From an uncultured archaeon (GTDB taxonomy: Archaea > Asgardarchaeota > Lokiarchaeia > Sigyniarchaeales > SOKP01), in contig CAZALK010000019.1 of the NCBI GenBank assembly GCA_964486045.1, positions 1 through 64,000 of the forward strand: a stretch of DNA of 64,000 nucleotides, given 5' to 3'. Positions 1 to 64,000 of the stretch are shown one piece after another. The notes below the pieces were generated by a model. It was not told the origin of the DNA. It saw only the letters and a list, made by a program, of their open reading frames with translations, and did not search any database. The translations under genes and the position numbers were made by a program. Position 1 is the first letter of the stretch. The number at the start of each line of letters is the position of its first letter.

Positions 1-43
1 GTAGATCTCGGTGGTCGCCGTATCATTAAAAAAAAAAAAAAAA
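1..43. other. Illumina P5 adapter read-through plus poly-A (assembly artefact)
   Basis: 1-27 GTAGATCTCGGTGGTCGCCGTATCATT is the reverse complement of the P5 oligo AATGATACGGCGACCACCGAGATCTAC, followed by an A-run at 28-43. Confidence 0.97.
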
Positions 44-54
44 GGTTAAAAAAA

Positions 55-141
55 ATGACCAGAAAAGAGAAAAAAGATATAAAAAAAGTTAAGAAAACAT
101 TTGCAGGGTATAATCCCGTAATCCAAAATTATATTAGGTAA
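55..141 (+). CDS. putative 28-aa basic peptide MTRKEKKDIKKVKKTFAGYNPVIQNYIR (5' context lost)
   Basis: ATG..TAA read manually and followed by a T-rich tract. Below the ORF-track cutoff and adjacent to the adapter junction. Confidence 0.3.
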   Translation: MTRKEKKDIKKVKKTFAGYNPVIQNYIR

Positions 142-209
142 TTTTTTTATTTTTTTAATTATTTATGCTTATCTTTAATTTTCCATTTCCATATTGGGGG
201 GAAATAACT

Positions 210-229
210 TCCTAGTAATACTACTAGGA
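210..229. repeat. 8-bp inverted repeat TCCTAGTA-N4-TACTAGGA
   Basis: Read directly from the sequence. Confidence 0.6.
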
Positions 230-305
230 CTCTATTTTTCTTTAATTTTTGTTTTACTCGTTTCTTTAATTCATTCTATTTGAAGGGTGATTTTAGGGAA
301 ACATT

Positions 306-355
306 AAGGTCTCTAAATAAATAAAATGACTAAAGATCATTTATTTAGAGACCTT
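306..355. repeat. 17-bp perfect inverted repeat AAGGTCTCTAAATAAAT-N16-ATTTATTTAGAGACCTT upstream of a Rab-like gene
   Basis: Arms 306-322 and 339-355 are exact reverse complements. Confidence 0.85.
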
Positions 356-436
356 CTAAACTAAAATTTTAAATTGCTAAAATTATACTCATTCATTAAG
401 CAAAATATGATCATCTGATTTCCTTAAATAACCTAA

Positions 437-988
437 ATGAGCGATCCTCAAAAATTTAGATTTAAGATAACAGTCATCGGTGATGGCCAAGTAGGTAAAA
501 CCTCCTTGATTAAAAAATTTACTCAAGGTTCTTTTGTTCAAGATTATGTGAAGACTTTAGGAGCACAATTTTCTAAATTTGATAAAGAAATAGAAGGTGA
601 TGAAACGAGATTGATTTTCTGGGATATAGCCGGTCAAGATGATTTTCGTTTTTTACTCCCTACTTTTTATAGAGAAAGTAATGCAGCAATTATTGTTTAT
701 AGTCTTGAGGAAAATAATCTTGGAAAGCAAAGTTTTGAGCATGTATCAAATTGGTATGAAAATATCAAAAAATTTTGCGGGGACATTCCAATGATTCTAT
801 TTGGCAATAAAGTCGATTTAATTGAGGAAGATGATCTCGACAATCCTAATGCTAAAGATTTTGTAGAGACAGAGGGGTTTCTTGGTTATTATTTAACCTC
901 AGCAAAAACAGGACAACGAGTTCATGATGCTTTTAATACAATAATAAATGAATTATATTACAAATCCAAGCTTTTATCAGAAATATAA
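437..988 (+). CDS. Rab-like small GTPase (Ras superfamily)
   Basis: G1 GDGQVGKT, G2 TLG, G3 WDIAGQ, G4 NKVD, G5 TSAK. No C-terminal prenylation Cys. Confidence 0.95.
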   Translation: MSDPQKFRFKITVIGDGQVGKTSLIKKFTQGSFVQDYVKTLGAQFSKFDKEIEGDETRLIFWDIAGQDDFRFLLPTFYRESNAAIIVYSLEENNLGKQSFEHVSNWYENIKKFCGDIPMILFGNKVDLIEEDDLDNPNAKDFVETEGFLGYYLTSAKTGQRVHDAFNTIINELYYKSKLLSEI

Positions 989-1019
989 TGATTTAAAAAT
1001 TCGAAAGATCAGAAAAATT

Positions 1020-3512
1020 TTAAAAATCGGCTTCCATTTCAGCAATCTCTGCTAAGAAGAGCTCAGCAATTGTCAGCCAATTTCGTTTAGTATCAAGATC
1101 ACAATAACATTTGTTTGTAAATTCCTTTCCTTTACTAAGGTTTTCGATAGCTGAATCTTGATCATCCATTTCTTTATAACATATTCCTAATTTAATATAA
1201 GTTTGATTAATATACCACTCATTGTTATCTAGTTCTATGGCCTTTTGGAATTCGCGAATAGCTTGTTCATATTCCTCAAAATTCATTAAAATCTCCCCAT
1301 AAGTATCATGGAATATTCCGTTTTTTGGTTCATGTTTGATTAGATCTGTTATAATTTCTATGACATTTTCTTTTTTATCTAAATATTGTAACCAATAAAT
1401 TTTATTTAGCATAAGATTGTTATCGCCTGGATATTTATCAATTAATTCGTTAATGATTTCTAATCCCCCTTCAATGTCTTTCTTTTCTTTAAGAATATAG
1501 GCCTTTTTTATTTTTAGGTTCCTTTCACCCTCGGGAAATTCTTCAAGTAAATTATCTAAAATATCAAGAATTTCATCGAACTTATCAAAATAAATTAGAA
1601 TTCTATTTTTTGAATTATAGAAATCAAGATTTTTAGGACTAAATGCAATAGCACGATTAATTGATTCGAGAGCTTCTTCATAATTATTTGATTCCAGCAA
1701 AAATTGGCTTTTTAATTGATAGTACCTTGCTTTATTGGAATCGTTGGGATCTAGATCAATAGCTTTATCTATTTCGATTAGTCCATCTTCTCTATCTGAA
1801 ACAAACTCATATATTTGATTATAACCATTTATTAAAGCCTTTAGAGCGTGAGAAAGAGGGTGATCGGGAAAAAATTTCTGCTCTTTTTCGACTATATCAA
1901 AAACTTTTTCATATTCTCCAAGTGTCATTGAAGAAAATCCCAATATAAAGAAATATAGAGCGTATAACGGATTTTCTTTATCAACTTGAGAAGCTTTTAT
2001 ATGCTTATTAAGAAATTCTACTGATTCATTATTACGGTTTAAATTAGAGAGAATCATTGCATGGTAAATAACCAGATCTAAATCTTTCTTACCAGACTTA
2101 ATAACTGAATTGACAAGATCTAATGCAGTACCATATTTTTTTTCATCTAAAGACTGATTAATCTTCTTGTAGACTGAATCTGGTTTTAAAGCCAAATAAG
2201 GTCGTAAAACTTCTAATATATCTGTTTCCAAATAATAATTCATTTTATTGTCACCTATAAATTGATATCGAGAGGTTGTAGAAAGACCCTCCTGTAATAT
2301 TTCAGGGATGTTCTGCCAAATTATGCCTTCTAACCTACTAGGAATACCTGATAATTTCTTTTCTTTTTCTATTTTAAATGCCAAATAATTAATATACTCA
2401 GGCAAAAACTTTAGTAATGATTTTTTCAGCTCCTCGGGGAAAACAAATTGACAAGCTTCTTCCAAAATCGCATTAACGGTAGATTTCATGTCAAGAGGAA
2501 GAATTAAATTTGATGAACTTTCAAATAGTTTATTTAAATATGTGAATTTTGTAATGTGTTCTTCTGTAATAACTCGAAGCATCATTTCTATTTTCTCATC
2601 TGATTGAAAATAGTAAACCTTGTCTTGAGGAGCCTCTAATTTGAAAAATTTTATTGTATAGATTTGATTTTCAATAATTTCATCAATATAGTAATCAAGA
2701 GTAGTTTTTTTAATTTGGTATTTTCCTGAAAATTCTTCAGGAAAAATGTAGTTTGGATACATGGTTGGGTGATTAATTGAAAGAAAAAGTAAAATTTTAT
2801 GAAAATCTTCCTCATTCCTTAAGACATTTTTAATTTTTGAATATTCTAATTTTAAAACACTATTGAGGAATCTAAATTGAATATTTCTTTCTTTTATATC
2901 AAAGTCTTTAAAAAATTTGAGCGTTTTTTGAGTTAATTCTGTAATCCGCTTGCTTTCTTCTTCTAATATTGATTGTCTGTCTAAATCATAAAACTTTAAC
3001 ATGTTAGAATATTCGGATTTACCGGTTTGAGTTATCTTATATTCTTTTTCATCTTTTCTTACGAAATTTTTCTTTAGTAAATCATTTAAATTTTTTGATA
3101 ATGAGGATTGATTAATTGACAAAGGCTTTTCAAGAAAATCTGCCCATTTGCAATAATTATTATTATAAACCATCCATAGAATCCAGTGATCATAATTTCT
3201 ATGAGCAAGTATTACTTTTGGGGGATAACTTAATTTCCTTCCCCCTCTTTTATTTTGTCCTAATTCATAATACCTTTCACGTCCCTTAGTAGTTATGAGA
3301 TAGTGATTGAATTCACTTTTTAAAATATAACCATCGCGTTTAAGTTTATTTAAATATATAGATAAGGTTGATCGATTTACTTTTTCTTTTAAATCTGACC
3401 AAGAACATACTTTATTATTACTTAATATCCAAAGTATAACATACTCCCAGTTGGGTTTGCCAACAATCGGGCTTAAAATCTCTTCAGGGGGGTAATTAAC
3501 CGTTGATTCCAA
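1020..3512 (-). CDS. multi winged-helix (MarR/ArsR-like x2-3) plus C-terminal TPR putative transcription regulator
   Basis: Two homologous N-terminal units (YPP..IL..ILW...N..C.W.D...N.S.LS..LN.L....I..Y.IT..G), a third HTH-like unit (IKKTTLDYYIDEI), then TPR helices (YEEALESINRAIAFSP, YEQAIREFQKAIELD). Confidence 0.8.
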   Translation of the reverse strand: MESTVNYPPEEILSPIVGKPNWEYVILWILSNNKVCSWSDLKEKVNRSTLSIYLNKLKRDGYILKSEFNHYLITTKGRERYYELGQNKRGGRKLSYPPKVILAHRNYDHWILWMVYNNNYCKWADFLEKPLSINQSSLSKNLNDLLKKNFVRKDEKEYKITQTGKSEYSNMLKFYDLDRQSILEEESKRITELTQKTLKFFKDFDIKERNIQFRFLNSVLKLEYSKIKNVLRNEEDFHKILLFLSINHPTMYPNYIFPEEFSGKYQIKKTTLDYYIDEIIENQIYTIKFFKLEAPQDKVYYFQSDEKIEMMLRVITEEHITKFTYLNKLFESSSNLILPLDMKSTVNAILEEACQFVFPEELKKSLLKFLPEYINYLAFKIEKEKKLSGIPSRLEGIIWQNIPEILQEGLSTTSRYQFIGDNKMNYYLETDILEVLRPYLALKPDSVYKKINQSLDEKKYGTALDLVNSVIKSGKKDLDLVIYHAMILSNLNRNNESVEFLNKHIKASQVDKENPLYALYFFILGFSSMTLGEYEKVFDIVEKEQKFFPDHPLSHALKALINGYNQIYEFVSDREDGLIEIDKAIDLDPNDSNKARYYQLKSQFLLESNNYEEALESINRAIAFSPKNLDFYNSKNRILIYFDKFDEILDILDNLLEEFPEGERNLKIKKAYILKEKKDIEGGLEIINELIDKYPGDNNLMLNKIYWLQYLDKKENVIEIITDLIKHEPKNGIFHDTYGEILMNFEEYEQAIREFQKAIELDNNEWYINQTYIKLGICYKEMDDQDSAIENLSKGKEFTNKCYCDLDTKRNWLTIAELFLAEIAEMEADF

Positions 3513-3586
3513 AATTCTTCCATTATAAAACTGTTGCTATTATGTAAATATTAAGTAGGTTTATATATATATTTTTTGATTTGAAC

Positions 3587-3628
3587 TCTAATTAGACTTC
3601 TAGAAGTATTATTTTACCTAGACATGTC
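3587..3628. promoter_or_regulatory. cluster of palindromes in the divergent intergenic region (TCTAATTAGA, ACTTCTAGAAGT, GACATGTC)
   Basis: Perfect palindromes at 3587-3596, 3596-3607 and 3621-3628. Operator role is inferred. Confidence 0.4.
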
Positions 3629-3660
3629 AAACAAGAATAAATCGTTTAAATAAGAGACTA

Positions 3661-3720
3661 TCTAAAAGAAGTCTAAGAGTCCATTCAAGGTTCCCAGAAT
3701 CAAACTTTATATAAAACCTT
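3661..3720 (+). promoter_or_regulatory. promoter copy 1: TCTA-N7-TCTAAGAxTCC box, then AAAC and TATA box (TTTATATAAA 3706-3715)
   Basis: Aligns without gaps to 4200-4259 (40/60 identities by manual count). Confidence 0.65.
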
Positions 3721-3769
3721 TCTATTATATTATTTAATTAAGTAAAAAAAATAAAAATTGCTGATAAAA

Positions 3770-3967
3770 ATGGTCCAAATATATGAAAAAGTAATGGTTG
3801 AAAAAGTCGAAAAGATTGATGAGGCTGAAAACCAAGAAGATGAATTACTTGGAGATTTGAATCCAAAATATTTTGAAGAAGCTATTCATCTAAAAGAAGC
3901 TAAGAAAAGTATTACGGCTTCAGATATTTACGCTGGCTCTAAATTCAATTTTTTTAGTGCTTTTTAA
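3770..3967 (+). CDS. small acidic protein (65 aa) with NxKYxEE motif, ending NFFSAF
   Basis: ATG at 3770 (track starts at TTG 3758), TATA box upstream, T-rich tract downstream, motif shared with 4524..4778. Confidence 0.75.
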   Translation: MVQIYEKVMVEKVEKIDEAENQEDELLGDLNPKYFEEAIHLKEAKKSITASDIYAGSKFNFFSAF

Positions 3968-4199
3968 AAGTATTAACAAATTTTTTTAATTCTTATATTT
4001 TATCTTATATTTTATATTCTCTACTTTCAACCTAATACGTACAATTATTCTTTTAAAGGTTTTTTTTTCATTTTCGTTATAAAAATTTTTCAGGAGATAA
4101 TATTAAAAAAATCTATTAGCAGTTTCAAAATTAAAACTTTTGTTAAATCTTATAAACTTAAGTAGAGTTTTACTAGTTTATTAGTTTTAAAAAGAAGGG

Positions 4200-4259
4200 T
4201 CTATAACAAATCTAAGACTCCGCGCAAACTTTTCTTAATAAAACTATATTACGATCCTT
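4200..4259 (+). promoter_or_regulatory. promoter copy 2: TCTA-N7-TCTAAGAxTCC box with identical spacing to AAAC-TATAT
   Basis: Gapless similarity to 3661-3720. ATG 4275 lies where a near-leaderless transcript would start. Confidence 0.6.
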
Positions 4260-4274
4260 GATCTAACTGATCTT

Positions 4275-4442
4275 ATGAAGAAAAAGATGGATGTGTTAAA
4301 AAAAATAGATCAGTTTTTAGTTGAAGAGTATGCTCCCATAGAACTTGAGGAACTGTATGTGATTTTAATAAAAAGTACTTCAAAACATAAACAGGAAGAT
4401 AATAAAGGTAAAGAAAACGTAGTAAAATCTGACAGAAGCTAA
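4275..4442 (+). CDS. small protein (55 aa) MKKKMDVLKKIDQFLVEEYAPIELEELYVILIKSTSKHKQEDNKGKENVVKSDRS
   Basis: Manually translated. Lies just downstream of promoter copy 2; N-terminus weakly resembles 4524..4778. Confidence 0.45.
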   Translation: MKKKMDVLKKIDQFLVEEYAPIELEELYVILIKSTSKHKQEDNKGKENVVKSDRS

Positions 4443-4523
4443 AGGACTGATTATTCCTGATTTGAAGGGAGTAATATATATGCTTTATAAATAAAATGTT
4501 GAATTAAAGGGGTGATAAAAAAA

Positions 4524-4778
4524 ATGGTTGAAGTGTTATTAAAGAAAAAGGATCTTGAGGATCTATTTGAATTAGAAGATTTTGTGATTTTAGAAGAGCT
4601 CCCCACAGTTGAAGAAGATCATGAGATGGTGAAAGTCAAGTTAGAAGAAAAACCACTCAAAAAAGCAATGCTAAAATTGTTGAAGAAAGCTAAATATAAT
4701 GCTAAATATTTGGAAGAAATGGTAGATGTGAACAAAGTTAAAAGAAACATTCATTATAGGAATTTTGGGCTTTTCTAG
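4524..4778 (+). CDS. small protein (84 aa), acidic N-terminus, NxKYxEE motif, ending NFGLF
   Basis: GGGGTGAT Shine-Dalgarno at 4509-4516 before ATG 4524; TTTATAAA at ~4483. Confidence 0.78.
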   Translation: MVEVLLKKKDLEDLFELEDFVILEELPTVEEDHEMVKVKLEEKPLKKAMLKLLKKAKYNAKYLEEMVDVNKVKRNIHYRNFGLF

Positions 4779-4794
4779 AGTTAATTTTTCCTTA

Positions 4795-4890
4795 TCAGAC
4801 TGATTTTATTCTGAGATCAGACATCAGGGAGAGATAAAATCAGGGGGAGGGGGACCTTTTCTGATCCCCCTCTTATTTTTTTTCTTTTTT
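4795..4890 (+). terminator. double-hairpin structured 3' element followed by poly-T
   Basis: CTGATTTTAT (4800-4809)/ATAAAATCAG (4834-4843); GAGGGGGA (4847-4854)/TCCCCCTC (4865-4872); T-tract follows. Confidence 0.6.
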
Positions 4891-5025
4891 ATATTATTGT
4901 TAATGCTTTAAGAAATCATATGTTTAAAGTAAACCAAAATTTTAAATTGAAGAAAAGCTGATATAAGTTTAATTATTAATTTTTGAAAGAAATATACCAA
5001 TATCTCATTCTTTCCAATAAACTCT

Positions 5026-5592
5026 ATGAACGATAGTGGACGCAAATTTAGGTTTAAGGTAACTGTCATTGGAGATGGAAAAGTCGGCAAAACATCCTTA
5101 ATTAAGAAATTCACTAAAGGATCTTTTAAAAAAGATTATGTAAAGACAATTGGGGCACAATTCTCAGTCTACGATGAAAATATTAACAACGATAAAATCA
5201 GATTATTGTTTTGGGATATCGCCGGTCAAGATACGTTCCACTTTTTACGACCGAATTTTTTTAAAAATAGTAGAGCAGCAATCATCGTTTATAGTCTTGA
5301 AGATAATAAATTTGGGAAGGAGAGTTTTAAACATATCTCAACTTGGTATGATGACATATCAAAATTCTGTGAAAATATCCCTTTTGTAATTTTTGGGAAT
5401 AAAGTTGATTTAGTTGATGAAGCCAAACTAGATAATTCTAAAATCCAAGAAATAATCGATGAGAAAAACTTTCTTGGTCATTACATAACCTCAGCAAAAA
5501 CTGGAAAAGGAATTCTTGACGCTTTTAATGCAATCATAGAAACCCTTTATTCTAAAATTAAATCTCTATCTGGTGAAGTAGCAATCGAGTAA
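5026..5592 (+). CDS. Rab-like small GTPase
   Basis: GDGKVGKT, TIGAQF, WDIAGQ, NKVD, TSAK. Confidence 0.95.
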   Translation: MNDSGRKFRFKVTVIGDGKVGKTSLIKKFTKGSFKKDYVKTIGAQFSVYDENINNDKIRLLFWDIAGQDTFHFLRPNFFKNSRAAIIVYSLEDNKFGKESFKHISTWYDDISKFCENIPFVIFGNKVDLVDEAKLDNSKIQEIIDEKNFLGHYITSAKTGKGILDAFNAIIETLYSKIKSLSGEVAIE

Positions 5593-5688
5593 TGCTGAAA
5601 GTTTTCCGAAAATTTTAATATGGAAAAAATCGATTATATCTCGTATAAAAAATATTAATAATGATATTTTGATCTTACAAAAAATGCA

Positions 5689-6240
5689 ATGACTGATATC
5701 AATTACCTCTTTAAAATTGCTGTTGTTGGTGATGGAAGAGTTGGCAAAACTTCCTTAATTAAAATATTTACTCAGAGTTCTTTTGAAAAGGAGTATATCA
5801 AGACGATAGGTGCCCAATTATCTGTGTATATTGGAGAAATTGATGGAGAAAAAATTAAGTTACTATTTTGGGACATCGCAGGTCAAGACACCTTCCATTT
5901 TTTGCGACCGAATTTTTTTAAAAATAGTAAAGCAGCTATTATTGTTTACAGTCTTGAGGGAAACAAACATGGTAAACAGAGCTTTAAACATATTCAAAAT
6001 TGGCAAAATGATGTTAAAAAATATTGCGGGAATATTCCTGTAATTCTGTTTGCTAATAAAGCTGATTTATTGGATGAAAGCAAGGTAAATTATAACGAAA
6101 TTCAATCAGTAATTAACGAGAATGACTTCCTTGGATATTACATAACATCGGCAAAAACTGGGGAAGGAGTCATTAAAGCATTTTCCGCTATCATAGAAAA
6201 TTTATTTTACAAATTTAGATCATTATCTGCTGAATTATAG
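5689..6240 (+). CDS. Rab-like small GTPase (tandem paralog)
   Basis: GDGRVGKT, WDIAGQDTFHFLRPNFFKNS identical to the neighbour, NKAD, TSAK. Confidence 0.95.
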   Translation: MTDINYLFKIAVVGDGRVGKTSLIKIFTQSSFEKEYIKTIGAQLSVYIGEIDGEKIKLLFWDIAGQDTFHFLRPNFFKNSKAAIIVYSLEGNKHGKQSFKHIQNWQNDVKKYCGNIPVILFANKADLLDESKVNYNEIQSVINENDFLGYYITSAKTGEGVIKAFSAIIENLFYKFRSLSAEL

Positions 6241-6422
6241 GGCATTGATTTGTTATTAATTACTAATTAGGTGAAAATCTAAAATGCTTTATATATCTGC
6301 TAAACGATTGATTAATGGAGTAATAGTGATAAGTTCTATTATTATTACTTGGAGATTTTCCTTAGTTGTTAAATTGGGAACGCTAGTATAAGTACTTAAT
6401 TAAGAAGATCAAATCCATTATT

Positions 6423-7946
6423 ATGACTTATAAAAAAATCGCTTTTTTCAAGAGTCTCTCATTAATAGATCGAGCATTTCCCCTTAAAGTACGTGATGAT
6501 CCCAAATATGATAATCATCCCCTAATAAATAAAAAAGCGATTGATGAAGCGGTAAAAGAATATAAAAATAAAGTAGCTTATGCAACTAATAAAAATATCC
6601 CTAATGTCTCAGTCTTAAAGACAAATATTGAAGGACGCCTTTTAGCAGAAAATATTCCAGAAATTCCTTCAATTGTTATCAATGAAATATGTACTGAAGA
6701 AATAATTCGTAAAACTCTAAATAAACATGATATTTCACATATTGCATTAAGTATATACGCAACCGGAATGTATGAAACAATAAAAATAATAAAAACTATT
6801 CAAACAGAATTTAAAGACGTAGAATTATATATCGGGGGAGTTGGAACAGTATATTCCCATTTGCAAGAATTAGTAGAGCAGAAAAATACGTGTACTGGAA
6901 ATGGTATAAATTGGATGAGAGGTAAATTCAATTTAAAACCCCTTTCAAACGAGGAATTCATTATACCAAAAATATTTGGAAATTTTCCTGAATCACCAGT
7001 TCCTATGAAAACTGCTTTTTTAATAACACAGCTTGGTTGCCCAAATAATTGTGATTTTTGTATTACTCCTAATTTTCTAAAGTATAAAGCCCTTTCAAAT
7101 GGTGATAAAATAATCAGGTTTATTGAAGACCTAAGCTCAGAATCTAATAAAGATATTTTTCTTTTCATGATTGAACCAAATGCTTTTTTCCCAGAACACA
7201 CTTGGAAGAAGATTTTTAACTACTTTATCGAAAATTCGGGAAGAATTGATAATAATATTTTTATAGCTTTTGAAGGTTCACTTAATCATATAAACAAGTT
7301 TGATTTAGAAACCATTCAACGGAAATCCCCAATAAAATTTTTATTGATAAGTTATGGGATTGAAAGCACCCTTAGAGGTGGCTATCTCAAAAATCAAGGC
7401 AATCCTGAGAAAATTATAGAAAGATTAAACAAAGTTGGAATTGTTACTAAACAAAATTACATATTGGGACTACCCTTTCACACAAAGAAAAATATTGATT
7501 TAGAAATCAAAAATAATTTAAAATTTCATCCTGATCTTTATTCGGTTTATAACTTTAAACCTATTCCAGGGACTCCTTTATATAATCAGTTGAAATCAAA
7601 AAATCGTGTATACGATAAGACTTTACCTCTTGAGTTTTTATATGCATTCGGATTCCTTCCTTTCACTCATGAACATTTGGGAGGAGGATTCAACATATTG
7701 AAATATATTTTTAAAGCTATTTACGAGAATGAAAAAAGAAGCATTGATATTTATGGTAATTTCTCAAATAAACTGTTAGATTTATTTGCTCTTACAAATT
7801 CTCGCAAAATTAAATGGGCTGCGAAATCATTTATGAAAATAAATAGTTTGTACTTTAATTCTTTTCAGGCTCGAATGCCTAATAGATTAGCAACTATCTA
7901 TAAACAGAGGTTAAAATCTCTTAAACAAAAGTACAAAAATTTTTAG
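6423..7946 (+). CDS. radical SAM protein, B12-binding class-like
   Basis: GCPNNCDFC (CxxxCxxC), upstream Rossmann-like IALS..YIGG segment, GIES, ILGLP, PIPGTPLY. Confidence 0.88.
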   Translation: MTYKKIAFFKSLSLIDRAFPLKVRDDPKYDNHPLINKKAIDEAVKEYKNKVAYATNKNIPNVSVLKTNIEGRLLAENIPEIPSIVINEICTEEIIRKTLNKHDISHIALSIYATGMYETIKIIKTIQTEFKDVELYIGGVGTVYSHLQELVEQKNTCTGNGINWMRGKFNLKPLSNEEFIIPKIFGNFPESPVPMKTAFLITQLGCPNNCDFCITPNFLKYKALSNGDKIIRFIEDLSSESNKDIFLFMIEPNAFFPEHTWKKIFNYFIENSGRIDNNIFIAFEGSLNHINKFDLETIQRKSPIKFLLISYGIESTLRGGYLKNQGNPEKIIERLNKVGIVTKQNYILGLPFHTKKNIDLEIKNNLKFHPDLYSVYNFKPIPGTPLYNQLKSKNRVYDKTLPLEFLYAFGFLPFTHEHLGGGFNILKYIFKAIYENEKRSIDIYGNFSNKLLDLFALTNSRKIKWAAKSFMKINSLYFNSFQARMPNRLATIYKQRLKSLKQKYKNF

Positions 7947-8111
7947 AAAATTATTATTTCTCAATATTTTTTATATTTCTTAAAATCTCTAAGGGAATAA
8001 TATTTTCTGTTCTTTTTTTGCATAAATGTTTATATATGAGTTAATGGTATCTTAAAATAATCCATCATTTTATTAGTTTACAAAAAATCTACAGAAATTT
8101 AATGAAAAAAT

Positions 8112-8417
8112 ATGTCAGAGATTAAAAAAACTCCAAGATCAATTTATTATATTCTACTTCCTGTAACTATTATATTTAATGTTGCTTTAATATTAGGAGG
8201 GATTCTTAGTTTTAATGCAGGCTTACTGGAGATTGCTCTACTTTTATGGGTTACAACCCCTATAACGGATGCTTTTTTAATATGGGGAATGATTAATTTA
8301 AGAAAATTCCGGAATAAACTCTTAGAAGAACCTCTCCCCAATCCACCTTGTTTAATATTTGTGGGGATAATAATATCAGTAATAGTTTTATTGAGTACTA
8401 TAAATATAATTCTTTAA
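8112..8417 (+). CDS. small membrane protein (~3 TM), hypothetical
   Basis: Hydrophobic segments; TATA-like TTTATATAT upstream; T-tract downstream. Confidence 0.6.
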   Translation: MSEIKKTPRSIYYILLPVTIIFNVALILGGILSFNAGLLEIALLLWVTTPITDAFLIWGMINLRKFRNKLLEEPLPNPPCLIFVGIIISVIVLLSTINIIL

Positions 8418-8545
8418 TAATCATTATTTTTTTTTTAAAAGAAAATTAATTATTTATGTTCTATTTTTTCTCAAATAGTTTGAGATAATATTAAAGTAGA
8501 ATGTAAAATTATTGAATAAAAATTACTGAATTTGGAGAGCTTAAA

Positions 8546-9613
8546 ATGATATTTCTTTCTCCTGAAGGTTGGGGAAACGGACTCTCGGCAACTATTGCCT
8601 TTATTTTTGGTTTGGTACTTGGTTTAGGAATAATTATTCAAGCTAGAAAAGTAAAGGCTAAACTTCTTACACTCATGGGTTTGAATATCATTGTAGCAAG
8701 TCTATTTTGGGTTGGATTAACTCTTGATTTTCTTTCAATTCTTTTAACTGGTAATAATTTACCTAACCCAGGAGGTTGGATGGGGATCATTAATACTATG
8801 TGGGCACCTATAGTGCTTGTAATATCACTATATATTGGAGCGGAACTGATGATCCCAAATTTAAAGAATTATATTGTAGCTTCTTTTCTGATTCTAACAG
8901 GTATCTTTGAATTTTTTATGTTTATAAATCCCTCTGGTGCATTCAATTATTTAAATCCCATTCCACCAGGGTCAAATCTAATCATAATATTAATGGTCAG
9001 AGAATCACCAATTTTTCTTTTTTTTATTTTATTTCAACTTATTGGATTCACTTTTTGTGGATTTGGATATTTAATTAAAAGTTTTAGATCTAGTGGAGTC
9101 CTTAAGAGAAAATTTTTATCATTATCAATAGGCTACTTATTGTTTGTTGGGATTCCTATCTTTTCAGCATTGATGTCTTTGATAAGAATAAGTATACCGG
9201 TAGTTCCTTCTAGATTAATAATGGCTAGCGGATTTTTATTTTTTTATGCTGGATTAAGAGAAGCTCCAGCTAAAAAGAAAAAAAAAGAACACTATGTTAA
9301 GGAGATCAAAGTTGAAGAGTCTCTATTCAGATTATATGAAAGACCAATTCAAATTTCTGAAGAGGAAGTAATATTTCACAGAGATAGGAAAATTTGTTTA
9401 GTTTGTAAAGGAAGTGTATTACGATTAAGTTACATCTGCCCGAAATGTAATGCGCTTTATTGAAAAAATTGTTCTGAAGAATTAAGTAATCAAGAGAATA
9501 TGTGTTGGGTTTGTAATGAACCCTTTGATGAATCTAAAACCACAAGACCTCATAAAATTACTTATAAGGATGTAAAAGGTTTAAAAAAAAAGCATAAAGA
9601 TACAGATGTCTGA
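8546..9613 (+). CDS. ~7-TM membrane protein with C-terminal C4C4 RING-like zinc finger, interrupted by in-frame TGA at 9461-9463
   Basis: CLVC..CPKC NALY[TGA]KNC..CWVC continues in frame for 49 more codons to TGA 9611-9613. Confidence 0.8.
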
Positions 9614-9666
9614 CAATTTAGGATATCCTATCTATCAAACTTTGCTTTTCTTCTGTCTTTTTTAAG

Positions 9667-10557
9667 CTAAGCTTCTTCAAATTTTTTTTTAACTGAAATC
9701 CTTAATATCTCATTTATAATAAATAAAATTTTTTTATCTGAATCGTATTTAATTGCTGAAAAGCCATAAGTTTTAAGATTGAATACTGTTTCTATTTTTT
9801 CTGGTTCAAAAGCTGTGTCTTCTTCATCCTGATAGTTTGCAATGAGATAGAAATCTGCTTTGTGGACTTTTGGTTTTATTCTTGAATATAAATTTTTAGT
9901 TAATCTCAAATTACTGTCAGCAGAATTCGTGATAATTATTATTACATCAACTGTTTCTAATAGAATTTTATATCGAGTCGTGTTATATGCCAACACTTCC
10001 ATATCAATCTTCTTTATTATGCATTGTTTTATATCTTTTAAGTTAGATAGTCTAATTAATTTTTGTGAGATTTCGTTAAGATCCTCATCAATATCTAGTA
10101 TATTTTCACCAGGCAATAAATCCATCATTGTTTTTTTCCCAACTCCCTTTACCCCCATTAATAAGATTTTGGGAGGAATAATTATTTTTTTTTCTACAAT
10201 CTCATCAAAATCTTTAAAAATAGAAGTATTCCCTGCCCATTCTTTTAAGTGAGATCTAAATCTCATGATAAATTCGGATTTCATTAATTCAACTTTGGGC
10301 CTAATTTCTCTTTCTAAGTCGTCCTTATTTGTTACGATTACAAATATATAATCAAATTCATTAGAATATGAATAAAACAGATTGAAATTTCTAAAACTGA
10401 GGGTTTTAATTTGACCACCCTTAATCTCTTGAGCAAAATCGCTTACTGCTGAAAGAAACCCACCAACAATCTCCTCTTTTATCATAATATCTTCAAAGAA
10501 ATTCTTTGAATAGCAGAGAACTCCTCCTGAACTTATCACAAATATTTTTAATATCAA
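9667..10557 (-). CDS. longin-like domain fused to a degenerate small GTPase
   Basis: N-terminal IFVISSGGVLCYS..GGFLSAVSDFAQE (longin pattern); P-loop GVKGVGKKT, no DxxG, NYQD, FSAI. Confidence 0.8.
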   Translation of the reverse strand: MILKIFVISSGGVLCYSKNFFEDIMIKEEIVGGFLSAVSDFAQEIKGGQIKTLSFRNFNLFYSYSNEFDYIFVIVTNKDDLEREIRPKVELMKSEFIMRFRSHLKEWAGNTSIFKDFDEIVEKKIIIPPKILLMGVKGVGKKTMMDLLPGENILDIDEDLNEISQKLIRLSNLKDIKQCIIKKIDMEVLAYNTTRYKILLETVDVIIIITNSADSNLRLTKNLYSRIKPKVHKADFYLIANYQDEEDTAFEPEKIETVFNLKTYGFSAIKYDSDKKILFIINEILRISVKKKFEEA

Positions 10558-10677
10558 TTTGGATTTTCCACAAATTATCTGTTTATTATTGATATAATAA
10601 TGTTAAATAAATTAATTAAAATGATTATGGAAATTGAAATAAAATTATTTAAAATGTAAATCCATGTCTGTTTCTAG

Positions 10678-11466
10678 GAGGAGTTATATATAACTAACAA
10701 TTCTGAAGTCTTAGAAGATTTATATCCCCTTATTGCTAAGATGTTTAAATTCGCCGATCAACAACATGCTTATTTTTGGTTAGCAGAAACAAGATTATTA
10801 CAGGCTAAGTTAGCATTGATCCAGATGAACATTGAGGAAGCAAAACAAAAATTAACTCAAGCCCAACGAGTTGCTGAATTACACGGACTTAAATTATTAG
10901 CTTTTAAAATTTCCGCTGAACATGATAATTTGTTGGAGCGGACAAATATTTGGGAGAATCTCAAAAAATCTAATGCTCCTATGTCGGATGGTATAAAATT
11001 TGCGTCTTTCGAAGGGCTTATAGAACGTATGAAAGGCAAACGTGCGATTAAATCCCCTTTAATAAGTCCTGAAATACCTGTATTGCTTCTCATTATTGGA
11101 GAGGGGGGATTCCTACTATTCTCTAATTCATTCAAAGAAAAATTGTTTCTTGAAGAAGATCTTTTAAGTGCCTTTCTGTCAGCCTTTAATGCATTTAGTA
11201 GTGAACTCTTTTCAAAGGGATTAGATCGTGCGAAATTTGGTGAATACATGATCCTCATGAAAACATTGAATTCTTTCTCTGTTTGTTATTTATTCAAAGG
11301 ACAAACATATACTGCAAAACAGAAATTAAATGAATTTGCAGAATATATACGATCTACTACATCTATTTGGCAAACTTTGAATAAATATTATAAAACAAGC
11401 CGGACCCTTGAACTAAAGGATCTACCCCCCCTTGAAAACTTAATATCAGAGATTTTTATTAGTTAA
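10678..11466 (+). pseudogene. 5'-truncated TPR plus longin-like protein (C-terminal part; ORF from ATG 10741)
   Basis: One TPR-like hairpin (AETRLLQAKLAL..AKQKLTQAQRVA) and a longin-like LLIIGEGG..FLSAFNAFSSE. Coding-like sequence extends upstream of the ATG to TAG 10675-10677. Confidence 0.6.
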
Positions 11467-11612
11467 ATCCTTTTAGAAAATATTTTGAAAACTGAACCAA
11501 ATTCTATACTCACCCATCATTTTTGTATACTTTATTTTATCTCTTTCTTTATATATTCTTAGGGAAATAATGATTTTTATAGCAAAACTTTGATTGGAAA
11601 AATTAGATAACA

Positions 11613-11966
11613 ATGATTAAAGAAGAGACTATTAGATGGATAAAATGCAGAAAATGCGGCTTCTTACAACATAAATCTCATTTAAGATGTTTACAATGTA
11701 GGAATGATACTTTTGAAGCAATTTCATCCACAGGACTATGCAAGCTTTTAACATATACAATCTTAAAAGCACCACCTGCTGAATTTCGCGACAAATCTTC
11801 TTATGCACTTGGTATAGTTGAGTTTGGAAATGGTATAAAAGCCCTTGGTCAGATTACATCTCAAGAAAATTTGTCATCTGGTATGGAATTAAAACCAGTG
11901 TATAAACAAATATGCGAAAATTTGGATGGGGAAGAAGTTTTTGCGTATGCTTTTGAACCAGTTTAA
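11613..11966 (+). CDS. Zn-ribbon OB-fold protein (DUF35/ChsH2-like)
   Basis: CRKCG..CLQC, G.LLTYT, YALGIVEF.NG. Confidence 0.9.
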   Translation: MIKEETIRWIKCRKCGFLQHKSHLRCLQCRNDTFEAISSTGLCKLLTYTILKAPPAEFRDKSSYALGIVEFGNGIKALGQITSQENLSSGMELKPVYKQICENLDGEEVFAYAFEPV

Positions 11967-11991
11967 TTGTATTTAAGGAGAAAAAATAATT

Positions 11992-13668
11992 ATGTTTTCA
12001 AATGAAGAACTTGAAAAGATTAAAGATAAGAGACTAAAATGGGAAGAGAAGACCCTTTCGAAATTTACTGACAAGGGTGAATCGAAAGAGAAATTTGTAA
12101 GTCCATCAGGAATTCCTTTAAAACATGTTTATGGACCTGAAGATATTGAAGAAATGAATTATTTAGAAGATTTTGGGTTTCCGGGTGAACCTCCTTTCCT
12201 AAGAGGTGTGTACCCTAATATGTATCGTGGCAGGGTTTGGACCATGAGGCAATATAGTGGATTTGCTGATGCTTTAGACACAAATGAGAGATTTAAATAT
12301 TTAATTTCCCAAGGTCAGAAAGGCTTATCAATAGCATTCGACCTACCAACACAAATGGGCTACAATTCTGACAACAAAATATGTTTAGGGGAAATCGGTC
12401 GTATTGGAGTCACCGTTAATTCTTTAGAGGATTTTGAAAAAGTATTTAAAGATATCCCCTTAGATAAAGTCTCGACTAGTATGACAATTAATGCTCCAAC
12501 TGCAATATTATTAGCGATGTATATTGCAATTGGGGAGAAAAATGGAGTTAAACCCGAACTACTAACAGGTACAGTTCAAAATGATATATTGAAAGAATAT
12601 GTAGCACGGGGTGCATATATATTCCCACCAAAGCCATCTTTAAGATTAACGGCAGATATAATTGAATATTGCTCAAGGAATTTACCGAAGTTTAATACAA
12701 TCAGTATTAGTGGATATCATATGCGTGAAGCAGGATGTAATGCAGTTCAGGAATTAGCATTTACATTAGCTGATGGTATTTCTTATGTTGAAGAGGTTCT
12801 TGGAAGGGGTTTGAATATTGAGGATTTTGCTCCAAGGTTATCTTTCTTTTTTACTACTCAAAATAATTTTTTTGAGGAAATTGCTAAACTTAGAGCTGCC
12901 AGAAGATTATGGGCTAAACTCATGAAGAATCGATTTAAAGCAAAAAACCCTAATTCATTAAGATTAAGATTTCACACTCAAACTGCGGGGGGTACATTAA
13001 CTGCCCAACAACCTCAAGTCAATATAGTTAGGGTCGCAATTCAAGCATTAGCAGCAATTCTTGGCGGCACACAATCGTTACACACTTGTGGTGCTGATGA
13101 AGCCTTAGCTATTCCAACTGAAGATTCTGTTAGGTTGTCTCTAAGAACTCAACAGGTATTAGCTCATGAAACTGGTATCACTGATGTTGTTGATCCACTG
13201 GGGGGTTCTTATTATATTGAATATTTAACGAATAAAATAGAGGATGCAGCTATGGCATATATTACAAAAATTGATGAAATGGGTGGTATGCCTATGGCGA
13301 TCGAAAAGGCGTACATCCAGAAAGAGATTTTAAATAATGCATATATGGAGCAAATTGAAATTGATAAGGGATTTCATAAAGTCATTGGAGTGAACGCTTT
13401 CTGTACAGAAGAGGATAGCAAAATTGAGACGTTTAAGTATGATGAAAAGTCAGAACAACGAATTCTTAGTTCTTTAAAAACCTTAAAAGAAACTCGGGAT
13501 GAAGAATTAGTAAAGGCAAAATTAGAGAAATTACAAAAAGTAGCTCAATCGTCAGAAAACATTATGCCAATCATGATTGAAACGGTTAAAACATACGCAA
13601 CAATCCAAGAGATTTGTGATGTATTGAAAGAAGTTTTCAGTGAATATAGATCACCACAAGTTTTTTAG
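11992..13668 (+). CDS. mcmA: methylmalonyl-CoA mutase, catalytic (substrate-binding) subunit
   Basis: RGVYPNMY, WTMRQYSGF, AFDLPTQMG, QNDILKEYVARG, ISISGYH, HTQT. Tyr/Arg specificity residues are of the MCM type. Confidence 0.93.
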   Translation: MFSNEELEKIKDKRLKWEEKTLSKFTDKGESKEKFVSPSGIPLKHVYGPEDIEEMNYLEDFGFPGEPPFLRGVYPNMYRGRVWTMRQYSGFADALDTNERFKYLISQGQKGLSIAFDLPTQMGYNSDNKICLGEIGRIGVTVNSLEDFEKVFKDIPLDKVSTSMTINAPTAILLAMYIAIGEKNGVKPELLTGTVQNDILKEYVARGAYIFPPKPSLRLTADIIEYCSRNLPKFNTISISGYHMREAGCNAVQELAFTLADGISYVEEVLGRGLNIEDFAPRLSFFFTTQNNFFEEIAKLRAARRLWAKLMKNRFKAKNPNSLRLRFHTQTAGGTLTAQQPQVNIVRVAIQALAAILGGTQSLHTCGADEALAIPTEDSVRLSLRTQQVLAHETGITDVVDPLGGSYYIEYLTNKIEDAAMAYITKIDEMGGMPMAIEKAYIQKEILNNAYMEQIEIDKGFHKVIGVNAFCTEEDSKIETFKYDEKSEQRILSSLKTLKETRDEELVKAKLEKLQKVAQSSENIMPIMIETVKTYATIQEICDVLKEVFSEYRSPQVF

Positions 13669-13822
13669 TAACATTTTTTTCTTTTTTATTAAATTTCTTA
13701 ATTAGAAAAAAGTTTGACTAACGAGACACCCTGATTTACAAAAGATTAAAAAATAAAAATAATTGATTAAATACCTTCTATGTTTAAAAAAGGTCGTTAT
13801 AAGATTTACACGCGTATTACAT

Positions 13823-15391
13823 TTATTTTAAACTTTCAGCGCGATATGAAGCAGCAAGTAAATCAGTGACATTCATAACCTTTGTAGGTAAATTAGCTCG
13901 TTTGACTGCATCTGCTAATTGAATGAAACAAAAAGAACATGATGTTGCTATTATATCTGGATTTGGTGCTGTTAACATATTAACTTTAATTCTTGAAATT
14001 TCTTCAGAGAGAATACGACGACCAGCACGAACACCCCCACCCGCTCCACAACAACGATCACTCTGCTGAATGTCAATGAATTCAATTTTAGGAATTAGTT
14101 TTAACAACATTCGGGGTTCCTTACTAATTTTTTGAGATCGATTTAGGTGACAAGGATCATGATATGTTACTTTTATTGGTAGCGGATTTAGCTCTCTAAC
14201 ATTTAAATTGTTAATACCAATTTCTTTAATTAAAAACTCATTAATATCAAATGGCTCAAACTGGTATTGTTGAGAGCCATGTTCGTATAAAACGATGGGC
14301 CAATCTTGTTTTATAGTAGACATGCAGCCGGGACAAAGAGCTATTATTTTCTTTACTCCCATTTTTTCAAAATATTCTACATTCTTCAAAACCATGTCAT
14401 TGGTTACGGATCGTGAACCCGTTCTGAAAGCAACGCTGGTACAACAAACAAAGTCCTTAGGTATATGTACTCTAATATGATTTCGCTTCAATACTTCAAT
14501 AACATTATGCCCAATTTGTTGGAGTCTTAAGTTAATTAAACATCCCGGGAAAAAAATCACTTCATCGATTGGATCCTCAACATCAATGAAGGATGGAACC
14601 TGCTCTGTAAAAGGTTTATCAATTACACTAACTGAATATCCTGTATTTTTAATCTGGTCAATAAAACTTTGATGTTCTGCCAACGGTCCCATTCCTCTAT
14701 CAACGACTCGAGCGCGTAAACCTTCTATTGCTTCTCGACGAGTATCGATATGTTTTGGAATACATACGTCTTTACATAATCCACAACTTGTGCAATCATA
14801 GATACCATTACTTACTGCTATTTGAACTCGATCACCTTTATCACGGGGATCAAATTCAAAACGAGCTAGTTTGCACATTGCGATTGGACCGGGAAATTCT
14901 TGTTTGGCAGAAGCTACTACAGGGCAGGCAGCATAACATGAAAAACATTCAATACAGGAACGGAGTTCCATAGCTCTTGAAATATTTTCTCGCTTCAATA
15001 TTTCTGGGCGATCAGGAGCTGATGTCCGTTCGAGATATGGGCGTAATTTCTCTAAACGCTTGAAACCTATCCCAAGATCCACAACTAGATCACGTATTAC
15101 TGGAAAATTACCTAATGGCTCTATAACATACTCTTTATTTGGATCTACAATACTTCGACAAGCAAGACCTGGAATCCCATTAACATTAATTGCACATGAG
15201 CCACATTGACCACTTCTACAATTCCATCGATAAGCTAAAGATGAATCAACATTTTGGAAGATATAATGCAACGTATCTAGAATCACTTGACGATCCGTGT
15301 AGGGAACATCATATTCAATAAAGTAAGGACCATCATCTAAATCTGGATTATAGCGACGAATTCGATACTTAACTATTTGTTTATCTACCAA
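13823..15391 (-). CDS. tfrB: thiol:fumarate reductase Fe-S subunit (SdhB-like plus CCG domains)
   Basis: CRSGQCGSC (2Fe-2S), CIECFSCYAACP, CTSCGLCKDVC, FPGC..CC, YHDPCH..CCGAGGG. Confidence 0.9.
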   Translation of the reverse strand: MVDKQIVKYRIRRYNPDLDDGPYFIEYDVPYTDRQVILDTLHYIFQNVDSSLAYRWNCRSGQCGSCAINVNGIPGLACRSIVDPNKEYVIEPLGNFPVIRDLVVDLGIGFKRLEKLRPYLERTSAPDRPEILKRENISRAMELRSCIECFSCYAACPVVASAKQEFPGPIAMCKLARFEFDPRDKGDRVQIAVSNGIYDCTSCGLCKDVCIPKHIDTRREAIEGLRARVVDRGMGPLAEHQSFIDQIKNTGYSVSVIDKPFTEQVPSFIDVEDPIDEVIFFPGCLINLRLQQIGHNVIEVLKRNHIRVHIPKDFVCCTSVAFRTGSRSVTNDMVLKNVEYFEKMGVKKIIALCPGCMSTIKQDWPIVLYEHGSQQYQFEPFDINEFLIKEIGINNLNVRELNPLPIKVTYHDPCHLNRSQKISKEPRMLLKLIPKIEFIDIQQSDRCCGAGGGVRAGRRILSEEISRIKVNMLTAPNPDIIATSCSFCFIQLADAVKRANLPTKVMNVTDLLAASYRAESLK

Positions 15392-15421
15392 TTATATCAC
15401 TATTTAATGAAAATCCCTTAA

Positions 15422-17113
15422 TTAGGTTGGTTTCCATTTATTAAATGAGACTGGTTTTTTTTCTAAAACCATTTTTTGATTTTTCATTTTAATTATTATA
15501 TTTGAGAACCATTGGTTGTTATTTGGAGTTGGATAGTCTGTTCGGAAGTGTGCTCCACGAGATTCTTCACGCCAAAGTGCTGAGCGGACTAACATTTCAG
15601 CAACAAGTAACATATCATACAATTCTAAGGAATTAATCCAATCTGTATTGTATCTTGTTGCTTTATTCTTAACCATCAGTCGAGAATCAACTCGTTCTTG
15701 CTGTTTTTTAATGAATTGTAGAGCTTTATTAAGATCTTGTTCATTTCTAAATATTCCTGCATTATTCCACATTATTTTTTGAAGCTTTTTTTTCTCAGTC
15801 GAAGAACTGATTCCTTCTTCGCGTTCAATAGGAGCTCTTATACGGGAATATTCTTTTTTTATAAATTCTCGGTCAATTTTTGGAGATGATGCAATTGTTG
15901 CATGTTTTGAAGCAGAAATTCCAGCTATTCTTCCAAATACTTGTGTATCCGCAAGAGCATTTCCTCCAAGCCGGTTACCCCCATGTATTCCCCCAACTAC
16001 TTCACCAGCTGCAAACAAACCTTTAAGATTAGTTTCTGATCTTTCATTAATTTTAATACCACCCATCATATGATGAGCAGTGGGGGTAACCTCCATTGGT
16101 TCGTTTCTGATATCAAGCCCAATATCAAGATAGTCTTCCAACATGGTTGGAAGTCTTTCTTCAATAATCCTAGAGGGTAAAAACGACATATCTAAGAATA
16201 CTGCCCCATTTTTTGTTCCCCGTCCTTCTAAAATCTCTGTTGCGATCGACCTAGTGACCTCATCTCGACCAGCTAATTCCATTAATTGAGGATTATATCT
16301 CTTCATAAATCTTTCTCCCTCATTATTTAAGAGAATTCCCCCCTCTCCACGAACGCCTTCTGTGACAAGACGTCCCTTAGCTGAAGGTGGTATAGCGGTT
16401 CCTGTGGGATGAAATTGGAATTGTTCCATGTCAACAAGCTCTACTCCTGCTTTATATGCCATTGTATAACCACTACCAACATCGACTTGCGCATTGGTAG
16501 TGATTTCATAAATACGACCTGCCCCTCCTGCAGCCATTACAACCGAAGGCGCTCGAATAATTTTGAAATTTCCTGTCCGAATATCGATTACAGTAACCCC
16601 AGCAACTCGGTTGTTATCTCGTAGAAGTGAAGTAGCAAAAACTTCATCCATAATATGAATTTCGCGTCTCCTTAATTCTTCAGTTAATGTTGACAGAATT
16701 TCATGTCCGGTCTTATCTCCTGCATAACATGTTCGACGATAAGTTTGATGACCAAATGGTCGTTGCATGATTAACCCATCAGGAGTGCGAGAAAAAAGGG
16801 CCCCATAATTCTCTAAGTCAAAAATTCGTTCAGGGGCATCATTTGCTAAAACTTCTACAAGATTTTGATCATTAAGATAAGCTCCTGCATCTAATGTATC
16901 ACGTGCGTGTACTTCCCAAGAATCATCAGGATCTAAATTTGCTAATGCTGCGTTGAATCCACCCTCTGCCATAATGGTATGTGCTTTACCGAGAATGTCT
17001 TTTGTTACTATTAAAACCTCTTGATTTTGGTCTGAGGCAGCAATTGCAGCACGACATCCTGCTCCTCCTGCCCCGACAATTAAAATATCTGTATCAACAA
17101 TCTCAAAAGTCAC
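15422..17113 (-). CDS. tfrA: thiol:fumarate reductase flavoprotein subunit
   Basis: GAGGAG, AHTIMAEGG, QFHPTG, TEGVRGEGG, HHMMGG, HGGNRLGGN, ESRGAH; adjacent to tfrB. Confidence 0.92.
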   Translation of the reverse strand: MTFEIVDTDILIVGAGGAGCRAAIAASDQNQEVLIVTKDILGKAHTIMAEGGFNAALANLDPDDSWEVHARDTLDAGAYLNDQNLVEVLANDAPERIFDLENYGALFSRTPDGLIMQRPFGHQTYRRTCYAGDKTGHEILSTLTEELRRREIHIMDEVFATSLLRDNNRVAGVTVIDIRTGNFKIIRAPSVVMAAGGAGRIYEITTNAQVDVGSGYTMAYKAGVELVDMEQFQFHPTGTAIPPSAKGRLVTEGVRGEGGILLNNEGERFMKRYNPQLMELAGRDEVTRSIATEILEGRGTKNGAVFLDMSFLPSRIIEERLPTMLEDYLDIGLDIRNEPMEVTPTAHHMMGGIKINERSETNLKGLFAAGEVVGGIHGGNRLGGNALADTQVFGRIAGISASKHATIASSPKIDREFIKKEYSRIRAPIEREEGISSSTEKKKLQKIMWNNAGIFRNEQDLNKALQFIKKQQERVDSRLMVKNKATRYNTDWINSLELYDMLLVAEMLVRSALWREESRGAHFRTDYPTPNNNQWFSNIIIKMKNQKMVLEKKPVSFNKWKPT

Positions 17114-17562
17114 CGAGATTCCCTCGTTTTTATTTTTATATTCCTTAATTTTTCTGGTGAATTAATTTCTATTTCCTCTATGGAGAGATCTTTTCTTAGT
17201 GGTTTGATAAATGCTTTTATTACCCATTCTAAAGCATTACTCTGAGCTTTTTCATAATCTTCAGCTTTAATATCGCGATCAATTCTCATAAAGAAGTTAT
17301 AAGGTTCCTCTTGAGTAATGTCTTTTGAAAGAATCCAGAAAGAATTACTCTTTTCAGGAATATTTAAAGAACCCGTTATTTCATACCATTCTTTAATAAC
17401 TGTTCTTCCATGAACTTCCTTATTTTGTTTTACTATTGTCATTTGAACATTTTGTAAAACAGATAAATTATCTAGGATATTGAATAATTTTTCGCTTGAA
17501 ATTATTAAATTAAAGTCGACAACTTTGATTGTTATGTATAAATCGGCTCTAAACATAGTCAA
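17110..17562 (-). CDS. hypothetical protein translationally coupled to tfrA
   Basis: Stop overlaps the tfrA start (GTGA). Confidence 0.65.
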   Translation of the reverse strand: MTMFRADLYITIKVVDFNLIISSEKLFNILDNLSVLQNVQMTIVKQNKEVHGRTVIKEWYEITGSLNIPEKSNSFWILSKDITQEEPYNFFMRIDRDIKAEDYEKAQSNALEWVIKAFIKPLRKDLSIEEIEINSPEKLRNIKIKTRESR

Positions 17563-18268
17563 ATTTCTCTACCTTGATTCTACAAACTTCTATCGTATTC
17601 TTTAAACCAAAACACTACAAGTAAAATTCTAAAAGGTTTAAAGCTTTAAAATGTTATAGGTTATTATTGTAAAGCACAATTTATCCTCGTTAATTTAAAT
17701 AAATAAGATTCATTCAGACATTATACTCGTTAAAACCAATAATTTATTGTTTTATATTGTTTTTTTACATTTCAAGATTCTCGATAAATGTGAGATAAAT
17801 TCTAAAGATCGTCAAAGATCGGAACTTTCTTCCCCCGTTAAATACTAAGAAATTAAATTTATGAGTTTCAGTAAGGGTTGAATAAAAAAAAAGAGATGAA
17901 ATTAAAATGAGAAATTTTAATTCAGCCTATTAATAGTCTTCATATTTATAAATTTATACTTGAATGAATAAGTTCTAACAGAATACTACAAAATTGTTTT
18001 GATATTAATAAATTAATCGAAGAAGCATAGGAATCTCTTAAGAGAGCGGGATAATTTTCCCATAATTTTATCTATTAATTTTTGTAATGAGATAAAAGGG
18101 AAAGTTTTATATTATGATCTCACTTTTTAATCCTACTAAACCGTCGATAATTTGAAAAGATCTTTCGATATTATTGACATTTGGGAAGTTTTCAATGATT
18201 TTGAGAACAAATAAGTATTAAAAATTAAAAAAAAAATTTAACCTAAAAAATTAAGAGATGAAAAATAA

Positions 18269-20380
18269 ATGAGAAAAAAACAAATTTTCGTACTACTAAC
18301 ACTCTTCGCGTTTTTAAATGCTGCTAGTCTCGGAATATTCATTGTATCAGCTACCGCAAGTACTATTGTCGAAATGCCTGAATATTTAGCCGTTGACATT
18401 AATAGTGGTCTAGCTGGGAATGTAGTTATGCCAAAAATTACCGGTGATCTTGGTCAATATAGTACAGTAGAAGACTTCGAATCAACACCTCCAGTAGGAA
18501 CAGTTGCTGATGATTGGTATCTTTTAGCTTCGACAGGAGATCCCACGATGACACTTCGTGCCGTCTCTGGAAATGTTGAAATCTGGGTACAAAATAATTT
18601 ATCCTTTCCAGGGGGAGATCCAAGAAATGCAGATCCCTATAATACGATGATTACTGACGATATGATAAATTATTTAGCCGACCAATTTAATACTGCTATT
18701 TATCCTAATCTAGCCGATTATTTTGGTACACCTTTAGATAGAAACGGTTCAAATAATTTATTTGAGATAATATCTTGGCCTGGTCCAAGCTATTGGGAAT
18801 GGATCGAAACTGATAATCCTCAAAGAGTCATATTAAAAGTTCTCAATTATCGAGATGATAACTTTTATGACCCAACATATCCGTACTATGTAGCAGGTTT
18901 CTTTGCCGACCTTTATACTAATGTTTATTATGATAGGAATATGGTTCATATCGATTCTTGGCGATGGTGGCAAAGACTTGGCCCAGAAGGGCAAGAATGG
19001 TTCCCGGAGCGTCCTGATTTGGTTGTGACTCGGCCAAACTTATATGAATCAGTAACAGCACACGAATTTCAACATAATATCCATTTTGATCACAATCCAG
19101 ATGATCCTAATTTTATGAACGAAGGTAGTTCCATGTTTGCTGAATTAGTCAGTGGTTACCCAGTCGATTGGAGTGGTATCAACAGCTTTTTACAGACACC
19201 AGATAATTCTCTAACAGAATGGGAGGATCAAGGTGGTATTAACGTTTTGGCTGATTATGGTCAGGCCTTTTTATGGACGACTTATTTAACGGATCATTAC
19301 TCGACTGAAGAATACAAATTCCTATCTCGTTTCATGCAAATAGGTGAACCAGGGATTGAAGGGATTGATCTTACATTAGAAGATTTAGGATTTGATGAAA
19401 GATTCGAGGATGTTTTCAACGATTGGAAAATTGCGAATTTAATCCACTCTGGAGATGGGATATATGATTATATTTCAATTGATTTTGACGATCCTGAGGC
19501 TGGAGATTTGAGAGTTTATGAGTTAAAGAATAAATGGCCTACTGATGTTTTCGGAAGCGATTTTGGAAATACAGTTTCGATCCTTGGCTATGATACGGGT
19601 ATATCTAGAGTTGGCTCATATGGAACGGATTATATCTTATTAAACAAATTAAAATGGCAATTTGACTCTGAATTACAGTTTAATGGAGATGAAGTTGCCT
19701 GGGTACCACATTGGTACAAAGACGGTACAGCATGGTATTCAAGCAGTTCTGAACCTTTAACAGCATTAGACCTCTTTTTAAATGTAGACCTTACTGGTAC
19801 TTCAACTTTAACAATTGATACTATGTATGAAATAGAAGAAGGTTGGGATTTTGGTATTATTCAAATAAATGATGAAAGTTCAGGAGAATGGGTTACGCTT
19901 AATAATTCTTATACAACTTCTGAAAACTGGGGTACTACTGACGCAATTCTCGAAAGCCTTCCAGGGTTAACGGGTAATAGTGGTGGTTGGATAACAATGG
20001 ATTTCGATCTTGCAGGATTTTCAGGACCATCGACTATTCGTTTCCGTTATATGACAGATTGGGCTTATATGGATCCTGGATGGTGGATTGATAATGTAAA
20101 AATCGATGGAACACCAGTGAGTGAAGGTGATTATTGGGATTTATATGATCCACCAGCGACTTCTTTCATAGTAACAGTGATAAGACAGGATTTCTGGGAA
20201 GGAGAATATTATTTCAGTTTAGTTACTGAGATGGTATTGGATTCTAATAATGATGGCGCTATAGATTTAGCACCCTTCCTTTCGTCACCTGGACCACACC
20301 TTCGATATCCTGACGTTATATTAGCGATTACTCCACGTGTTGGTATTGCAGACTACTCATTCTCCGTAGTTAAAACTTAA
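18269..20380 (+). CDS. secreted zinc metallopeptidase (M30/M6 immune-inhibitor-A-like)
   Basis: Signal peptide, AHEFQHNIH..NEG.S, C-terminal YEIEEGWDFG..FRYMTD..GWWIDNV beta-sandwich. Confidence 0.85.
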   Translation: MRKKQIFVLLTLFAFLNAASLGIFIVSATASTIVEMPEYLAVDINSGLAGNVVMPKITGDLGQYSTVEDFESTPPVGTVADDWYLLASTGDPTMTLRAVSGNVEIWVQNNLSFPGGDPRNADPYNTMITDDMINYLADQFNTAIYPNLADYFGTPLDRNGSNNLFEIISWPGPSYWEWIETDNPQRVILKVLNYRDDNFYDPTYPYYVAGFFADLYTNVYYDRNMVHIDSWRWWQRLGPEGQEWFPERPDLVVTRPNLYESVTAHEFQHNIHFDHNPDDPNFMNEGSSMFAELVSGYPVDWSGINSFLQTPDNSLTEWEDQGGINVLADYGQAFLWTTYLTDHYSTEEYKFLSRFMQIGEPGIEGIDLTLEDLGFDERFEDVFNDWKIANLIHSGDGIYDYISIDFDDPEAGDLRVYELKNKWPTDVFGSDFGNTVSILGYDTGISRVGSYGTDYILLNKLKWQFDSELQFNGDEVAWVPHWYKDGTAWYSSSSEPLTALDLFLNVDLTGTSTLTIDTMYEIEEGWDFGIIQINDESSGEWVTLNNSYTTSENWGTTDAILESLPGLTGNSGGWITMDFDLAGFSGPSTIRFRYMTDWAYMDPGWWIDNVKIDGTPVSEGDYWDLYDPPATSFIVTVIRQDFWEGEYYFSLVTEMVLDSNNDGAIDLAPFLSSPGPHLRYPDVILAITPRVGIADYSFSVVKT

Positions 20381-20516
20381 TGAAAGTTGTTAAACAATTT
20401 TAAATATTTTTTTTTTTTAATTTCTTGTTATTTTAACCAGAATATAATAATTAGTATCACTAAAAGCAAAAATCAAGAGTAATCACTGTTTATGTAAAAA
20501 AATTAAAATATTTAAA

Positions 20517-21212
20517 ATGATAAACGTGAAAGATTGGAGTGAAAATGTACAATATAATCTTTTTCCTAAATTTGGCTTAACCGAAAATAAAGCAATTCTT
20601 TATTTTATAAAGCGAGATTTACTCATAAGGTATTCTTCTATTGGGGCAATTAACTATTTTAATAAAACTGGTAACGCCTCTCAGGGAGCTTTTGATAATG
20701 CTGCTGCGGTAGGGACAATTATAGAGCTTGCAAGATACTATAGGGAAAACCCGCTTGATAACATTGATTTAATATTTTTAAGTACGGGTTCTGAGGAACT
20801 TAATTTAGGGGGCGCTATTCACTTTATTAAAAGATATAAACATGAATTTGAAAAAAACTCCACGTTTTTTATCAATCTAGATTTAATTTGGGGATCTGAA
20901 GTTATACGCTTAACAACATCTTATGGGATTCCACGTAAAATATCATCTGTTAAATTAAATAATTTATTTTTCAAAAGTGCCGAGGATTTAAATATTAAAA
21001 TTAAGGATATTTATTATCCCTCAGGGGTTTGGTCAGATTTTATGCCTATTGTCCAAGAGGGATTTGAGGCGTGTTGGGTAGGTTCTGAAACCGGTTTAAA
21101 ATTTGTACATACTATCAATGACACTATGAATCTAGTTTCAAAAGAAGGAATCAAAAATACTCTCTTTTTATGTAAAGATGTAATTGAAAAATTAGATAAA
21201 GAATTTAATTAA
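20517..21212 (+). pseudogene. M28 family peptidase, C-terminal fragment
   Basis: GAFDNAAAV, GSEELNLGG, INLD, SDF.P, HT.ND are present; the N-terminal HxD zinc-ligand segment is missing. Confidence 0.65.
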
Positions 21213-21349
21213 CCTACACTTATTTCAGTCTTATTTATTTAACATCTTATATAGTTGAAAAATATAAAGTGATATATTATAAAACTTAAATTATATTCTA
21301 AGATTTAATTATAGAAATTAATATATTTTAAAACGGATATATTCTGATT

Positions 21350-22336
21350 ATGATAACTGTAGAACAAGTTAGAGAAGTATTAAAAGATAATGTCATAAAT
21401 CTCCGATTTCATGCGAGAGGTGGCCAAGGAGGAGTTACAGCCTCAAATCTATGTGTAGAAGCGTTTTATGGTTATGGTGTGTCTCAACCTCTTTTTGGCG
21501 CAGAACGAATGGGGTCACCTACTGAAAGCTATGTAAGACTCTCTGCAAATGAAGATTTAGTGCGATCAAATGAACAAGTATATGGTCCACATTTTGTATC
21601 TGTATTAGATCCTTCATTGTTGGGAGAAATAGATGTAGCTGCGGGGATACCTAAAGGTGGTTGGTTAATAGTAAACACAGTTTTGAATCAACAAGATATT
21701 CAAGATAGTGTAAATAGAAAAGATATCAATGTTGCGACTATTGATGCAACAAGAATCGCTACTGAAGTACTAGGAAGAAACATTACTAACACTATAATTT
21801 TGGGTGCTTTAATCCGAGTTTCGAATTTGTTTTCTTTTGAGGAACTATCCGATGCTATAATGAGAAGATTTAGTGGAGAAATTGCAGCAAAAAATGTTGA
21901 AGCAATTAAGCAAGCCATTGAGGAAACCTGCGTATATGACCTTGGTACTGAAATTGATTTTTCCAAAGATACAAAAATCCCATGGCAACAAATAAAATTA
22001 GGCCTCCCGGGATATCAAGAACTCGACAAAGCTGGAGTTTGGTATACTGATGAAGATGTAATAGAAATGGGGAGCTCTCAAGTAATGACCGGAACTTGGG
22101 GAGAGTGGGATATAATTTGGGATAAAGAGAAGTGTACAGATTGCGCACAATGTTGGTTTATTTGCCCAGATTTTGCAATAGTTCGCGAAAAGGGAGAAGA
22201 TAATTTATGGCATATGACTGGAATTGATAATTTTCATTGCAAATCGTGTCAGAATTGTATTAACGTTTGTCCTGTAGATGCAATTACTAAAGAATTAAAA
22301 CAAGGTCCAGCGTCATGTGCTGTACCTGAAGAATAA
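21350..22336 (+). CDS. porC: 2-oxoacid:ferredoxin oxidoreductase gamma subunit fused to delta (2x4Fe-4S)
   Basis: RFHARGGQGGVT, FGAERMGSP, NTIILGA; CTDCAQCWFICPD and CKSCQNCINVCP. Confidence 0.9.
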   Translation: MITVEQVREVLKDNVINLRFHARGGQGGVTASNLCVEAFYGYGVSQPLFGAERMGSPTESYVRLSANEDLVRSNEQVYGPHFVSVLDPSLLGEIDVAAGIPKGGWLIVNTVLNQQDIQDSVNRKDINVATIDATRIATEVLGRNITNTIILGALIRVSNLFSFEELSDAIMRRFSGEIAAKNVEAIKQAIEETCVYDLGTEIDFSKDTKIPWQQIKLGLPGYQELDKAGVWYTDEDVIEMGSSQVMTGTWGEWDIIWDKEKCTDCAQCWFICPDFAIVREKGEDNLWHMTGIDNFHCKSCQNCINVCPVDAITKELKQGPASCAVPEE

Positions 22337-22350
22337 GGGAGGAAAAAATT

Positions 22351-23580
22351 ATGAGTATTGAACCAATGAGAATATTTTTTAAAGAAATTAAAGAACCTAT
22401 TGAAACTACTATGATTGGAAATTATGCAGTAGCTGGAGGAGTTACTCAAACTGACCCTGACGTTATATGTGCATTTCCTATAACACCTCAAACACAATCT
22501 GTTGAAGGTTTGTCAGATGTAGTTCATCACGGAAGACTCAAAGCAGCTTTCATAAATGTGGAATCAGAGTTAGCAGCCATAAGTTATTCAACTGCAGCAT
22601 GTGCAGCTGGAGCGAGAACCTTTACAGCTACAGCATCTCAAGGTTATTTATTGATGACAGAAGCGTTACCGATGGCAGTAGGGTGGCGAGTCCCCTTAAC
22701 CATGTTGATAAGCGCACGTGCATTCAATGCACCAAATCTATCAATCTGGAATAGTTGGGAATTCACACAAGTTAATTCTGAGTTAGGCTGGAATACTATT
22801 GTGTCCGAGAATGTACAAGAAACTTACGATGCTTCAATTTTATCTGTGATGATTTCGGAGGACTCACTTTTCCCTACGATGTTTGTCCATGATGGTTTCA
22901 TAATCTCTCACTCTGTTCAAAGACTAACATTGATACCCGATGAAGTTGTCAGAAGTCTTACTCCAAAAAAACCAAGACATCACATTACCACAGAAAAACC
23001 TGGTGTATGGGGTGGAATAGTGACTCCAGGTTACTTTATGGAAGGGAGAAAGAATTTAGATGAAGCAAAAGAATCTGTGCTAGGTATAATGAGAAGCTCA
23101 TTTGAAAAGTTTTCTAAAGCAACAGGTCGTAAGTATGATTTAATTGAAACATTTAACTTAGATAATTCTTCAAAAACAGCATTCTTGACAATGGGTTCGA
23201 TGTGTGGTAATATAATTAGCTGGATGACGAGAAATAAAGATATTGGCTTAATAAAAATTAGGGCTTATCGTCCTTTTCCTCATGAACAATTAAAAAAAAT
23301 TATTGAAGATAACCATATTGAGAAGTTGATTATTTTAGAAAAATCTGACTCATTAAATGGAGTACTTCCTCCATTTTCAATGTCAATTGCTTCAGCTTTA
23401 TATCCCCTTGGAACCATTTTTAGAAGTTTTGTCGTTGGTCTAGGTGGGAGAGATGTTACAAGAGATGAATTTGACGTAGCTAAAAAGAAAATTGCAAAAG
23501 TTTCTGATATGAAAGGCAAGCTTTATATGTATTTAGGGGTAAGGGAAACAAAATCAAAAATATTTGGGGTGGAAATGTAA
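22351..23580 (+). CDS. porA: 2-oxoacid:ferredoxin oxidoreductase alpha subunit
   Basis: GNYAVA, AFPITPQT, VESE, TATASQG, DGFIISH, YRPFP, GLGGRD. Confidence 0.92.
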   Translation: MSIEPMRIFFKEIKEPIETTMIGNYAVAGGVTQTDPDVICAFPITPQTQSVEGLSDVVHHGRLKAAFINVESELAAISYSTAACAAGARTFTATASQGYLLMTEALPMAVGWRVPLTMLISARAFNAPNLSIWNSWEFTQVNSELGWNTIVSENVQETYDASILSVMISEDSLFPTMFVHDGFIISHSVQRLTLIPDEVVRSLTPKKPRHHITTEKPGVWGGIVTPGYFMEGRKNLDEAKESVLGIMRSSFEKFSKATGRKYDLIETFNLDNSSKTAFLTMGSMCGNIISWMTRNKDIGLIKIRAYRPFPHEQLKKIIEDNHIEKLIILEKSDSLNGVLPPFSMSIASALYPLGTIFRSFVVGLGGRDVTRDEFDVAKKKIAKVSDMKGKLYMYLGVRETKSKIFGVEM

Positions 23581-23581
23581 A

Positions 23582-24670
23582 ATGTCTCAACCTGAGAGAA
23601 ATATCATTAAGTTTGATGATCTCCTCACAAGAGAAGGAAAAACCAATGTTTTATTCCTAAATTATGATAATGAAGCTTTCATGAATACTGGTATCCAGGA
23701 AAGCGGAGCAACCCCTCCTTATGCATCTACTACAACAGGTCCAGCTGGAGAAAAAATACCTGGGAAAGTTGGTGTGAAGCAAGATTTAGTTACACCTTTT
23801 GGTTTTTTTGGCTCAAATGCTTTATTTTTAGCAACTGGTAACCCAGCTTATCCAAATGATTTTATGGGTAAAATTGTTGAAGGATTAAAATCAAATGGGT
23901 CTGCTTTCGTTCAAACATATTCTGATTGCATGAGAGGATGGCGACATGATGCGGGAGATGCTGTGAAAATCTCTAAACTTGCTACAGATTGTGGATATTG
24001 GCCACTTTATACGATTCGCGTGAAAGATGGCCTCCCAACTTTCTCTTACTATCGTGGTTTAGATATTGTTAAAGAGAAATTTGTTGAATATTTGAAATCA
24101 ATGGGAAGATTTAGACACCTATTTAAACCGAAATTCATGGAGAAGGAAATAGACGAAATTATTTATTATACCGAACAAAGAAATAAGAAATTGAAAGGAT
24201 TAATTGAAGTTTTTGGAGCCGAAAAACCTATTGATGTGTATAGAGTGAATAGAAAAACGTTAAAACCGCAAACTCATTTATCTCCAGGTCATGGTCTCTG
24301 TCCAGGATGCGGAGCTGGTATGGTATTAAACCAATTAGCTACAGCAGCAAATGCAGTCACAGGGAAAAATATAATTTACGTCAATAATACATCATGTATT
24401 GAGGTATCAACATCAAAGGATAATGTAGCTTCTTGGAGAGTTCCATGGGTTCACCATCTTTTTGAATCCGGGGCAACTGTAGCAGAAGCCATAAGTACTG
24501 CTTATAAAATTCGAAAAGCTAAAGGTCAGTTTGACGGTGAAGTCCCTTATATCATTCATATAGGAGGAGATGGATCAACATATGACATTGGGTTTCAATT
24601 CCTTAAGGCAGCCATTATCAGAACGAGTACTATGGTCGAAATGAATGAATATTTAAAAGATCAAAAATAA
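23582..24670 (+). CDS. porB: 2-oxoacid:ferredoxin oxidoreductase beta subunit, circularly permuted
   Basis: YDNEAFMNTGIQ.S..TP..STTT precedes PGHGLCPGCG and GGDG..DIG. ATG 23582 directly follows the porA stop. Confidence 0.88.
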   Translation: MSQPERNIIKFDDLLTREGKTNVLFLNYDNEAFMNTGIQESGATPPYASTTTGPAGEKIPGKVGVKQDLVTPFGFFGSNALFLATGNPAYPNDFMGKIVEGLKSNGSAFVQTYSDCMRGWRHDAGDAVKISKLATDCGYWPLYTIRVKDGLPTFSYYRGLDIVKEKFVEYLKSMGRFRHLFKPKFMEKEIDEIIYYTEQRNKKLKGLIEVFGAEKPIDVYRVNRKTLKPQTHLSPGHGLCPGCGAGMVLNQLATAANAVTGKNIIYVNNTSCIEVSTSKDNVASWRVPWVHHLFESGATVAEAISTAYKIRKAKGQFDGEVPYIIHIGGDGSTYDIGFQFLKAAIIRTSTMVEMNEYLKDQK

Positions 24671-25021
24671 AAACTTTTCTGAATTAATCAAAAACTTCAA
24701 ATATTTTTTTATCCTTTTTCTTTACTGAATATCTAAAAAATTGTAGATAAGGCTTAATAAACCCAAAGAATATTAATTTTTGGCAATTTTTTTATTTTCG
24801 AGAAGGATATTGACTAAGATGTGGATATGATTAGTGTGAACAAGAATTTAAAGAAAAGCATACACTTATATAATAAAAATTTTTCAATTTTTAAGAAATG
24901 AAATTTTAAATTTGGGTAGATTTAAATTTTAGACAAAGCGGAAAATCCATTAGAAAAACAGAAAATTGAAAATGAATTAAAAGAACTGGAAAAATATAGG
25001 TCAATTTCAGAACAATTATTA

Positions 25022-26425
25022 ATGGGAATTGCCATATTTCAAGATGGTATGGTAATATATGCAAATCCGACGCTGACTAAGATTAATGGTTTTTCCAATG
25101 ATGAGATGATGAGTTGGGATCCTGGTGAATTTCTAAAGAATATTCATAGAGATGATACCAACTTAGTTGTAAAATATTTTCAAGAAGCCTTAGAAACACC
25201 ACCTAAAAGTACAGAATTTGAGTGTCGAGTGTTTTCAAAAACAAAAGAATTAAAGTGGGTTCGAGTTTTCCTAAGACAAATTGAGTTTAAAGGCAAACAT
25301 GCTATATATCTTACTGTAATTGATGATACAAAAAGTAAAAAATTAGAACAAAAATTACTCGAAAATGAAAAAAATTCTCGAGTAAATTCTTTTTTAGCCC
25401 GTTTGTTTATGGAGAGTATGTCTTGTATTGTTCTTCTATTGAGACCAGGTACTCGTGAAGTAGTTATGTCAAATCAAAAAGGTATAGATGTTGGAGCATT
25501 ACCGGGAAGGCATTGTTATGATACGTGGGGTCAGCGCAATGATCCATGTCCTTGGTGTTTAGCACCTAAAGCTTGGGAAACAGGTAAAGCCCAGCACTCA
25601 ATTGTTGACGCACTTGATAAGGTATGGGAAGCATATTGGGTTCCGATTCGAAAGGATTTGTATCTTTACTATGCTTTTGATATAACTGATCAAGCAAAAA
25701 GAAATCAAAAAATTGAAGAATTAAATAAAATGAAGTCTGAAATAATAGCAAGAACATCTCATGAATTAAAAACTCCCTTAGTTTCAATTAAAGGATTTAC
25801 GGATCTTTTATTAGATCGCCTGAAAGATTCTTTGGATAGCAAATCAATTTTGCTAATAGAAGAGATAAAAAACGGTTGTGCTCGTTTAGAAAATTTAATC
25901 GGAGACATATTATTAACATCCCAATTAGACTCCAAAACCTATGAGTTGCATAAAACAACCCAAAATTTATCCGATCTTGTAAAAACTTGTATAAAGGAAT
26001 TAACAGGATTAGTAAAATTACGACATCTTAAAATTAATTTAGATATTCATGAAGACTTAGTCACTAAATTAGATTTAGAACGCATTCATGAAGTAATCTC
26101 TAATTTAATAACCAACGCTATTAAATTTACCCCAATTAACGGAGAAATTGATATCAAATCTAAAAAAAAACAGAATTATTATTACATTTCGGTTAAAGAC
26201 AATGGGATTGGATTTACAAAAGAAGAAGAGAATAAAATTTTTACACAATTTGGGAAAATCGAACACTATGGTCAAGGATTTGATGTATTGATTGAGGGAA
26301 CTGGCCTCGGGTTATATATTTCTAAAAGAATAATTGGGGCGCATGATGGACAAATATGGATGAAGTCTAAGGGAAGAAACAAAGGCTCTACTTTTACATT
26401 TACAATCCCTATCATAAAAGTGTAG
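25022..26425 (+). CDS. cytoplasmic PAS-domain sensor histidine kinase
   Basis: PAS domain; SHELKTPL (H-box), NLITNAIKF, DNGIG, GTGLGL. The frame is open upstream to ~24926. Confidence 0.92.
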   Translation: MGIAIFQDGMVIYANPTLTKINGFSNDEMMSWDPGEFLKNIHRDDTNLVVKYFQEALETPPKSTEFECRVFSKTKELKWVRVFLRQIEFKGKHAIYLTVIDDTKSKKLEQKLLENEKNSRVNSFLARLFMESMSCIVLLLRPGTREVVMSNQKGIDVGALPGRHCYDTWGQRNDPCPWCLAPKAWETGKAQHSIVDALDKVWEAYWVPIRKDLYLYYAFDITDQAKRNQKIEELNKMKSEIIARTSHELKTPLVSIKGFTDLLLDRLKDSLDSKSILLIEEIKNGCARLENLIGDILLTSQLDSKTYELHKTTQNLSDLVKTCIKELTGLVKLRHLKINLDIHEDLVTKLDLERIHEVISNLITNAIKFTPINGEIDIKSKKKQNYYYISVKDNGIGFTKEEENKIFTQFGKIEHYGQGFDVLIEGTGLGLYISKRIIGAHDGQIWMKSKGRNKGSTFTFTIPIIKV

Positions 26426-26596
26426 TTCGCGTTCAATCAGTTTATTTATTTTTGAATAGATTTTTCATTTTCAATCACGACAAAATGATAGTAAATTCCT
26501 ATATTTGGAGGATTTATTTAATCTTTTGAAAAGAATAATAACACTTAATTCAATTAAAAAATTAAATTAATTTACAAATATATTATGGGGATTTGA

Positions 26597-27664
26597 GTGG
26601 AACAAGGCTATAGTTCATTATCGAACTTAGGTAAAATAAAAAAAAATGTTAAGAGAATGCGTATCTCCAGTTATGATAAATCTGGAGCAAATGCCGATTT
26701 TGTAATTATTGATGAGCAAAATAAATTTGAGCTATGTTCTCTAGAGACGAGTGGGATTATTAAACATATTTGGATGACTTTAGCATCAGCAGATCCGTAT
26801 TATTTAAGAAAAATTTTAATACGTATATGGTGGGATGATGAAGAAAATCCTTCTGTTGAATGTCCTATTGGCGATTTTTTCGGAATTGGTCATGGGAAAT
26901 CCGTGAATTTCTGGAGTTTACCTTTATCTATGGGTCCTCAAGATGGTAAAGGATTCAACTGTTTTTTTCCTATGCCATTTTCAACTAGAGCAAGGATCGA
27001 GCTTGAGAATGAAACTGAAGTGAAATTAATATGTTACTATTATATTGATTATGAGAAATATGAAAAAATTGATAACTCCTTCGGAAGATTTCATGTATCC
27101 TGGTACAGAGAAAACCCATGCTCAGGTCAGGACTATGTACAATTAAAAAAGTCGAATTTGAAATCTGAAAAGTTTAGTAAAAAAAATCCTGATCATACAG
27201 ATGATTACGTTATCTTAGATGCTAGCGGTGAGGGTCATTATGTAGGGTGTCATTTAGATATACATAATTTATTTGAAACTGAGAGAATGAACTGGCCTGG
27301 TGAAGGTGATGACTATATTGAAATAGATGATGGAGAAATTATACTTCATGGAACTGGTACTGAGGATTATTTTTGTACTGCTTGGTCTCCATCGAAATTT
27401 TATTGTTCACCTTATTTCGGGATAACATTGCCAGGTGGGAAGAATTGGAGTGGAAAAATCTCATATTACCGATACCATATAGAAGATCCGATATATTTTC
27501 ATAAAAATATTAAAGTCAAGATTGAACATGGACACGCAAATCAACGTTCAGATGATTTTTCTTCTACTGCTTATTGGTATCAGACGGAACCTCACAAAAA
27601 ATTCAGCCTCATAATGGAAGTAAATAAAAGATTACCAAGAGAAGAACCTAAGTTGAAAGACTAA
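26597..27664 (+). CDS. DUF2961 / glycoside hydrolase family 172 protein
   Basis: HIWMT, PSVECPIGDFFG, FNCFFPMPF, GEGDD, GTGTEDYF, YRYHIEDPIYF, EHGHAN, AYWYQ. Confidence 0.88.
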   Translation: MEQGYSSLSNLGKIKKNVKRMRISSYDKSGANADFVIIDEQNKFELCSLETSGIIKHIWMTLASADPYYLRKILIRIWWDDEENPSVECPIGDFFGIGHGKSVNFWSLPLSMGPQDGKGFNCFFPMPFSTRARIELENETEVKLICYYYIDYEKYEKIDNSFGRFHVSWYRENPCSGQDYVQLKKSNLKSEKFSKKNPDHTDDYVILDASGEGHYVGCHLDIHNLFETERMNWPGEGDDYIEIDDGEIILHGTGTEDYFCTAWSPSKFYCSPYFGITLPGGKNWSGKISYYRYHIEDPIYFHKNIKVKIEHGHANQRSDDFSSTAYWYQTEPHKKFSLIMEVNKRLPREEPKLKD

Positions 27665-27680
27665 CTGTTATTAGGATTAA

Positions 27681-28370
27681 TTATTCGAGAGCTTCTTCGA
27701 TTGCGGCTCTCGCAAGTAATCTAGTCGAATCTAAACATGGTAAAGGACAATCTTTAGAACCCATCAAAATTGGAATTTCTGTACACCCAAGAATTACTGC
27801 GTCGCATCCATTATTTTTTAATCTTTTAATAACACGATTAAGATATAATCTAGATTCTTCTTTAATTATACCGTTTACGAGCTCTTCAAATATTATTCGA
27901 TCGACTTTACTTATATCAATTTCTTTTGGTATTTCACTTTTTATTCCAAGTTTTTCTAAGGATTTGGGATAAACTGATGAGGTTACTAGGTATTTAGTAC
28001 CTAATATGCCCAATTTTTTAAACTTACTACGTTTAGCCTCTTTTCCTACAACTTCAGCGATATGTAGCCAAGGAATCGGGGATTTAGATATCATTAGGTC
28101 GTATGCTTGGTGGATAGTATTGTCAGGACAAATTGCAAAATCTGCACCTGCTTCTGCAACAATCTTTACTGACTTAAGCATAAGCTCTGCTACTCTTTCC
28201 CAATCTCCATTCCAGATGTGTTGCATGTAATCCGAAAAAGGTGGTGTATGCATAGTTATTTCAGGGTGCCTATATTTAAATAGTTTTACCGGAGCTTCAA
28301 TACATATCGTTGTGTAACATAAAGCCGCACCCTCCGCACTACAAGCAACAATTCCTATATGTTTTACCAC
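27681..28370 (-). CDS. aspartate/glutamate racemase family protein
   Basis: CPDNTIH, GILGT, ILGCTEIP, DST. Confidence 0.9.
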   Translation of the reverse strand: MVKHIGIVACSAEGAALCYTTICIEAPVKLFKYRHPEITMHTPPFSDYMQHIWNGDWERVAELMLKSVKIVAEAGADFAICPDNTIHQAYDLMISKSPIPWLHIAEVVGKEAKRSKFKKLGILGTKYLVTSSVYPKSLEKLGIKSEIPKEIDISKVDRIIFEELVNGIIKEESRLYLNRVIKRLKNNGCDAVILGCTEIPILMGSKDCPLPCLDSTRLLARAAIEEALE

Positions 28371-28425
28371 ATTAAATCCTTTTTTATTTTTTAAAACTTT
28401 TCAATTCTTAAACCTTTTTTTAAAC

Positions 28426-28626
28426 TCATCTTTCTCGTATTCGTTTAATTGTTTCAACTTTATTTCCTTCAGGAAGATGAATATGAGCAACAGTAGCACT
28501 AGCTTCATAACACTCAACTACATCATCTATTAATTTTTTTTCAGTTTGAGCCCAATTTTTAATTTCGGGATATACCAAAGAATTAGCAGTTGTAGCTGTT
28601 ATGATTATTTTTTGAACTTCATTCAT
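28426..28626 (-). pseudogene. beta-keto acid cleavage enzyme (BKACE/Kce) N-terminal remnant
   Basis: KIIITA..P...CYEASATVAHIH matches the family N-terminus; only 66 aa. Confidence 0.65.
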
Positions 28627-28829
28627 TTTAAATTCAATAATTCTAATGATATTTTGAAGTATATAAGCTTTATTTATGAATACAGCTAATTCTTTTTAAT
28701 TTGAGTTTTGGGATTGTAATTTTGAAGAAATATGATAACTAATATTCTTGATAAAAAAATGCATTTAGTGAGTTGAGATTATATTCCATAAGCCAAAAAC
28801 ATAATTTTATGATTGAGGTTTAAAACAAT

Positions 28830-29702
28830 ATGGAAAATATAATGGAAAACACAAGAAAAATCAAGGTATCATTAAAAAGCAGATCTACTCTTGAGGGCGC
28901 TGGAGTTCGATTAAAGCGTGCGTTTGGATATGCAGATCCTTCTTTAGACCCATTTTTACTTCTCGATGATTTTCACTCAGATAATCCTAATGATTATCTC
29001 GCAGGATTTCCATGGCATCCTCATCGGGGAATAGAAACAATAACTTATATGCTTCACGGTAAGGTGGAACATGGTGATAGTTTAGGTAATGGAGGCGTTA
29101 TTGAAGCAGGTGACGTTCAATGGATGACTGCTGGATCAGGCATAATCCATCAAGAAATGCCTAAAAAAGGGAGAAAAGATACATTACTTTGGGGATTTCA
29201 ACTCTGGGCAAATCTTCCCACCTCCCATAAAATGATGGATCCAAGATATCGAGATATTAAAAAAACTCAAATCCCAGAGATCTCATTAAATGACAATAAT
29301 GTAAGAATTAAGATAATATGTGGTGAAGTAAATGGAATTAAAGGGCCGGTACAAGATATAATTACTGATCCGGAGTATATAGAGGTGACGATTGACCCTA
29401 ATTCAGAATTTATTCATCGTATTAATACTGATTATAACACGTTTGCCTATACAATTGAAGGTGAAGGATACTTCGATGATAGAAGAGAAGAATTATTTGG
29501 GAAGGAAACACTGTTAATATACCAAAAAGGGGATTCTGTAAAAATTTGTACAGATAATGAAAAAGTTAGATTCTTACTAGTGTCAGGGAAGCCATTAAAT
29601 GAGCCTGTTGCTTGGCGTGGCCCTATTGTAATGAACACTGAAGAAGAATTAAGGTTTGCCTTCAACGAATATCAAGATGGTACATTTATCAAGCATAAAT
29701 GA
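28830..29702 (+). CDS. pirin family protein
   Basis: DPFLLLD, GFPWHPHRGIETITY, QWMTAGSGIIHQE, QLWANLP, GPIVMN. Confidence 0.96.
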   Translation: MENIMENTRKIKVSLKSRSTLEGAGVRLKRAFGYADPSLDPFLLLDDFHSDNPNDYLAGFPWHPHRGIETITYMLHGKVEHGDSLGNGGVIEAGDVQWMTAGSGIIHQEMPKKGRKDTLLWGFQLWANLPTSHKMMDPRYRDIKKTQIPEISLNDNNVRIKIICGEVNGIKGPVQDIITDPEYIEVTIDPNSEFIHRINTDYNTFAYTIEGEGYFDDRREELFGKETLLIYQKGDSVKICTDNEKVRFLLVSGKPLNEPVAWRGPIVMNTEEELRFAFNEYQDGTFIKHK

Positions 29703-29800
29703 TTAGTCATTATCTCACCTGAGTTCTTGACTATGTAATTGTATAATTTTAAATGATCAGAGTTTTTCCAATTATTTAAAAACATAAAGATGGCAACCTA

Positions 29801-30070
29801 ATGGGAGAAGAAGTCTCGTCTGAATTAAAGGAAAAAATTAATAAAAATGTAGAAAAAGTATTTGAGAAGTGGATTGAGAAAGCTTCTAAAGGCGAATCTA
29901 TAGAAGGATTAATTAAAAGTCTAATGGTTGAAAAAATTATGAATATCCTTGGAGTTGTAATAAAAAGAACTTTAGTAAAGAAACTAGCTAAAAAAGCAGT
30001 AAAAAGGAGAGTAGACAAATTCTGGGATAAAAATAGGGAAATGATTATGACGAAAATTAACCTTCTGTAA
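29801..30070 (+). CDS. small helical hypothetical protein
   Basis: 89-aa Lys/Glu-rich ORF with ATG start and downstream T-tract. Confidence 0.7.
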   Translation: MGEEVSSELKEKINKNVEKVFEKWIEKASKGESIEGLIKSLMVEKIMNILGVVIKRTLVKKLAKKAVKRRVDKFWDKNREMIMTKINLL

Positions 30071-30163
30071 CTATCTTTTTTTTTCAATTTATTTATTGAT
30101 CTCATAATCATTTACTAAAATTCAAGTAAAAGACAATATTTTCTATTCTATAGGTGATCAATA

Positions 30164-31018
30164 ATATTTCAAAATGATTTTAAGGTTTTTGATGCGCATC
30201 TTCACACATATGGCGTGTTTCTTGAGCATAATGAAGATATTATTCAATACATGGACAGATTTAATGTAGAAAAAGCTATTATAACAACAATAAATAGATC
30301 AAAATACCACATTAAACAAAAAGAAGCAGTTTCTCAAGTAGATAAAGGAAATGAAATTAATATATTTATGGATAGATTTAAGGAATTAATGCTTCAAGGT
30401 CAACTAGATCATTCTGATGTCAAGATGGTTGCTAAAAAAGCTCCTGAGAGATTTTATAAGTTTTTCTGGTTTAATCCGAATATTGATCAAGAAAAAGAAG
30501 AAAAAGATTATCAAATTTTAGAAAATCACTTTAAGGAAGGTTTTTGTGGTGTTAAAATTCATTCGGGTTTTCATAGGATTAACATACCGAAGGATATTGT
30601 AAAATTAGTTTCTTTTATGCAAGAATTTGATAAAAACCTAATTTTATACATTCACTCCTTACCAAAAACATCCTTTTTTAAAGGAGTATCTACGAAAGAT
30701 ATATCTAATTTAGCTAAAAGCTTTCCAAAATTAAGAATTATTGTTGGCCATGCTGCAAATACTATGTCGTATGCTATGGAAGTAGGTATGACTTTAAATT
30801 ATGAAAACATATTTTTTGAAACCTCTTGTTCAGTCTCATTCGGAATTTACAATCTAATAAAAATTATTGGTCATGAAAAAATTCTCTTTGGTTCTGATTC
30901 ACCAACAGCTTCTACACTCCCCATTGAAATTGAAAAAATAATGTCATTACCAAGAATTTCAAAAGAAATAAAGCAAGATATCTTATTTAATAATGTACAT
31001 CGTCTACTAAATACTTAA
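30164..31018 (+). CDS. amidohydrolase-2 family TIM-barrel hydrolase (probable ATA start)
   Basis: In-frame VFDAHLH at 30185-30205 lies upstream of the track start 30215; GVKIH, YIHS, IVGHA, FETS, LFGSDSP. Confidence 0.85.
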   Translation: MFQNDFKVFDAHLHTYGVFLEHNEDIIQYMDRFNVEKAIITTINRSKYHIKQKEAVSQVDKGNEINIFMDRFKELMLQGQLDHSDVKMVAKKAPERFYKFFWFNPNIDQEKEEKDYQILENHFKEGFCGVKIHSGFHRINIPKDIVKLVSFMQEFDKNLILYIHSLPKTSFFKGVSTKDISNLAKSFPKLRIIVGHAANTMSYAMEVGMTLNYENIFFETSCSVSFGIYNLIKIIGHEKILFGSDSPTASTLPIEIEKIMSLPRISKEIKQDILFNNVHRLLNT

Positions 31019-31294
31019 ATCTAACAGCAGATTTATTAATATCATAGTCATAAATCGAACTCTCGGAATTTTTTTGACTAATTTCTAATGGTAAAACTCT
31101 CAAAACAAATTAATAATCCAGATTTTTCTCAATTGCCAAATATATTAATCAATTAATTTTGTATCAAATTGTTATTAAAGTTTGAGATATTCTAATTAAA
31201 TACTATCATTTATTTCTATTTTAATAATAAATCAATTAAAAGATTAATCCTATTTTTTTATAATTATAAAGAAAAAATTACTAAGGATGATTAA

Positions 31295-31870
31295 GTGAGT
31301 TATTTAAGGGATAATAAAGTCTGGGAGGAAGAAGAAGAATTAAAGTGGGATGTAATAGAAATATCTAAAGTTGACGACAAAATTATTAGAACCTTAATCG
31401 AAAAAATGTCTTTGGATTCGTCTGATTTATCAGATAGTTTTTTTATCGCTTTTGAAAGTCTTTTGAAAATTGGAAAGAGAGCTGAGCAAGTGATTGATTC
31501 TTACATTAAGGAGACTAATGAGATACATAATTTTAAAGTAGATATTTTTAATTTCTTATTAGATTTCATAAAAAATAACACAATTGAATTTATATTAGTA
31601 CCTCAACTTTATAATCCTGATTTCATAGCTAGAGCTCGAGCAATCTTTAAAATTGAACAAGCAGGTGATCAAAAATATTTAAAGTTTATAATGCCATTGC
31701 TAAACGATCCTGACGATTCAGTTCGCTGGGCAGTAATAAGATGTTTGGATAGATTAAATATGGTAAAAAATCCGATAGTTTGTAAAGAATTATTGATCTT
31801 TCAAGAAGTTGAGTTAAATCCATATATAAAAGAAAAATTAAGGGAGATCCTCAAAGTACGAAGGAATTAA
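31295..31870 (+). CDS. HEAT-repeat protein
   Basis: LYNPDFIARARA, LLNDPDDSVRWAV, ELNPYIKE. Confidence 0.75.
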   Translation: MSYLRDNKVWEEEEELKWDVIEISKVDDKIIRTLIEKMSLDSSDLSDSFFIAFESLLKIGKRAEQVIDSYIKETNEIHNFKVDIFNFLLDFIKNNTIEFILVPQLYNPDFIARARAIFKIEQAGDQKYLKFIMPLLNDPDDSVRWAVIRCLDRLNMVKNPIVCKELLIFQEVELNPYIKEKLREILKVRRN

Positions 31871-31904
31871 AGTAGCATCTAACATATACACAAGATTTGT
31901 CATA

Positions 31905-32942
31905 TTAATAAGCCAGATCCTTAATGAATTTAATCATATAATTTTTTAGAATTGGTGTTAAGTCATTTTTCCACGCATGCCCATCTAATCTTCTTGCTTT
32001 ATTTACTCTGCTAAAGCTAGTCATAATATTAAATAATGTACGTCTTACACTTTCTATTGGATTTACTCGTCTAAATTTCTCCGATAAGGCTGAAGTTAAA
32101 TCTTCTGCAAGATTTTTAACCAACAGTTCTCTAAAATCGTCAAAATTATAAAGTTTTCCAAATTTGAAGTACGATGACAAAAATTGGGATACTGCATTCT
32201 CAATTTCTTTTTGAGAAATCTCTATTTTTCTAACACAATATGTCTTAATCAGGCGTTCTAATAATAACCCGTTAAAATTTTCCTCAATTTTTGCCTTTTC
32301 AAAACTAGTTTTCTTAAATTTTAATTCTTTTCTCTCTTTTTCTTCCTTTCTTGAAAATAAGACATTTTCATAGTCTTTTACGATAATAACTGATAACGCG
32401 GATCGTAATATTATTACGTTCGTGTTTATTTTTTCTATTCCCTGAAAATGAGTCGGGACATTATGAATATGCTTTTCTAATATATCTTTTATATTGAGAT
32501 TCTTTGATTCATAGGGACTAAAAAAAATTTCATATAATGCACTAAAATTATATTCTCGGATATCTTCTCTAAGCGAATTTCTTATATACTTATCATATTC
32601 TAAAAAGAATCGAAAAATACAATCATCAACAGCTAAACTCAAATTGTGGGAAGGATATTGTGCCCGAATAAGGTACTTTTTGTATTCTAACCGGATTTTT
32701 TGGGCTCTTATCCATTCAAATGCCAGATCTAACTGTTCTTTGCCTTCGGCAATTTTGTCTCTAAAATATAACAGGGTTTCATAAACTTCATTATAATTAG
32801 AACCGATGGATTGGTTTATTAAAAATCTTGCAATAATTTGACTTGGACCTAAATTCTTAAATTGATTCTTAAGTCTTTCGTAATACCTTAATAGTCTATC
32901 CTTTTCTATCTTATACAGTTTCTCAAAATTTGATTCTTCCAT
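31905..32942 (-). CDS. hypothetical alpha-helical protein
   Basis: 345-aa ORF, 8 nt from the upstream gene; no recognised motif. Confidence 0.75.
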   Translation of the reverse strand: MEESNFEKLYKIEKDRLLRYYERLKNQFKNLGPSQIIARFLINQSIGSNYNEVYETLLYFRDKIAEGKEQLDLAFEWIRAQKIRLEYKKYLIRAQYPSHNLSLAVDDCIFRFFLEYDKYIRNSLREDIREYNFSALYEIFFSPYESKNLNIKDILEKHIHNVPTHFQGIEKINTNVIILRSALSVIIVKDYENVLFSRKEEKERKELKFKKTSFEKAKIEENFNGLLLERLIKTYCVRKIEISQKEIENAVSQFLSSYFKFGKLYNFDDFRELLVKNLAEDLTSALSEKFRRVNPIESVRRTLFNIMTSFSRVNKARRLDGHAWKNDLTPILKNYMIKFIKDLAY

Positions 32943-32950
32943 TCTAACTG

Positions 32951-34018
32951 TTAAACCTCAAGTTCAGAATCATCTTTGTTATCATGAACATCCGCTATTT
33001 GATTAAGTTCTTCATTCGAAATGGTACCCCATATCACATCTTCAAATTCTGGATTTATAGATTTGATAACTTTTCTGAGATTTTTCTTTCTATCCAAAAT
33101 AGTTCTTAATATTTTTCTATAGTAAGACATGTTATGGTTTTCTTCGGTATCCTGACTTTGTTGGACTAATATAACGCCGTAACTTTTAGAAATACTGTTT
33201 TCTATGACAAATTCTTCAAAATACACAACTTTTTTATTTTCATGACTGAGTTTGATCAATCTAATATTCGGATATACTCCTTTTTTATTATAAAGATCCA
33301 ATGTATCACTTATCAGATGCTCATAATAATCCGGTAAAATTGACATAACATAAAACGATGGAATAAGATCTAAATATTTTTTTCTGAGTGGGTCATTTTT
33401 ATCAAACGTAAAGAGATTTGAAACTCTTAAATCTTCAGAATTTTTCCTTTCTATTACTCCTACGCAATAATATTGTTGTCGTTCTTCCCAATAGACTTTC
33501 CTGGAAGCTCCAAGAGAATACTCTATAAGATTCATTCCTCGATATAATTCATGATGAAGAAATCGGTCTAAATTGAATCGAGAACCTAACAAATTTTCGT
33601 TTACGATTTTACCTTGGAGAATACTAGGATGGATATATTTTGAAATTTCATCATGTATCAGCTTAATATCTTCAGTAAAAGGAGTGCTTATTAATGTGAA
33701 AAGGTTTGTACTCCCGTCTAATGTTCTCATTGAAGAATTAAGAGCAAAAAAAGACTGAATAACAGATGCATCGTAAACTTCAACATCTGATAATGATAAT
33801 GAAGACTCGATAAATTCAATTATCCAATTATTTCCTATACCACTAGCCGCTGTTAAGAATACAGGCCCTAGAAATTTAAATGAAAGCATTTTCAATTCAT
33901 TTTTTTTCTCTTCACTAAAATTTTCAGAGCTTTTAATATTTTCAAATACTAAATTATCCTCATCAGCGAAGAAGAGTCCTAAAATAATTTCTTCGTTCTG
34001 CATTATCCTTATTCTCAC
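32951..34018 (-). CDS. hypothetical protein (probable start ATG 34003; possibly two longin/uDENN-like alpha/beta units)
   Basis: Long ORF with upstream TATA. The fold guess rests only on the strand/helix pattern. Confidence 0.7.
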   Translation of the reverse strand: MRIRIMQNEEIILGLFFADEDNLVFENIKSSENFSEEKKNELKMLSFKFLGPVFLTAASGIGNNWIIEFIESSLSLSDVEVYDASVIQSFFALNSSMRTLDGSTNLFTLISTPFTEDIKLIHDEISKYIHPSILQGKIVNENLLGSRFNLDRFLHHELYRGMNLIEYSLGASRKVYWEERQQYYCVGVIERKNSEDLRVSNLFTFDKNDPLRKKYLDLIPSFYVMSILPDYYEHLISDTLDLYNKKGVYPNIRLIKLSHENKKVVYFEEFVIENSISKSYGVILVQQSQDTEENHNMSYYRKILRTILDRKKNLRKVIKSINPEFEDVIWGTISNEELNQIADVHDNKDDSELEV

Positions 34019-34351
34019 AGAAAAGGTTTAATATAAATCCTATTATAAGATAATTCCCATAGTTTTAAGTTTAAGTTTTTCAAAAAAGATTCTGGATTCC
34101 CCTTTTGACTTCAAAAGAAATCGTTTTAGAAAGAAAAAATCTGAAACTAAATTTTCAAATTTTGTGGTAAAATTCAAAATTCTCAATATTTCCATATATT
34201 ATGTATGTGTTGATGGTTAAACAAAAAAATTTCAGATTATATTTATAAGAATTTGTTTCCATTAAGATAATAATTGAGTGGTATAATAATTTAAAAATAT
34301 ATTAACTCACAAAATAATTAATATATCTAATGAAATTTAGGATTTGTAAAA

Positions 34352-34882
34352 ATGTCTCATTACGATTTCACCTTTAAGATTCTTCTTTTAGGGGATGCAT
34401 CGGTTGGTAAAACTTCGTTTACCAAACGCTATTGTTACAACATTTTCAACCCAAGTGAGAGATTGACTATAGGTGTTGACTTTCATGTTAAAACTATTGA
34501 ACTGAATGATAAAAAAATAAAACTTCAAATATGGGATGTTGGGGGAGAGGAAAGATTTAGATTCCTTTTACCAACATACTGTTTAGGTGCAAATGCCGCA
34601 TTTCTATTATATGATATAACACGACCATCTACCTTGGATAATATCTCAGAATGGATGACAATAGTTAGACAAAAAGGTGGACCTATCCCCATTATGCTCG
34701 TTGGTTCTAAAATAGATCTTTCAAAGATTTCTAGACAAGTTCCAAGAGATTATGGGATTCAAATTGCCGAAAAAAATAAAATGGCTAGCTTTGTTGAAAT
34801 TTCAGCTAAGGATAATGTTAATGTTGATGATGCTTTCAACGTACTTACAGAACTGACATTAGAGGGAACTAATAATAGGTGA
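34352..34882 (+). CDS. Rab-like small GTPase
   Basis: GDASVGKTS, TIGVDF, KLQIWDVGGEERF, YDIT, GSKID, EISAK. Confidence 0.95.
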   Translation: MSHYDFTFKILLLGDASVGKTSFTKRYCYNIFNPSERLTIGVDFHVKTIELNDKKIKLQIWDVGGEERFRFLLPTYCLGANAAFLLYDITRPSTLDNISEWMTIVRQKGGPIPIMLVGSKIDLSKISRQVPRDYGIQIAEKNKMASFVEISAKDNVNVDDAFNVLTELTLEGTNNR

Positions 34883-34886
34883 TGTA

Positions 34887-35849
34887 ATGGAAGCGGGTTT
34901 ATATTTGTCACTTAGTCAGTTGTTTGATTCCATCGGTATTATCGAAAAAGGGATAGAAAGAATTTACCATTATCTCTTAGATAATAAAAGAATTGATAAT
35001 CTCAAGGAAGTGTGCAATCAGTTTAATCTCTCTTTAAAAAGAGGATATAAGATCTGTTCAGTACTCAGTGATTTAAATCTTGTCCAAATTTATGACAGAC
35101 CAATGAAGATTCATTTAGCGACTCCTACATTAGAATTATGGCAAAATTTAATTCATCAACGAGTTGAAAATCTACAAAATCAATTTCAAGAGAAGAGAGA
35201 TAAATGTGAAGTTGCTCTTAAATCGTTTATTAATAAATACAAATTAGAAGAACAAGCTCCCCAAGAACCAGTTGAGTTTATTAAGTATGATCTACGGAAT
35301 CTTGATGAATCTTATCATGCGCTTTTAGCTCAAAAAGAATGTAAAATCGCTATTGGCATAAAATATAATAATCCATTAATAGATTACATCCATGAAGATT
35401 GGCGTAAAACGATATCCGAGGATGTTCAAGATTCTGTTGGACTTGGGATGAACAGGATCAAAGAAAATATAGCGAAGATAAATATCAAGGTTATCTTTAA
35501 TTCTGAAGTGATTAAAGAATTATTATCAAGTAAAGAATTTGCTCTCCTTATTGAGCATGTTGAACCCTTTAGTATGCAATTCAAGAGTATTTCTATTCAT
35601 GTTACTGACGAGGATTTTAGTAATTTTAGTCTCACTGATGAGGAGATTATACAGCCAAGTTTCGATCCAACTAACATTTTAATCGGGATTTATGTCTCTA
35701 GAAATAAAAATATATATCAAATTTTCAATGATAAATTTGAAGAGATATACGATAAGGGAATCCCTTTAAATCAATTTTTAACTCAAAATGAAGATATAAC
35801 AACCAATTCTCTTAATGAAACACAAGCTTTTGTACTGTGCGTGATGTGA
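34887..35849 (+). CDS. TrmB-like transcription regulator
   Basis: N-terminal wHTH (IYHYLL..YKICSVLSDLNLV..RP), coiled coil, C-terminal PLD-like effector region; AGGTGAT SD overlaps the Rab stop. Confidence 0.65.
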   Translation: MEAGLYLSLSQLFDSIGIIEKGIERIYHYLLDNKRIDNLKEVCNQFNLSLKRGYKICSVLSDLNLVQIYDRPMKIHLATPTLELWQNLIHQRVENLQNQFQEKRDKCEVALKSFINKYKLEEQAPQEPVEFIKYDLRNLDESYHALLAQKECKIAIGIKYNNPLIDYIHEDWRKTISEDVQDSVGLGMNRIKENIAKINIKVIFNSEVIKELLSSKEFALLIEHVEPFSMQFKSISIHVTDEDFSNFSLTDEEIIQPSFDPTNILIGIYVSRNKNIYQIFNDKFEEIYDKGIPLNQFLTQNEDITTNSLNETQAFVLCVM

Positions 35850-35882
35850 TTTTACCCGATATTGATAAAAAAGAGTCAAAAA

Positions 35883-37439
35883 TTATTGCTCTCTTTTTTG
35901 TTTTGCTATTAAAGCTTTTCTAAACTTTTCAAGCATTGCTCTTGGTGTAACTGTGTAATCTTCTTGTCGTTCAAATCTTTTTAAGTTTTTCTTAATTCCA
36001 AACAAGTATTTCGCAATATCTTTAAGCTTCTCTAGTGGATATCTTCCCATCATAGTAATAGTCTCCATTTGGGGTGACCCTCCTCCATGAAGCCCAGCAA
36101 CTTGCAAAAGGCCTGCAATATCAGAACATCCAATGCATTCAATTCCTTTAAAGCATTTTAAAACATTTTCAGGACTTACTCTTGGATTTCTCTGCATATA
36201 TTTCATCGCTAATGGACCTACTTCTTTATCATAGAATGTATCAAGGTATGGCAATGTTGCCATTAATCCACCTGCTAAATCCGCCAATATTTTATATTCT
36301 TCGTATATTCGCTCCCCTGCAAGTTTACGTCCTGCATTCGTAAGTATCTCATCTGGAACTTGAGTACCAGATGGAGCTTTTTCAGAATGAAGAGCACTTG
36401 ATTCACCAGCAGCAAAAACTAACTCTGCGGTCCCTAAAATATGGGAAATCTTATCTTTTACATGGGAAGTGCTTTGAATTCCATTATATTCTGCAACCAG
36501 AGCAGAAGCACTGGCTAACACTTCTGACATTGCTGCTTTACAACCAGTATAAGAATGACGATGATAATGTGCAAACATTAAAGCTAAAAATCCCGCATAA
36601 GGTGTTTGTTTATGATCTGCATGACCGTTTAAGAAAATTCTCTCTTTTGGGATAAAAACATCATCAAATATTATAAAAGTCTCACAGTCTCCTAAAGCTA
36701 AAGCTGCAGATTTCATATGCTCTGGAACATTTTTAGGTTGATGGAAATATGCGGGTCTTACCAGTAGTTTTACCCCCTCCCAATCAGCGGGAATGGCAAA
36801 CGCAACTGCATAATCATGATCCTCTGGCATCATCATTCTACAGGGAACCACAATAATCTCATGCACATAGGGTGTATTGGTGATACAACATTTTGCACCT
36901 CGAACTACAATTCCATCCTCTCTCGTTTCCACAATCCGTAAATATGCATCTGGATTTTCTTGTTGAGAGGGACGTTTTAGACGATCACCTTTCACATCAG
37001 TTGACGCGCAAGAACCTGCTAAATCATTTTCTTGAAAATATTTTAAGAAATTATTGAAATTTTCATAATATTTGGTGCCTAATGATTGATCACATTCATA
37101 AGTAATGACAGAAAGAGCATTAAGGGCATCTATTCCCATGCATCTTTGAATACAACCTGAAACTCTATGGCATAAAACTCTCGTCATTCTTTGCTTTTTA
37201 AACAAATCTTCTTTATTCTGATGGATGTGGCAAAATCTATTTATCTTTTCTCCAGTTAAGTGTGAGGTTGCCGTACATAGATCTTCAAATTTTTTATCGT
37301 GAGCAAGGTTATATGTCTCGCGCAAGATATTAATCCCACCTCTTATTCGAGGATCATCTCGACCAACCAGTTCGTCTGCTATCCATATGTTCTTTTTCAT
37401 CGAGTAGAGTGACTCAAGATATTCTTCAAAAGTTTTCAT
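35883..37439 (-). CDS. abfD: 4-hydroxybutyryl-CoA dehydratase family (HpaB-like fold)
   Basis: CIQRC, TDVKGDR..RP, GIVVRGAK, HRHSYTGCK (Fe-S ligands), HGGGSP. Confidence 0.85.
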   Translation of the reverse strand: MKTFEEYLESLYSMKKNIWIADELVGRDDPRIRGGINILRETYNLAHDKKFEDLCTATSHLTGEKINRFCHIHQNKEDLFKKQRMTRVLCHRVSGCIQRCMGIDALNALSVITYECDQSLGTKYYENFNNFLKYFQENDLAGSCASTDVKGDRLKRPSQQENPDAYLRIVETREDGIVVRGAKCCITNTPYVHEIIVVPCRMMMPEDHDYAVAFAIPADWEGVKLLVRPAYFHQPKNVPEHMKSAALALGDCETFIIFDDVFIPKERIFLNGHADHKQTPYAGFLALMFAHYHRHSYTGCKAAMSEVLASASALVAEYNGIQSTSHVKDKISHILGTAELVFAAGESSALHSEKAPSGTQVPDEILTNAGRKLAGERIYEEYKILADLAGGLMATLPYLDTFYDKEVGPLAMKYMQRNPRVSPENVLKCFKGIECIGCSDIAGLLQVAGLHGGGSPQMETITMMGRYPLEKLKDIAKYLFGIKKNLKRFERQEDYTVTPRAMLEKFRKALIAKQKREQ

Positions 37440-37792
37440 AATTAGAATAATATCTTACATTAAAAAAAATTAATTAACTGAGTTTTAAGAGTTTTCAAAT
37501 TTTTTTATTATTTTTAGTAACATCAAAAAGAGATTTAACTTCTACAAACCTGGAAAAGAATATTTTGTAAGATAATTAAATTAATTCATATATTCATTTT
37601 TATGACGAATAGTACTATTTTTATTAAACGATTTTTAAATAAAATTTATTTAACTGAAAAAGATTCATTGATTGCTAAAGTTCTGTTTATTTTATAAGTA
37701 TAAATCTAAAAAACTGTAAAACTTTTTCAAAAAGCTTTTTAATGTACAATCGATAGCATTATTAATATCTTAAAAATATGGAATTTTGAATA

Positions 37793-39121
37793 ATGGATAA
37801 CCGTATATATCTTTTGGATGTAACTAATAGAGATGGAGTTCAAACAAGCCGTTTAGGTTTAGCTAAATTAGAAAAAACTGTTTTAAACATTTTATTAAAT
37901 AGGATGGGAATATTTCAATCCGAGATCGGCTTTCCAACAACACTTCACGAAACTAATTATATTAATGCCAATTTAGAGCTTGCTAAAATAGGAGTACTTC
38001 ACCCAATGAAACTGTCAGGATGGATGCGAGCGATTGAGTCAGACGTGGAAAAAGCTATGGAACTCACACAGTTGGAACATATCAATTTATCAATCTCTAC
38101 ATCCAATCAGATGATAAACGGTAAATTCAAGGGGAAATATGATGGTAATGACATCATCAGAATGATGGTGGAAGCTGTAAAAAGAGCAAATGATTTAGGG
38201 ATAAAAACAATTGGTGTAAATGCGGAAGACGCTAGCAGAACTTCACTGGAGTTTTTAATCAAATTTTCATTAGCCGCAAAAAAAGCAGGAGCTCATCAAA
38301 TCCGATATTGTGATACATTAGGGTATGAAACTCCCTTCCGAATTCATTTCCGTATGAAAGATCTTACAAAAGCTGTAGATTTACCAATGGAATTACATTG
38401 TCATAATGATTTAGGTATGGCTGTTGCGAACTCAATTATGGGTGCTAAAGGTGTTCTTGAAGAAGGTCAAGATGCATTGATAAACACTACAGTTAATAGT
38501 ATGGGTGAAAGAGCGGGTAATGCTGACTTAGCCTCTACAGCGTTAGCTTTAAAGCACGGCGCTGAAATTGAAGAATTGGGGATGGTAGATCCACGAATAG
38601 ATTTATCAAAGGCATGGAAGATTGCAAATTATGCATCCCATGCATTTGGAGTTCCTATTCCAGTTAATCAACCGGGTGTAGGAGATAATGCTTTTGCTCA
38701 TGAATCGGGAATTCATGCTGATGGTGCTCTTAAAGATCACAAAAATTATGAATTATATGACTACGATGAATTAGGAAGAGGAGAAACGATAATGATTGAA
38801 ACTGGGAGAAAAATAACTACAGGAGAATATTCCGGGATTTCTGCTTTTATGCACAGTTATAATCATTTTAATATACAATTTAAAGACGATGAGGAGGCGA
38901 GACAGATTTTAGAACTTGTGAGATATGCTAATGTACATAAACAACGACCCTTGGTAAAGGAAGAGTTTATCTTTATCGCAGAATATCCGAAGATTGCAAA
39001 ACAAATATTAACTATGGCCCCCCCAGATATCTCAATAGATCGACCTCATTATGAGATTGCTAAAAAAAGGTTAGAAAAAAGAACTGAGGAAAAAAAGTTA
39101 AATGTTGTAGTTAGGGATTAA
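37793..39121 (+). CDS. homocitrate synthase / DRE-TIM metallolyase family (NifV-like)
   Basis: DVTNRDGVQ, EDASR, CDTLG, HCHNDLGMAVAN, GERAGNA, AFAHESGIHADG. Confidence 0.85.
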   Translation: MDNRIYLLDVTNRDGVQTSRLGLAKLEKTVLNILLNRMGIFQSEIGFPTTLHETNYINANLELAKIGVLHPMKLSGWMRAIESDVEKAMELTQLEHINLSISTSNQMINGKFKGKYDGNDIIRMMVEAVKRANDLGIKTIGVNAEDASRTSLEFLIKFSLAAKKAGAHQIRYCDTLGYETPFRIHFRMKDLTKAVDLPMELHCHNDLGMAVANSIMGAKGVLEEGQDALINTTVNSMGERAGNADLASTALALKHGAEIEELGMVDPRIDLSKAWKIANYASHAFGVPIPVNQPGVGDNAFAHESGIHADGALKDHKNYELYDYDELGRGETIMIETGRKITTGEYSGISAFMHSYNHFNIQFKDDEEARQILELVRYANVHKQRPLVKEEFIFIAEYPKIAKQILTMAPPDISIDRPHYEIAKKRLEKRTEEKKLNVVVRD

Positions 39122-39234
39122 TCAAGCAAATATTTCCCAAAATGTTCCTCTAAAGTTCGTTTCTTATTATTTATTTTTTTAAAATTTAAAAGAAAAAAAT
39201 TTGGTAAATATTAAAATTCAAGATTACACCCGAT

Positions 39235-39660
39235 TTAGTCATATCTCCTGTACGTTGCCAATAACCAAACGAAGCCGGCTAGTCCGACAACTGTTGCCAC
39301 TACTGTAATGTAATTTGGCCAATATGACCAAAATGTAGAATCAGAAGCTGATCCAATCACTGCAGTGATACCTGCTGCTGCCATTATGCTTAAAACTACT
39401 AAGCCCATTCCCAATGCATATTCTTCTTCTCTGAACAAACCAATACCCGCTACTAGACACCAAAATCCTAACAGAATTGAAATTATCCCTTGAGTACCAA
39501 AAATAGAGAGCGCTTCATCACCTGGATTCAACCATGTTGGAAGTAAAATACCTGCCCAAGCTAATAGTTCCGTAACAGCTTTCAGAATAAACAGTAGGCC
39601 AATGATAATCATTAAAAAATTTAATAATTCATTTGAATCTTTTTTTTCTTTATCATTCAT
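39235..39660 (-). CDS. 4-TM membrane protein, hypothetical
   Basis: Four hydrophobic segments. Confidence 0.75.
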   Translation of the reverse strand: MNDKEKKDSNELLNFLMIIIGLLFILKAVTELLAWAGILLPTWLNPGDEALSIFGTQGIISILLGFWCLVAGIGLFREEEYALGMGLVVLSIMAAAGITAVIGSASDSTFWSYWPNYITVVATVVGLAGFVWLLATYRRYD

Positions 39661-39815
39661 AATAAATTCAACTTTTATTGTTTATAGAAATTCAAAGTCA
39701 AAGATAAAAACAGATCCCTTTCATATAAATTTAATGAGTATGGGATCATAATCCCTCTCTATCAACTTTCAGAATTTTAAATGATAATAAAGATAATACT
39801 AATATCTTTTTTTTA

Positions 39816-40850
39816 ATGATCTATAATAAAATTACCTTAATTTTTTGCAATAAAAGTGGATGTATGAAAGATTTATTGATTTTAGAGAAGATTAAACACA
39901 ATTTTCTTAATAGAGGTTTGAATAAGGAAAAAGCTGCTGACCTATTAATTTCCTTAATAGAAGGTAGTGATAATACAAAAACTCGAGTATACAGTATCAA
40001 AACTTTAGAAATGATCGGCTTTCGAACGAAAAAAATCTTTAACACCCTCGAAAACTATTTAATATCTGATCAAGATGCATCTTTAAGGGCTGCTGCTGCT
40101 GAATATATAATTCTTAATTATTTGGAAGAAGGTATAACCCCATTAAACTGGGTTATTCAACATGATAAGTCTCCTTTAGTTTTAAAAATATTTTATGACT
40201 TTGAAAGTAAATTTGATGAGGGAAATTTCGGTCTAATTTCAGAAGAATTACGTTTAAGAAATAAAGAATTTGCTTCGGGTTTAGGTATCTCTCATGAAGA
40301 ATCAAGGTTTTTCTTAGATTTAGAAGCATTATTTGCTGAAGATAAGGGAGATTATGAGTTGGATCCAGAAAGCTATAAAAACTTCCAAAATTTAGCTGAT
40401 TTTAAAGGAGGTGAACCTTGGCTTATAATAAACAATAAACACGTTGAATTTCTGAATTTTAATTATTACAAGTGGAAATTTGTCAAAGATAATCTCGATC
40501 TCGTATTTTCTCTTTCAAAATTAATTGACCTTGATTTTTATATCAATTCACTTAAGAAATATAGTTATCAATATCTCATGATATCTACAATCCCTGAATC
40601 AATTGGGTCTCTTAATTATTTAAAAAAGCTAATACTACGAAAAAATGGTCTTGAGAAGATTCCATTTTCAATTAAAAACCTCTCCCTTCTTAAAGAATTA
40701 GATTTGAGTTATAATGAACTTGAAGAAATCCCCCAATTCATAAAAAAAATTAACTCACTAGAGAAATTAAATGTTAAACATAATAAGATCCGAAATATCC
40801 CTGATTCTTTGCGAGGATTTCTAAATTCACTAGAGAATTTCTCTTATTGA
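39816..40850 (+). CDS. HEAT-like plus leucine-rich-repeat protein (probable start 39864)
   Basis: LISDQDASLRAAAA; LRRs IPESIGSLNYLKKLILRKNGL, LKELDLSYNEL, LEKLNVKHNKI. Confidence 0.85.
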   Translation: MIYNKITLIFCNKSGCMKDLLILEKIKHNFLNRGLNKEKAADLLISLIEGSDNTKTRVYSIKTLEMIGFRTKKIFNTLENYLISDQDASLRAAAAEYIILNYLEEGITPLNWVIQHDKSPLVLKIFYDFESKFDEGNFGLISEELRLRNKEFASGLGISHEESRFFLDLEALFAEDKGDYELDPESYKNFQNLADFKGGEPWLIINNKHVEFLNFNYYKWKFVKDNLDLVFSLSKLIDLDFYINSLKKYSYQYLMISTIPESIGSLNYLKKLILRKNGLEKIPFSIKNLSLLKELDLSYNELEEIPQFIKKINSLEKLNVKHNKIRNIPDSLRGFLNSLENFSY

Positions 40851-40989
40851 TTATATAAAATACTATTACTTTTTATTGAATTAGTTCTTATCTCATTCAA
40901 TAAAACCTAGATTTTGTTTTGATATGAGAGCAAATAGTTACCTAAATCTAAAAATCAAGATTAATTCATACTCAATATATTATTAAATT

Positions 40990-42660
40990 GTGATTATTAT
41001 GGTAGATGTTAAAAAAATTAGTGGTGGCGAGATTGTAACTAAGTGCCTATTAGAAGAAAACGTTAAATATATATTTGGGATTGTCGGGGGTCAGCTCTTA
41101 ACAATTTATGATGCTATTTATCGGTGGGGTCGTGAAAAAGGAATTAACACCGTTATGTTTCGACATGAACAAGCTGCAGCACATGCAGCCGATGCGTGGG
41201 CTAGGGTTACTAATACACCAGGAGTGTGCATGGGAACAGTTGGTCCTGGAGCGATGCACTTAGTTCCAGGTGTGGGGGCTGCTTGGGCCGATAATATCCC
41301 TGTAATTGCAATAGTGGCCCAAATACATAGTCGAGATTATGATAGATTCATGTACCAGTCAGGATTAGACCAAACAACAATGTTTAAGCCTATTACTAAA
41401 TACCAAAAAACTGTCCGTAAGATACAAGAAATACCTGATGCGGTCCGTAAAGCTTTTCGAGAAGCCACTGGAGGACGTCCTGGCCCCGTCTTATTAGAAC
41501 TGCAAGAAGATGCATTAATTGGAGAAATTGAAGAAGAAAAGGTCTCAATTCTTACTAAATATCAATACCGGGCAGTTGGAAAGCCAGCAGTTGATAATCA
41601 ATTAATAAAGGATTCTCTCAACTTACTGTTAAACGCGAAAAATCCTTTAATTATCTCAGGTGGAGGAGTTGCTCGGGCTGAAGCAGAGAAGGAGATACAA
41701 GAATTTGCAGAGTATTTGCAAATCCCTGTAATAACTACTTTAATGGGAATTGGTACAATCTCAAATCAATCAAAATGTCATTTAGGAATATCGATAGGAG
41801 CTCAGATGACAATGGGACGTGAAGCTGATGTGGTTTTAAGTCTCGGTAATAAGTTTTCTTTTGTATTGGGACACGGTGCAGAGCCCGTATGGAAGGATTC
41901 ACAAAAATTAATACAAGTTGATATCGATCCTGGCATGATTGGGCGAAATAAACCTGTTTCCTTAGGAATTGTGGCTGATTGCAAATCATTTTTAACTCAA
42001 ATTCTTAATGAAGTAAAAAATACGGAGAGAATCGAGACAAGAGAATGGTTAGAAAATCTCATTAACTCAAAAAAGCAAAATGAAATGGCAATGAAGAAAG
42101 TAGCATCAAGTGATCGCATACCTATCACCCCAGAAAGGATGGTAAAAGAAGTGTTGGAGTTTATTGATGAAGATGCAATAGTAATAATAGATGGTGGGAA
42201 CATCTCCGGGAAAGCTTATGCACAACTTCATTTATATAAAGATAGGAAACCTTTATCGACGCTTCAAGCAATAGGTATGGGGCACCTAGGAACTTCAGTG
42301 CCTTATGGTATCGGTGCTAAACTGGCAAAACCAGAAAAACAAGTGATATCCATTTCGGGGGATGGTAGTTTTATGATAAATATACAAGATTTAGAAACAG
42401 CAGCTCGTTTGGGCCTAAAAAACTTGATCTTTATAGTAGCTAACAACAACGCATGGGGTATGATTAAGACAGCGCAGCAATTTATGTATGAAAAGCGATA
42501 TATAGATGTAGACCTCCCTGAGTTTGATTATGGTAAATGTGCTGAGTCATTTGGATGTTATGGTGAATCTGTATCTGATCCCAATGAATTAAAAAATGCT
42601 CTTGAACGTGCTAAAAATTCTAACAAACCAGCAGTCATTGATGTAAAAACTGAATATTAA
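40990..42660 (+). CDS. ThDP-dependent enzyme, acetolactate synthase/2-hydroxyacyl-CoA lyase (ILVBL-like) family, paralog 1
   Basis: RHEQAAAHAAD, GPG, GRPGPV, GDGSF..NNNAWGMI. Confidence 0.9.
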   Translation: MIIMVDVKKISGGEIVTKCLLEENVKYIFGIVGGQLLTIYDAIYRWGREKGINTVMFRHEQAAAHAADAWARVTNTPGVCMGTVGPGAMHLVPGVGAAWADNIPVIAIVAQIHSRDYDRFMYQSGLDQTTMFKPITKYQKTVRKIQEIPDAVRKAFREATGGRPGPVLLELQEDALIGEIEEEKVSILTKYQYRAVGKPAVDNQLIKDSLNLLLNAKNPLIISGGGVARAEAEKEIQEFAEYLQIPVITTLMGIGTISNQSKCHLGISIGAQMTMGREADVVLSLGNKFSFVLGHGAEPVWKDSQKLIQVDIDPGMIGRNKPVSLGIVADCKSFLTQILNEVKNTERIETREWLENLINSKKQNEMAMKKVASSDRIPITPERMVKEVLEFIDEDAIVIIDGGNISGKAYAQLHLYKDRKPLSTLQAIGMGHLGTSVPYGIGAKLAKPEKQVISISGDGSFMINIQDLETAARLGLKNLIFIVANNNAWGMIKTAQQFMYEKRYIDVDLPEFDYGKCAESFGCYGESVSDPNELKNALERAKNSNKPAVIDVKTEY

Positions 42661-42876
42661 TTATTTGGTATAATATCAAATATCTGGTTACACCTTACAA
42701 ATTTAATAGTTTTTATGAATTTTTTTTTCTTCTATTTCTGCTAAAATCTGTTAATCAATGTTTTATGCATTTCCATTCAATTCTGGAAAATCATAATTTT
42801 TTAATTACTTGTCGATTAGTTAATTATATAAATCTTAAAATGAAGATTAATATCAAATTCGTTATCCTTTTAAGTT

Positions 42877-44598
42877 GTGACTAAAATGTCTGGTAAAAAA
42901 ATTTCTGGTGGGGATGTACTAATCAAGTGTCTTGTAGAAGAAGATGTTAAATATATGTTTGGCATTCCAGGAGGACAATTATTAACCATGTATGATGCAA
43001 TCTATCGGTGGGGGAGAGAGAAAGGAATTGATACAGTCATGTTCCGTCACGAACAAGCAGCAGCACATGCGGCTGACGCCTGGGCAAGAGTAACAAACAA
43101 GCCTGGTGTATGTTTTGGAACGGTTGGTCCAGGGGCGGCACATCTCGTCCCTGGGGTTACAGCAGCATGGGCCGATAATATCCCTGTTGTATCAATAGTA
43201 CCTCAAGTTGATATTGCGTTAGAAGATACTTTTACATTGCAAGGGAATTTAGATCAAGTTTCATTATTTAAACCTATTACAAAATATCAAACAAGCGTAA
43301 GAGAATTAAAAAAAATTCCAGATGCAGTTCAAAAAATATTTCGAGAAGCAACGGGAGGACGACCGCAACCAGTATTGTTAGAAATCTTTCCAGATGCTCT
43401 CGTTGAGCAAATTAATGAAGAGGAAATCCCAATTCTAAAGAAAGAGCAATATAGAGCTTTTAACAAACCTGCTATTAGTAAAGAACTAATCAGCAAATCA
43501 TTACACATGCTAAAAAACGCCAAAAAACCATTAATTGTTTCTGGTGGGGGTGTAATGAGGGCAGAGGGTTGGGATGAATTAAAAGAATTCGCAGAATATT
43601 TACAGATCCCTGTTATGACTACAATCATGGGAATTGGTACAATGGAATTTTCTTCAAATTGTTATCTTGGAGCAGCAATGAGTAGTACAATTTTTCAGGC
43701 AACTAGTCAAGCTGATATGGTTTTGGCTCTAGGTTGTAAATTTGGGTTTTCTTTGGGTCATGGAAGGGCTCCAACTTGGCCTAAAAACCAAAAGATGATA
43801 CAGGTTGATATCGATCCTGGGATAATTGGCTTCTCTAAACCAATTACCTTAGGCATTCAAGGAGATTGTAAAATGTTTCTAAAACAAATTCTTGAGGAAG
43901 CGAAGAAGACAAATAATATTGATAAACGAGAATGGTGTGATTCTCTTAGTGAAAAAAGGAAAAGCGTGAATGAATCGAAGATGAGAGTAGCATCAACTGA
44001 TGAAATACCAATAGATTCCCAAAGAATGATTAAAGAAGTATTTCAATTTATGGATGAAGATGCTATTTTAGTTATCGACGCGGGGAATACGGCATTTTTT
44101 GCTCTAGAACAAATAGATTTCTACAAACCCAGAAAACCTCTCTCATCACTTCAAGCCATTGGTATGGGACACCTTGGTGTATCTGTACCCTATGGTATTG
44201 CAGCAAAGTTGGCAAAACCTGAAAAACAGGTAATTTCAATTTCAGGTGATGGGGCTTTTATGATGAATATACAAGATTTAGAAACTGCTGTTAGACTTGG
44301 TTTGAAAGACTTAATATATGTTATTGGAAATAACAGTGCATGGGGGATGATTAAAGTCGGGCAAGAATTTGGGTACCAAAAGCGTTTCATAGATACAGAT
44401 TTTCCAGATTTTGATTTCGCAAAGTGTGCAGAAGGTTTTGGGTGTTTCGGGGAAACTATTACAGATCCAAATCAACTTAAACCTGCTCTTGAACGGGCAA
44501 GAAGTTCAAATAGACCAGCAGTGTTGGATGTTAAAATAAAATACTCTACGCCTGATATTCTAATGTTAATGTTTACATTGGGTATTTATTTTAGATAA
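42877..44598 (+). CDS. ThDP-dependent ILVBL-like enzyme, paralog 2
   Basis: RHEQAAAH, GDGAF..NNSAWGMI. Confidence 0.9.
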   Translation: MTKMSGKKISGGDVLIKCLVEEDVKYMFGIPGGQLLTMYDAIYRWGREKGIDTVMFRHEQAAAHAADAWARVTNKPGVCFGTVGPGAAHLVPGVTAAWADNIPVVSIVPQVDIALEDTFTLQGNLDQVSLFKPITKYQTSVRELKKIPDAVQKIFREATGGRPQPVLLEIFPDALVEQINEEEIPILKKEQYRAFNKPAISKELISKSLHMLKNAKKPLIVSGGGVMRAEGWDELKEFAEYLQIPVMTTIMGIGTMEFSSNCYLGAAMSSTIFQATSQADMVLALGCKFGFSLGHGRAPTWPKNQKMIQVDIDPGIIGFSKPITLGIQGDCKMFLKQILEEAKKTNNIDKREWCDSLSEKRKSVNESKMRVASTDEIPIDSQRMIKEVFQFMDEDAILVIDAGNTAFFALEQIDFYKPRKPLSSLQAIGMGHLGVSVPYGIAAKLAKPEKQVISISGDGAFMMNIQDLETAVRLGLKDLIYVIGNNSAWGMIKVGQEFGYQKRFIDTDFPDFDFAKCAEGFGCFGETITDPNQLKPALERARSSNRPAVLDVKIKYSTPDILMLMFTLGIYFR

Positions 44599-44642
44599 CT
44601 AGTTAAAAGGAAAAGGTAAAATAATAACAAATATCAAATCAT

Positions 44643-46367
44643 TTGGTGAAAAATTTGGCAGAAGAAAAGAAGATGATAAATGGGGGGGACGTATTAATAA
44701 AATGTCTCCTTCAAGAAAATGTTAAATATATGTTTGGTATACCAGGTGGACAATTTCTTAATATGTATGATGCTATATATAAATGGGGTAGAGAAAGCGG
44801 CATAAACACTGTATTATTTAGACATGAAGCATCTGCGGCTCATGCAGCTGATGCTTGGGCAAGAGTAACAAATACTCCGGGAATTTGTTTTGGAACAGTA
44901 GGCCCGGGTGCTTTAAACTTAATGGCAGGTGTGGGCGCAGCATGGGCAGATAATATTCCCGTAATTGCGATTGTATCACAAGTAAACTCGAAATTTCAGG
45001 ATTCATTTACATTACAGGGAAACTTGGATCAAATTACTCTCTTCAAACCTATAACAAAGTATCAGAAAACCGTTCGGAGATTAGAGGTAATTCCCGATGC
45101 AGTTCATCAGGTGTTTAGAGAAGCTACAGGCAACCGCCATCAACCAGTCTTACTGGAAATATTTGAAGATGCCTTTCTTGAAGAAATTGAAGAAGAAAGA
45201 TTGGAAATTCTTGAAGTTGAGAGATATCGTGCTATTACAAATCCAAGTATAAGTAGTGACTTAATAACAAAGACCTTAGATCTCTTGGCTAACGCAAAAA
45301 AACCCGTGATTATTTCCGGAGGTGGAATTGCACGAGCAGAAGCATGGAATGAGTTAAAAGAATTTGCAGAATATATGCAGATTCCTGTAATTACATCTGT
45401 GATGGGTATTGGAACACTTACAAATAAATCAAAATGTTTAATAGGTGCTTCAGTAGCAGGTCCTTCCTTAAGAGTAGCACCAGAAGCCGATGTTATATTA
45501 GCTCTTGGATGCAAGTTTTCATTTACCTTAGCTCATGGAGAAGAACCCTTTTGGAAAAACACTCAACAACTAATTCAGGTGGACATTGATTCTTCAATAA
45601 TAGGTAGAGCTAAACCGCTTACTTTAGGGATTGTTGGTGATGCAAAACAGTTTTTAATTCAAAGTATTGAAGAAGTAAAAAAAATCGATAAAGTAGAAAG
45701 AAGGGAATGGTTGGAAGAACTTGTGATAGTACGACGAAAAACTCAAGAAAAAATGAACAAAAAGATTATGAAAGATAAAACTCCAATTATCCCCAAAAGA
45801 CTGATAAAAGAAATATTGGAAACAATTGAAGAAGATGGTATACTTATTATAGATGGTGGAGATATTTCAACAAGTACGGTTGAACAAGTTGATTTCTATA
45901 AAGACAGATCACCTTTATCGACTCTTGTAGCTGTTGGTATGGGGCAATTAGGCACCGCAATTCCCTATGGAATCGGGGCTAAATTGGCGAAACCGGACAA
46001 ACAAGTAGTAGCTATAGCAGGTGATGGTGCCTTTTTGATTAATGTTCAAGATTTAGAAACAGCTTCAAGATTAGGCTTAAAAGATCTCATCTATGTAGTA
46101 GCAAATAATAGTGCTTGGGGTATGATCAAATCTGGTCAAAATATTTTCATGGGTAAGAGGCATATTGATGTTGATCTCCCCGAGTTTAATTATGCTAAGT
46201 GTGCGGAAAGTTTTGGTTGCTACGGAGAGGTTGTTACTGATCCTAATGAAATCAAACCTGCTTTTGAAAGAGCCAAAAATTCTGGAAAACCAGCAGTTTT
46301 AGATGTTAAAATTGCCTTTGATACACCTGATTCCACTAAATTGATGGCAAGTATGGGGATTCTATAA
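44643..46367 (+). CDS. ThDP-dependent ILVBL-like enzyme, paralog 3
   Basis: RHEASAAH, GDGAF..NNSAWGMI. Confidence 0.9.
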   Translation: MVKNLAEEKKMINGGDVLIKCLLQENVKYMFGIPGGQFLNMYDAIYKWGRESGINTVLFRHEASAAHAADAWARVTNTPGICFGTVGPGALNLMAGVGAAWADNIPVIAIVSQVNSKFQDSFTLQGNLDQITLFKPITKYQKTVRRLEVIPDAVHQVFREATGNRHQPVLLEIFEDAFLEEIEEERLEILEVERYRAITNPSISSDLITKTLDLLANAKKPVIISGGGIARAEAWNELKEFAEYMQIPVITSVMGIGTLTNKSKCLIGASVAGPSLRVAPEADVILALGCKFSFTLAHGEEPFWKNTQQLIQVDIDSSIIGRAKPLTLGIVGDAKQFLIQSIEEVKKIDKVERREWLEELVIVRRKTQEKMNKKIMKDKTPIIPKRLIKEILETIEEDGILIIDGGDISTSTVEQVDFYKDRSPLSTLVAVGMGQLGTAIPYGIGAKLAKPDKQVVAIAGDGAFLINVQDLETASRLGLKDLIYVVANNSAWGMIKSGQNIFMGKRHIDVDLPEFNYAKCAESFGCYGEVVTDPNEIKPAFERAKNSGKPAVLDVKIAFDTPDSTKLMASMGIL

Positions 46368-46386
46368 CATAATTTCATTTATTTTC

Positions 46387-46410
46387 ATCCTTACCTTAAT
46401 CCTTACCTTA
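46387..46410. repeat. 12-bp tandem duplication ATCCTTACCTTA x2
   Basis: Read directly from the sequence. Confidence 0.8.
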
Positions 46411-46432
46411 ATATTAATCGAAGTATCTTAAT

Positions 46433-46590
46433 ATGAAAGGAGTAATATTTGAGAGAAAACGCAAGATTTCAATTGAGGATGAGTTAATTAAACCAAAAAT
46501 CTTATAGGAATGAATAAAGTGCTTCAAATATTTGAAAAATTAGCCAATCCTCTGCATAGTGAATTAAAATTGATAGTTGATTTGAATAAA
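46433..46590 (+). pseudogene. internally deleted Zn-dependent alcohol dehydrogenase (MDR) remnant
   Basis: MKGVIFERKRKISIEDELIKPKIL* resembles an MDR N-terminus. Immediately after, NKVLQIFEKLANPLHSELKLIVDL resembles an MDR C-terminus. Confidence 0.5.
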
Positions 46591-46697
46591 CACGTAATTT
46601 TCTTTTTTTTTACAATTTTTTGATAAAATTATTTTAAGTATTGAATTAAATACTAAGTATAATTCAAATGTGATATTAATAACAAAGAGATTTTTCC

Positions 46698-47978
46698 ATG
46701 GTAAAGATGAAAGGACAAGTTCAATGTATAAATGACGAAATTTTGGAAAAGATGAATTTAAAAAATCGGTATAGTTTTCTGAATAACAATTTAATGAGTA
46801 TTTTAAAACCAGAGCACTTTAAATTTTTAAAACAAACTCAGAAATTTTTTCTTCGTTTTGAGGAAAAAAATAACATTACTCATAATGAAGATTTTTACTC
46901 TTGGATTCCTGAAATTGGAAGGGAAGGATTGGTTACAAGGATGAGTAGCTTTAAGGAATTAGGATTAAATTATGAACAATACGGAATGACAACAGAATTC
47001 ATGAGATGCCTTGCAATTGATTTTTTTGATCCTCAATTAGCAATGGGAATTGGGGCGAATGTTTTATGTGTGAATCCTCTGGTGGCTCATCATGAAAATG
47101 TAGAAGAACGATTGAATGCACTTAGAGAATTGGTGACTGGAGAGAAAATTGGGTGTATCTGCATTACTGAGCCTGAACGAGGTTCGGATGCGGTCCATAT
47201 GTTAACAACCTGCAAGGAAAATACGGATGGCAGTTTTATTGTGAATGGAGAAAAAATATATCAAACGAACGGGGCGAAAGCTGATTTAGCGGTAGTATAC
47301 GCAGTTTCAGAGGAAAACAATGGAAATACAATGGCTCAATTTTTAGTCGATACTTCCTGGGAAGGATGGAGTGTTGAAAGATTAAATATCCCTTGGACTC
47401 CCAGAGTATATATCGGAAAGGAAACGTTCAAGAACTTAAGAGTCCCGGCCGAATATGTATTAGGGAAACCAGGTCGAGGAAGAGACCATCTTTTTGAAGG
47501 TTTGAACTTGGAAAGATTAGGGATTGTACTCCTCAACGTATCAGAGGCATGGAATGCCATTTCTCATGCTGTTATATATACAAATATGAGAAAACAATTT
47601 GACAAAGAAATACTAAAATATCAAGGAGTCGGTTTTCCTTTAGCAGATATGTGGGCAAAAACGATGAGTCTCACCTTAGCAGCGTTACATATTTGTCAAA
47701 TTATTGATGAGAAAATTGAACAATTCGGGACACTTCCACGAAATATTAATTTAGCTCTTGTAACAACTGCCTCACAATTAAAATCTCAGAGTGCTAAATT
47801 AACAGAGCGAGTTTGTTATGGGTGCGCAGATCTGATGGGGGGTGCTGGATTATGTGACAATACCTTAATGAGTGACTTACTTGGTATTTCTAGAATCCAC
47901 CAAGTTGGTGGAGGAACTTCCCAAATTCAGAATCATATTATGAGTCTTGCTTTACGACAATTATTTAAACTTTTATAA
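46698..47978 (+). CDS. acyl-CoA dehydrogenase (IVD/LCAD-type catalytic Glu position)
   Basis: ITEPERGSD, NGEKIYQTNG, GLNLERL, RKQF, MGGAG, VGGGTSQI. Confidence 0.92.
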   Translation: MVKMKGQVQCINDEILEKMNLKNRYSFLNNNLMSILKPEHFKFLKQTQKFFLRFEEKNNITHNEDFYSWIPEIGREGLVTRMSSFKELGLNYEQYGMTTEFMRCLAIDFFDPQLAMGIGANVLCVNPLVAHHENVEERLNALRELVTGEKIGCICITEPERGSDAVHMLTTCKENTDGSFIVNGEKIYQTNGAKADLAVVYAVSEENNGNTMAQFLVDTSWEGWSVERLNIPWTPRVYIGKETFKNLRVPAEYVLGKPGRGRDHLFEGLNLERLGIVLLNVSEAWNAISHAVIYTNMRKQFDKEILKYQGVGFPLADMWAKTMSLTLAALHICQIIDEKIEQFGTLPRNINLALVTTASQLKSQSAKLTERVCYGCADLMGGAGLCDNTLMSDLLGISRIHQVGGGTSQIQNHIMSLALRQLFKLL

Positions 47979-48029
47979 TGCAATTTTTAATGGATTTACA
48001 TGAATAATAGATAAGAAAGGTGTAATAAT

Positions 48030-48851
48030 ATGGAAATAGAAGATTTAACTGAAGTTATATATGAAAAAGAGGAAAATGGAATTTGCACCCTTACATTTAA
48101 TATTCCTAAAAGGAGAAATGCGATGTCTGTAGTTACCTTTCTTGAAATTGAAACTGTACTTGATGATATGGAGAAAGACGAAAATGCACTGGTGTTAATA
48201 ATTACTGGATGTAAAGAAGCAAATGCTTTTTCATCTGGTGGATATTTTAATATGAAATACATAACATCGGTCTCTCCTGAAATTATGAAGGATGTTGATT
48301 TAATGGATATCGCCCAAAAAAGGACATGTATGAAATTTTGGAATTTTAAGAAGCCTGTAATCGCAGCAATTAATGGTTTAGCTGTGGGTATAGGTATTAC
48401 AATGCCATTGATAGGAGCAGATTTAATATATATGGCTGAGGATGCATGGATTGGTTTCTATTTCATCAAACGAGCTGTTATTCCAGAATTTAGTTCTTCT
48501 TTTGTATTACCTTTTTTGGTAGGATTTCATAAAGCTAAGGAACTAATGTATTTTGGAGATAAAGTCACTGCTCATGAAGCAGAAAAATTGGGATTAGTAA
48601 ACAAGGTTCTACCTTCAGATGAATTAATACCTTATGTTAGAAAACAAGCTTTAAGATTGATCCCTCCCAACAGTCCTAGTTTATCACTAACTAAAATTAA
48701 ACAAATTATGCATAGTAATTTTAAATCTATTGCCTCAAAAACCTTAGATTTGGAAAATCAAGCGCTTAGGGAGTTATTTGAAACTCATGATTTTCGTGCA
48801 GCAACACAATCACTTATCACCAAAAAGGATCCCATTTTCAAAGGAAAGTAA
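48030..48851 (+). CDS. enoyl-CoA hydratase/isomerase (crotonase) family
   Basis: NIPKRRNAM, AFSSGG, KPVIAAINGLAVGIG, AEKLGLVN, PIFKGK. Confidence 0.92.
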   Translation: MEIEDLTEVIYEKEENGICTLTFNIPKRRNAMSVVTFLEIETVLDDMEKDENALVLIITGCKEANAFSSGGYFNMKYITSVSPEIMKDVDLMDIAQKRTCMKFWNFKKPVIAAINGLAVGIGITMPLIGADLIYMAEDAWIGFYFIKRAVIPEFSSSFVLPFLVGFHKAKELMYFGDKVTAHEAEKLGLVNKVLPSDELIPYVRKQALRLIPPNSPSLSLTKIKQIMHSNFKSIASKTLDLENQALRELFETHDFRAATQSLITKKDPIFKGK

Positions 48852-48982
48852 ATCAACTCATTTTTGAAAGGTTTAAACTATTATTTATATTTCATCGAAA
48901 CTCTTATTAAATGTGGTTGATTTTAATATTTTTATTTTAAAATGTTTATGAATTAGTATTAATTAAGGAGTAAATCGATATT

Positions 48983-50665
48983 ATGAATACAAACTGTAAA
49001 TTTGTTTTTGTAACAGGTGGAGTAATGTCTGGGATTGGAAAGGGTGTTGCCACTGCTAGCATTGGGAAAGTTCTTCAATTCCGTGGATTTAAAATTTCAG
49101 TTGTTAAAATTGATCCATATTTAAATGTAGATCCCGGAACTTTAAACCCAATAGAACATGGAGAATGTTTTATCACGGAAGAAATATGGGAATTTAAACC
49201 CGTATTTGAATCTGATGAAAGAACATATAGAATTTCTGAAATTGATCAAGATTTTGGCACATATTCTAGGATATTAGGTATCGAGATGCACCCCTCTCAT
49301 AATATAACCTCAGGGCAAATATATCTTTCAACAATTCTTCGTGAAAGGAAAGGCAGATTTTTAGGAAAAACTGTTCAAATAATACCCCATGTTACCAATA
49401 TTATTAAGGAAAGGTTGATGGAGATTGCTGAAAATGAAGAATTAGATGTGTTATTAATTGAATGCGGGGGAACCGTGGGTGATTTAGAATCAAGCATCTT
49501 TTTAGAGGCATTCAGGCAAATTAAATTAGAATCCCCTAAACATACTGCTTTCATTCATGTTACCCTTGTACCTTATTCGCGAGCAGTTGGACAGCAAAAA
49601 TCTAAACCTACTCAACATTCAGTAAAATTACTTCAAAGTATTGGATTACAACCTGATATAATTATAGGTCGAAGTGAAAAACCTTTAGATCCAGAAATCA
49701 AACGGAAAATATCATTATACTCAAATGTTCCAGATAACGCAGTAATCTCAAATCCTGACCTAAAAATTATCTATGAATTACCATTATTTTTTGAAGAACA
49801 AGGATTGGGAGATCAGATTTGCGAGCTTATTGATCTAAAAGCAAAACTCGTATCTTATAATGAGGTTACTAATTACTCTGAATGGGTTAAAATGGTTGAT
49901 TTATTCAAAAATGCTAAACAGACTGTAAAAATAGCCATGCCTGGTAAGTATTTTAACATTTCTGATTCCTATATTTCCATTAATGTTGCATTAGAAGATG
50001 CAGCAGCCCATCATGGGTATAAAACTGAATTGAAAATGATTAATATTGATGAAACAACAAATGTTGGGGATGAAGTAGCTGATTGTGATGGGATTCTACT
50101 CACTCCCGGATTTGGGGAAAGAGCTGTAGAGGGTATGATTTCCTCTGCAGAATATGCTATGGAAAATAAGGTTCCATTTCTGGGTATATGCTTCGGAGCT
50201 CAATTATTTTTTGTTGGATTCTGTAGAAAATATCTCGGACTCAAAGGTGCCAATTCAGTAGAAATCAATCCAAACACACCATTTCCAGTAATAGATCTCT
50301 TGGAAAACCAAAAAAGCATAGTTGAGAAAGGAGGTACAATGAGATTAGGCGCAAATAAGATTATTATAGAAGAAGATACAAAATTATTTGAAGCATATAA
50401 ACAAAAAGAAATTCTAGAAAGATTTAGGCACCGGTTCCACATTCAAGAACGATTCATCACTGAAGAGGCAAGAAATAAGGGTTTGACTATTTCAAGTCGA
50501 GATGAAACGGGTGAAATTATTAACAGTATAGAATTAAAGAGGAAGGATCATTGGATGGTCGGCACTCAATTTCACCCAGAATTTAAGTCAAGACCATATA
50601 AGCCTTCCCCAGTATACTTCGACTTCATCAAAGAGTGTATTAATTATAAGAACTCTAAAAAGTAA
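48983..50665 (+). CDS. pyrG: CTP synthase
   Basis: GGVMSGIGKG, KIDPYLNVDPGT, HGE, KSKPTQHS, GICFG, QFHPEF. Confidence 0.97.
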   Translation: MNTNCKFVFVTGGVMSGIGKGVATASIGKVLQFRGFKISVVKIDPYLNVDPGTLNPIEHGECFITEEIWEFKPVFESDERTYRISEIDQDFGTYSRILGIEMHPSHNITSGQIYLSTILRERKGRFLGKTVQIIPHVTNIIKERLMEIAENEELDVLLIECGGTVGDLESSIFLEAFRQIKLESPKHTAFIHVTLVPYSRAVGQQKSKPTQHSVKLLQSIGLQPDIIIGRSEKPLDPEIKRKISLYSNVPDNAVISNPDLKIIYELPLFFEEQGLGDQICELIDLKAKLVSYNEVTNYSEWVKMVDLFKNAKQTVKIAMPGKYFNISDSYISINVALEDAAAHHGYKTELKMINIDETTNVGDEVADCDGILLTPGFGERAVEGMISSAEYAMENKVPFLGICFGAQLFFVGFCRKYLGLKGANSVEINPNTPFPVIDLLENQKSIVEKGGTMRLGANKIIIEEDTKLFEAYKQKEILERFRHRFHIQERFITEEARNKGLTISSRDETGEIINSIELKRKDHWMVGTQFHPEFKSRPYKPSPVYFDFIKECINYKNSKK

Positions 50666-50678
50666 GGATAAAAATTGA

Positions 50679-53564
50679 TTAAATTTCTTCAAATATGGTA
50701 ACTTCTGACATCTTCATCAGCAAGTTAATATGACCTGTGAATTCATCATCCGAGCATAGAATTATTAATTCTTTCTTGATAATTTCTGCACTATCGTTTT
50801 TTTCTCTAAACTCAAAAGGTGAAAGTATCCCAGAAGAACTCTTCTCTTGTAATTGTTTAATAATTTTATCAATTTCTTGATTAAATTCTGTTAAATTTCC
50901 TAAATTATCAGCTAAAGCTGATGGAAGACTTGAATGTATTTTTTTTAGAGAGTTTGAAAAAGTTAGAAGTTTCTTAGAAAATTGGAGTCTTGTTTCTAAA
51001 AGATCATAAATTTTTTCTGATTCGTTAAGAAGTCTAAACATCGTTTCATAAAACTTAAGATCGTTTTTATCTCTAGTAAGAAATTTGGTAAGGTTCACAA
51101 CCTTCTGAGAGGCATCAAAATCTTCAAAATTTTCATATTCTTTAATCTTCTTTTCAGTTTCTTTAATATCAAGATGAACTTGTTCTAATTTTTGGTTGCT
51201 CAGATATCTGTCTAATTTCATTATTTTCCTCTGATATTCCTGTTCATTAAGAATGAGACTAGTGATTTCAAAAACTTCTGGTAAAGGAGTATATAAATAC
51301 TTCATTATTGATTTGTATATCGAATGTTCAGTATTTGCAATTTTATTTTCAAAAAACTCAATCGTATCCATGTTTTGGCTCAATTCTACCAAGAATTTAA
51401 AGAATTTTCTCAAGCTGAGCATATTTTTTTGGGCATCAAATGCTATTGAATACATCTCTTCAAAGTATTTTTTATAAAATCTCACTGCTAACTCAAGTTT
51501 TTGCAGAAAACCGTTTACAAGAGGTATAATTTCTCCTGAAAGACTAGACTTCTTATATTCTTTTCCTATATCTTTTAAGCGTTCTTCTTCACGATACGTA
51601 ATTATTTTAATAATTAACTCTGGAAAATCCTTAGTGACTATATCATAGGTTTTAATAAAGTAACCTTTTTTGCTTAGTACAGGAACTATCGTATTTATTG
51701 TCATTGTTCGTTGCTGGATAGCTTTTAGATCTTCTTCAAGGATTTTGTTAATATGATCGTCAATATTTTGCTTTTTCTCTTTATTAGCAATTTGTCTATC
51801 TTTCAGTAATTGCGTAAGTCTTATTGATCTAATTTGAGCATTTCTTCCCCCAAACATTTCAATAAAAATTGACCCCAGAATTCTAAATGCTAAAGCTCCT
51901 GTTAAGGAACGATCCTTCTCCTCCTCAATCAAAATTTGATTTGTCAGCATATTCAATAATCGAAACGTAAATGATTTCTCCTTCTCTCTAGGAAATTCTG
52001 AGAGCCGTTCTCTATATTGTTCATGAATCTGGTCTTCAGGGAACTTATTTTTCCACAAAAAGTCTAAAATTCGATCCCCTTCTGGATTCGGGAGAATTTC
52101 TAAAAATCTTGGAATGATTTCGGCAATCGCTTTAGCCCAACTAAAATGTTCTTTTGACAATGGAATTTCTTCATGGTAATCAGCCAATAAATCATGAATT
52201 AATCCCCCTTTATCAAACACTTTAGGTCCATCATATTTACCAAGAGTATGAACAAGGATCTCATCAAAATTTGGATCTGAAGACAATGGCATTCTTATCT
52301 TGATCTTCTCTAAGAAGGCTTTATAAAGATCAAACAAACTCCTAACTTTATGATTAGATCTATTAATTATGAATTGGTTTATCTCAGCATTATTTAGATC
52401 GTTTAATTCTACTAACGAATTGGAAAATATAATAGCCCCATTAAACACTAACTCCACTGCTTCTGGTTCATGGTATGAAGCAGATTCTGAAAATTTAAAT
52501 AGAAATTTTGCTAAATCAGAGCCTAGATATTCTCTATGTTGTTCGGGCATTTGATTTATAGATTCTAACAGTTCTTCATTTAACATTTCAATCATATCTT
52601 GCCCAACTATCATAGCATATTTTTTCTCTGCCCGTTTTAGGAAAGCTTCAACATCCGAAAATTGAACACGTTTTTCTTCTTCTCCTAACAAATGAGTTAA
52701 TATATCTTCTAAGCTATCACTAGATTCTAGTAGATTATTCTCTTTAACAGCCTCTAGGAACGCTTTAAATAAATCCAATAATGTAAATAATTTATTATTA
52801 CTTCTTTTTATTATCTCTTGATTTATCTGATCCGATGTTTTTCCATTAGAATTAGCGATAGATTTGGTGAACACCACCACATGATTTAACATTCTACTTA
52901 ACGTTTCCGGTACTAAATTTTCTATACTCTGCGAGAACTTGAATAAATATTTTGAAATTTCAGAACTAAAATAATCCCGTAATTTTTCATCAACCTCAGA
53001 AAGAGCTTTAATAATATGTACTGAATAATAATGTGATTTTTCCTCCCCTATTTTAAGAGTAAAATTTTTCTCTGCTCTTTTTATAAATAACTCTATATCA
53101 TTAAACTGAGTTACCTCTGTTTTACTACCAAATAAAGTTGAGAGAATCTCTTCGAAACTTGCTTGATTCTTCATAATTTCGCTATTCATAGCTTTTTCAA
53201 CGAATACACGCATTAAATCTAAGAGATTTCGCGTCTTGTTATCACTTCTCTTAACCAAAAGCTGATTTACTTGGTTTCTATCCTTATTGAGTAAACCCTT
53301 AAGCGATTTGGCAAATATTAAAACATGGTTAAGTACACTCTCAATAATTTCAGGAGATAAGTTTTCAAGGTCTCGAGATAAATTAAACAGATATTTCGGG
53401 ATTTCTGAGCCAACTGTTCGTCGAAACTTTGCAGGAATTTCATTTGTAGCCTTCTTTATTTCCCCGAACATTAAATTTGTTGTTTCTTCTCCAATTCTAT
53501 CTTTAAATGGTTTTTCCGCTCTTTTCAAAAAAACTTCCATCTTTAAAACACACTCACAGTTCAA
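50679..53564 (-). CDS. large hypothetical protein with three N-terminal 148-aa repeats and a coiled-coil C-terminus (probable start 53540)
   Basis: F[LI]KRAEK recurs with an exact 148-aa period. Confidence 0.85.
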   Translation of the reverse strand: MNCECVLKMEVFLKRAEKPFKDRIGEETTNLMFGEIKKATNEIPAKFRRTVGSEIPKYLFNLSRDLENLSPEIIESVLNHVLIFAKSLKGLLNKDRNQVNQLLVKRSDNKTRNLLDLMRVFVEKAMNSEIMKNQASFEEILSTLFGSKTEVTQFNDIELFIKRAEKNFTLKIGEEKSHYYSVHIIKALSEVDEKLRDYFSSEISKYLFKFSQSIENLVPETLSRMLNHVVVFTKSIANSNGKTSDQINQEIIKRSNNKLFTLLDLFKAFLEAVKENNLLESSDSLEDILTHLLGEEEKRVQFSDVEAFLKRAEKKYAMIVGQDMIEMLNEELLESINQMPEQHREYLGSDLAKFLFKFSESASYHEPEAVELVFNGAIIFSNSLVELNDLNNAEINQFIINRSNHKVRSLFDLYKAFLEKIKIRMPLSSDPNFDEILVHTLGKYDGPKVFDKGGLIHDLLADYHEEIPLSKEHFSWAKAIAEIIPRFLEILPNPEGDRILDFLWKNKFPEDQIHEQYRERLSEFPREKEKSFTFRLLNMLTNQILIEEEKDRSLTGALAFRILGSIFIEMFGGRNAQIRSIRLTQLLKDRQIANKEKKQNIDDHINKILEEDLKAIQQRTMTINTIVPVLSKKGYFIKTYDIVTKDFPELIIKIITYREEERLKDIGKEYKKSSLSGEIIPLVNGFLQKLELAVRFYKKYFEEMYSIAFDAQKNMLSLRKFFKFLVELSQNMDTIEFFENKIANTEHSIYKSIMKYLYTPLPEVFEITSLILNEQEYQRKIMKLDRYLSNQKLEQVHLDIKETEKKIKEYENFEDFDASQKVVNLTKFLTRDKNDLKFYETMFRLLNESEKIYDLLETRLQFSKKLLTFSNSLKKIHSSLPSALADNLGNLTEFNQEIDKIIKQLQEKSSSGILSPFEFREKNDSAEIIKKELIILCSDDEFTGHINLLMKMSEVTIFEEI

Positions 53565-53822
53565 AAAATTAGTGAAAATTATCTTTATGTAATTGTTCTA
53601 CACTTAAACCTAATCAGATATATAAATAACCTACATCATAAATTTAAATTTATGTTTCTCGGCATTTATCCCACTTGAATAGACAACTTATATTCATATT
53701 CAGATAAAATTACTTTTAAAATTCTGATTTTTAATCAAAAATTTTAAAAAAAGTGGGTAAATTAAAAATAGGAAAAAACAAATGGAAAAAAAGTATTTAA
53801 TCAGAAGAAGTGTACATTCAAA

Positions 53823-55580
53823 TTAGTTATCTAAAGTGGTTACATCTGATTCTCCATGTCCCAATGCAATTTCTGCCTGCATTGAAATGGGAGGATTTAC
53901 ACACCAAATAAAATGACCATCTTCAATCTTTATCTTATGAGGTGTTTTACGCATACACTCATTGGTTCTTGCTTCTGATATACACCGAGGATTAAAGGTA
54001 CACCCAGGAGGAGGTGCTATAGGGCTTGGAACTTCTCCCTTAATTACAAACCGTATTTCTTTATTACTAGGGTCGAGTTCGGTTCTAGATTCTAAAAGAG
54101 CTATTGTATAAGGGTGTGTAGGTCTAGAGAAAATTTGATCAGTTTCTCCAATTTCAACAAATTTGCCAAGATACATAACGGCAACTCTATCAGCAATATG
54201 ATTGACAACAGCTAAGTTGTGAGTTATAAACATAAAACCATACCCGTAAGTCTTCTGCAAATCTTTTAGTAAGTTAAGAATCTGAGCTTGAACAGATACA
54301 TCTAAAGCAGAGGTAGGCTCATCTAGTATAATTAACTCAGGATTACTTGCTAGAGCTCTCGCAATAATTATTCTTTGTTTTTGACCACCAGAAAACTCAT
54401 GAGGGTAACGATCCATGTGCTCTCGTTTTAATGATACCTCATCTAGCAATTTTAAGACACGTCTTCTTATTTCATATCCTTTGGTAATACCTAATAAATT
54501 TTTCAATGGTTCTGCTAATATATTAACAATTTTCATTCGAGGATTCAGAGAAGCATCAGGATCTTGATAAACAATCTGTATTTTTCGCCTTAGAAATTTT
54601 GGATAATCGTCAGGGATGGTTTCATTATTAAATATAATTTCCCCCACTTCTTTTGGTATTAATCCTAAGATTGCAAGGGCAACCGTAGTTTTTCCGCAGC
54701 CACTTTCACCTACTAATCCTACTGTTTCCCCAGTTTTGATGTCAAAACTGATTCCATCAACAGCTTTAACAGAACCAAATGATCTTTTGAGCATTCCTCC
54801 AATGAGAGGGTAATATACCTTTAAATTATTTACTTCTAATAATATTTTACCATGTTCAAGAATAGTAAGATCTCTAATATCTTCAAAAGATAATCTACTT
54901 TGAAAGATCAGTTTTAAAATAATACTTGCAATTATTGGAACCGGAATGCCAAAAAGTAAATTCAATGCAAAACTACCAACAAATAACCTTCCTTGGTTAG
55001 CAAAAAGAAAATTTGCGAAAATAATACCAGGAATAACAGATAAAAAAATAATAATATTTCTTTCTTTTACAAACTGTATCTTATCTCCCCAATTCACATT
55101 AAAAACAGTAATACCAATCATAATGATAACAAGAAAGTAGAACATCATGCCAGAAGTCATCCAACTCTGACTTTGATTACCACCTTGTGTCATTATGAAC
55201 ATATTTTCAAACATTATTCTAATGACAAATCCCGTCAAATAAATTAAAGCTTGTAAAATTGCGGTAAACAATAAAGATTCTTTAATATCTTTTTTATACC
55301 ACAAATGTACTACATATGACGAAATTACTACTAAAAGTGCCACTCTTAAAAGATCCAAAATTAAGTTGTTTCCAAGAGTAATCTGGATTACAACTTCAAG
55401 ACTTAAATTTATTAAAGTCCAAAACGAAACTATTTTTATAGCTGTACGGGCTGAATCATCCCACTCCTTCTTTCTAGCAGATCTTCTTATTAATAAAAAT
55501 CCAATGAGTAATAAAAGAACATTAATGATGATAGTAAGCGTCAATTCTCCAATTGTTAAATTACCTATAATTTGCAGCAT
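53823..55580 (-). CDS. oppF: oligopeptide ABC ATPase (OppF/DppF) with N-terminal multi-TM fusion
   Basis: GESGCGKT, YPHEFSGGQKQR, LDEPT, HPYT, PPPGCTFNPRC; the first ~240 aa are hydrophobic. Confidence 0.9.
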   Translation of the reverse strand: MLQIIGNLTIGELTLTIIINVLLLLIGFLLIRRSARKKEWDDSARTAIKIVSFWTLINLSLEVVIQITLGNNLILDLLRVALLVVISSYVVHLWYKKDIKESLLFTAILQALIYLTGFVIRIMFENMFIMTQGGNQSQSWMTSGMMFYFLVIIMIGITVFNVNWGDKIQFVKERNIIIFLSVIPGIIFANFLFANQGRLFVGSFALNLLFGIPVPIIASIILKLIFQSRLSFEDIRDLTILEHGKILLEVNNLKVYYPLIGGMLKRSFGSVKAVDGISFDIKTGETVGLVGESGCGKTTVALAILGLIPKEVGEIIFNNETIPDDYPKFLRRKIQIVYQDPDASLNPRMKIVNILAEPLKNLLGITKGYEIRRRVLKLLDEVSLKREHMDRYPHEFSGGQKQRIIIARALASNPELIILDEPTSALDVSVQAQILNLLKDLQKTYGYGFMFITHNLAVVNHIADRVAVMYLGKFVEIGETDQIFSRPTHPYTIALLESRTELDPSNKEIRFVIKGEVPSPIAPPPGCTFNPRCISEARTNECMRKTPHKIKIEDGHFIWCVNPPISMQAEIALGHGESDVTTLDN

Positions 55581-55652
55581 TTTAGATCGTCTCTCTTTTT
55601 TAAAATTTGTTCAAATTTTGTTTTTATTCCACTTTTTATTAAATCTTAGTTT

Positions 55653-58600
55653 TCATTTTTCAATTATTTGGCTCTCTGCTTTTTTTATTGATATCTCAGC
55701 AAGATCTTTATACTGAGGATCATAAAGATGACAAGCTACGAAATACTCGGGTTCTATTTCTAAGCTTCTAGGAATCTCTGAATCGCATGGTTCAAAACAG
55801 TATTGACATCGTGGATGAAATCTGCAACCTGAAGGTGGATATATCAAGTTTGGTACTGTTCCGGGTATAACATCAAGTATTTTCCTCCTTTTTCCTACAA
55901 CTGGTACAGCTGCTATAAGACCTCTAGCATAAGGATGATAAGGTGTTCTGAATAATTTTTCTATATCGCCGTATTCAACTATAAACCCGCAGTACATTAC
56001 AGCAACGCGATCACACATTTTTGAAATAATTCCTAAATCATGAGTAATAAACAATATTGAGGTATTATATTTTTTCTTCAAGTCTTTCATTAATTTTAAA
56101 ATCTGATTTTGAATTGTGACATCTAACGCGGTAGTTGGTTCATCCGCTATCAATAATTTAGGACTGCAAGCTAGTCCCATAGCAATCTGAACACGTTGGC
56201 GCATTCCTCCACTTAACTCATGTGGATACCTATCAAATATTAACCGTGGTGTTGGTATATTTAAATCTTTAAGCATTTTTTGACTTCGTTTTCGAGCAAC
56301 ACTATAAATACTTGTGTTTTTTTTCACAGCTTCCACCAATAATTCATCTTCCAAATGCAATTGATACACCTCAGAGATTTGATCACCTATTTTAAACACC
56401 GGATTTAAGGAGTTAAGTGGATCTTGAAAAATCATGGTAATTTTACTTCCACGATAACGCAGAAATTCATCATCAGATTTTTGATGTAAATCTTCCCCTT
56501 CAAAAAAAACCTGCCCACTTTTTATTTCACCTGGAGGACGAACTAGTTTAAGGATAGATAAAGCAGTTACAGATTTTCCACAACCAGTTTCTCCTACAAG
56601 ACCGAGAGTTTCACCTTCCTTGATTTGAAAAGAGACACCCTCAACAGCTTTTACAATCCCCTCTTCTGTGTTAAAATAAGTTGTAAGATTTTTAACATCT
56701 AAAATAATTTTATTTCCATTGCCCACAGAGGTTGGTAGATCAATTTCCTCAATATCTTTTAGAGCTTTTCGGAACTTTTCCATCACTGTTTTAGATGTAT
56801 CTGGTGTAAATTTTATTCTTAAGGAAACAAAAACCGAGAGAATATAAATTCCAGTGGCGACGAACATTGAGATACGAATATCATGTATTGTGAAAAACAT
56901 TATAGAGAAAATATTTTGAAAAAATCCAAATATTCCCCCTCCGACAAGATCTCCAACCTTAAGGTGTTTTAAAGCAATTGTTATCATAAGCATTATAATT
57001 TGAGTACCAATTGCAAATCTTAAAGAATCAAGAAATTTCCTTTTATAAAGTTTTAAAACCAAAACTGTCCCAATAACTATATTAATACCAGTAATTAACA
57101 AATCACTTAGCACAGCGATCCACCCTAAAGTTAATGGTACCAGTAATGCTAAAGATATTAATAATGTCTCAAGAACTAAAAAGAGCCTCAATGGCAGATT
57201 GATAATAAGCCACGCAAGACTAATGCGAGCCGCTTTTTTTTTTGATTTATTCCACATTTTTACCGATCCCGCATACCATCTTACAATTCTAGAGCCTACA
57301 AAAAACAAAATGGTTGAAAGAAGTACCACATTTGTAATAAACATAATGAATGGGTCATTTAACCAAACAAAAAGATACAAATAAATTATAAAGAATGGTC
57401 CAATCCAAATCCAAAATGTTATTATCCCACCAAGTAAAATTGAACCTCGTAGCAACATTTTCGGAACACGATTATGGACAGAATTCATCCTATCAAATAG
57501 TAAAATAAGGAAAAAATCACCAAGAACTAAGAAAAAAGCACAAGAAACGCTAAGAAAAAGAACTTCTGCTATTAGATTTGGTCTTAATAGTATTGAAATT
57601 GCATAAGTTAATATCATAACACCCCATAAAAGTGCCGTAAGAATAGTATTGAACTTGTTATCAAATATCCTCTTTGATACTACTATTTCTTCGTCTGATA
57701 AATTAGATTTATTAAATTTCTTGATAAAATAAATATAAAATTTAAAAGAAATACCTTCTGGAAGTCGGATTGATCCCTCTCCCCTCTTAGTATCAGGAGT
57801 GGAGTCCTGGTATTCCAAGATGCTTTCTGTTTCATTATTATTGCCTATCTGTTTTTCTAATTCTAATTGTAAAAGTTGTTGAACTCGTTTTGAACTTTTT
57901 TCACTACTTTCTGGCAAAAACTTGGTTTTAAGGAGGTTGAAAAAGAAAATTATATATAAACCTGAAACTACAAGAATTGTTACACGAATATCTTGCTTAA
58001 AAATGACAATTCCTAACCATCTATTCAAATACAATTCAAATATAATTTGTTGAAATGACCACAAGCCAAATACGATCAACCCACTATAATACATTGAACT
58101 TTTAATAATACTTTTTGCAACCCGTTTATCAGTTGGCAGAGATCTGTTAACTATTGTGGTAATGAAAAAGTCAATCGCAAGTGTTGCAAACGTCCATAAT
58201 ATACCAAGATTAAAAACATCTGGGGTTTCCATTGGAATGTTAAGAATCGGAATTGAAAGGAAAAATGCAGCGGCAACCCATGTAACCACCATTAAATAAA
58301 AAAAGAATTTTCTAAAATTAAGATATGCTGAATCATCCTCTCTTGAAATTCTGGAAAAACCATACTTATTTATTAACGGTTTATGTAAAAAATAAAATAC
58401 CGTCACCATCAAAGCAAAAAAAAGGAGATCCTCGTTAAAAATTCTAAATATTGGACTAAATAATCCCAATACTTCAAAAAGAACTCTAATCCCAAAAATG
58501 ATACCAAAGCTAATTAAACAAGTAACCAGGGAACCCTTTTTCACAATACTTTTTGTTGTTTTCTTATCTTTATAAAATAGATTTAAACTAAAAAGTAGAA

Positions 58601-58679
58601 TTATTAGTAATCCGATTAGCATGCCTCCAACTTCTATTAAAGAATATCCAAAATTTGGAACATATGTTTGAAATATCAT
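55653..58679 (-). CDS. oppD: oligopeptide ABC ATPase (OppD/DppD) with ~650-aa N-terminal multi-TM fusion
   Basis: GETGCGKS, IFQDP, LSGGMRQR, ADEPTTALDVTIQ, GCRFHPRC, VACH. Confidence 0.9.
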   Translation of the reverse strand: MIFQTYVPNFGYSLIEVGGMLIGLLIILLFSLNLFYKDKKTTKSIVKKGSLVTCLISFGIIFGIRVLFEVLGLFSPIFRIFNEDLLFFALMVTVFYFLHKPLINKYGFSRISREDDSAYLNFRKFFFYLMVVTWVAAAFFLSIPILNIPMETPDVFNLGILWTFATLAIDFFITTIVNRSLPTDKRVAKSIIKSSMYYSGLIVFGLWSFQQIIFELYLNRWLGIVIFKQDIRVTILVVSGLYIIFFFNLLKTKFLPESSEKSSKRVQQLLQLELEKQIGNNNETESILEYQDSTPDTKRGEGSIRLPEGISFKFYIYFIKKFNKSNLSDEEIVVSKRIFDNKFNTILTALLWGVMILTYAISILLRPNLIAEVLFLSVSCAFFLVLGDFFLILLFDRMNSVHNRVPKMLLRGSILLGGIITFWIWIGPFFIIYLYLFVWLNDPFIMFITNVVLLSTILFFVGSRIVRWYAGSVKMWNKSKKKAARISLAWLIINLPLRLFLVLETLLISLALLVPLTLGWIAVLSDLLITGINIVIGTVLVLKLYKRKFLDSLRFAIGTQIIMLMITIALKHLKVGDLVGGGIFGFFQNIFSIMFFTIHDIRISMFVATGIYILSVFVSLRIKFTPDTSKTVMEKFRKALKDIEEIDLPTSVGNGNKIILDVKNLTTYFNTEEGIVKAVEGVSFQIKEGETLGLVGETGCGKSVTALSILKLVRPPGEIKSGQVFFEGEDLHQKSDDEFLRYRGSKITMIFQDPLNSLNPVFKIGDQISEVYQLHLEDELLVEAVKKNTSIYSVARKRSQKMLKDLNIPTPRLIFDRYPHELSGGMRQRVQIAMGLACSPKLLIADEPTTALDVTIQNQILKLMKDLKKKYNTSILFITHDLGIISKMCDRVAVMYCGFIVEYGDIEKLFRTPYHPYARGLIAAVPVVGKRRKILDVIPGTVPNLIYPPSGCRFHPRCQYCFEPCDSEIPRSLEIEPEYFVACHLYDPQYKDLAEISIKKAESQIIEK

Positions 58680-58700
58680 CCGTTTAATTTTCCCTCATAT

Positions 58701-59711
58701 CTATATATGTAATCTAGGATCTAATGCATCCCGCAAACCATCACCTATTAGCATAAAACCAATCGCAGCTATTGCGATAAAAATTCCTGGCCAGAAAAGA
58801 GCCCACGTCGCGCTAGTCACATCTCTTCCATAATTAATATCCGTTCCCCAATCTGCAACAGTCGCATCGCTTAATCCTAAATATGCTATGCTTGCAAAAC
58901 CTAAGATTGCACCTCCCATTGATCCAAAGAAACCAACAATGATCGGTGACAGCGCATTCGGTAGGATATGTTTAAACATAACCTTAAACTTCGCCGCACC
59001 ACTAGTTATTGCTGCTCTGACATAAATGTTCTGCCTTACTTGTAAAACTAAGGCTCTCACCCATCTGGCACTACTTGGTATAAAGAATATACCATAGAGA
59101 AGCAGAAGATTATATAAATCTTGCCCTACCATAGGAGAGATAATTATAATAAGAATTAATAAAGGAAACGCGAACCAAAAATCAACAAAACGCATGATAA
59201 TCGAGTCAACGACTCCACCAAAATATGCTGAAATTGTCCCAACTACTATCCCACCTGCCGTAGAAATCAAAACTGGAAGTGCTGCTGCTGTAAGTGCTGT
59301 TCTAGCACCCCAAATTAATCTACCAAGAATATCGTACGCATATTTTGTCGTGCCTAACGGGTGTTCTGGAGATGGTGGCGCGAATGGTGTTCCACCCGGA
59401 GGAGTATAAGGTCTAGATAATAGTTGTAATGAGTATGGAGTAAGCCAGGCAGAGAATACAGCCAATATAGCTAAGAACAAGATCATTGCGATTCCCGTAA
59501 TTGTTAACGGTGTAAGAAGGCGTCTAAATAGTTTTCGTTTGGATTTTATTTTACCTATTTCAAATTCAGTAGAACTGAATTCAGGTTCTCGCCAACCAGG
59601 TATTAAATAGAACTTTAAATATTTTTTAATTTTCCCTTTATTCAAAGAAGGGAAACGTTCCTCAGTTAGTGATTTTTCAATTTGAATTTGGGTCATTTGA
59701 TCACATTTCAA
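58701..59711 (-). CDS. oppC: oligopeptide ABC permease (OppC/DppC)
   Basis: PPSPEHPLGT, RLIWGAR, YVRAAITSGA, KHILPN, GDGLRDALDPR. Confidence 0.93.
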   Translation of the reverse strand: MKCDQMTQIQIEKSLTEERFPSLNKGKIKKYLKFYLIPGWREPEFSSTEFEIGKIKSKRKLFRRLLTPLTITGIAMILFLAILAVFSAWLTPYSLQLLSRPYTPPGGTPFAPPSPEHPLGTTKYAYDILGRLIWGARTALTAAALPVLISTAGGIVVGTISAYFGGVVDSIIMRFVDFWFAFPLLILIIIISPMVGQDLYNLLLLYGIFFIPSSARWVRALVLQVRQNIYVRAAITSGAAKFKVMFKHILPNALSPIIVGFFGSMGGAILGFASIAYLGLSDATVADWGTDINYGRDVTSATWALFWPGIFIAIAAIGFMLIGDGLRDALDPRLHI

Positions 59712-59715
59712 TTTT

Positions 59716-60780
59716 TTAATAGATTATTCGGGGATCGATAATTGTGTAAGCAACATCCGCTATGAGCGTTCCTGAAATTATTAGAATTGTAGAAAATACT
59801 AGAAAACCGTTTATTATCAAATAATCACCGGCTTGTATAGCTACTAGGAAATAATACCCCATACCTGAATAATTAAACGTAACTTCTACGAAAAGAGACC
59901 CTAAAAGTGCTGCGGCAGTTCCTCCTATAATAAGATGGCTTGTAGGGAGTATCCCGTTTCGTAGAGCATGTTTATTTATTACATCTTTTTCTTTAACACC
60001 CTTAGCACGCGCAGTTCTAACATAATCCTGATCCAACACATCTAACATACTAGATCGCATTTGCCGAGTGACACCAGATAAAGATACAAAGATCATACAA
60101 AACACAGGGAGAATCAAATGCAGAAGAGTATCCCACAAATAAATTTGATCATTATATATAATACTATCAATAAATCTAAATCCTGTACTAGCTCCTCCAG
60201 TAGGAACTGGATTCGCCAAAGAAGGATTGTTTGAAAATACAACTGGAATATAAAATCCACCATAAGAAAAATTTCTCACCGTAATGCCAATACCTATTTG
60301 TACAAGTGAAGCAATATAGAATACTGGAAATCCTGCTCCGAGGATGGCTATACCTCGAATTAGGCTATCCTTTGGTTTATTTCTATCTTTTGCTGAAGTA
60401 ACTCCTAATTTAATGGAAATGATAGGAACGATAATAATCGAAAATAGCATTAATTCAATAGTTTTTGGAAAAATTGTTGCGATAACATGAATTACTTTTT
60501 CCCCAGGTAACACAATAAATGATTCACCCCAATCTCCAGTAAAGAAGTTTTTGAGATATATACCAAGTTTTACATACCATGGGTCATACCACCCAATTCT
60601 TCTCAATTCTCTTTCAAAAACGTTTCGGTCCATTACACCCGCAAGTTTATTCAATTCGGGACTTACAGACATCAAATGAGATAAAATCCAAGTAAAAATT
60701 AACACTGCGATTAAAATAGGAAACATCAGTAATATTCGCTTAAAGACATATTTCATCATGTTCCGTGCTTGGCGAGCCAT
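59716..60780 (-). CDS. oppB: oligopeptide ABC permease (OppB/DppB)
   Basis: GDWGES, HLILP, RSSMLDVLDQDYVRTARAKG, HALRN, DPRI. Confidence 0.93.
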   Translation of the reverse strand: MARQARNMMKYVFKRILLMFPILIAVLIFTWILSHLMSVSPELNKLAGVMDRNVFERELRRIGWYDPWYVKLGIYLKNFFTGDWGESFIVLPGEKVIHVIATIFPKTIELMLFSIIIVPIISIKLGVTSAKDRNKPKDSLIRGIAILGAGFPVFYIASLVQIGIGITVRNFSYGGFYIPVVFSNNPSLANPVPTGGASTGFRFIDSIIYNDQIYLWDTLLHLILPVFCMIFVSLSGVTRQMRSSMLDVLDQDYVRTARAKGVKEKDVINKHALRNGILPTSHLIIGGTAAALLGSLFVEVTFNYSGMGYYFLVAIQAGDYLIINGFLVFSTILIISGTLIADVAYTIIDPRIIY

Positions 60781-60805
60781 TTTTTTACCCCATTTATGAT
60801 ACAGT

Positions 60806-60841
60806 TTAAACCATATTTTTATTTTCTGAAATATGGTTTAA
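60806..60841. promoter_or_regulatory. 13-bp inverted repeat TTAAACCATATTT-N10-AAATATGGTTTAA in the divergent opp promoter
   Basis: Arms 60806-60818 and 60829-60841 are exact reverse complements. Function is inferred. Confidence 0.55.
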
Positions 60842-61013
60842 GAAAAAAAGAAACTTATTTAACAATTACGGTTTTTTTTCAAGATATTTACGTTCGTAAT
60901 GCAGTAAATTTGAAAACTTTAAATAGTTAATTGTCGTAACCTTATATTAACTTTACTAAGTAATGATTATTTAGTAAAAATATCTAAACTAAAAGAATTA
61001 AAGCTTTTAATAA

Positions 61014-63470
61014 GTGATAAGGAGAAAAAAAAAAATGAAAAAACTTTCAAAGTATTTAGCTTTTTTCTTATTGATATCTTCGATAATCATGCCAGTTCTT
61101 CCGGCCATTGCTGCACCTGTAATTGCAGCACCGATTACGTTTAGAAGTTCATCTTCAGCACAGATTGTTACAGGAAACTGGGATCCATGGTCAACTGATG
61201 GATATAACATTCTAATGACATACCGTGCTTACGCTCTGGAATTTCCTATGTCGGGATATGCTGACTATTGGGGAGGTCTTAGACCAGGCATCCCAAAAGA
61301 GGATGAATGGTGGCCAATCCTCGCTACCAGTTGGGAAACAACATATCGAGTAGGAAGCAATAATTCATTGGGCTTCAATAACTCTGGTGGAAGAGAAGCA
61401 ATCACATTCTACCTCAGAGATGGAGTAAAATTCCATGATGGATCAGATTGGAATGCCAGTGTTATGAAATGGAATATCGATAGAGCGTATGTAATCTCAG
61501 GTAATTTGACCGGTAATGCAAATGGAATATACGATCAGAGAAATACAGCAAACATCTGGGATCCAGAATCAGATTGGTCTCAATATTACGACGAAAATTG
61601 GAATTTATCTGAATATGATGCCCCAGCTGCAACATCTGCTCCCTGGTCACCACCCGACCCAACTAGATATTCATATTACTATCTTAGCGATCCTGACGGA
61701 GTTAGCCCAATAATTGCTAACAATTCTAACCCATACGGAGGTTGGGATTCTGTTGCACTTAATTTTATACATTGGGCTCCATATGATCAGATTCCGATGG
61801 TCAGATGGGTAGAAATAATCGATCCTACCGGACCTGATGGGGTTTCAGGCGGAACAGTCAAAGTTCATTGGAACAGTTATAACACCTATGGAATGGAAGG
61901 AGCTGTATGGACTCAAATGATGTCAATGGCGGCTTATGAGGCTGATTATTCTGACACAGCTATTTATGGGTATGCCAACGGCAATGATTTGATTGGTACT
62001 GGACCGTATAAATATGTTGAACATGATGAATTAGCAGATCGAGGTGTAATGGTAAAATTTGAAGATTATTGGAACAGAACAGCCCTTGAAGCTGATGGTT
62101 GGTATGATGTCGAGCGATACGAGCTTGCTCAATTCGCACCAGGTGATTTAGGGAAAGATGCGCGAAATGCCGCATTGCTTACTCACGAGATAGATTATGC
62201 CTATGATTCAATGACAATGCCTATCGATTACGCTGCTGTAATGGCTGACCCTAACATTAACTATTTTGAAGATTACGTCTCAGAATATCAAACACAGATC
62301 ACATTGAATTCTATCAATGAAACATTTTGGGGTGGTGGAAAGAATATCGGCTGGCCTGATTGGTGGCTAACTAATTTTTCATATGTTGACCCTTATATTT
62401 TAAGTGTCTATTATGCCCAAGAGCAAGGAACCCCAAAAGCGCAAGGAATACCTATTGCCCTTCGCGAAGCACTTACGTATGCATTTGATTATGACACAAT
62501 GATAGATGTCGATTTGAGAGGTAGGGCAGTTCGAGGAACCGGCTTGGTAGGTGCAGCTAATATATTTAAAAATGATAGTATAAATCTACCAACAACGAAT
62601 CTCACCCATGCCCGACTAGCTTTACTTAACCAAAATGGCTCAGATCCACGTTCATTAACGCATGAATGGTGGCCTATTAATTTTACAAAACGTTTGGAAG
62701 ATGAAGGGTTGACCATCGCAAGTTCTGACACAGCCTGGAAAGCCACTGCAGCCTCGAATCCTATATTTACAGTTAACTTTTACTGGGATCAACAACATCA
62801 AGAGTTAGCAGATCAATTCGAATTGGCTTGTAATCTGCTTGGAGTCGCTATAGTACAAGACGCAGATAATAAGGTTCCAGCCGGTACCAGTATTTGGAGT
62901 CACGCAGTGAGTTCTTATTGGACGAAAACTCTCGATGGAGTATCTTCGATTTGGTCGGCATCGGCTTGGGTTATGGATTATCACATGCCTATGACTATTC
63001 CAGAAGGATGGATCGCTGCAAATTATGGAGATCCCAATAAAGGGTCTTGGCGCAATTGGCCAGGGACTGTAACAGAATGGTGGCCAACATGGAACTTCGG
63101 ATTTTCCTATGATACGGATATTGATAACTGGTTAGCTGTTATGTACATGTCAGAACCAATTCGTAAGAAAGAATATATCGGTAAGATCGCTAACAAAGAG
63201 CAGAACGAGTTATTTCCGATGATCTATGCGTACCAGACTAAAGGTGGAGAAGCCATGTGGGCTAACTGGGATACGTGGTGGGTACTTGATAGGGATAATA
63301 GACCTGCTGGTCACTGGGGAGGTATCTCAGCGCAATTCCTGAGTTACACTCCAGGTGCTGGTGAGTTTCCTCTAATTCCAGGCGCTCCATTACTTCTTAC
63401 ATTGACATTTACTGCAGCTTCGATGCTTGGTATTATCTATACTATAATGAGAAAAAAGAAACGTAATTAG
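61014..63470 (+). CDS. oppA: family 5 (Opp/Dpp) solute-binding protein with C-terminal IPG-TM-basic sorting tail (probable start 61035)
   Basis: Signal peptide, PILATSW, LRDGVKFHDGS, IGTGPY, LREALTYAFD; ends IPGAP-hydrophobic-RKKKRN. Confidence 0.88.
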   Translation: MIRRKKKMKKLSKYLAFFLLISSIIMPVLPAIAAPVIAAPITFRSSSSAQIVTGNWDPWSTDGYNILMTYRAYALEFPMSGYADYWGGLRPGIPKEDEWWPILATSWETTYRVGSNNSLGFNNSGGREAITFYLRDGVKFHDGSDWNASVMKWNIDRAYVISGNLTGNANGIYDQRNTANIWDPESDWSQYYDENWNLSEYDAPAATSAPWSPPDPTRYSYYYLSDPDGVSPIIANNSNPYGGWDSVALNFIHWAPYDQIPMVRWVEIIDPTGPDGVSGGTVKVHWNSYNTYGMEGAVWTQMMSMAAYEADYSDTAIYGYANGNDLIGTGPYKYVEHDELADRGVMVKFEDYWNRTALEADGWYDVERYELAQFAPGDLGKDARNAALLTHEIDYAYDSMTMPIDYAAVMADPNINYFEDYVSEYQTQITLNSINETFWGGGKNIGWPDWWLTNFSYVDPYILSVYYAQEQGTPKAQGIPIALREALTYAFDYDTMIDVDLRGRAVRGTGLVGAANIFKNDSINLPTTNLTHARLALLNQNGSDPRSLTHEWWPINFTKRLEDEGLTIASSDTAWKATAASNPIFTVNFYWDQQHQELADQFELACNLLGVAIVQDADNKVPAGTSIWSHAVSSYWTKTLDGVSSIWSASAWVMDYHMPMTIPEGWIAANYGDPNKGSWRNWPGTVTEWWPTWNFGFSYDTDIDNWLAVMYMSEPIRKKEYIGKIANKEQNELFPMIYAYQTKGGEAMWANWDTWWVLDRDNRPAGHWGGISAQFLSYTPGAGEFPLIPGAPLLLTLTFTAASMLGIIYTIMRKKKRN

Positions 63471-63505
63471 TAATTTAAAGGCAAAACAATTTTAAAATTA
63501 AATTT

Positions 63506-63530
63506 TATCTTTTTTTTTTTACTTTTTTTT
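63506..63530 (+). terminator. poly-T archaeal-type terminator
   Basis: Long T-tracts ~40 nt after the oppA stop. Confidence 0.5.
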
Positions 63531-63696
63531 GAAGGACTCTGAAATCTCAAGCTTTAATTTGTTGTGTAATAAACTAAAGATGTAGGATTTAGACCATTGA
63601 TGGTGTGTGATATGTTAAAACATTTACAAAAATAGTTAATATATTTATGTTAATAAATTCTATTCCCTTGTGGTTTTATTCTAAAGATAAAATCAA

Positions 63697-63999
63697 TTAT
63701 ATCACTTTTTTCGCTAGCACGAATTGTTTAGTTTTCATTCCACAAACTGCTCCAGAAATAGCTACACCAAATATAATTATTATATCCAAATACCCCTCGA
63801 TACGGGTAAATTTTAGGATAATAGGTTCGCTACTAAATCCAAACATTATCGCATAGAATATGAATCCTTCTGCGATAACTAAGGGTACTAACCAAATTGA
63901 AGCTTTAATTCCATAGTGAGGAATATCTTCTTTATAAGTCAATAAAAAGCACACAAAAAATAACAATAAGGCAGGTAGAAAGAAGTTTCTAATATAGGT
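63697..63999 (-). CDS. membrane protein, partial (runs off the window end)
   Basis: Frame is open from 63999; hydrophobic helices. Confidence 0.65.
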   Translation of the reverse strand, partial: TYIRNFFLPALLLFFVCFLLTYKEDIPHYGIKASIWLVPLVIAEGFIFYAIMFGFSSEPIILKFTRIEGYLDIIIIFGVAISGAVCGMKTKQFVLAKKVI

Positions 64000-64000
64000 G

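Follow-up and report, generated by a model that had tools for sequence, protein, structure and literature searches.

A winged-helix/TPR regulator, tiny proteins and Rab-like GTPases in a conserved gene module of Loki-type Asgard archaea

Does a long protein carrying winged helices and TPRs, encoded back to back with a cassette of tiny ORFs and surrounded by Rab-like GTPase genes, control that cassette, and what might its repeat array recognize? The question is posed by one end of the window, the 64,000-nt stretch of an uncultured Sigyniarchaeales genome analyzed here (assembly GCA_964486045.1, contig CAZALK010000019.1, positions 1 to 64,000), for which the original prediction was a peptide-responsive transcription switch analogous to RRNPP systems. 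Loki-type Asgard archaea encode dozens of Ras/Rab-like GTPases; to our knowledge, little is known about the regulation and roles of these proteins. We find that the locus (Table 1) represents a previously undescribed, conserved gene module of Loki-type Asgard archaea, and literature searches on winged-helix, TPR and small-GTPase neighborhoods of Asgard archaea and on RRNPP in archaea returned no paper on it. The reading that we favor, with a probability of roughly 0.6, is that a transcription factor family with cognate operators controls the small-protein genes and is linked to GTPases, both its DNA binding and the sign of regulation being predicted.

Table 1. Features of the regulator locus and its surroundings, in window coordinates.
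Feature	Position	Strand	Basis or remarks
28-aa Lys-rich peptide ...AGYNPVIQNYIR	55..141	+	assigned to neighboring module (short-form regulator, end of contig C21)
Rab-like GTPase 1	437..988	+	Pfam Ras 6e-42; regulator-linked GTPase clade
Regulator, 830 aa	1020..3512	-	TTG start; Pfam and AF2 models
Regulator domains (aa): wH1 22-87; wH2 107-172; long helix; third wH-like 209-303; helical linker (disordered 379-421); TPR superhelix 430-829			
Regulator-side promoter block: TATA-like TTTATATATATA and palindrome AACTCTAATTAGACTT (3584-3599)	3560..3599	.	footprint
Operator copy 1, three direct repeats, 11-bp period (ATCTAAAAGAA / GTCTAAGAGTC / CATTCAAGGTT)	3660..3692	+	regex and matrix scans, footprint
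ORF1 promoter, BRE/TATA-like box AAACTTTATATAAAACC	3702..3718	+	common to paralogous and orthologous promoters
ORF1, 65 aa, acidic, LGDLNP(K/R)YFEE family, aromatic C-terminal tail	3770..3967	+	paralogues, homologues, dN/dS
Operator copy 2 (4199-4231) and TATA box (4241-4251), ORF2 promoter	4199..4251	+	regex and matrix scans; orthologous copies
ORF2, 55 aa, truncated N-terminal remnant of conserved 80-94-aa family member; NPxY motif and tail lost	4275..4442	+	full-length relatives
Apparent remnant of third small gene, LIIPDLKGVIYMLYK*	4447..4494	+	similarity by eye to L056/L057 70-90-aa proteins
ORF3, 84 aa, conserved small protein (KAKYNAKYLEE...NIHYRNFGLF)	4524..4778	+	orthologues, dN/dS
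Two hairpins (4784-4835, 4845-4874) and T-run	4784..4890	+	folding; conserved in G099, G082
Rab-like GTPases 2 (5026-5592) and 3 (5689-6240), downstream of cassette	5026..6240	+	Pfam Ras (2), Ras-family match (3); same clade

The regulator has the tandem winged helices and TPR array that had been predicted for it. Pfam detected two wHTH domains (HTH_45/MarR/HTH_34, aa 23-81 and 110-175; the winged-helix families matched were MarR, HTH_45, HTH_34 and HVO_A0261_N) as well as TPRs at aa 580-795, to which the AF2 model (pLDDT 80) added one more winged-helix-like domain (aa 209-303) and about 11 repeats forming an uninterrupted superhelix (aa 430-829). In the models, the N-terminus consists of three successive units of three helices and a beta-hairpin wing, and Pfam found no HTH_3/XRE domain in the protein. 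Foldseek yielded no significant structural match to the N-terminal domains (best E = 2.6e-3), the weak resemblances being to SarS, PadR, MarR and NadR, all at E > 1e-3; the top matches listed for the TPR region were the superhelices of OGT, SPY, BBS4, APC/C and Tom70, and no RRNPP chain was present among the 37 TPR matches listed (ranks 1-47). More than 1148 homologues were recovered at E <= 1e-3, the named ones all from MAGs of Asgard archaea (Promethearchaeota/Lokiarchaeota-type) and carrying no annotation beyond hypothetical or TPR protein, and the 49 that were aligned are 46-83% identical over their full length. With this unnamed Asgard 3xwH-TPR family the regulator shares the NYPPxEI N-terminus, the order wH1-wH2-wH3 and the C-terminal TPR region, and its dN/dS is 0.09-0.12. 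It is probably a member of a large, presumably DNA-binding transcription factor family in Loki-type Asgard archaea (Promethearchaeota). Not all multi-wH proteins, a group that includes RPC62, ScpB and ESCRT-II, bind DNA.

All three small ORFs said to diverge from the regulator (65, 55 and 84 aa) are present, but the second is, to judge by its relatives, a truncated and decayed copy of a conserved 80-94-aa paralogue: five other loci (G099, G082, L049, L056 and L057) hold full-length versions of 80-94 aa with the NP(K/R)Y motif, and dN/dS of ORF2 is relaxed (0.37-0.57). ORF1 and ORF3 are real genes under purifying selection, with orthologues at dN/dS within 0.09-0.33 (0.09-0.33 for ORF1; 0.13-0.26 for ORF3, whose eight orthologues are 60-80% identical). 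ORF1 has four paralogues in the source genome and at least 420 homologues, and the LGDLNP(K/R)YFEE family that it forms with ORF2 comprises at least 420 small proteins that come from assemblies of Asgard archaea and from metagenomes and have neither annotation nor a Pfam entry. ORF1 matches a 15-sequence family profile at E = 4e-28 and displays the N-P-x-Y-x-E core, the following helix (...EAK..I) and the aromatic C-terminal tail; the core is invariant across 15 members of ORF1/ORF2 type (N31, P32, Y34 and E36). A further small gene after ORF2 appears to have been lost in the window, leaving a remnant at 4447-4494 whose resemblance to relatives ending in ...LHP(D/E)KFRF(G/S)LRDLK was judged by eye, without a statistic.

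The motif noticed at the outset in two of the ORFs takes the form NPKYFEE in ORF1 and NAKYLEE in ORF3. The ORF3 and ORF1/ORF2 types align by hhalign with P = 0.003 over 22 columns, and HMMs, whether or not the ORF3 type was included in building them, gave no cross-match between ORF3-type and ORF1-family proteins in the six-frame ORF set of the genome; ORF3 is possibly a distant paralogue of the ORF1 family, a weakly supported homology. The expectation that these proteins are not of a secreted type was borne out by a hydropathy scan, which found neither signal peptides nor hydrophobic N-terminal stretches (maximum 12-residue hydropathy 0.5-1.3; pI of ORF1, 4.6). The ESM Atlas held no match for ORF3, and low-feature matches of ORF1 to Fic_N/DUF4172 fragments (102-122 of 256 features) were taken as chance. 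The cassette does end in the double hairpin foreseen for it (-34.7 kcal/mol, z = -2.0), whose sequence is conserved in two other genomes and which, together with its T-run, probably marks the end of the cassette transcript.

The duplicated promoter of the original prediction resolved into two copies of one operator with a TATA box at equal offset (3660-3718 and 4199-4251). About 10 bp separate the end of the operator array from the downstream BRE/TATA-like box, which sits at an identical offset in all paralogous and orthologous promoters, and the second operator has orthologous counterparts at five loci (G099, L048, L049, L056 and L057). Phylogenetic footprinting of the intergenic region revealed three conserved blocks; the regulator-side palindrome is essentially invariant (one C/G column) amid unconserved flanks in six orthologous intergenic regions, occurs in L052 too, and is a putative autoregulatory site. 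A matrix scan of the source genome returned 12 operator sites above 24 bits (next best, 18.9), ten of which were the training sites of the matrix and two of which were new (C13:36055 and C1:562343). Five of these sites front ORF1-family genes, one fronts ORF2, two front transporter-type genes and four front copies of a conserved non-coding unit, copies so alike that covariation amounted to one compensatory pair; GTPases 2 and 3 showed no such site upstream. Rfam contains no family for the cassette, the hairpins or the non-coding unit, and the hairpins scored E = 0.55 against an H/ACA snoRNA model. In 151 kb of foreign loci, a matrix trained on the source genome alone found 19 sites, two per cassette and all directly upstream of family genes; loci of the other regulator subfamilies yielded none. 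At the same position, regulators sharing 44-46% identity carry GAACTACAA repeats, and short-form regulators, like those at 46-52% identity, are accompanied by a TTCGAACTTCG-N5-AAGTT palindrome and by tiny ORFs of other kinds.

A peptide-based system had led one to expect that regulator, small ORFs and TCTA boxes would stay linked in relatives, and they do: the divergent arrangement occurs at every close orthologue examined, including nine at 62-83% identity, and the operator is conserved and gene-specific. In a 54-genome sample of the genus, the small family was found in 14 of 14 genomes with a regulator of at least 68% N-terminal identity versus 4 of 39 others, and the genes were adjacent in 12 of 13 assessable cases, all counts being drawn from related genomes rather than independent samples. 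Several small ORFs of the family lie distant from any regulator, as expected of a regulon and equally of unrelated genes. Distant regulator subfamilies have different operators and different tiny ORFs.

The Rab-like genes had been regarded as the borders of the cassette. Those flanking it are Ras-family genes (PF00071, E = 6e-42 and 5e-40; scores of 143.5 and 137.3 bits, cut-off 21.6), but they are not mere borders, belonging instead to a dedicated regulator-linked clade. GTPase 1 is convergent with the regulator across a 31-nt gap, the position of GTPases 2 and 3 is kept at three other loci (L049, L056 and L057), and all three are among the 70 Ras-family matches in the 5.2 Mb of the source genome. 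A Ras-family gene lies within about 2.5 kb of the regulator at all ten gene-annotated loci, and all but two of the regulator-linked GTPases fall into one clade. Across the gene-annotated regulator subfamilies, no partner is as constant as the linked GTPase, whereas small ORFs differ in type from one subfamily to the next. As a candidate partner or target, the GTPase therefore ranks no lower than the peptides.

In the mechanism that we propose, the tandem winged helices would bind three direct repeats 11 bp apart (core AGAGT/AGACT) and, beside the regulator's own TATA box, a palindrome of the same half-site (AACTC-N6-GAGTT), such that the regulator would activate the small-protein genes and autoregulate, activation being suggested by the position of the site just upstream of the BRE. 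The predicted regulon in the source genome would comprise the 12 operator-fronted transcription units, and a factor other than the regulator could bind these sites. The long TPR superhelix would serve as an input or partner-binding domain. Its candidate ligands are the small proteins, which would give intracellular feedback through their NPxY-acidic motif or aromatic tail, and the dedicated Rab-like GTPase found beside every gene-annotated family member examined. A factor wired to both, whose TPR region reads the state of the GTPase and/or the small proteins into transcription, is a tentative and rather unlikely proposal; if true, it would be a prokaryotic precedent for coupling small-GTPase signaling and short-linear-motif recognition to gene control.

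Narrower versions of this input can be weighed individually. The small proteins may bind the TPR groove inside the cell through their NPxY-acidic motif or aromatic tail, altering DNA binding and thereby feeding back on their own promoter, as in RRNPP systems but without relationship to them. This peptide-responsive switch agrees with the divergent pairing conserved across subfamilies, with an invariant motif in proteins under purifying selection, and with the kinds of superhelix matched, those of OGT, Tom70, APC and BBS4 commonly binding short linear motifs. We nevertheless consider it unlikely: subfamilies with unrelated tiny ORFs (the NPxY family, Lys-rich GYNP peptides and a 72-aa membrane protein) share a conserved C-terminal TPR region, NPxY ORFs accompany long and short regulator forms alike, and no convincing fusion of the small family into a longer protein was found, the one doubtful case being a 217-aa protein on a 931-nt contig. 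Alternatively, the TPR region may bind the neighboring Rab-like GTPase in one nucleotide state, the regulator either reading GTPase status into transcription or being an effector, with the small proteins as outputs or accessories. The constancy and common clade of the linked GTPases, the proximity of the GTPase 1 and regulator gene ends, and the presence of BBS4 (BBSome:ARL6 complex) among the best TPR fold matches point in this direction; however, linkage alone cannot tell a target from a partner, the fold matches are generic TPR matches, and subfamily-B flanks are too short to show whether a GTPase is present, leaving this a distinctly doubtful option.

Two further explanations fare much worse. 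The small ORFs might encode precursors of ribosomally made, modified peptides processed by a radical-SAM-like enzyme (6423-7946), the regulator merely controlling the cluster, and a conserved, leader-like N-terminal part, a variable aromatic tail and a nearby Cys-rich 507-aa ORF fit such a scheme. It is nonetheless very improbable: the radical-SAM match is sub-threshold (E = 8e-4; 20 bits against a Pfam cut-off of 29.5), the gene is not syntenic, other genes standing beside the cassette in relatives, and paralogues elsewhere adjoin unrelated metabolic genes. A true RRNPP-type system of secreted quorum-sensing peptides sensed after re-import has only the gene arrangement to commend it and is disfavored to the point of being scarcely credible, given acidic, hydrophilic small proteins that lack a hydrophobic N-terminal segment, a regulator in which Pfam finds no XRE-type HTH, and the lack of any RRNPP structure in the listed top fold matches.

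The reading that we favor, in which small-protein genes are controlled by a transcription factor family through its cognate operators, would make this a rare case in archaea of a regulator family with binding sites legible to comparative genomics alone. By pairing a predicted DNA-binding/TPR regulator with tiny conserved proteins and its own Rab-like GTPase clade, the module ties one GTPase clade to one transcription factor family and provides a testable handle on GTPase control, along with an operator that has subfamily-specific variants, a predicted 12-promoter regulon and at least 420 small proteins with an invariant motif.

Among known systems, RRNPP regulators (Rap, Rgg, NprR, PlcR, PrgX and phage AimR) resemble the module in joining DNA-binding and TPR-type domains, in the adjacency of a small-ORF (peptide) gene to a receptor-type gene, and in regulating the promoter of that gene, which is predicted here. 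These systems are known from Gram-positive bacteria and their phages (PMC12700828). Membership of the regulator in the RRNPP family is not supported, and the link is, as originally proposed, one of analogy: in place of an XRE-type HTH or the three-helix bundle of Rap, it has three winged helices by Pfam and AF2; its superhelix of about 11 repeats is OGT/APC-like, and the listed top fold matches include no RRNPP chain; and the secreted, processed and re-imported pro-peptides of RRNPP systems contrast with 60-90-aa proteins devoid, by hydropathy, of signal peptides, expressed from archaeal BRE/TATA promoters and constantly linked to Rab-like GTPases. MarR/PadR/HxlR-type wHTH proteins and SarS share Pfam wHTH matches and weak fold similarity with the regulator, SarS having two wH per chain, but are about 110-250 aa long, lack TPRs and mostly bind palindromes as dimers. 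SARP/AfsR-type activators of Streptomyces, which combine an OmpR-type wH with BTAD and NB-ARC domains and, in AfsR, a C-terminal TPR region, bind direct repeats of 11-bp period against the core promoter of bacterial sigma-70 promoters and activate transcription. They share with the module the winged helix, the TPR region (AfsR) and the 11-bp direct repeats at the core promoter, but differ in their OmpR-type wH, BTAD and NB-ARC domains, in sigma-70 dependence and in having no known small-ORF or GTPase partner; we saw no SARP/AfsR sequence or fold match to the regulator. Ptr2 and TFB-RF1 are archaeal activators that bind just upstream of the BRE, and although their protein families are unrelated to the regulator, its predicted site, too, lies immediately upstream of BRE/TATA, from where it would activate transcription.

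The 830-aa regulator was originally described as carrying two to three winged helices and a TPR array, a description that proves correct by its Pfam matches (winged helices at aa 23-81 and 110-175, TPRs at aa 580-795) and an AlphaFold2 model built from 49 homologues (mean pLDDT 80). The TPR part resembles the superhelices of OGT, SPY, BBS4, APC/C and Tom70 in Foldseek, with no RRNPP receptor among the matches listed. Modelled separately, the N-terminal 340 aa produced no fold match with E < 1e-3, the weak matches being to multi-winged-helix proteins and MarR/PadR regulators. The regulator has a dN/dS of 0.09-0.12 (Nei-Gojobori).

The duplicated promoter originally described (TCTA-N7-TCTA) proved to consist of two copies of one 33-nt element, here termed the operator, with three direct repeats at an 11-bp period and, at a constant distance after it, a box AAACT(A/T)TATAT. 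Operator and box also precede the other paralogues of ORF1, of which this genome has four (73 aa on contig C3, 70 aa on C18, and 34 aa on both C12 and C1), and about 150 nt upstream of these paralogues are conserved even when the coding regions are unequal in length. A weight matrix built from ten sites, all from this genome, returned 12 genomic sites above 24 bits, i.e., the ten training sites and two new ones (C13:36055 and C1:562343), the next match scoring 18.9. Genes behind the 12 sites include five of the ORF1 family (small proteins with the motif LGDLNP(K/R)YFEE), ORF2, an MFS_2 transporter, and a Cys-rich 132-aa protein with a DUF401 permease after it; the remaining four sites precede copies of a conserved ~300-nt non-coding unit. 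This unit, which lacks a long ORF and lies behind the same three-repeat operator and a TATA box, contains several hairpins, including a palindrome AAACTCTATAGAGTTT similar to that on the regulator side; it has no Rfam match, and its copies are too alike for covariation. Directly upstream of the operator-driven MFS_2 transporter is a 585-aa TPR_12/TPR_10 protein that falls outside the regulator family.

When six orthologous spacers between regulator and ORF1 are aligned, three conserved blocks stand out from otherwise diverged sequence: the TATA on the regulator side together with a palindrome AACTCTAATTAGA(C/G)TT that is nearly invariant, the repeat array, and the BRE/TATA box. By our reading of this alignment, palindrome and repeats have a core GAGT(T/C) in common.

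The proposed linkage of regulator, small ORFs and TCTA boxes holds across relatives. A divergent cassette lies beside all orthologues examined at 62-83% identity (those of the genomes G099, G082, G098 and G015, two NCBI assemblies, one ENA scaffold and two close relatives), and the matrix, run on loci of other genomes (151 kb in total), found 19 sites, all immediately upstream of small-protein family genes, with two per cassette, the number also seen in the window, and none where a locus belongs to another regulator subfamily. Of 54 genomes of the genus, 19 hold the small family; it is present in 14/14 with a regulator of at least 68% N-terminal identity versus 4/39 others, counts that do not amount to a statistical test because the genomes are related; regulator and small-family gene are neighbours in 12 of the 13 cases judgeable from the contig. 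At 44-46% identity, regulators come with a divergent gene of ORF3 type (E = 7e-7 and 2e-4), and GAACTACAA repeats occupy the corresponding place in the promoter. Those at 46-52% identity and the ~635-aa short forms, a group that includes the paralogue encoded where contig C21 ends, have a palindrome TTCGAACTTCG-N5-AAGTT at the operator position, and their tiny ORFs are of other kinds, encoding either Lys-rich 22-28-aa peptides ending in G(Y/F)NP...I(R/K) or a 72-aa membrane protein. Operator type thus changes with regulator subfamily, which is our main argument that each regulator binds its adjoining site. The Lys-rich peptides follow the pattern ...G(Y/F/H)NP(V/A)xQ(N/S)(Y/F)(I/V)R, and each is encoded behind the TTCGAACTTCG-N5-AAGTT palindrome and a TATA, divergent from a short-form or subfamily-C regulator and upstream of a GTPase from the regulator-linked clade.

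Features of the regulator module and its surroundings (G000, this genome; C, its contigs; L, loci of relatives; other positions refer to the window)
Feature	Position	Strand	Remark
Regulator ORF, 830 aa	1020-3512	-	Pfam and AlphaFold2 model
Winged helix 1	aa 22-87		AlphaFold2 model
Winged helix 2 (long helix follows)	aa 107-172		AlphaFold2 model
Third domain, helix-helix-helix and beta-hairpin	aa 209-303		AlphaFold2 model
Helical linker, partly disordered	between third domain and TPR superhelix		AlphaFold2 model
TPR superhelix, continuous	aa 430-829		AlphaFold2 model
Block 1, palindrome	3584-3599
Block 2, repeat array	3660-3692
Block 3, BRE/TATA box	3702-3718
ORF1, 65 aa	3770-3967	+	divergent from regulator
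ORF2, 55 aa	4275-4442	+	divergent from regulator
Remnant after ORF2, 16 codons	4447-4494
ORF3, 84 aa	4524-4778	+	divergent from regulator
Inverted repeat, 17 bp	303-360
507-aa ORF	6423-7946
Non-coding unit copies	G000:C3:102987(-), C13:12943(+), C13:36055(-), C25:6357(+)
585-aa TPR protein	G000:C12:247-2001
Lys-rich peptides	55-141; G000:C21:73937-74011; L051, L056, L057; G000:C8:198909
Third tiny-protein family	G000:C12:4203-4298; G000:C8:199043-199138; L042:576-773; L048:2116-2211; L052:1471-1560
106-aa protein	L018:1895-2215; L048:3123-3443; L049:3104-3424; L052:2359-2679

All three small ORFs are present and divergent as originally described, but ORF2 is not an intact gene. Its counterpart in relatives is typically an 80-94-aa protein with a similar N-terminus and a C-terminus bearing the NP(K/R)Y motif and aromatic tail of the ORF1 family, and the gene that follows there, for a 70-90-aa protein ending in ...LHP(D/E)KFRF(G/S)LRDLK, survives in the window only as a remnant. 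Nei-Gojobori dN/dS values (ORF1, 0.09-0.33; ORF3, 0.13-0.26; ORF2, 0.35-0.57) indicate that ORF1 and ORF3 are protein-coding genes under selection and that ORF2, already shortened, is decaying in the window. A profile of 15 ORF1-family members, in all of which N-P-x-Y-x-E is invariant, retrieves at least 420 proteins from a large sequence collection, most of them unnamed or "hypothetical protein" and none informatively annotated. The motif said to be shared does recur in ORF3 in similar form (NAKYLEE), but homology between ORF3, whose orthologues are 60-80% identical, and the ORF1 family is tentative. A third tiny-protein family, ending in (Y/L)LL(H/N)P(K/E)K(Y/F)xFGxKDL(K/H), occurs repeatedly within or directly after the cassettes, as well as behind the 34-aa paralogue of ORF1 on C12; several relatives also have, between their ORF1-type and ORF2-type genes, a conserved 106-aa protein without a Pfam match that is missing from the window.

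The cassette does lie between Rab-like genes, but these are more than its borders. A Ras-family gene occurs one or two genes from the regulator in 10/10 loci with gene tables, when by our estimate, from 70 Ras-family matches in 5.18 Mb, such a gene would lie no further than 2.5 kb from about 7% of positions. A tree combined 43 Ras-like ORFs from this genome with the regulator-linked GTPases; in it the latter, two distant Arf/G-alpha-like neighbours excepted, form one clade that includes all three of the window. The GTPases belong to the module. About 75 nt upstream of the window's first GTPase gene is a perfect inverted repeat (AAGGTCTCTAAATAAAT ... ATTTATTTAGAGACCTT), for which Rfam gave only a chance-level miRNA match (E = 0.1). 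The 507-aa ORF has a CxxxCxxC-like motif and scores 20 bits for Radical_SAM (Pfam cut-off, 29.5); its position beside the cassette is not conserved in relatives.

The window, AT-rich at ~28% G+C, represents contig C19 in an assembly of 5.18 Mb, and homologues of its proteins come from Asgard MAGs of Promethearchaeota/Lokiarchaeota type. In relatives, the gene order is short regulator, tiny peptide, GTPase, long regulator, cassette, GTPases, an indication that C21 ends next to where C19 starts. Read as their reverse complement, positions 1-27 resemble the Illumina P5 adapter; a poly-A run follows them (window 1-54), and a long one closes C21. The two contig ends probably adjoin each other, the break falling at an A-tract within the 5' leader of the Lys-rich peptide gene.

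In the best-supported model, the regulator would act as a transcription factor, with its tandem winged helices reading both the 11-bp-phased direct repeats just upstream of the BRE/TATA and the palindrome at its own promoter; judging by where the sites lie, it probably activates the small-protein genes and regulates itself. The small proteins could be the ligands of its TPR domain, as originally proposed, and both their invariant Tyr-acidic motif and the pairing of regulator and small ORFs favour this; however, in other subfamilies the conserved C-terminal TPR region occurs with tiny ORFs that are unrelated, and the GTPase, a constant partner, is no less good a candidate. Secreted quorum sensing, which had been considered the less likely role, is unlikely, ORF1, ORF2 and ORF3 all being devoid of a signal-peptide-like segment, and a RiPP reading of the small ORFs is unlikely too.

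The likeness to RRNPP systems is one of analogy, as had been suggested: the gene arrangement is somewhat similar, but the module fails the defining features of HTH type and secreted peptide. Its operator is similar in repeat geometry to those of SARP/AfsR activators. A literature search found no paper on a regulator/small-protein/GTPase module. We rate the module as a one-component regulator whose sensor is a repeat domain, and what is new is that, in Asgard archaea, this regulator is associated with small-protein families and with a Rab-like GTPase clade dedicated to it.

Follow-up and report, generated by a model that had tools for sequence, protein, structure and literature searches.

In PorB, the beta subunit of four-component 2-oxoacid:ferredoxin oxidoreductases (OFORs), the canonical order of motifs runs from PGH..CPGCG through T[GS]C, H..FE, GDG..DIG and DNE.YMNTG.Q.S..TP to C..GW. 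Among ThDP enzymes more widely, the PYR and PP domains occur in differing orders or on separate chains, a shuffling which, like the protein described here, shows that the two halves of the site can be connected in different ways. Domain shuffling moves whole domains, however, whereas in the present case the chain is cut inside the PP domain, within the GDG-X-N motif.

The PorB of M. acetivorans (PDB 9bt4 chain C; NCBIfam model NF008819) has in common with our protein the motifs PGH..CxxC, T.C, HLFE, GDG..DIG, DNE..NTG, C..GW and RFRHL, an identity of 30–40% over each half, a gene placed downstream of porA and the fold predicted for each half. By comparison with it, the permuted form swaps the halves at residues 115/118 and fuses the native termini, carries 21 additional residues at the N-terminus and 15 at the C-terminus, reaches about half the HMM cut-off score and has seven clade-specific replacements. 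The beta subunit of the oxalate oxidoreductase (OOR) of Moorella thermoacetica (5c4i, 5exd and 5exe, chain C) is the second-best match in both sequence and structure, again as two swapped pieces, and OOR too has a fused subunit of the gamma-delta type, the porGD product of our locus matching the OxalOxreddelta model (residues 52–314). OOR beta itself is in canonical order, however, and the permuted protein scores 190 against the OOR equivalog cut-off of 590; since the OOR scores fall far below their cut-offs, they give no basis for naming oxalate as the substrate. The nearest canonical sequences are PorBs of Bathyarchaeia (the cluster of P0126), which are 40–43% identical and collinear with the PorB models. 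The genome under study also encodes two canonical POR/VOR-type PorB paralogues on its contig C1, each, like the permuted gene, with an adjacent PorA, but collinear with the models. The permuted clade is separated from the Bathyarchaeia proteins and from these paralogues by a branch of length ~1.1 (SH-aLRT 100).

Swapped order of the two PorB halves

The gene lies in a stretch of 64,000 nucleotides from an uncultured Loki-type Asgard archaeon (GCA_964486045.1, CAZALK010000019.1:1-64000), referred to here as the window. A preliminary description, made from the DNA alone, had claimed that it encodes a circularly permuted PorB with the ThDP motif divided between the two termini, at the normal operon position. 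The frame is unbroken from ATG to TAA, and the gene does close a porGD-porA-porB operon, with 14 nt between porGD and porA and 1 nt between the porA stop and the porB ATG. The features of the operon and of the permuted gene are as follows.

21350–22336, plus strand: porGD, 328 aa, the gamma POR domain fused to the delta 2x[4Fe-4S] ferredoxin (Pfam POR, 1.5e-29, and Fer4 families; NCBIfam PorC/PorD families; orthologues adjacent in 5 of 7 distant genomes)
22351–23580, plus strand: porA, 409 aa, the alpha subunit with Pyr domain and domain II (Pfam POR_N, 9.9e-52, and PFOR_II)
23582–24670, plus strand: circularly permuted porB, 362 aa and stop (swapped two-piece alignments; homologues)
23582–23644, plus strand: new N-terminal extension, aa 1–21, with a short strand (6–10) and a helix (11–15) in the model; it is without counterpart in canonical PorB alignments, is conserved in the family and has pLDDT 76–94
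23645–24160, plus strand: canonical C-terminal half (PorB 118–282), with the strand and DNE/NTG (aa 29–37), Cys116 in C..GW, and RFRHL (PDB alignment, invariant residues, VIA-align)
24161–24262, plus strand: linker, aa 194–227, made of the native C-terminal helix and the native N-terminal lead-in; it lies between the two HSPs (helix 187–211 and strand 212–221 in the model)
24263–24622, plus strand: canonical N-terminal half (PorB 5–115), with PGH..CxxC (Cys240, Cys243), T.C (Cys272), HLFE and GDG..DIG (aa 329–337), to the invariant Arg347 (PDB alignment, invariant residues, VIA-align)
24623–24667, plus strand: new C-terminal tail, aa 348–362, conserved in the family; the post-GDG helix continues to residue 354 in the model

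A TTG at 23564, upstream of the ATG, is a possible alternative start, but 46 of 46 aligned homologues start at the ATG-equivalent position. The genes on either side (18269–21212 and 25022–28370) include one for a secreted-looking protein of 703 aa with an InhA-like MAM domain and an HEFQH metalloprotease motif, and others for a short M28 peptidase (231 aa), a PAS histidine kinase, a DUF2961 protein and, on the minus strand, an Asp/Glu racemase.

When the 362-residue protein was compared with PDB sequences by phmmer, it aligned to the 296-residue M. acetivorans PorB (9bt4_C) in two pieces, query residues 228–347 with chain residues 5–115 (i-E 4.7e-19) and query residues 22–193 with chain residues 118–282 (i-E 4.3e-24); the two pieces are in swapped order, do not overlap and lie in a single ORF. 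The OOR beta chain 5c4i_C gave the same swapped pair of matches. The curated PorB model NF008819 likewise matches in two stretches, with 213 bits against a cut-off of 405, and in each of five closed single-contig genomes it gives the reversed pair of matches inside one ORF. Pfam, in which OFOR beta subunits of the PorB/VorB type belong to PF02775, finds no family on the whole protein at E up to 0.01. The split alignment thus returned two HSPs in swapped order, as the preliminary description had expected, and neither of the outcomes that it named as fatal, halves collinear with standard PorB or a misassembly, was encountered, the second being excluded by recurrence of the arrangement in 131 genomes. 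The permutation is real and goes well beyond anything expected by chance; more than 100 independent assemblies show the same arrangement.

The breakpoint falls between PorB residues 115 and 118, after the helix that follows GDG..DIG, which ends at Arg347 of our protein, and before the strand that ends in DNE. DNE is consequently found at aa 29–31 (nt 23666–23674), 29 residues from the N-terminus, and GDG at aa 329–331 (nt 24566–24574), 33 residues from the C-terminus, so that the ThDP motif is indeed divided between the two ends of the chain. In 47 of 47 canonical relatives the spacing from GDG to DNE is 28 residues; in the permuted protein the two are 300 residues apart and in reversed order, and a criterion based on a contiguous N-to-C ThDP-Mg motif, GDG-X(~28)-(D/N)N, fails to recognise it. 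The cluster cysteines are Cys116, Cys240, Cys243 and Cys272. All four of them are invariant in 46 sequences, together with D29, N30, E31, N35, T36, G37, G329, D330 and G331, which upholds the earlier statement that the four Fe-S cysteines and both halves of the ThDP/Mg motif are kept in one frame.

Five of seven distant genomes of the class have the same gene order, porGD-porA-porB(permuted), and the other two have all three genes, unlinked. In the closed genome G279 the permuted porB (C1:1502551-1503600) lies ~540 kb from porA-porGD (C1:2045958-2048108), and in G129 porGD and the porA-porB pair are found on separate contigs.

Predicted fold and function of the permuted enzyme

The product of the ORF at 23582–24670 is very probably a natural circular permutant that functions as the beta subunit of a four-component 2-oxoacid:ferredoxin oxidoreductase of POR/VOR type, with fused gamma and delta subunits. 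An AlphaFold2 model made with the family alignment has a mean pLDDT of 80 and a pTM of 0.86. Low confidence is confined to the cofactor loop (32–70), the equivalent of which is ordered by the cofactor and by PorA in real enzymes. The best Foldseek matches of the model are PorB, OOR and PFOR structures. With VIA-align, residues ~10–210 of the model match the C-terminal half of domain VI or PorB in PFOR, OOR and PorB structures (Z 10.4–12.3, 168–185 residues aligned), and residues 225–362 match the N-terminal part of OGOR/OFOR beta chains (Z 4.3–4.5). Each structural match covers one half only because the aligners are sequential, and this half-by-half matching, although short of a full superposition, is what would be expected of a permutant. 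The modelling therefore suggests, half by half, that the three-dimensional fold is the canonical one.

Read along its length, the chain begins at the strand that normally carries the DNE/NTG half of the ThDP-Mg motif and goes on through what is usually the C-terminal half, with the fourth [4Fe-4S] cysteine in it. The tails that form the C- and N-termini of canonical PorB are joined and serve as a linker to the usual N-terminal half, which closes the chain with the CxxC and T.C cysteines, GDG and its helix. Once folded, the halves would rebuild an ordinary PP domain, in which Asp330 (of GDG) and Asn30 (of DNE) would bind Mg-ThDP at the interface with PorA, and Cys116, Cys240, Cys243 and Cys272 would hold the proximal cluster that passes electrons to the PorD ferredoxin domain. 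Ligands of alpha/beta folds usually sit at the C-terminal ends of the strands, and for that reason the cut helix-to-strand loop would be expected on the edge of the sheet opposite Mg-ThDP. The earlier claim of a cut inside the cofactor motif thus holds for the sequence, but in space, by the same logic of the fold, the cut is probably in a helix-to-strand loop separated from ThDP by the sheet. The enzyme is presumably catalytically active, and family scores make pyruvate or a branched or short 2-oxoacid the most likely substrate.

The partner subunit is also unusual. PorA of the window scores 298 bits with the PorA_Arch model against a cut-off of 550, in a match that begins at residue 19, and the PorAs of permuted operons share a conserved N-terminal extension of ~19 aa (22351–22410 in the window, aa 1–20) with a PM..FF.EIKE-like pattern. 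This extension is shared by 7 of 7 PorAs from permuted operons, in conserved form, but neither the canonical PorA of the genome nor the PorA_Arch model has it; it may have co-evolved with the permuted beta subunit. PorA of the permuted type was found in 130 of 400 genomes of the phylum, in the same families as the permuted beta, and is 58–91% identical across the class as against 31–33% to the canonical paralogues. Among the same 400 genomes there was no case of it paired with a canonical beta and, apart from contaminant-like copies in one genome (G075, see below), none outside the class. As the distribution of PorA matches that of the permuted beta, the whole enzyme forms a distinct, divergent lineage. 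The scores of PorB (213 of 405 bits) and PorA (298 of 550 bits) mark a divergent enzyme to which family scores assign no substrate; for PorB, the shortfall against NF008819 is due to the swapped order.

Within the permuted subunit, seven positions that are conserved in 81–100% of canonical sequences are replaced throughout the clade, namely C to N27, Y to F33, R to E40, K to Q67, A to G77, Y to F82 and S to K342. Two of them (R to E40 and K to Q67) are close to the cofactor loop and two others (C to N27 and S to K342) adjoin the breakpoint; together, the seven could signal altered function. The reading that competes best with ours is that the enzyme is functional but neofunctionalised, a distinct OFOR with another substrate, electron partner or mode of assembly rather than a plain pyruvate oxidoreductase; the new PorB termini might, for example, contact the N-terminal extension of PorA. 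A stem branch of 1.0–1.1 substitutions per site, clade-specific replacements at conserved positions with two changes of charge near the cofactor loop, a conserved 19-aa PorA extension that occurs only with the permuted beta, coexistence with two canonical POR/VOR paralogues, and best family scores that are split among PorB, OOR beta and VorB all point in this direction. Yet nothing favours any particular substrate directly, the residues common to the OFOR machinery are all retained, and Imachi et al. (2020; PMC7015854) assign a plain PFOR. We regard neofunctionalisation as possible but rather unlikely. In the same tentative vein, the permutation might, instead of being a neutral re-threading, mark a functionally distinct oxoacid oxidoreductase of Lokiarchaeia, in which moved chain ends, changes of charge and the PorA extension combine to give a new interface, new regulation or a new substrate or acceptor specificity; if that were so, central catabolism would include a distinct enzyme in those archaea that are nearest to the cultured models of eukaryogenesis. 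The reading that we prefer remains a functional permutant of POR/VOR type.

Origin of the permutation

For phylogenetic analysis, the permuted sequences were re-ordered for alignment only and combined with 47 canonical representatives and the two paralogues of the genome itself. They form one clade with an SH-aLRT of 100 on a stem of ~1.1 substitutions per site, and among the best 150 representatives there is neither a specific canonical sister of this clade nor any tandem, split or otherwise intermediate form of porB. A single origin fits, since the clade is monophyletic on a long stem, and the trees are consistent with one permutation event no later than the base of the class.

Duplication of the regions at the breakpoint could leave relics at the new termini, the N-terminal extension then corresponding to the post-GDG helix and the C-terminal tail to the DNE strand. 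Global hhalign alignments are of low confidence there, and profile Smith-Waterman comparisons against 2000 column shuffles gave p values of 0.24–0.58, so that such relics are not supported; the resemblance of the extensions to the helix and strand in question is faint and does not exceed that of shuffled controls. Some HMMER alignments run on to residue 352 or start at residue 18, hinting at a duplicated stretch of ~5 residues.

Several canonical-order PorB relatives contain inteins of 480–550 aa, with Intein_splicing and LAGLIDADG_3 domains, at three sites that all lie inside the ThDP-Mg motif:

Before the Cys of CYDNE: P0127, P0134, P0155, P0166, P0184, P0201 and P0264
After GDG: P0156 and P0160
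After YMN: P0150 and P0269

The motif is thus an intein hot spot. One of these sites falls between the equivalents of L26 and N27 of the window protein, five residues from the breakpoint, and the Cys that canonical proteins use as the intein +1 residue is an invariant N27 in the permuted clade, which together raise the thought that an intein-bearing or intein-split porB was reordered and left intein relics as the terminal extensions. The extensions show no similarity to intein ends, however (p 0.82 and 0.36 against shuffles), and the intein-bearing PorBs are scattered in the tree rather than sister to the permuted clade. Since conserved cofactor motifs are the usual targets of inteins, an intein site near the breakpoint is expected by chance. 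We therefore think an intein origin very improbable.

Conservation, transcription and distribution

Over the whole gene, comparison with six congeners by the Nei-Gojobori method gave pN 0.054–0.081 against pS 0.60–0.69, corresponding to a dN/dS of ~0.04–0.05, a rough figure because synonymous sites are near saturation. The segments created by the permutation behave in the same manner, with pN 0.10–0.19 against pS 0.53–0.90 in the N-terminal extension, pN 0.04–0.11 against pS 0.52–0.74 in the linker (aa 194–227) and pN 0.03–0.12 against pS of at least 0.55 in the C-terminal tail (aa 348–362). The permuted porB is under strong purifying selection, and its new termini and linker are constrained as well.

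The orthologue in the cultured relative Promethearchaeum syntrophicum MK-D1 is transcribed, according to data in the study by Imachi et al. (2020; PMC7015854). Supplementary Table 4 of that work lists DSAG12_00808, DSAG12_00809 and DSAG12_00810 as the beta, alpha and delta/gamma subunits of a PFOR in 2-oxoacid degradation, with expression levels of 286, 372 and 314 (RPKM, as stated in its methods), which resemble those of other catabolic genes in the same table (PMC7015854).

It might be argued that the gene is a non-functional relic, a pseudogene whose frame is open by chance, given that its NCBI name is ‘hypothetical’ and its Pfam annotation blank, and that two canonical PorB paralogues in the same genome could cover the function. 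Against this, pN is well below pS in all segments (ratio ~0.1 or less), catalytic and ligand residues have stayed unchanged across the divergence of the class, the partner PorA is retained with the same distribution and the MK-D1 orthologue is transcribed, and a relic is in our view even less credible than an intein origin. The preliminary description had argued for a functional natural permutant, and this prediction is in keeping with the low dN/dS, the invariant catalytic residues, the operon and the non-zero RNA-seq level reported for MK-D1.

A protein search of 5.8 billion proteins, clustered at 90% identity, found more than 100 clusters of proteins of 355–368 aa that are 52–93% identical to the query over 98–100% of its length; their source labels are Lokiarchaeota/Promethearchaeota, with some Hel-, Thor- and Hermodarchaeota. 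In an all-against-all representative library, the sole full-length match in a single stretch outside the cluster of the query was P0121 (52% identity), the remaining strong matches being canonical, in two stretches and at most 43% identical. We further surveyed 400 genomes of the phylum at a match threshold of E up to 1e-40, the class being represented by 161 genomes in families f1–f7. The permuted PorB was present in 131 of the 400, every match being collinear with the permuted query, and these divide sharply between the class (130 of 161, 81%, in a form of 355–370 aa) and the rest of the phylum (1 of 239). The permuted PorB is thus a class-wide circular permutant, in Lokiarchaeia, of a well-known enzyme subunit. 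The preliminary description had proposed to look for the same order in other Lokiarchaeia, and closed genomes of cultured strains are among those that have it.

The sole match outside the class, in G075, is a fragment of permuted PorB at a contig end with 83% identity to genes of family f1, and the same genome has two PorA copies, 85–87% identical to family f1 genes; the fragment and the copies lie on short contigs (C23:772-2799 and C29:1440-2639). On account of the contig-end fragment and of two PorA copies so close to family f1, this match looks like binning contamination. Isolated in-frame stops were seen in other orthologues, one TAG in G123:C221, one TAA in G159:C127, and a TAG and a TAA in G273:C60; sequencing error, decay or another cause could account for them.

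Exact look-ups found the permuted PorB in the closed genomes of P. syntrophicum MK-D1 (DSAG12_00808, QEE14985.1), Lokiarchaeum ossiferum B-35 (NEF87_002873) and Harpocratesius repetitus, where all three orthologues bear the NCBI name ‘hypothetical protein’. Each of five single-contig genomes has two canonical, collinear PorB genes in addition (NF008819). The possibility that the permuted beta is the only POR-type beta of the cultured strains was considered and rejected, since each strain has two canonical ones. That errors of assembly or binning, through a tandem porB repeat collapsed or joined wrongly, mimic a permutation is the least probable reading of all and can be dismissed, for although the assembly behind the window has 45 contigs and 7.8% contamination, the collinear form recurs in 131 genomes, including five single-contig genomes and two cultured strains sequenced by different groups, and its orthologues differ at 7–49% of residues with synonymous sites near saturation, which no artefact would yield.

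Full-text literature searches found no published description of a PorB swap or of a cut inside the PP domain, and no mention of the swapped order was found in the passages and supplementary tables examined from Imachi et al. (2020; PMC7015854). For protein evolution, this is a clean and ancient case of a ThDP enzyme permuted by nature within its PP domain, which splits the GDG-X-N signature. It indicates that the cofactor site tolerates re-threading, and could guide the engineering of OFORs and of split or permuted ThDP enzymes. For annotation, models that depend on order fail here, Pfam being blank, NCBIfam reaching half its cut-off and NCBI naming the protein ‘hypothetical’ in MK-D1 and L. 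ossiferum, and one oxoacid oxidoreductase can therefore be overlooked or wrongly labelled when the metabolism of Lokiarchaeia is reconstructed automatically. For taxonomy, the ratio of 130 of 161 to 1 of 239 makes the gene a sharp molecular marker of the class. For Asgard physiology, this very gene set is used as the PFOR of MK-D1 amino-acid fermentation by Imachi et al. (2020; PMC7015854), and its pyruvate specificity is now a testable question.

Three genomes from two genera (G163, G273 and G274) have a 30-nt insert with an in-frame TGA in the Ile38 codon of the permuted porB, within the invariant NTGIQES motif. Its positions are:

L024:253-282 (G163:C1)
L025:233-262 (G274:C195)
L026:282-311 (G273:C59)

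The insert is absent from the other 158 of the 161 class genomes, and the window gene is without it. In the three genomes its sequence pairs into a 9-bp hairpin, in which three base pairs show compensatory changes from one genome to another; the hairpin is flanked by short unpaired stretches exactly 30 nt apart that stand beside short outer helices. Removal of the 30 nt restores the consensus motif and the open frame in all three, and the ORF downstream is under strong purifying selection among the three genomes (pN 0.05–0.16 against pS 0.81–0.87). The insert looks like a candidate intron of the bulge-helix-bulge type in the mRNA of a protein-coding gene.
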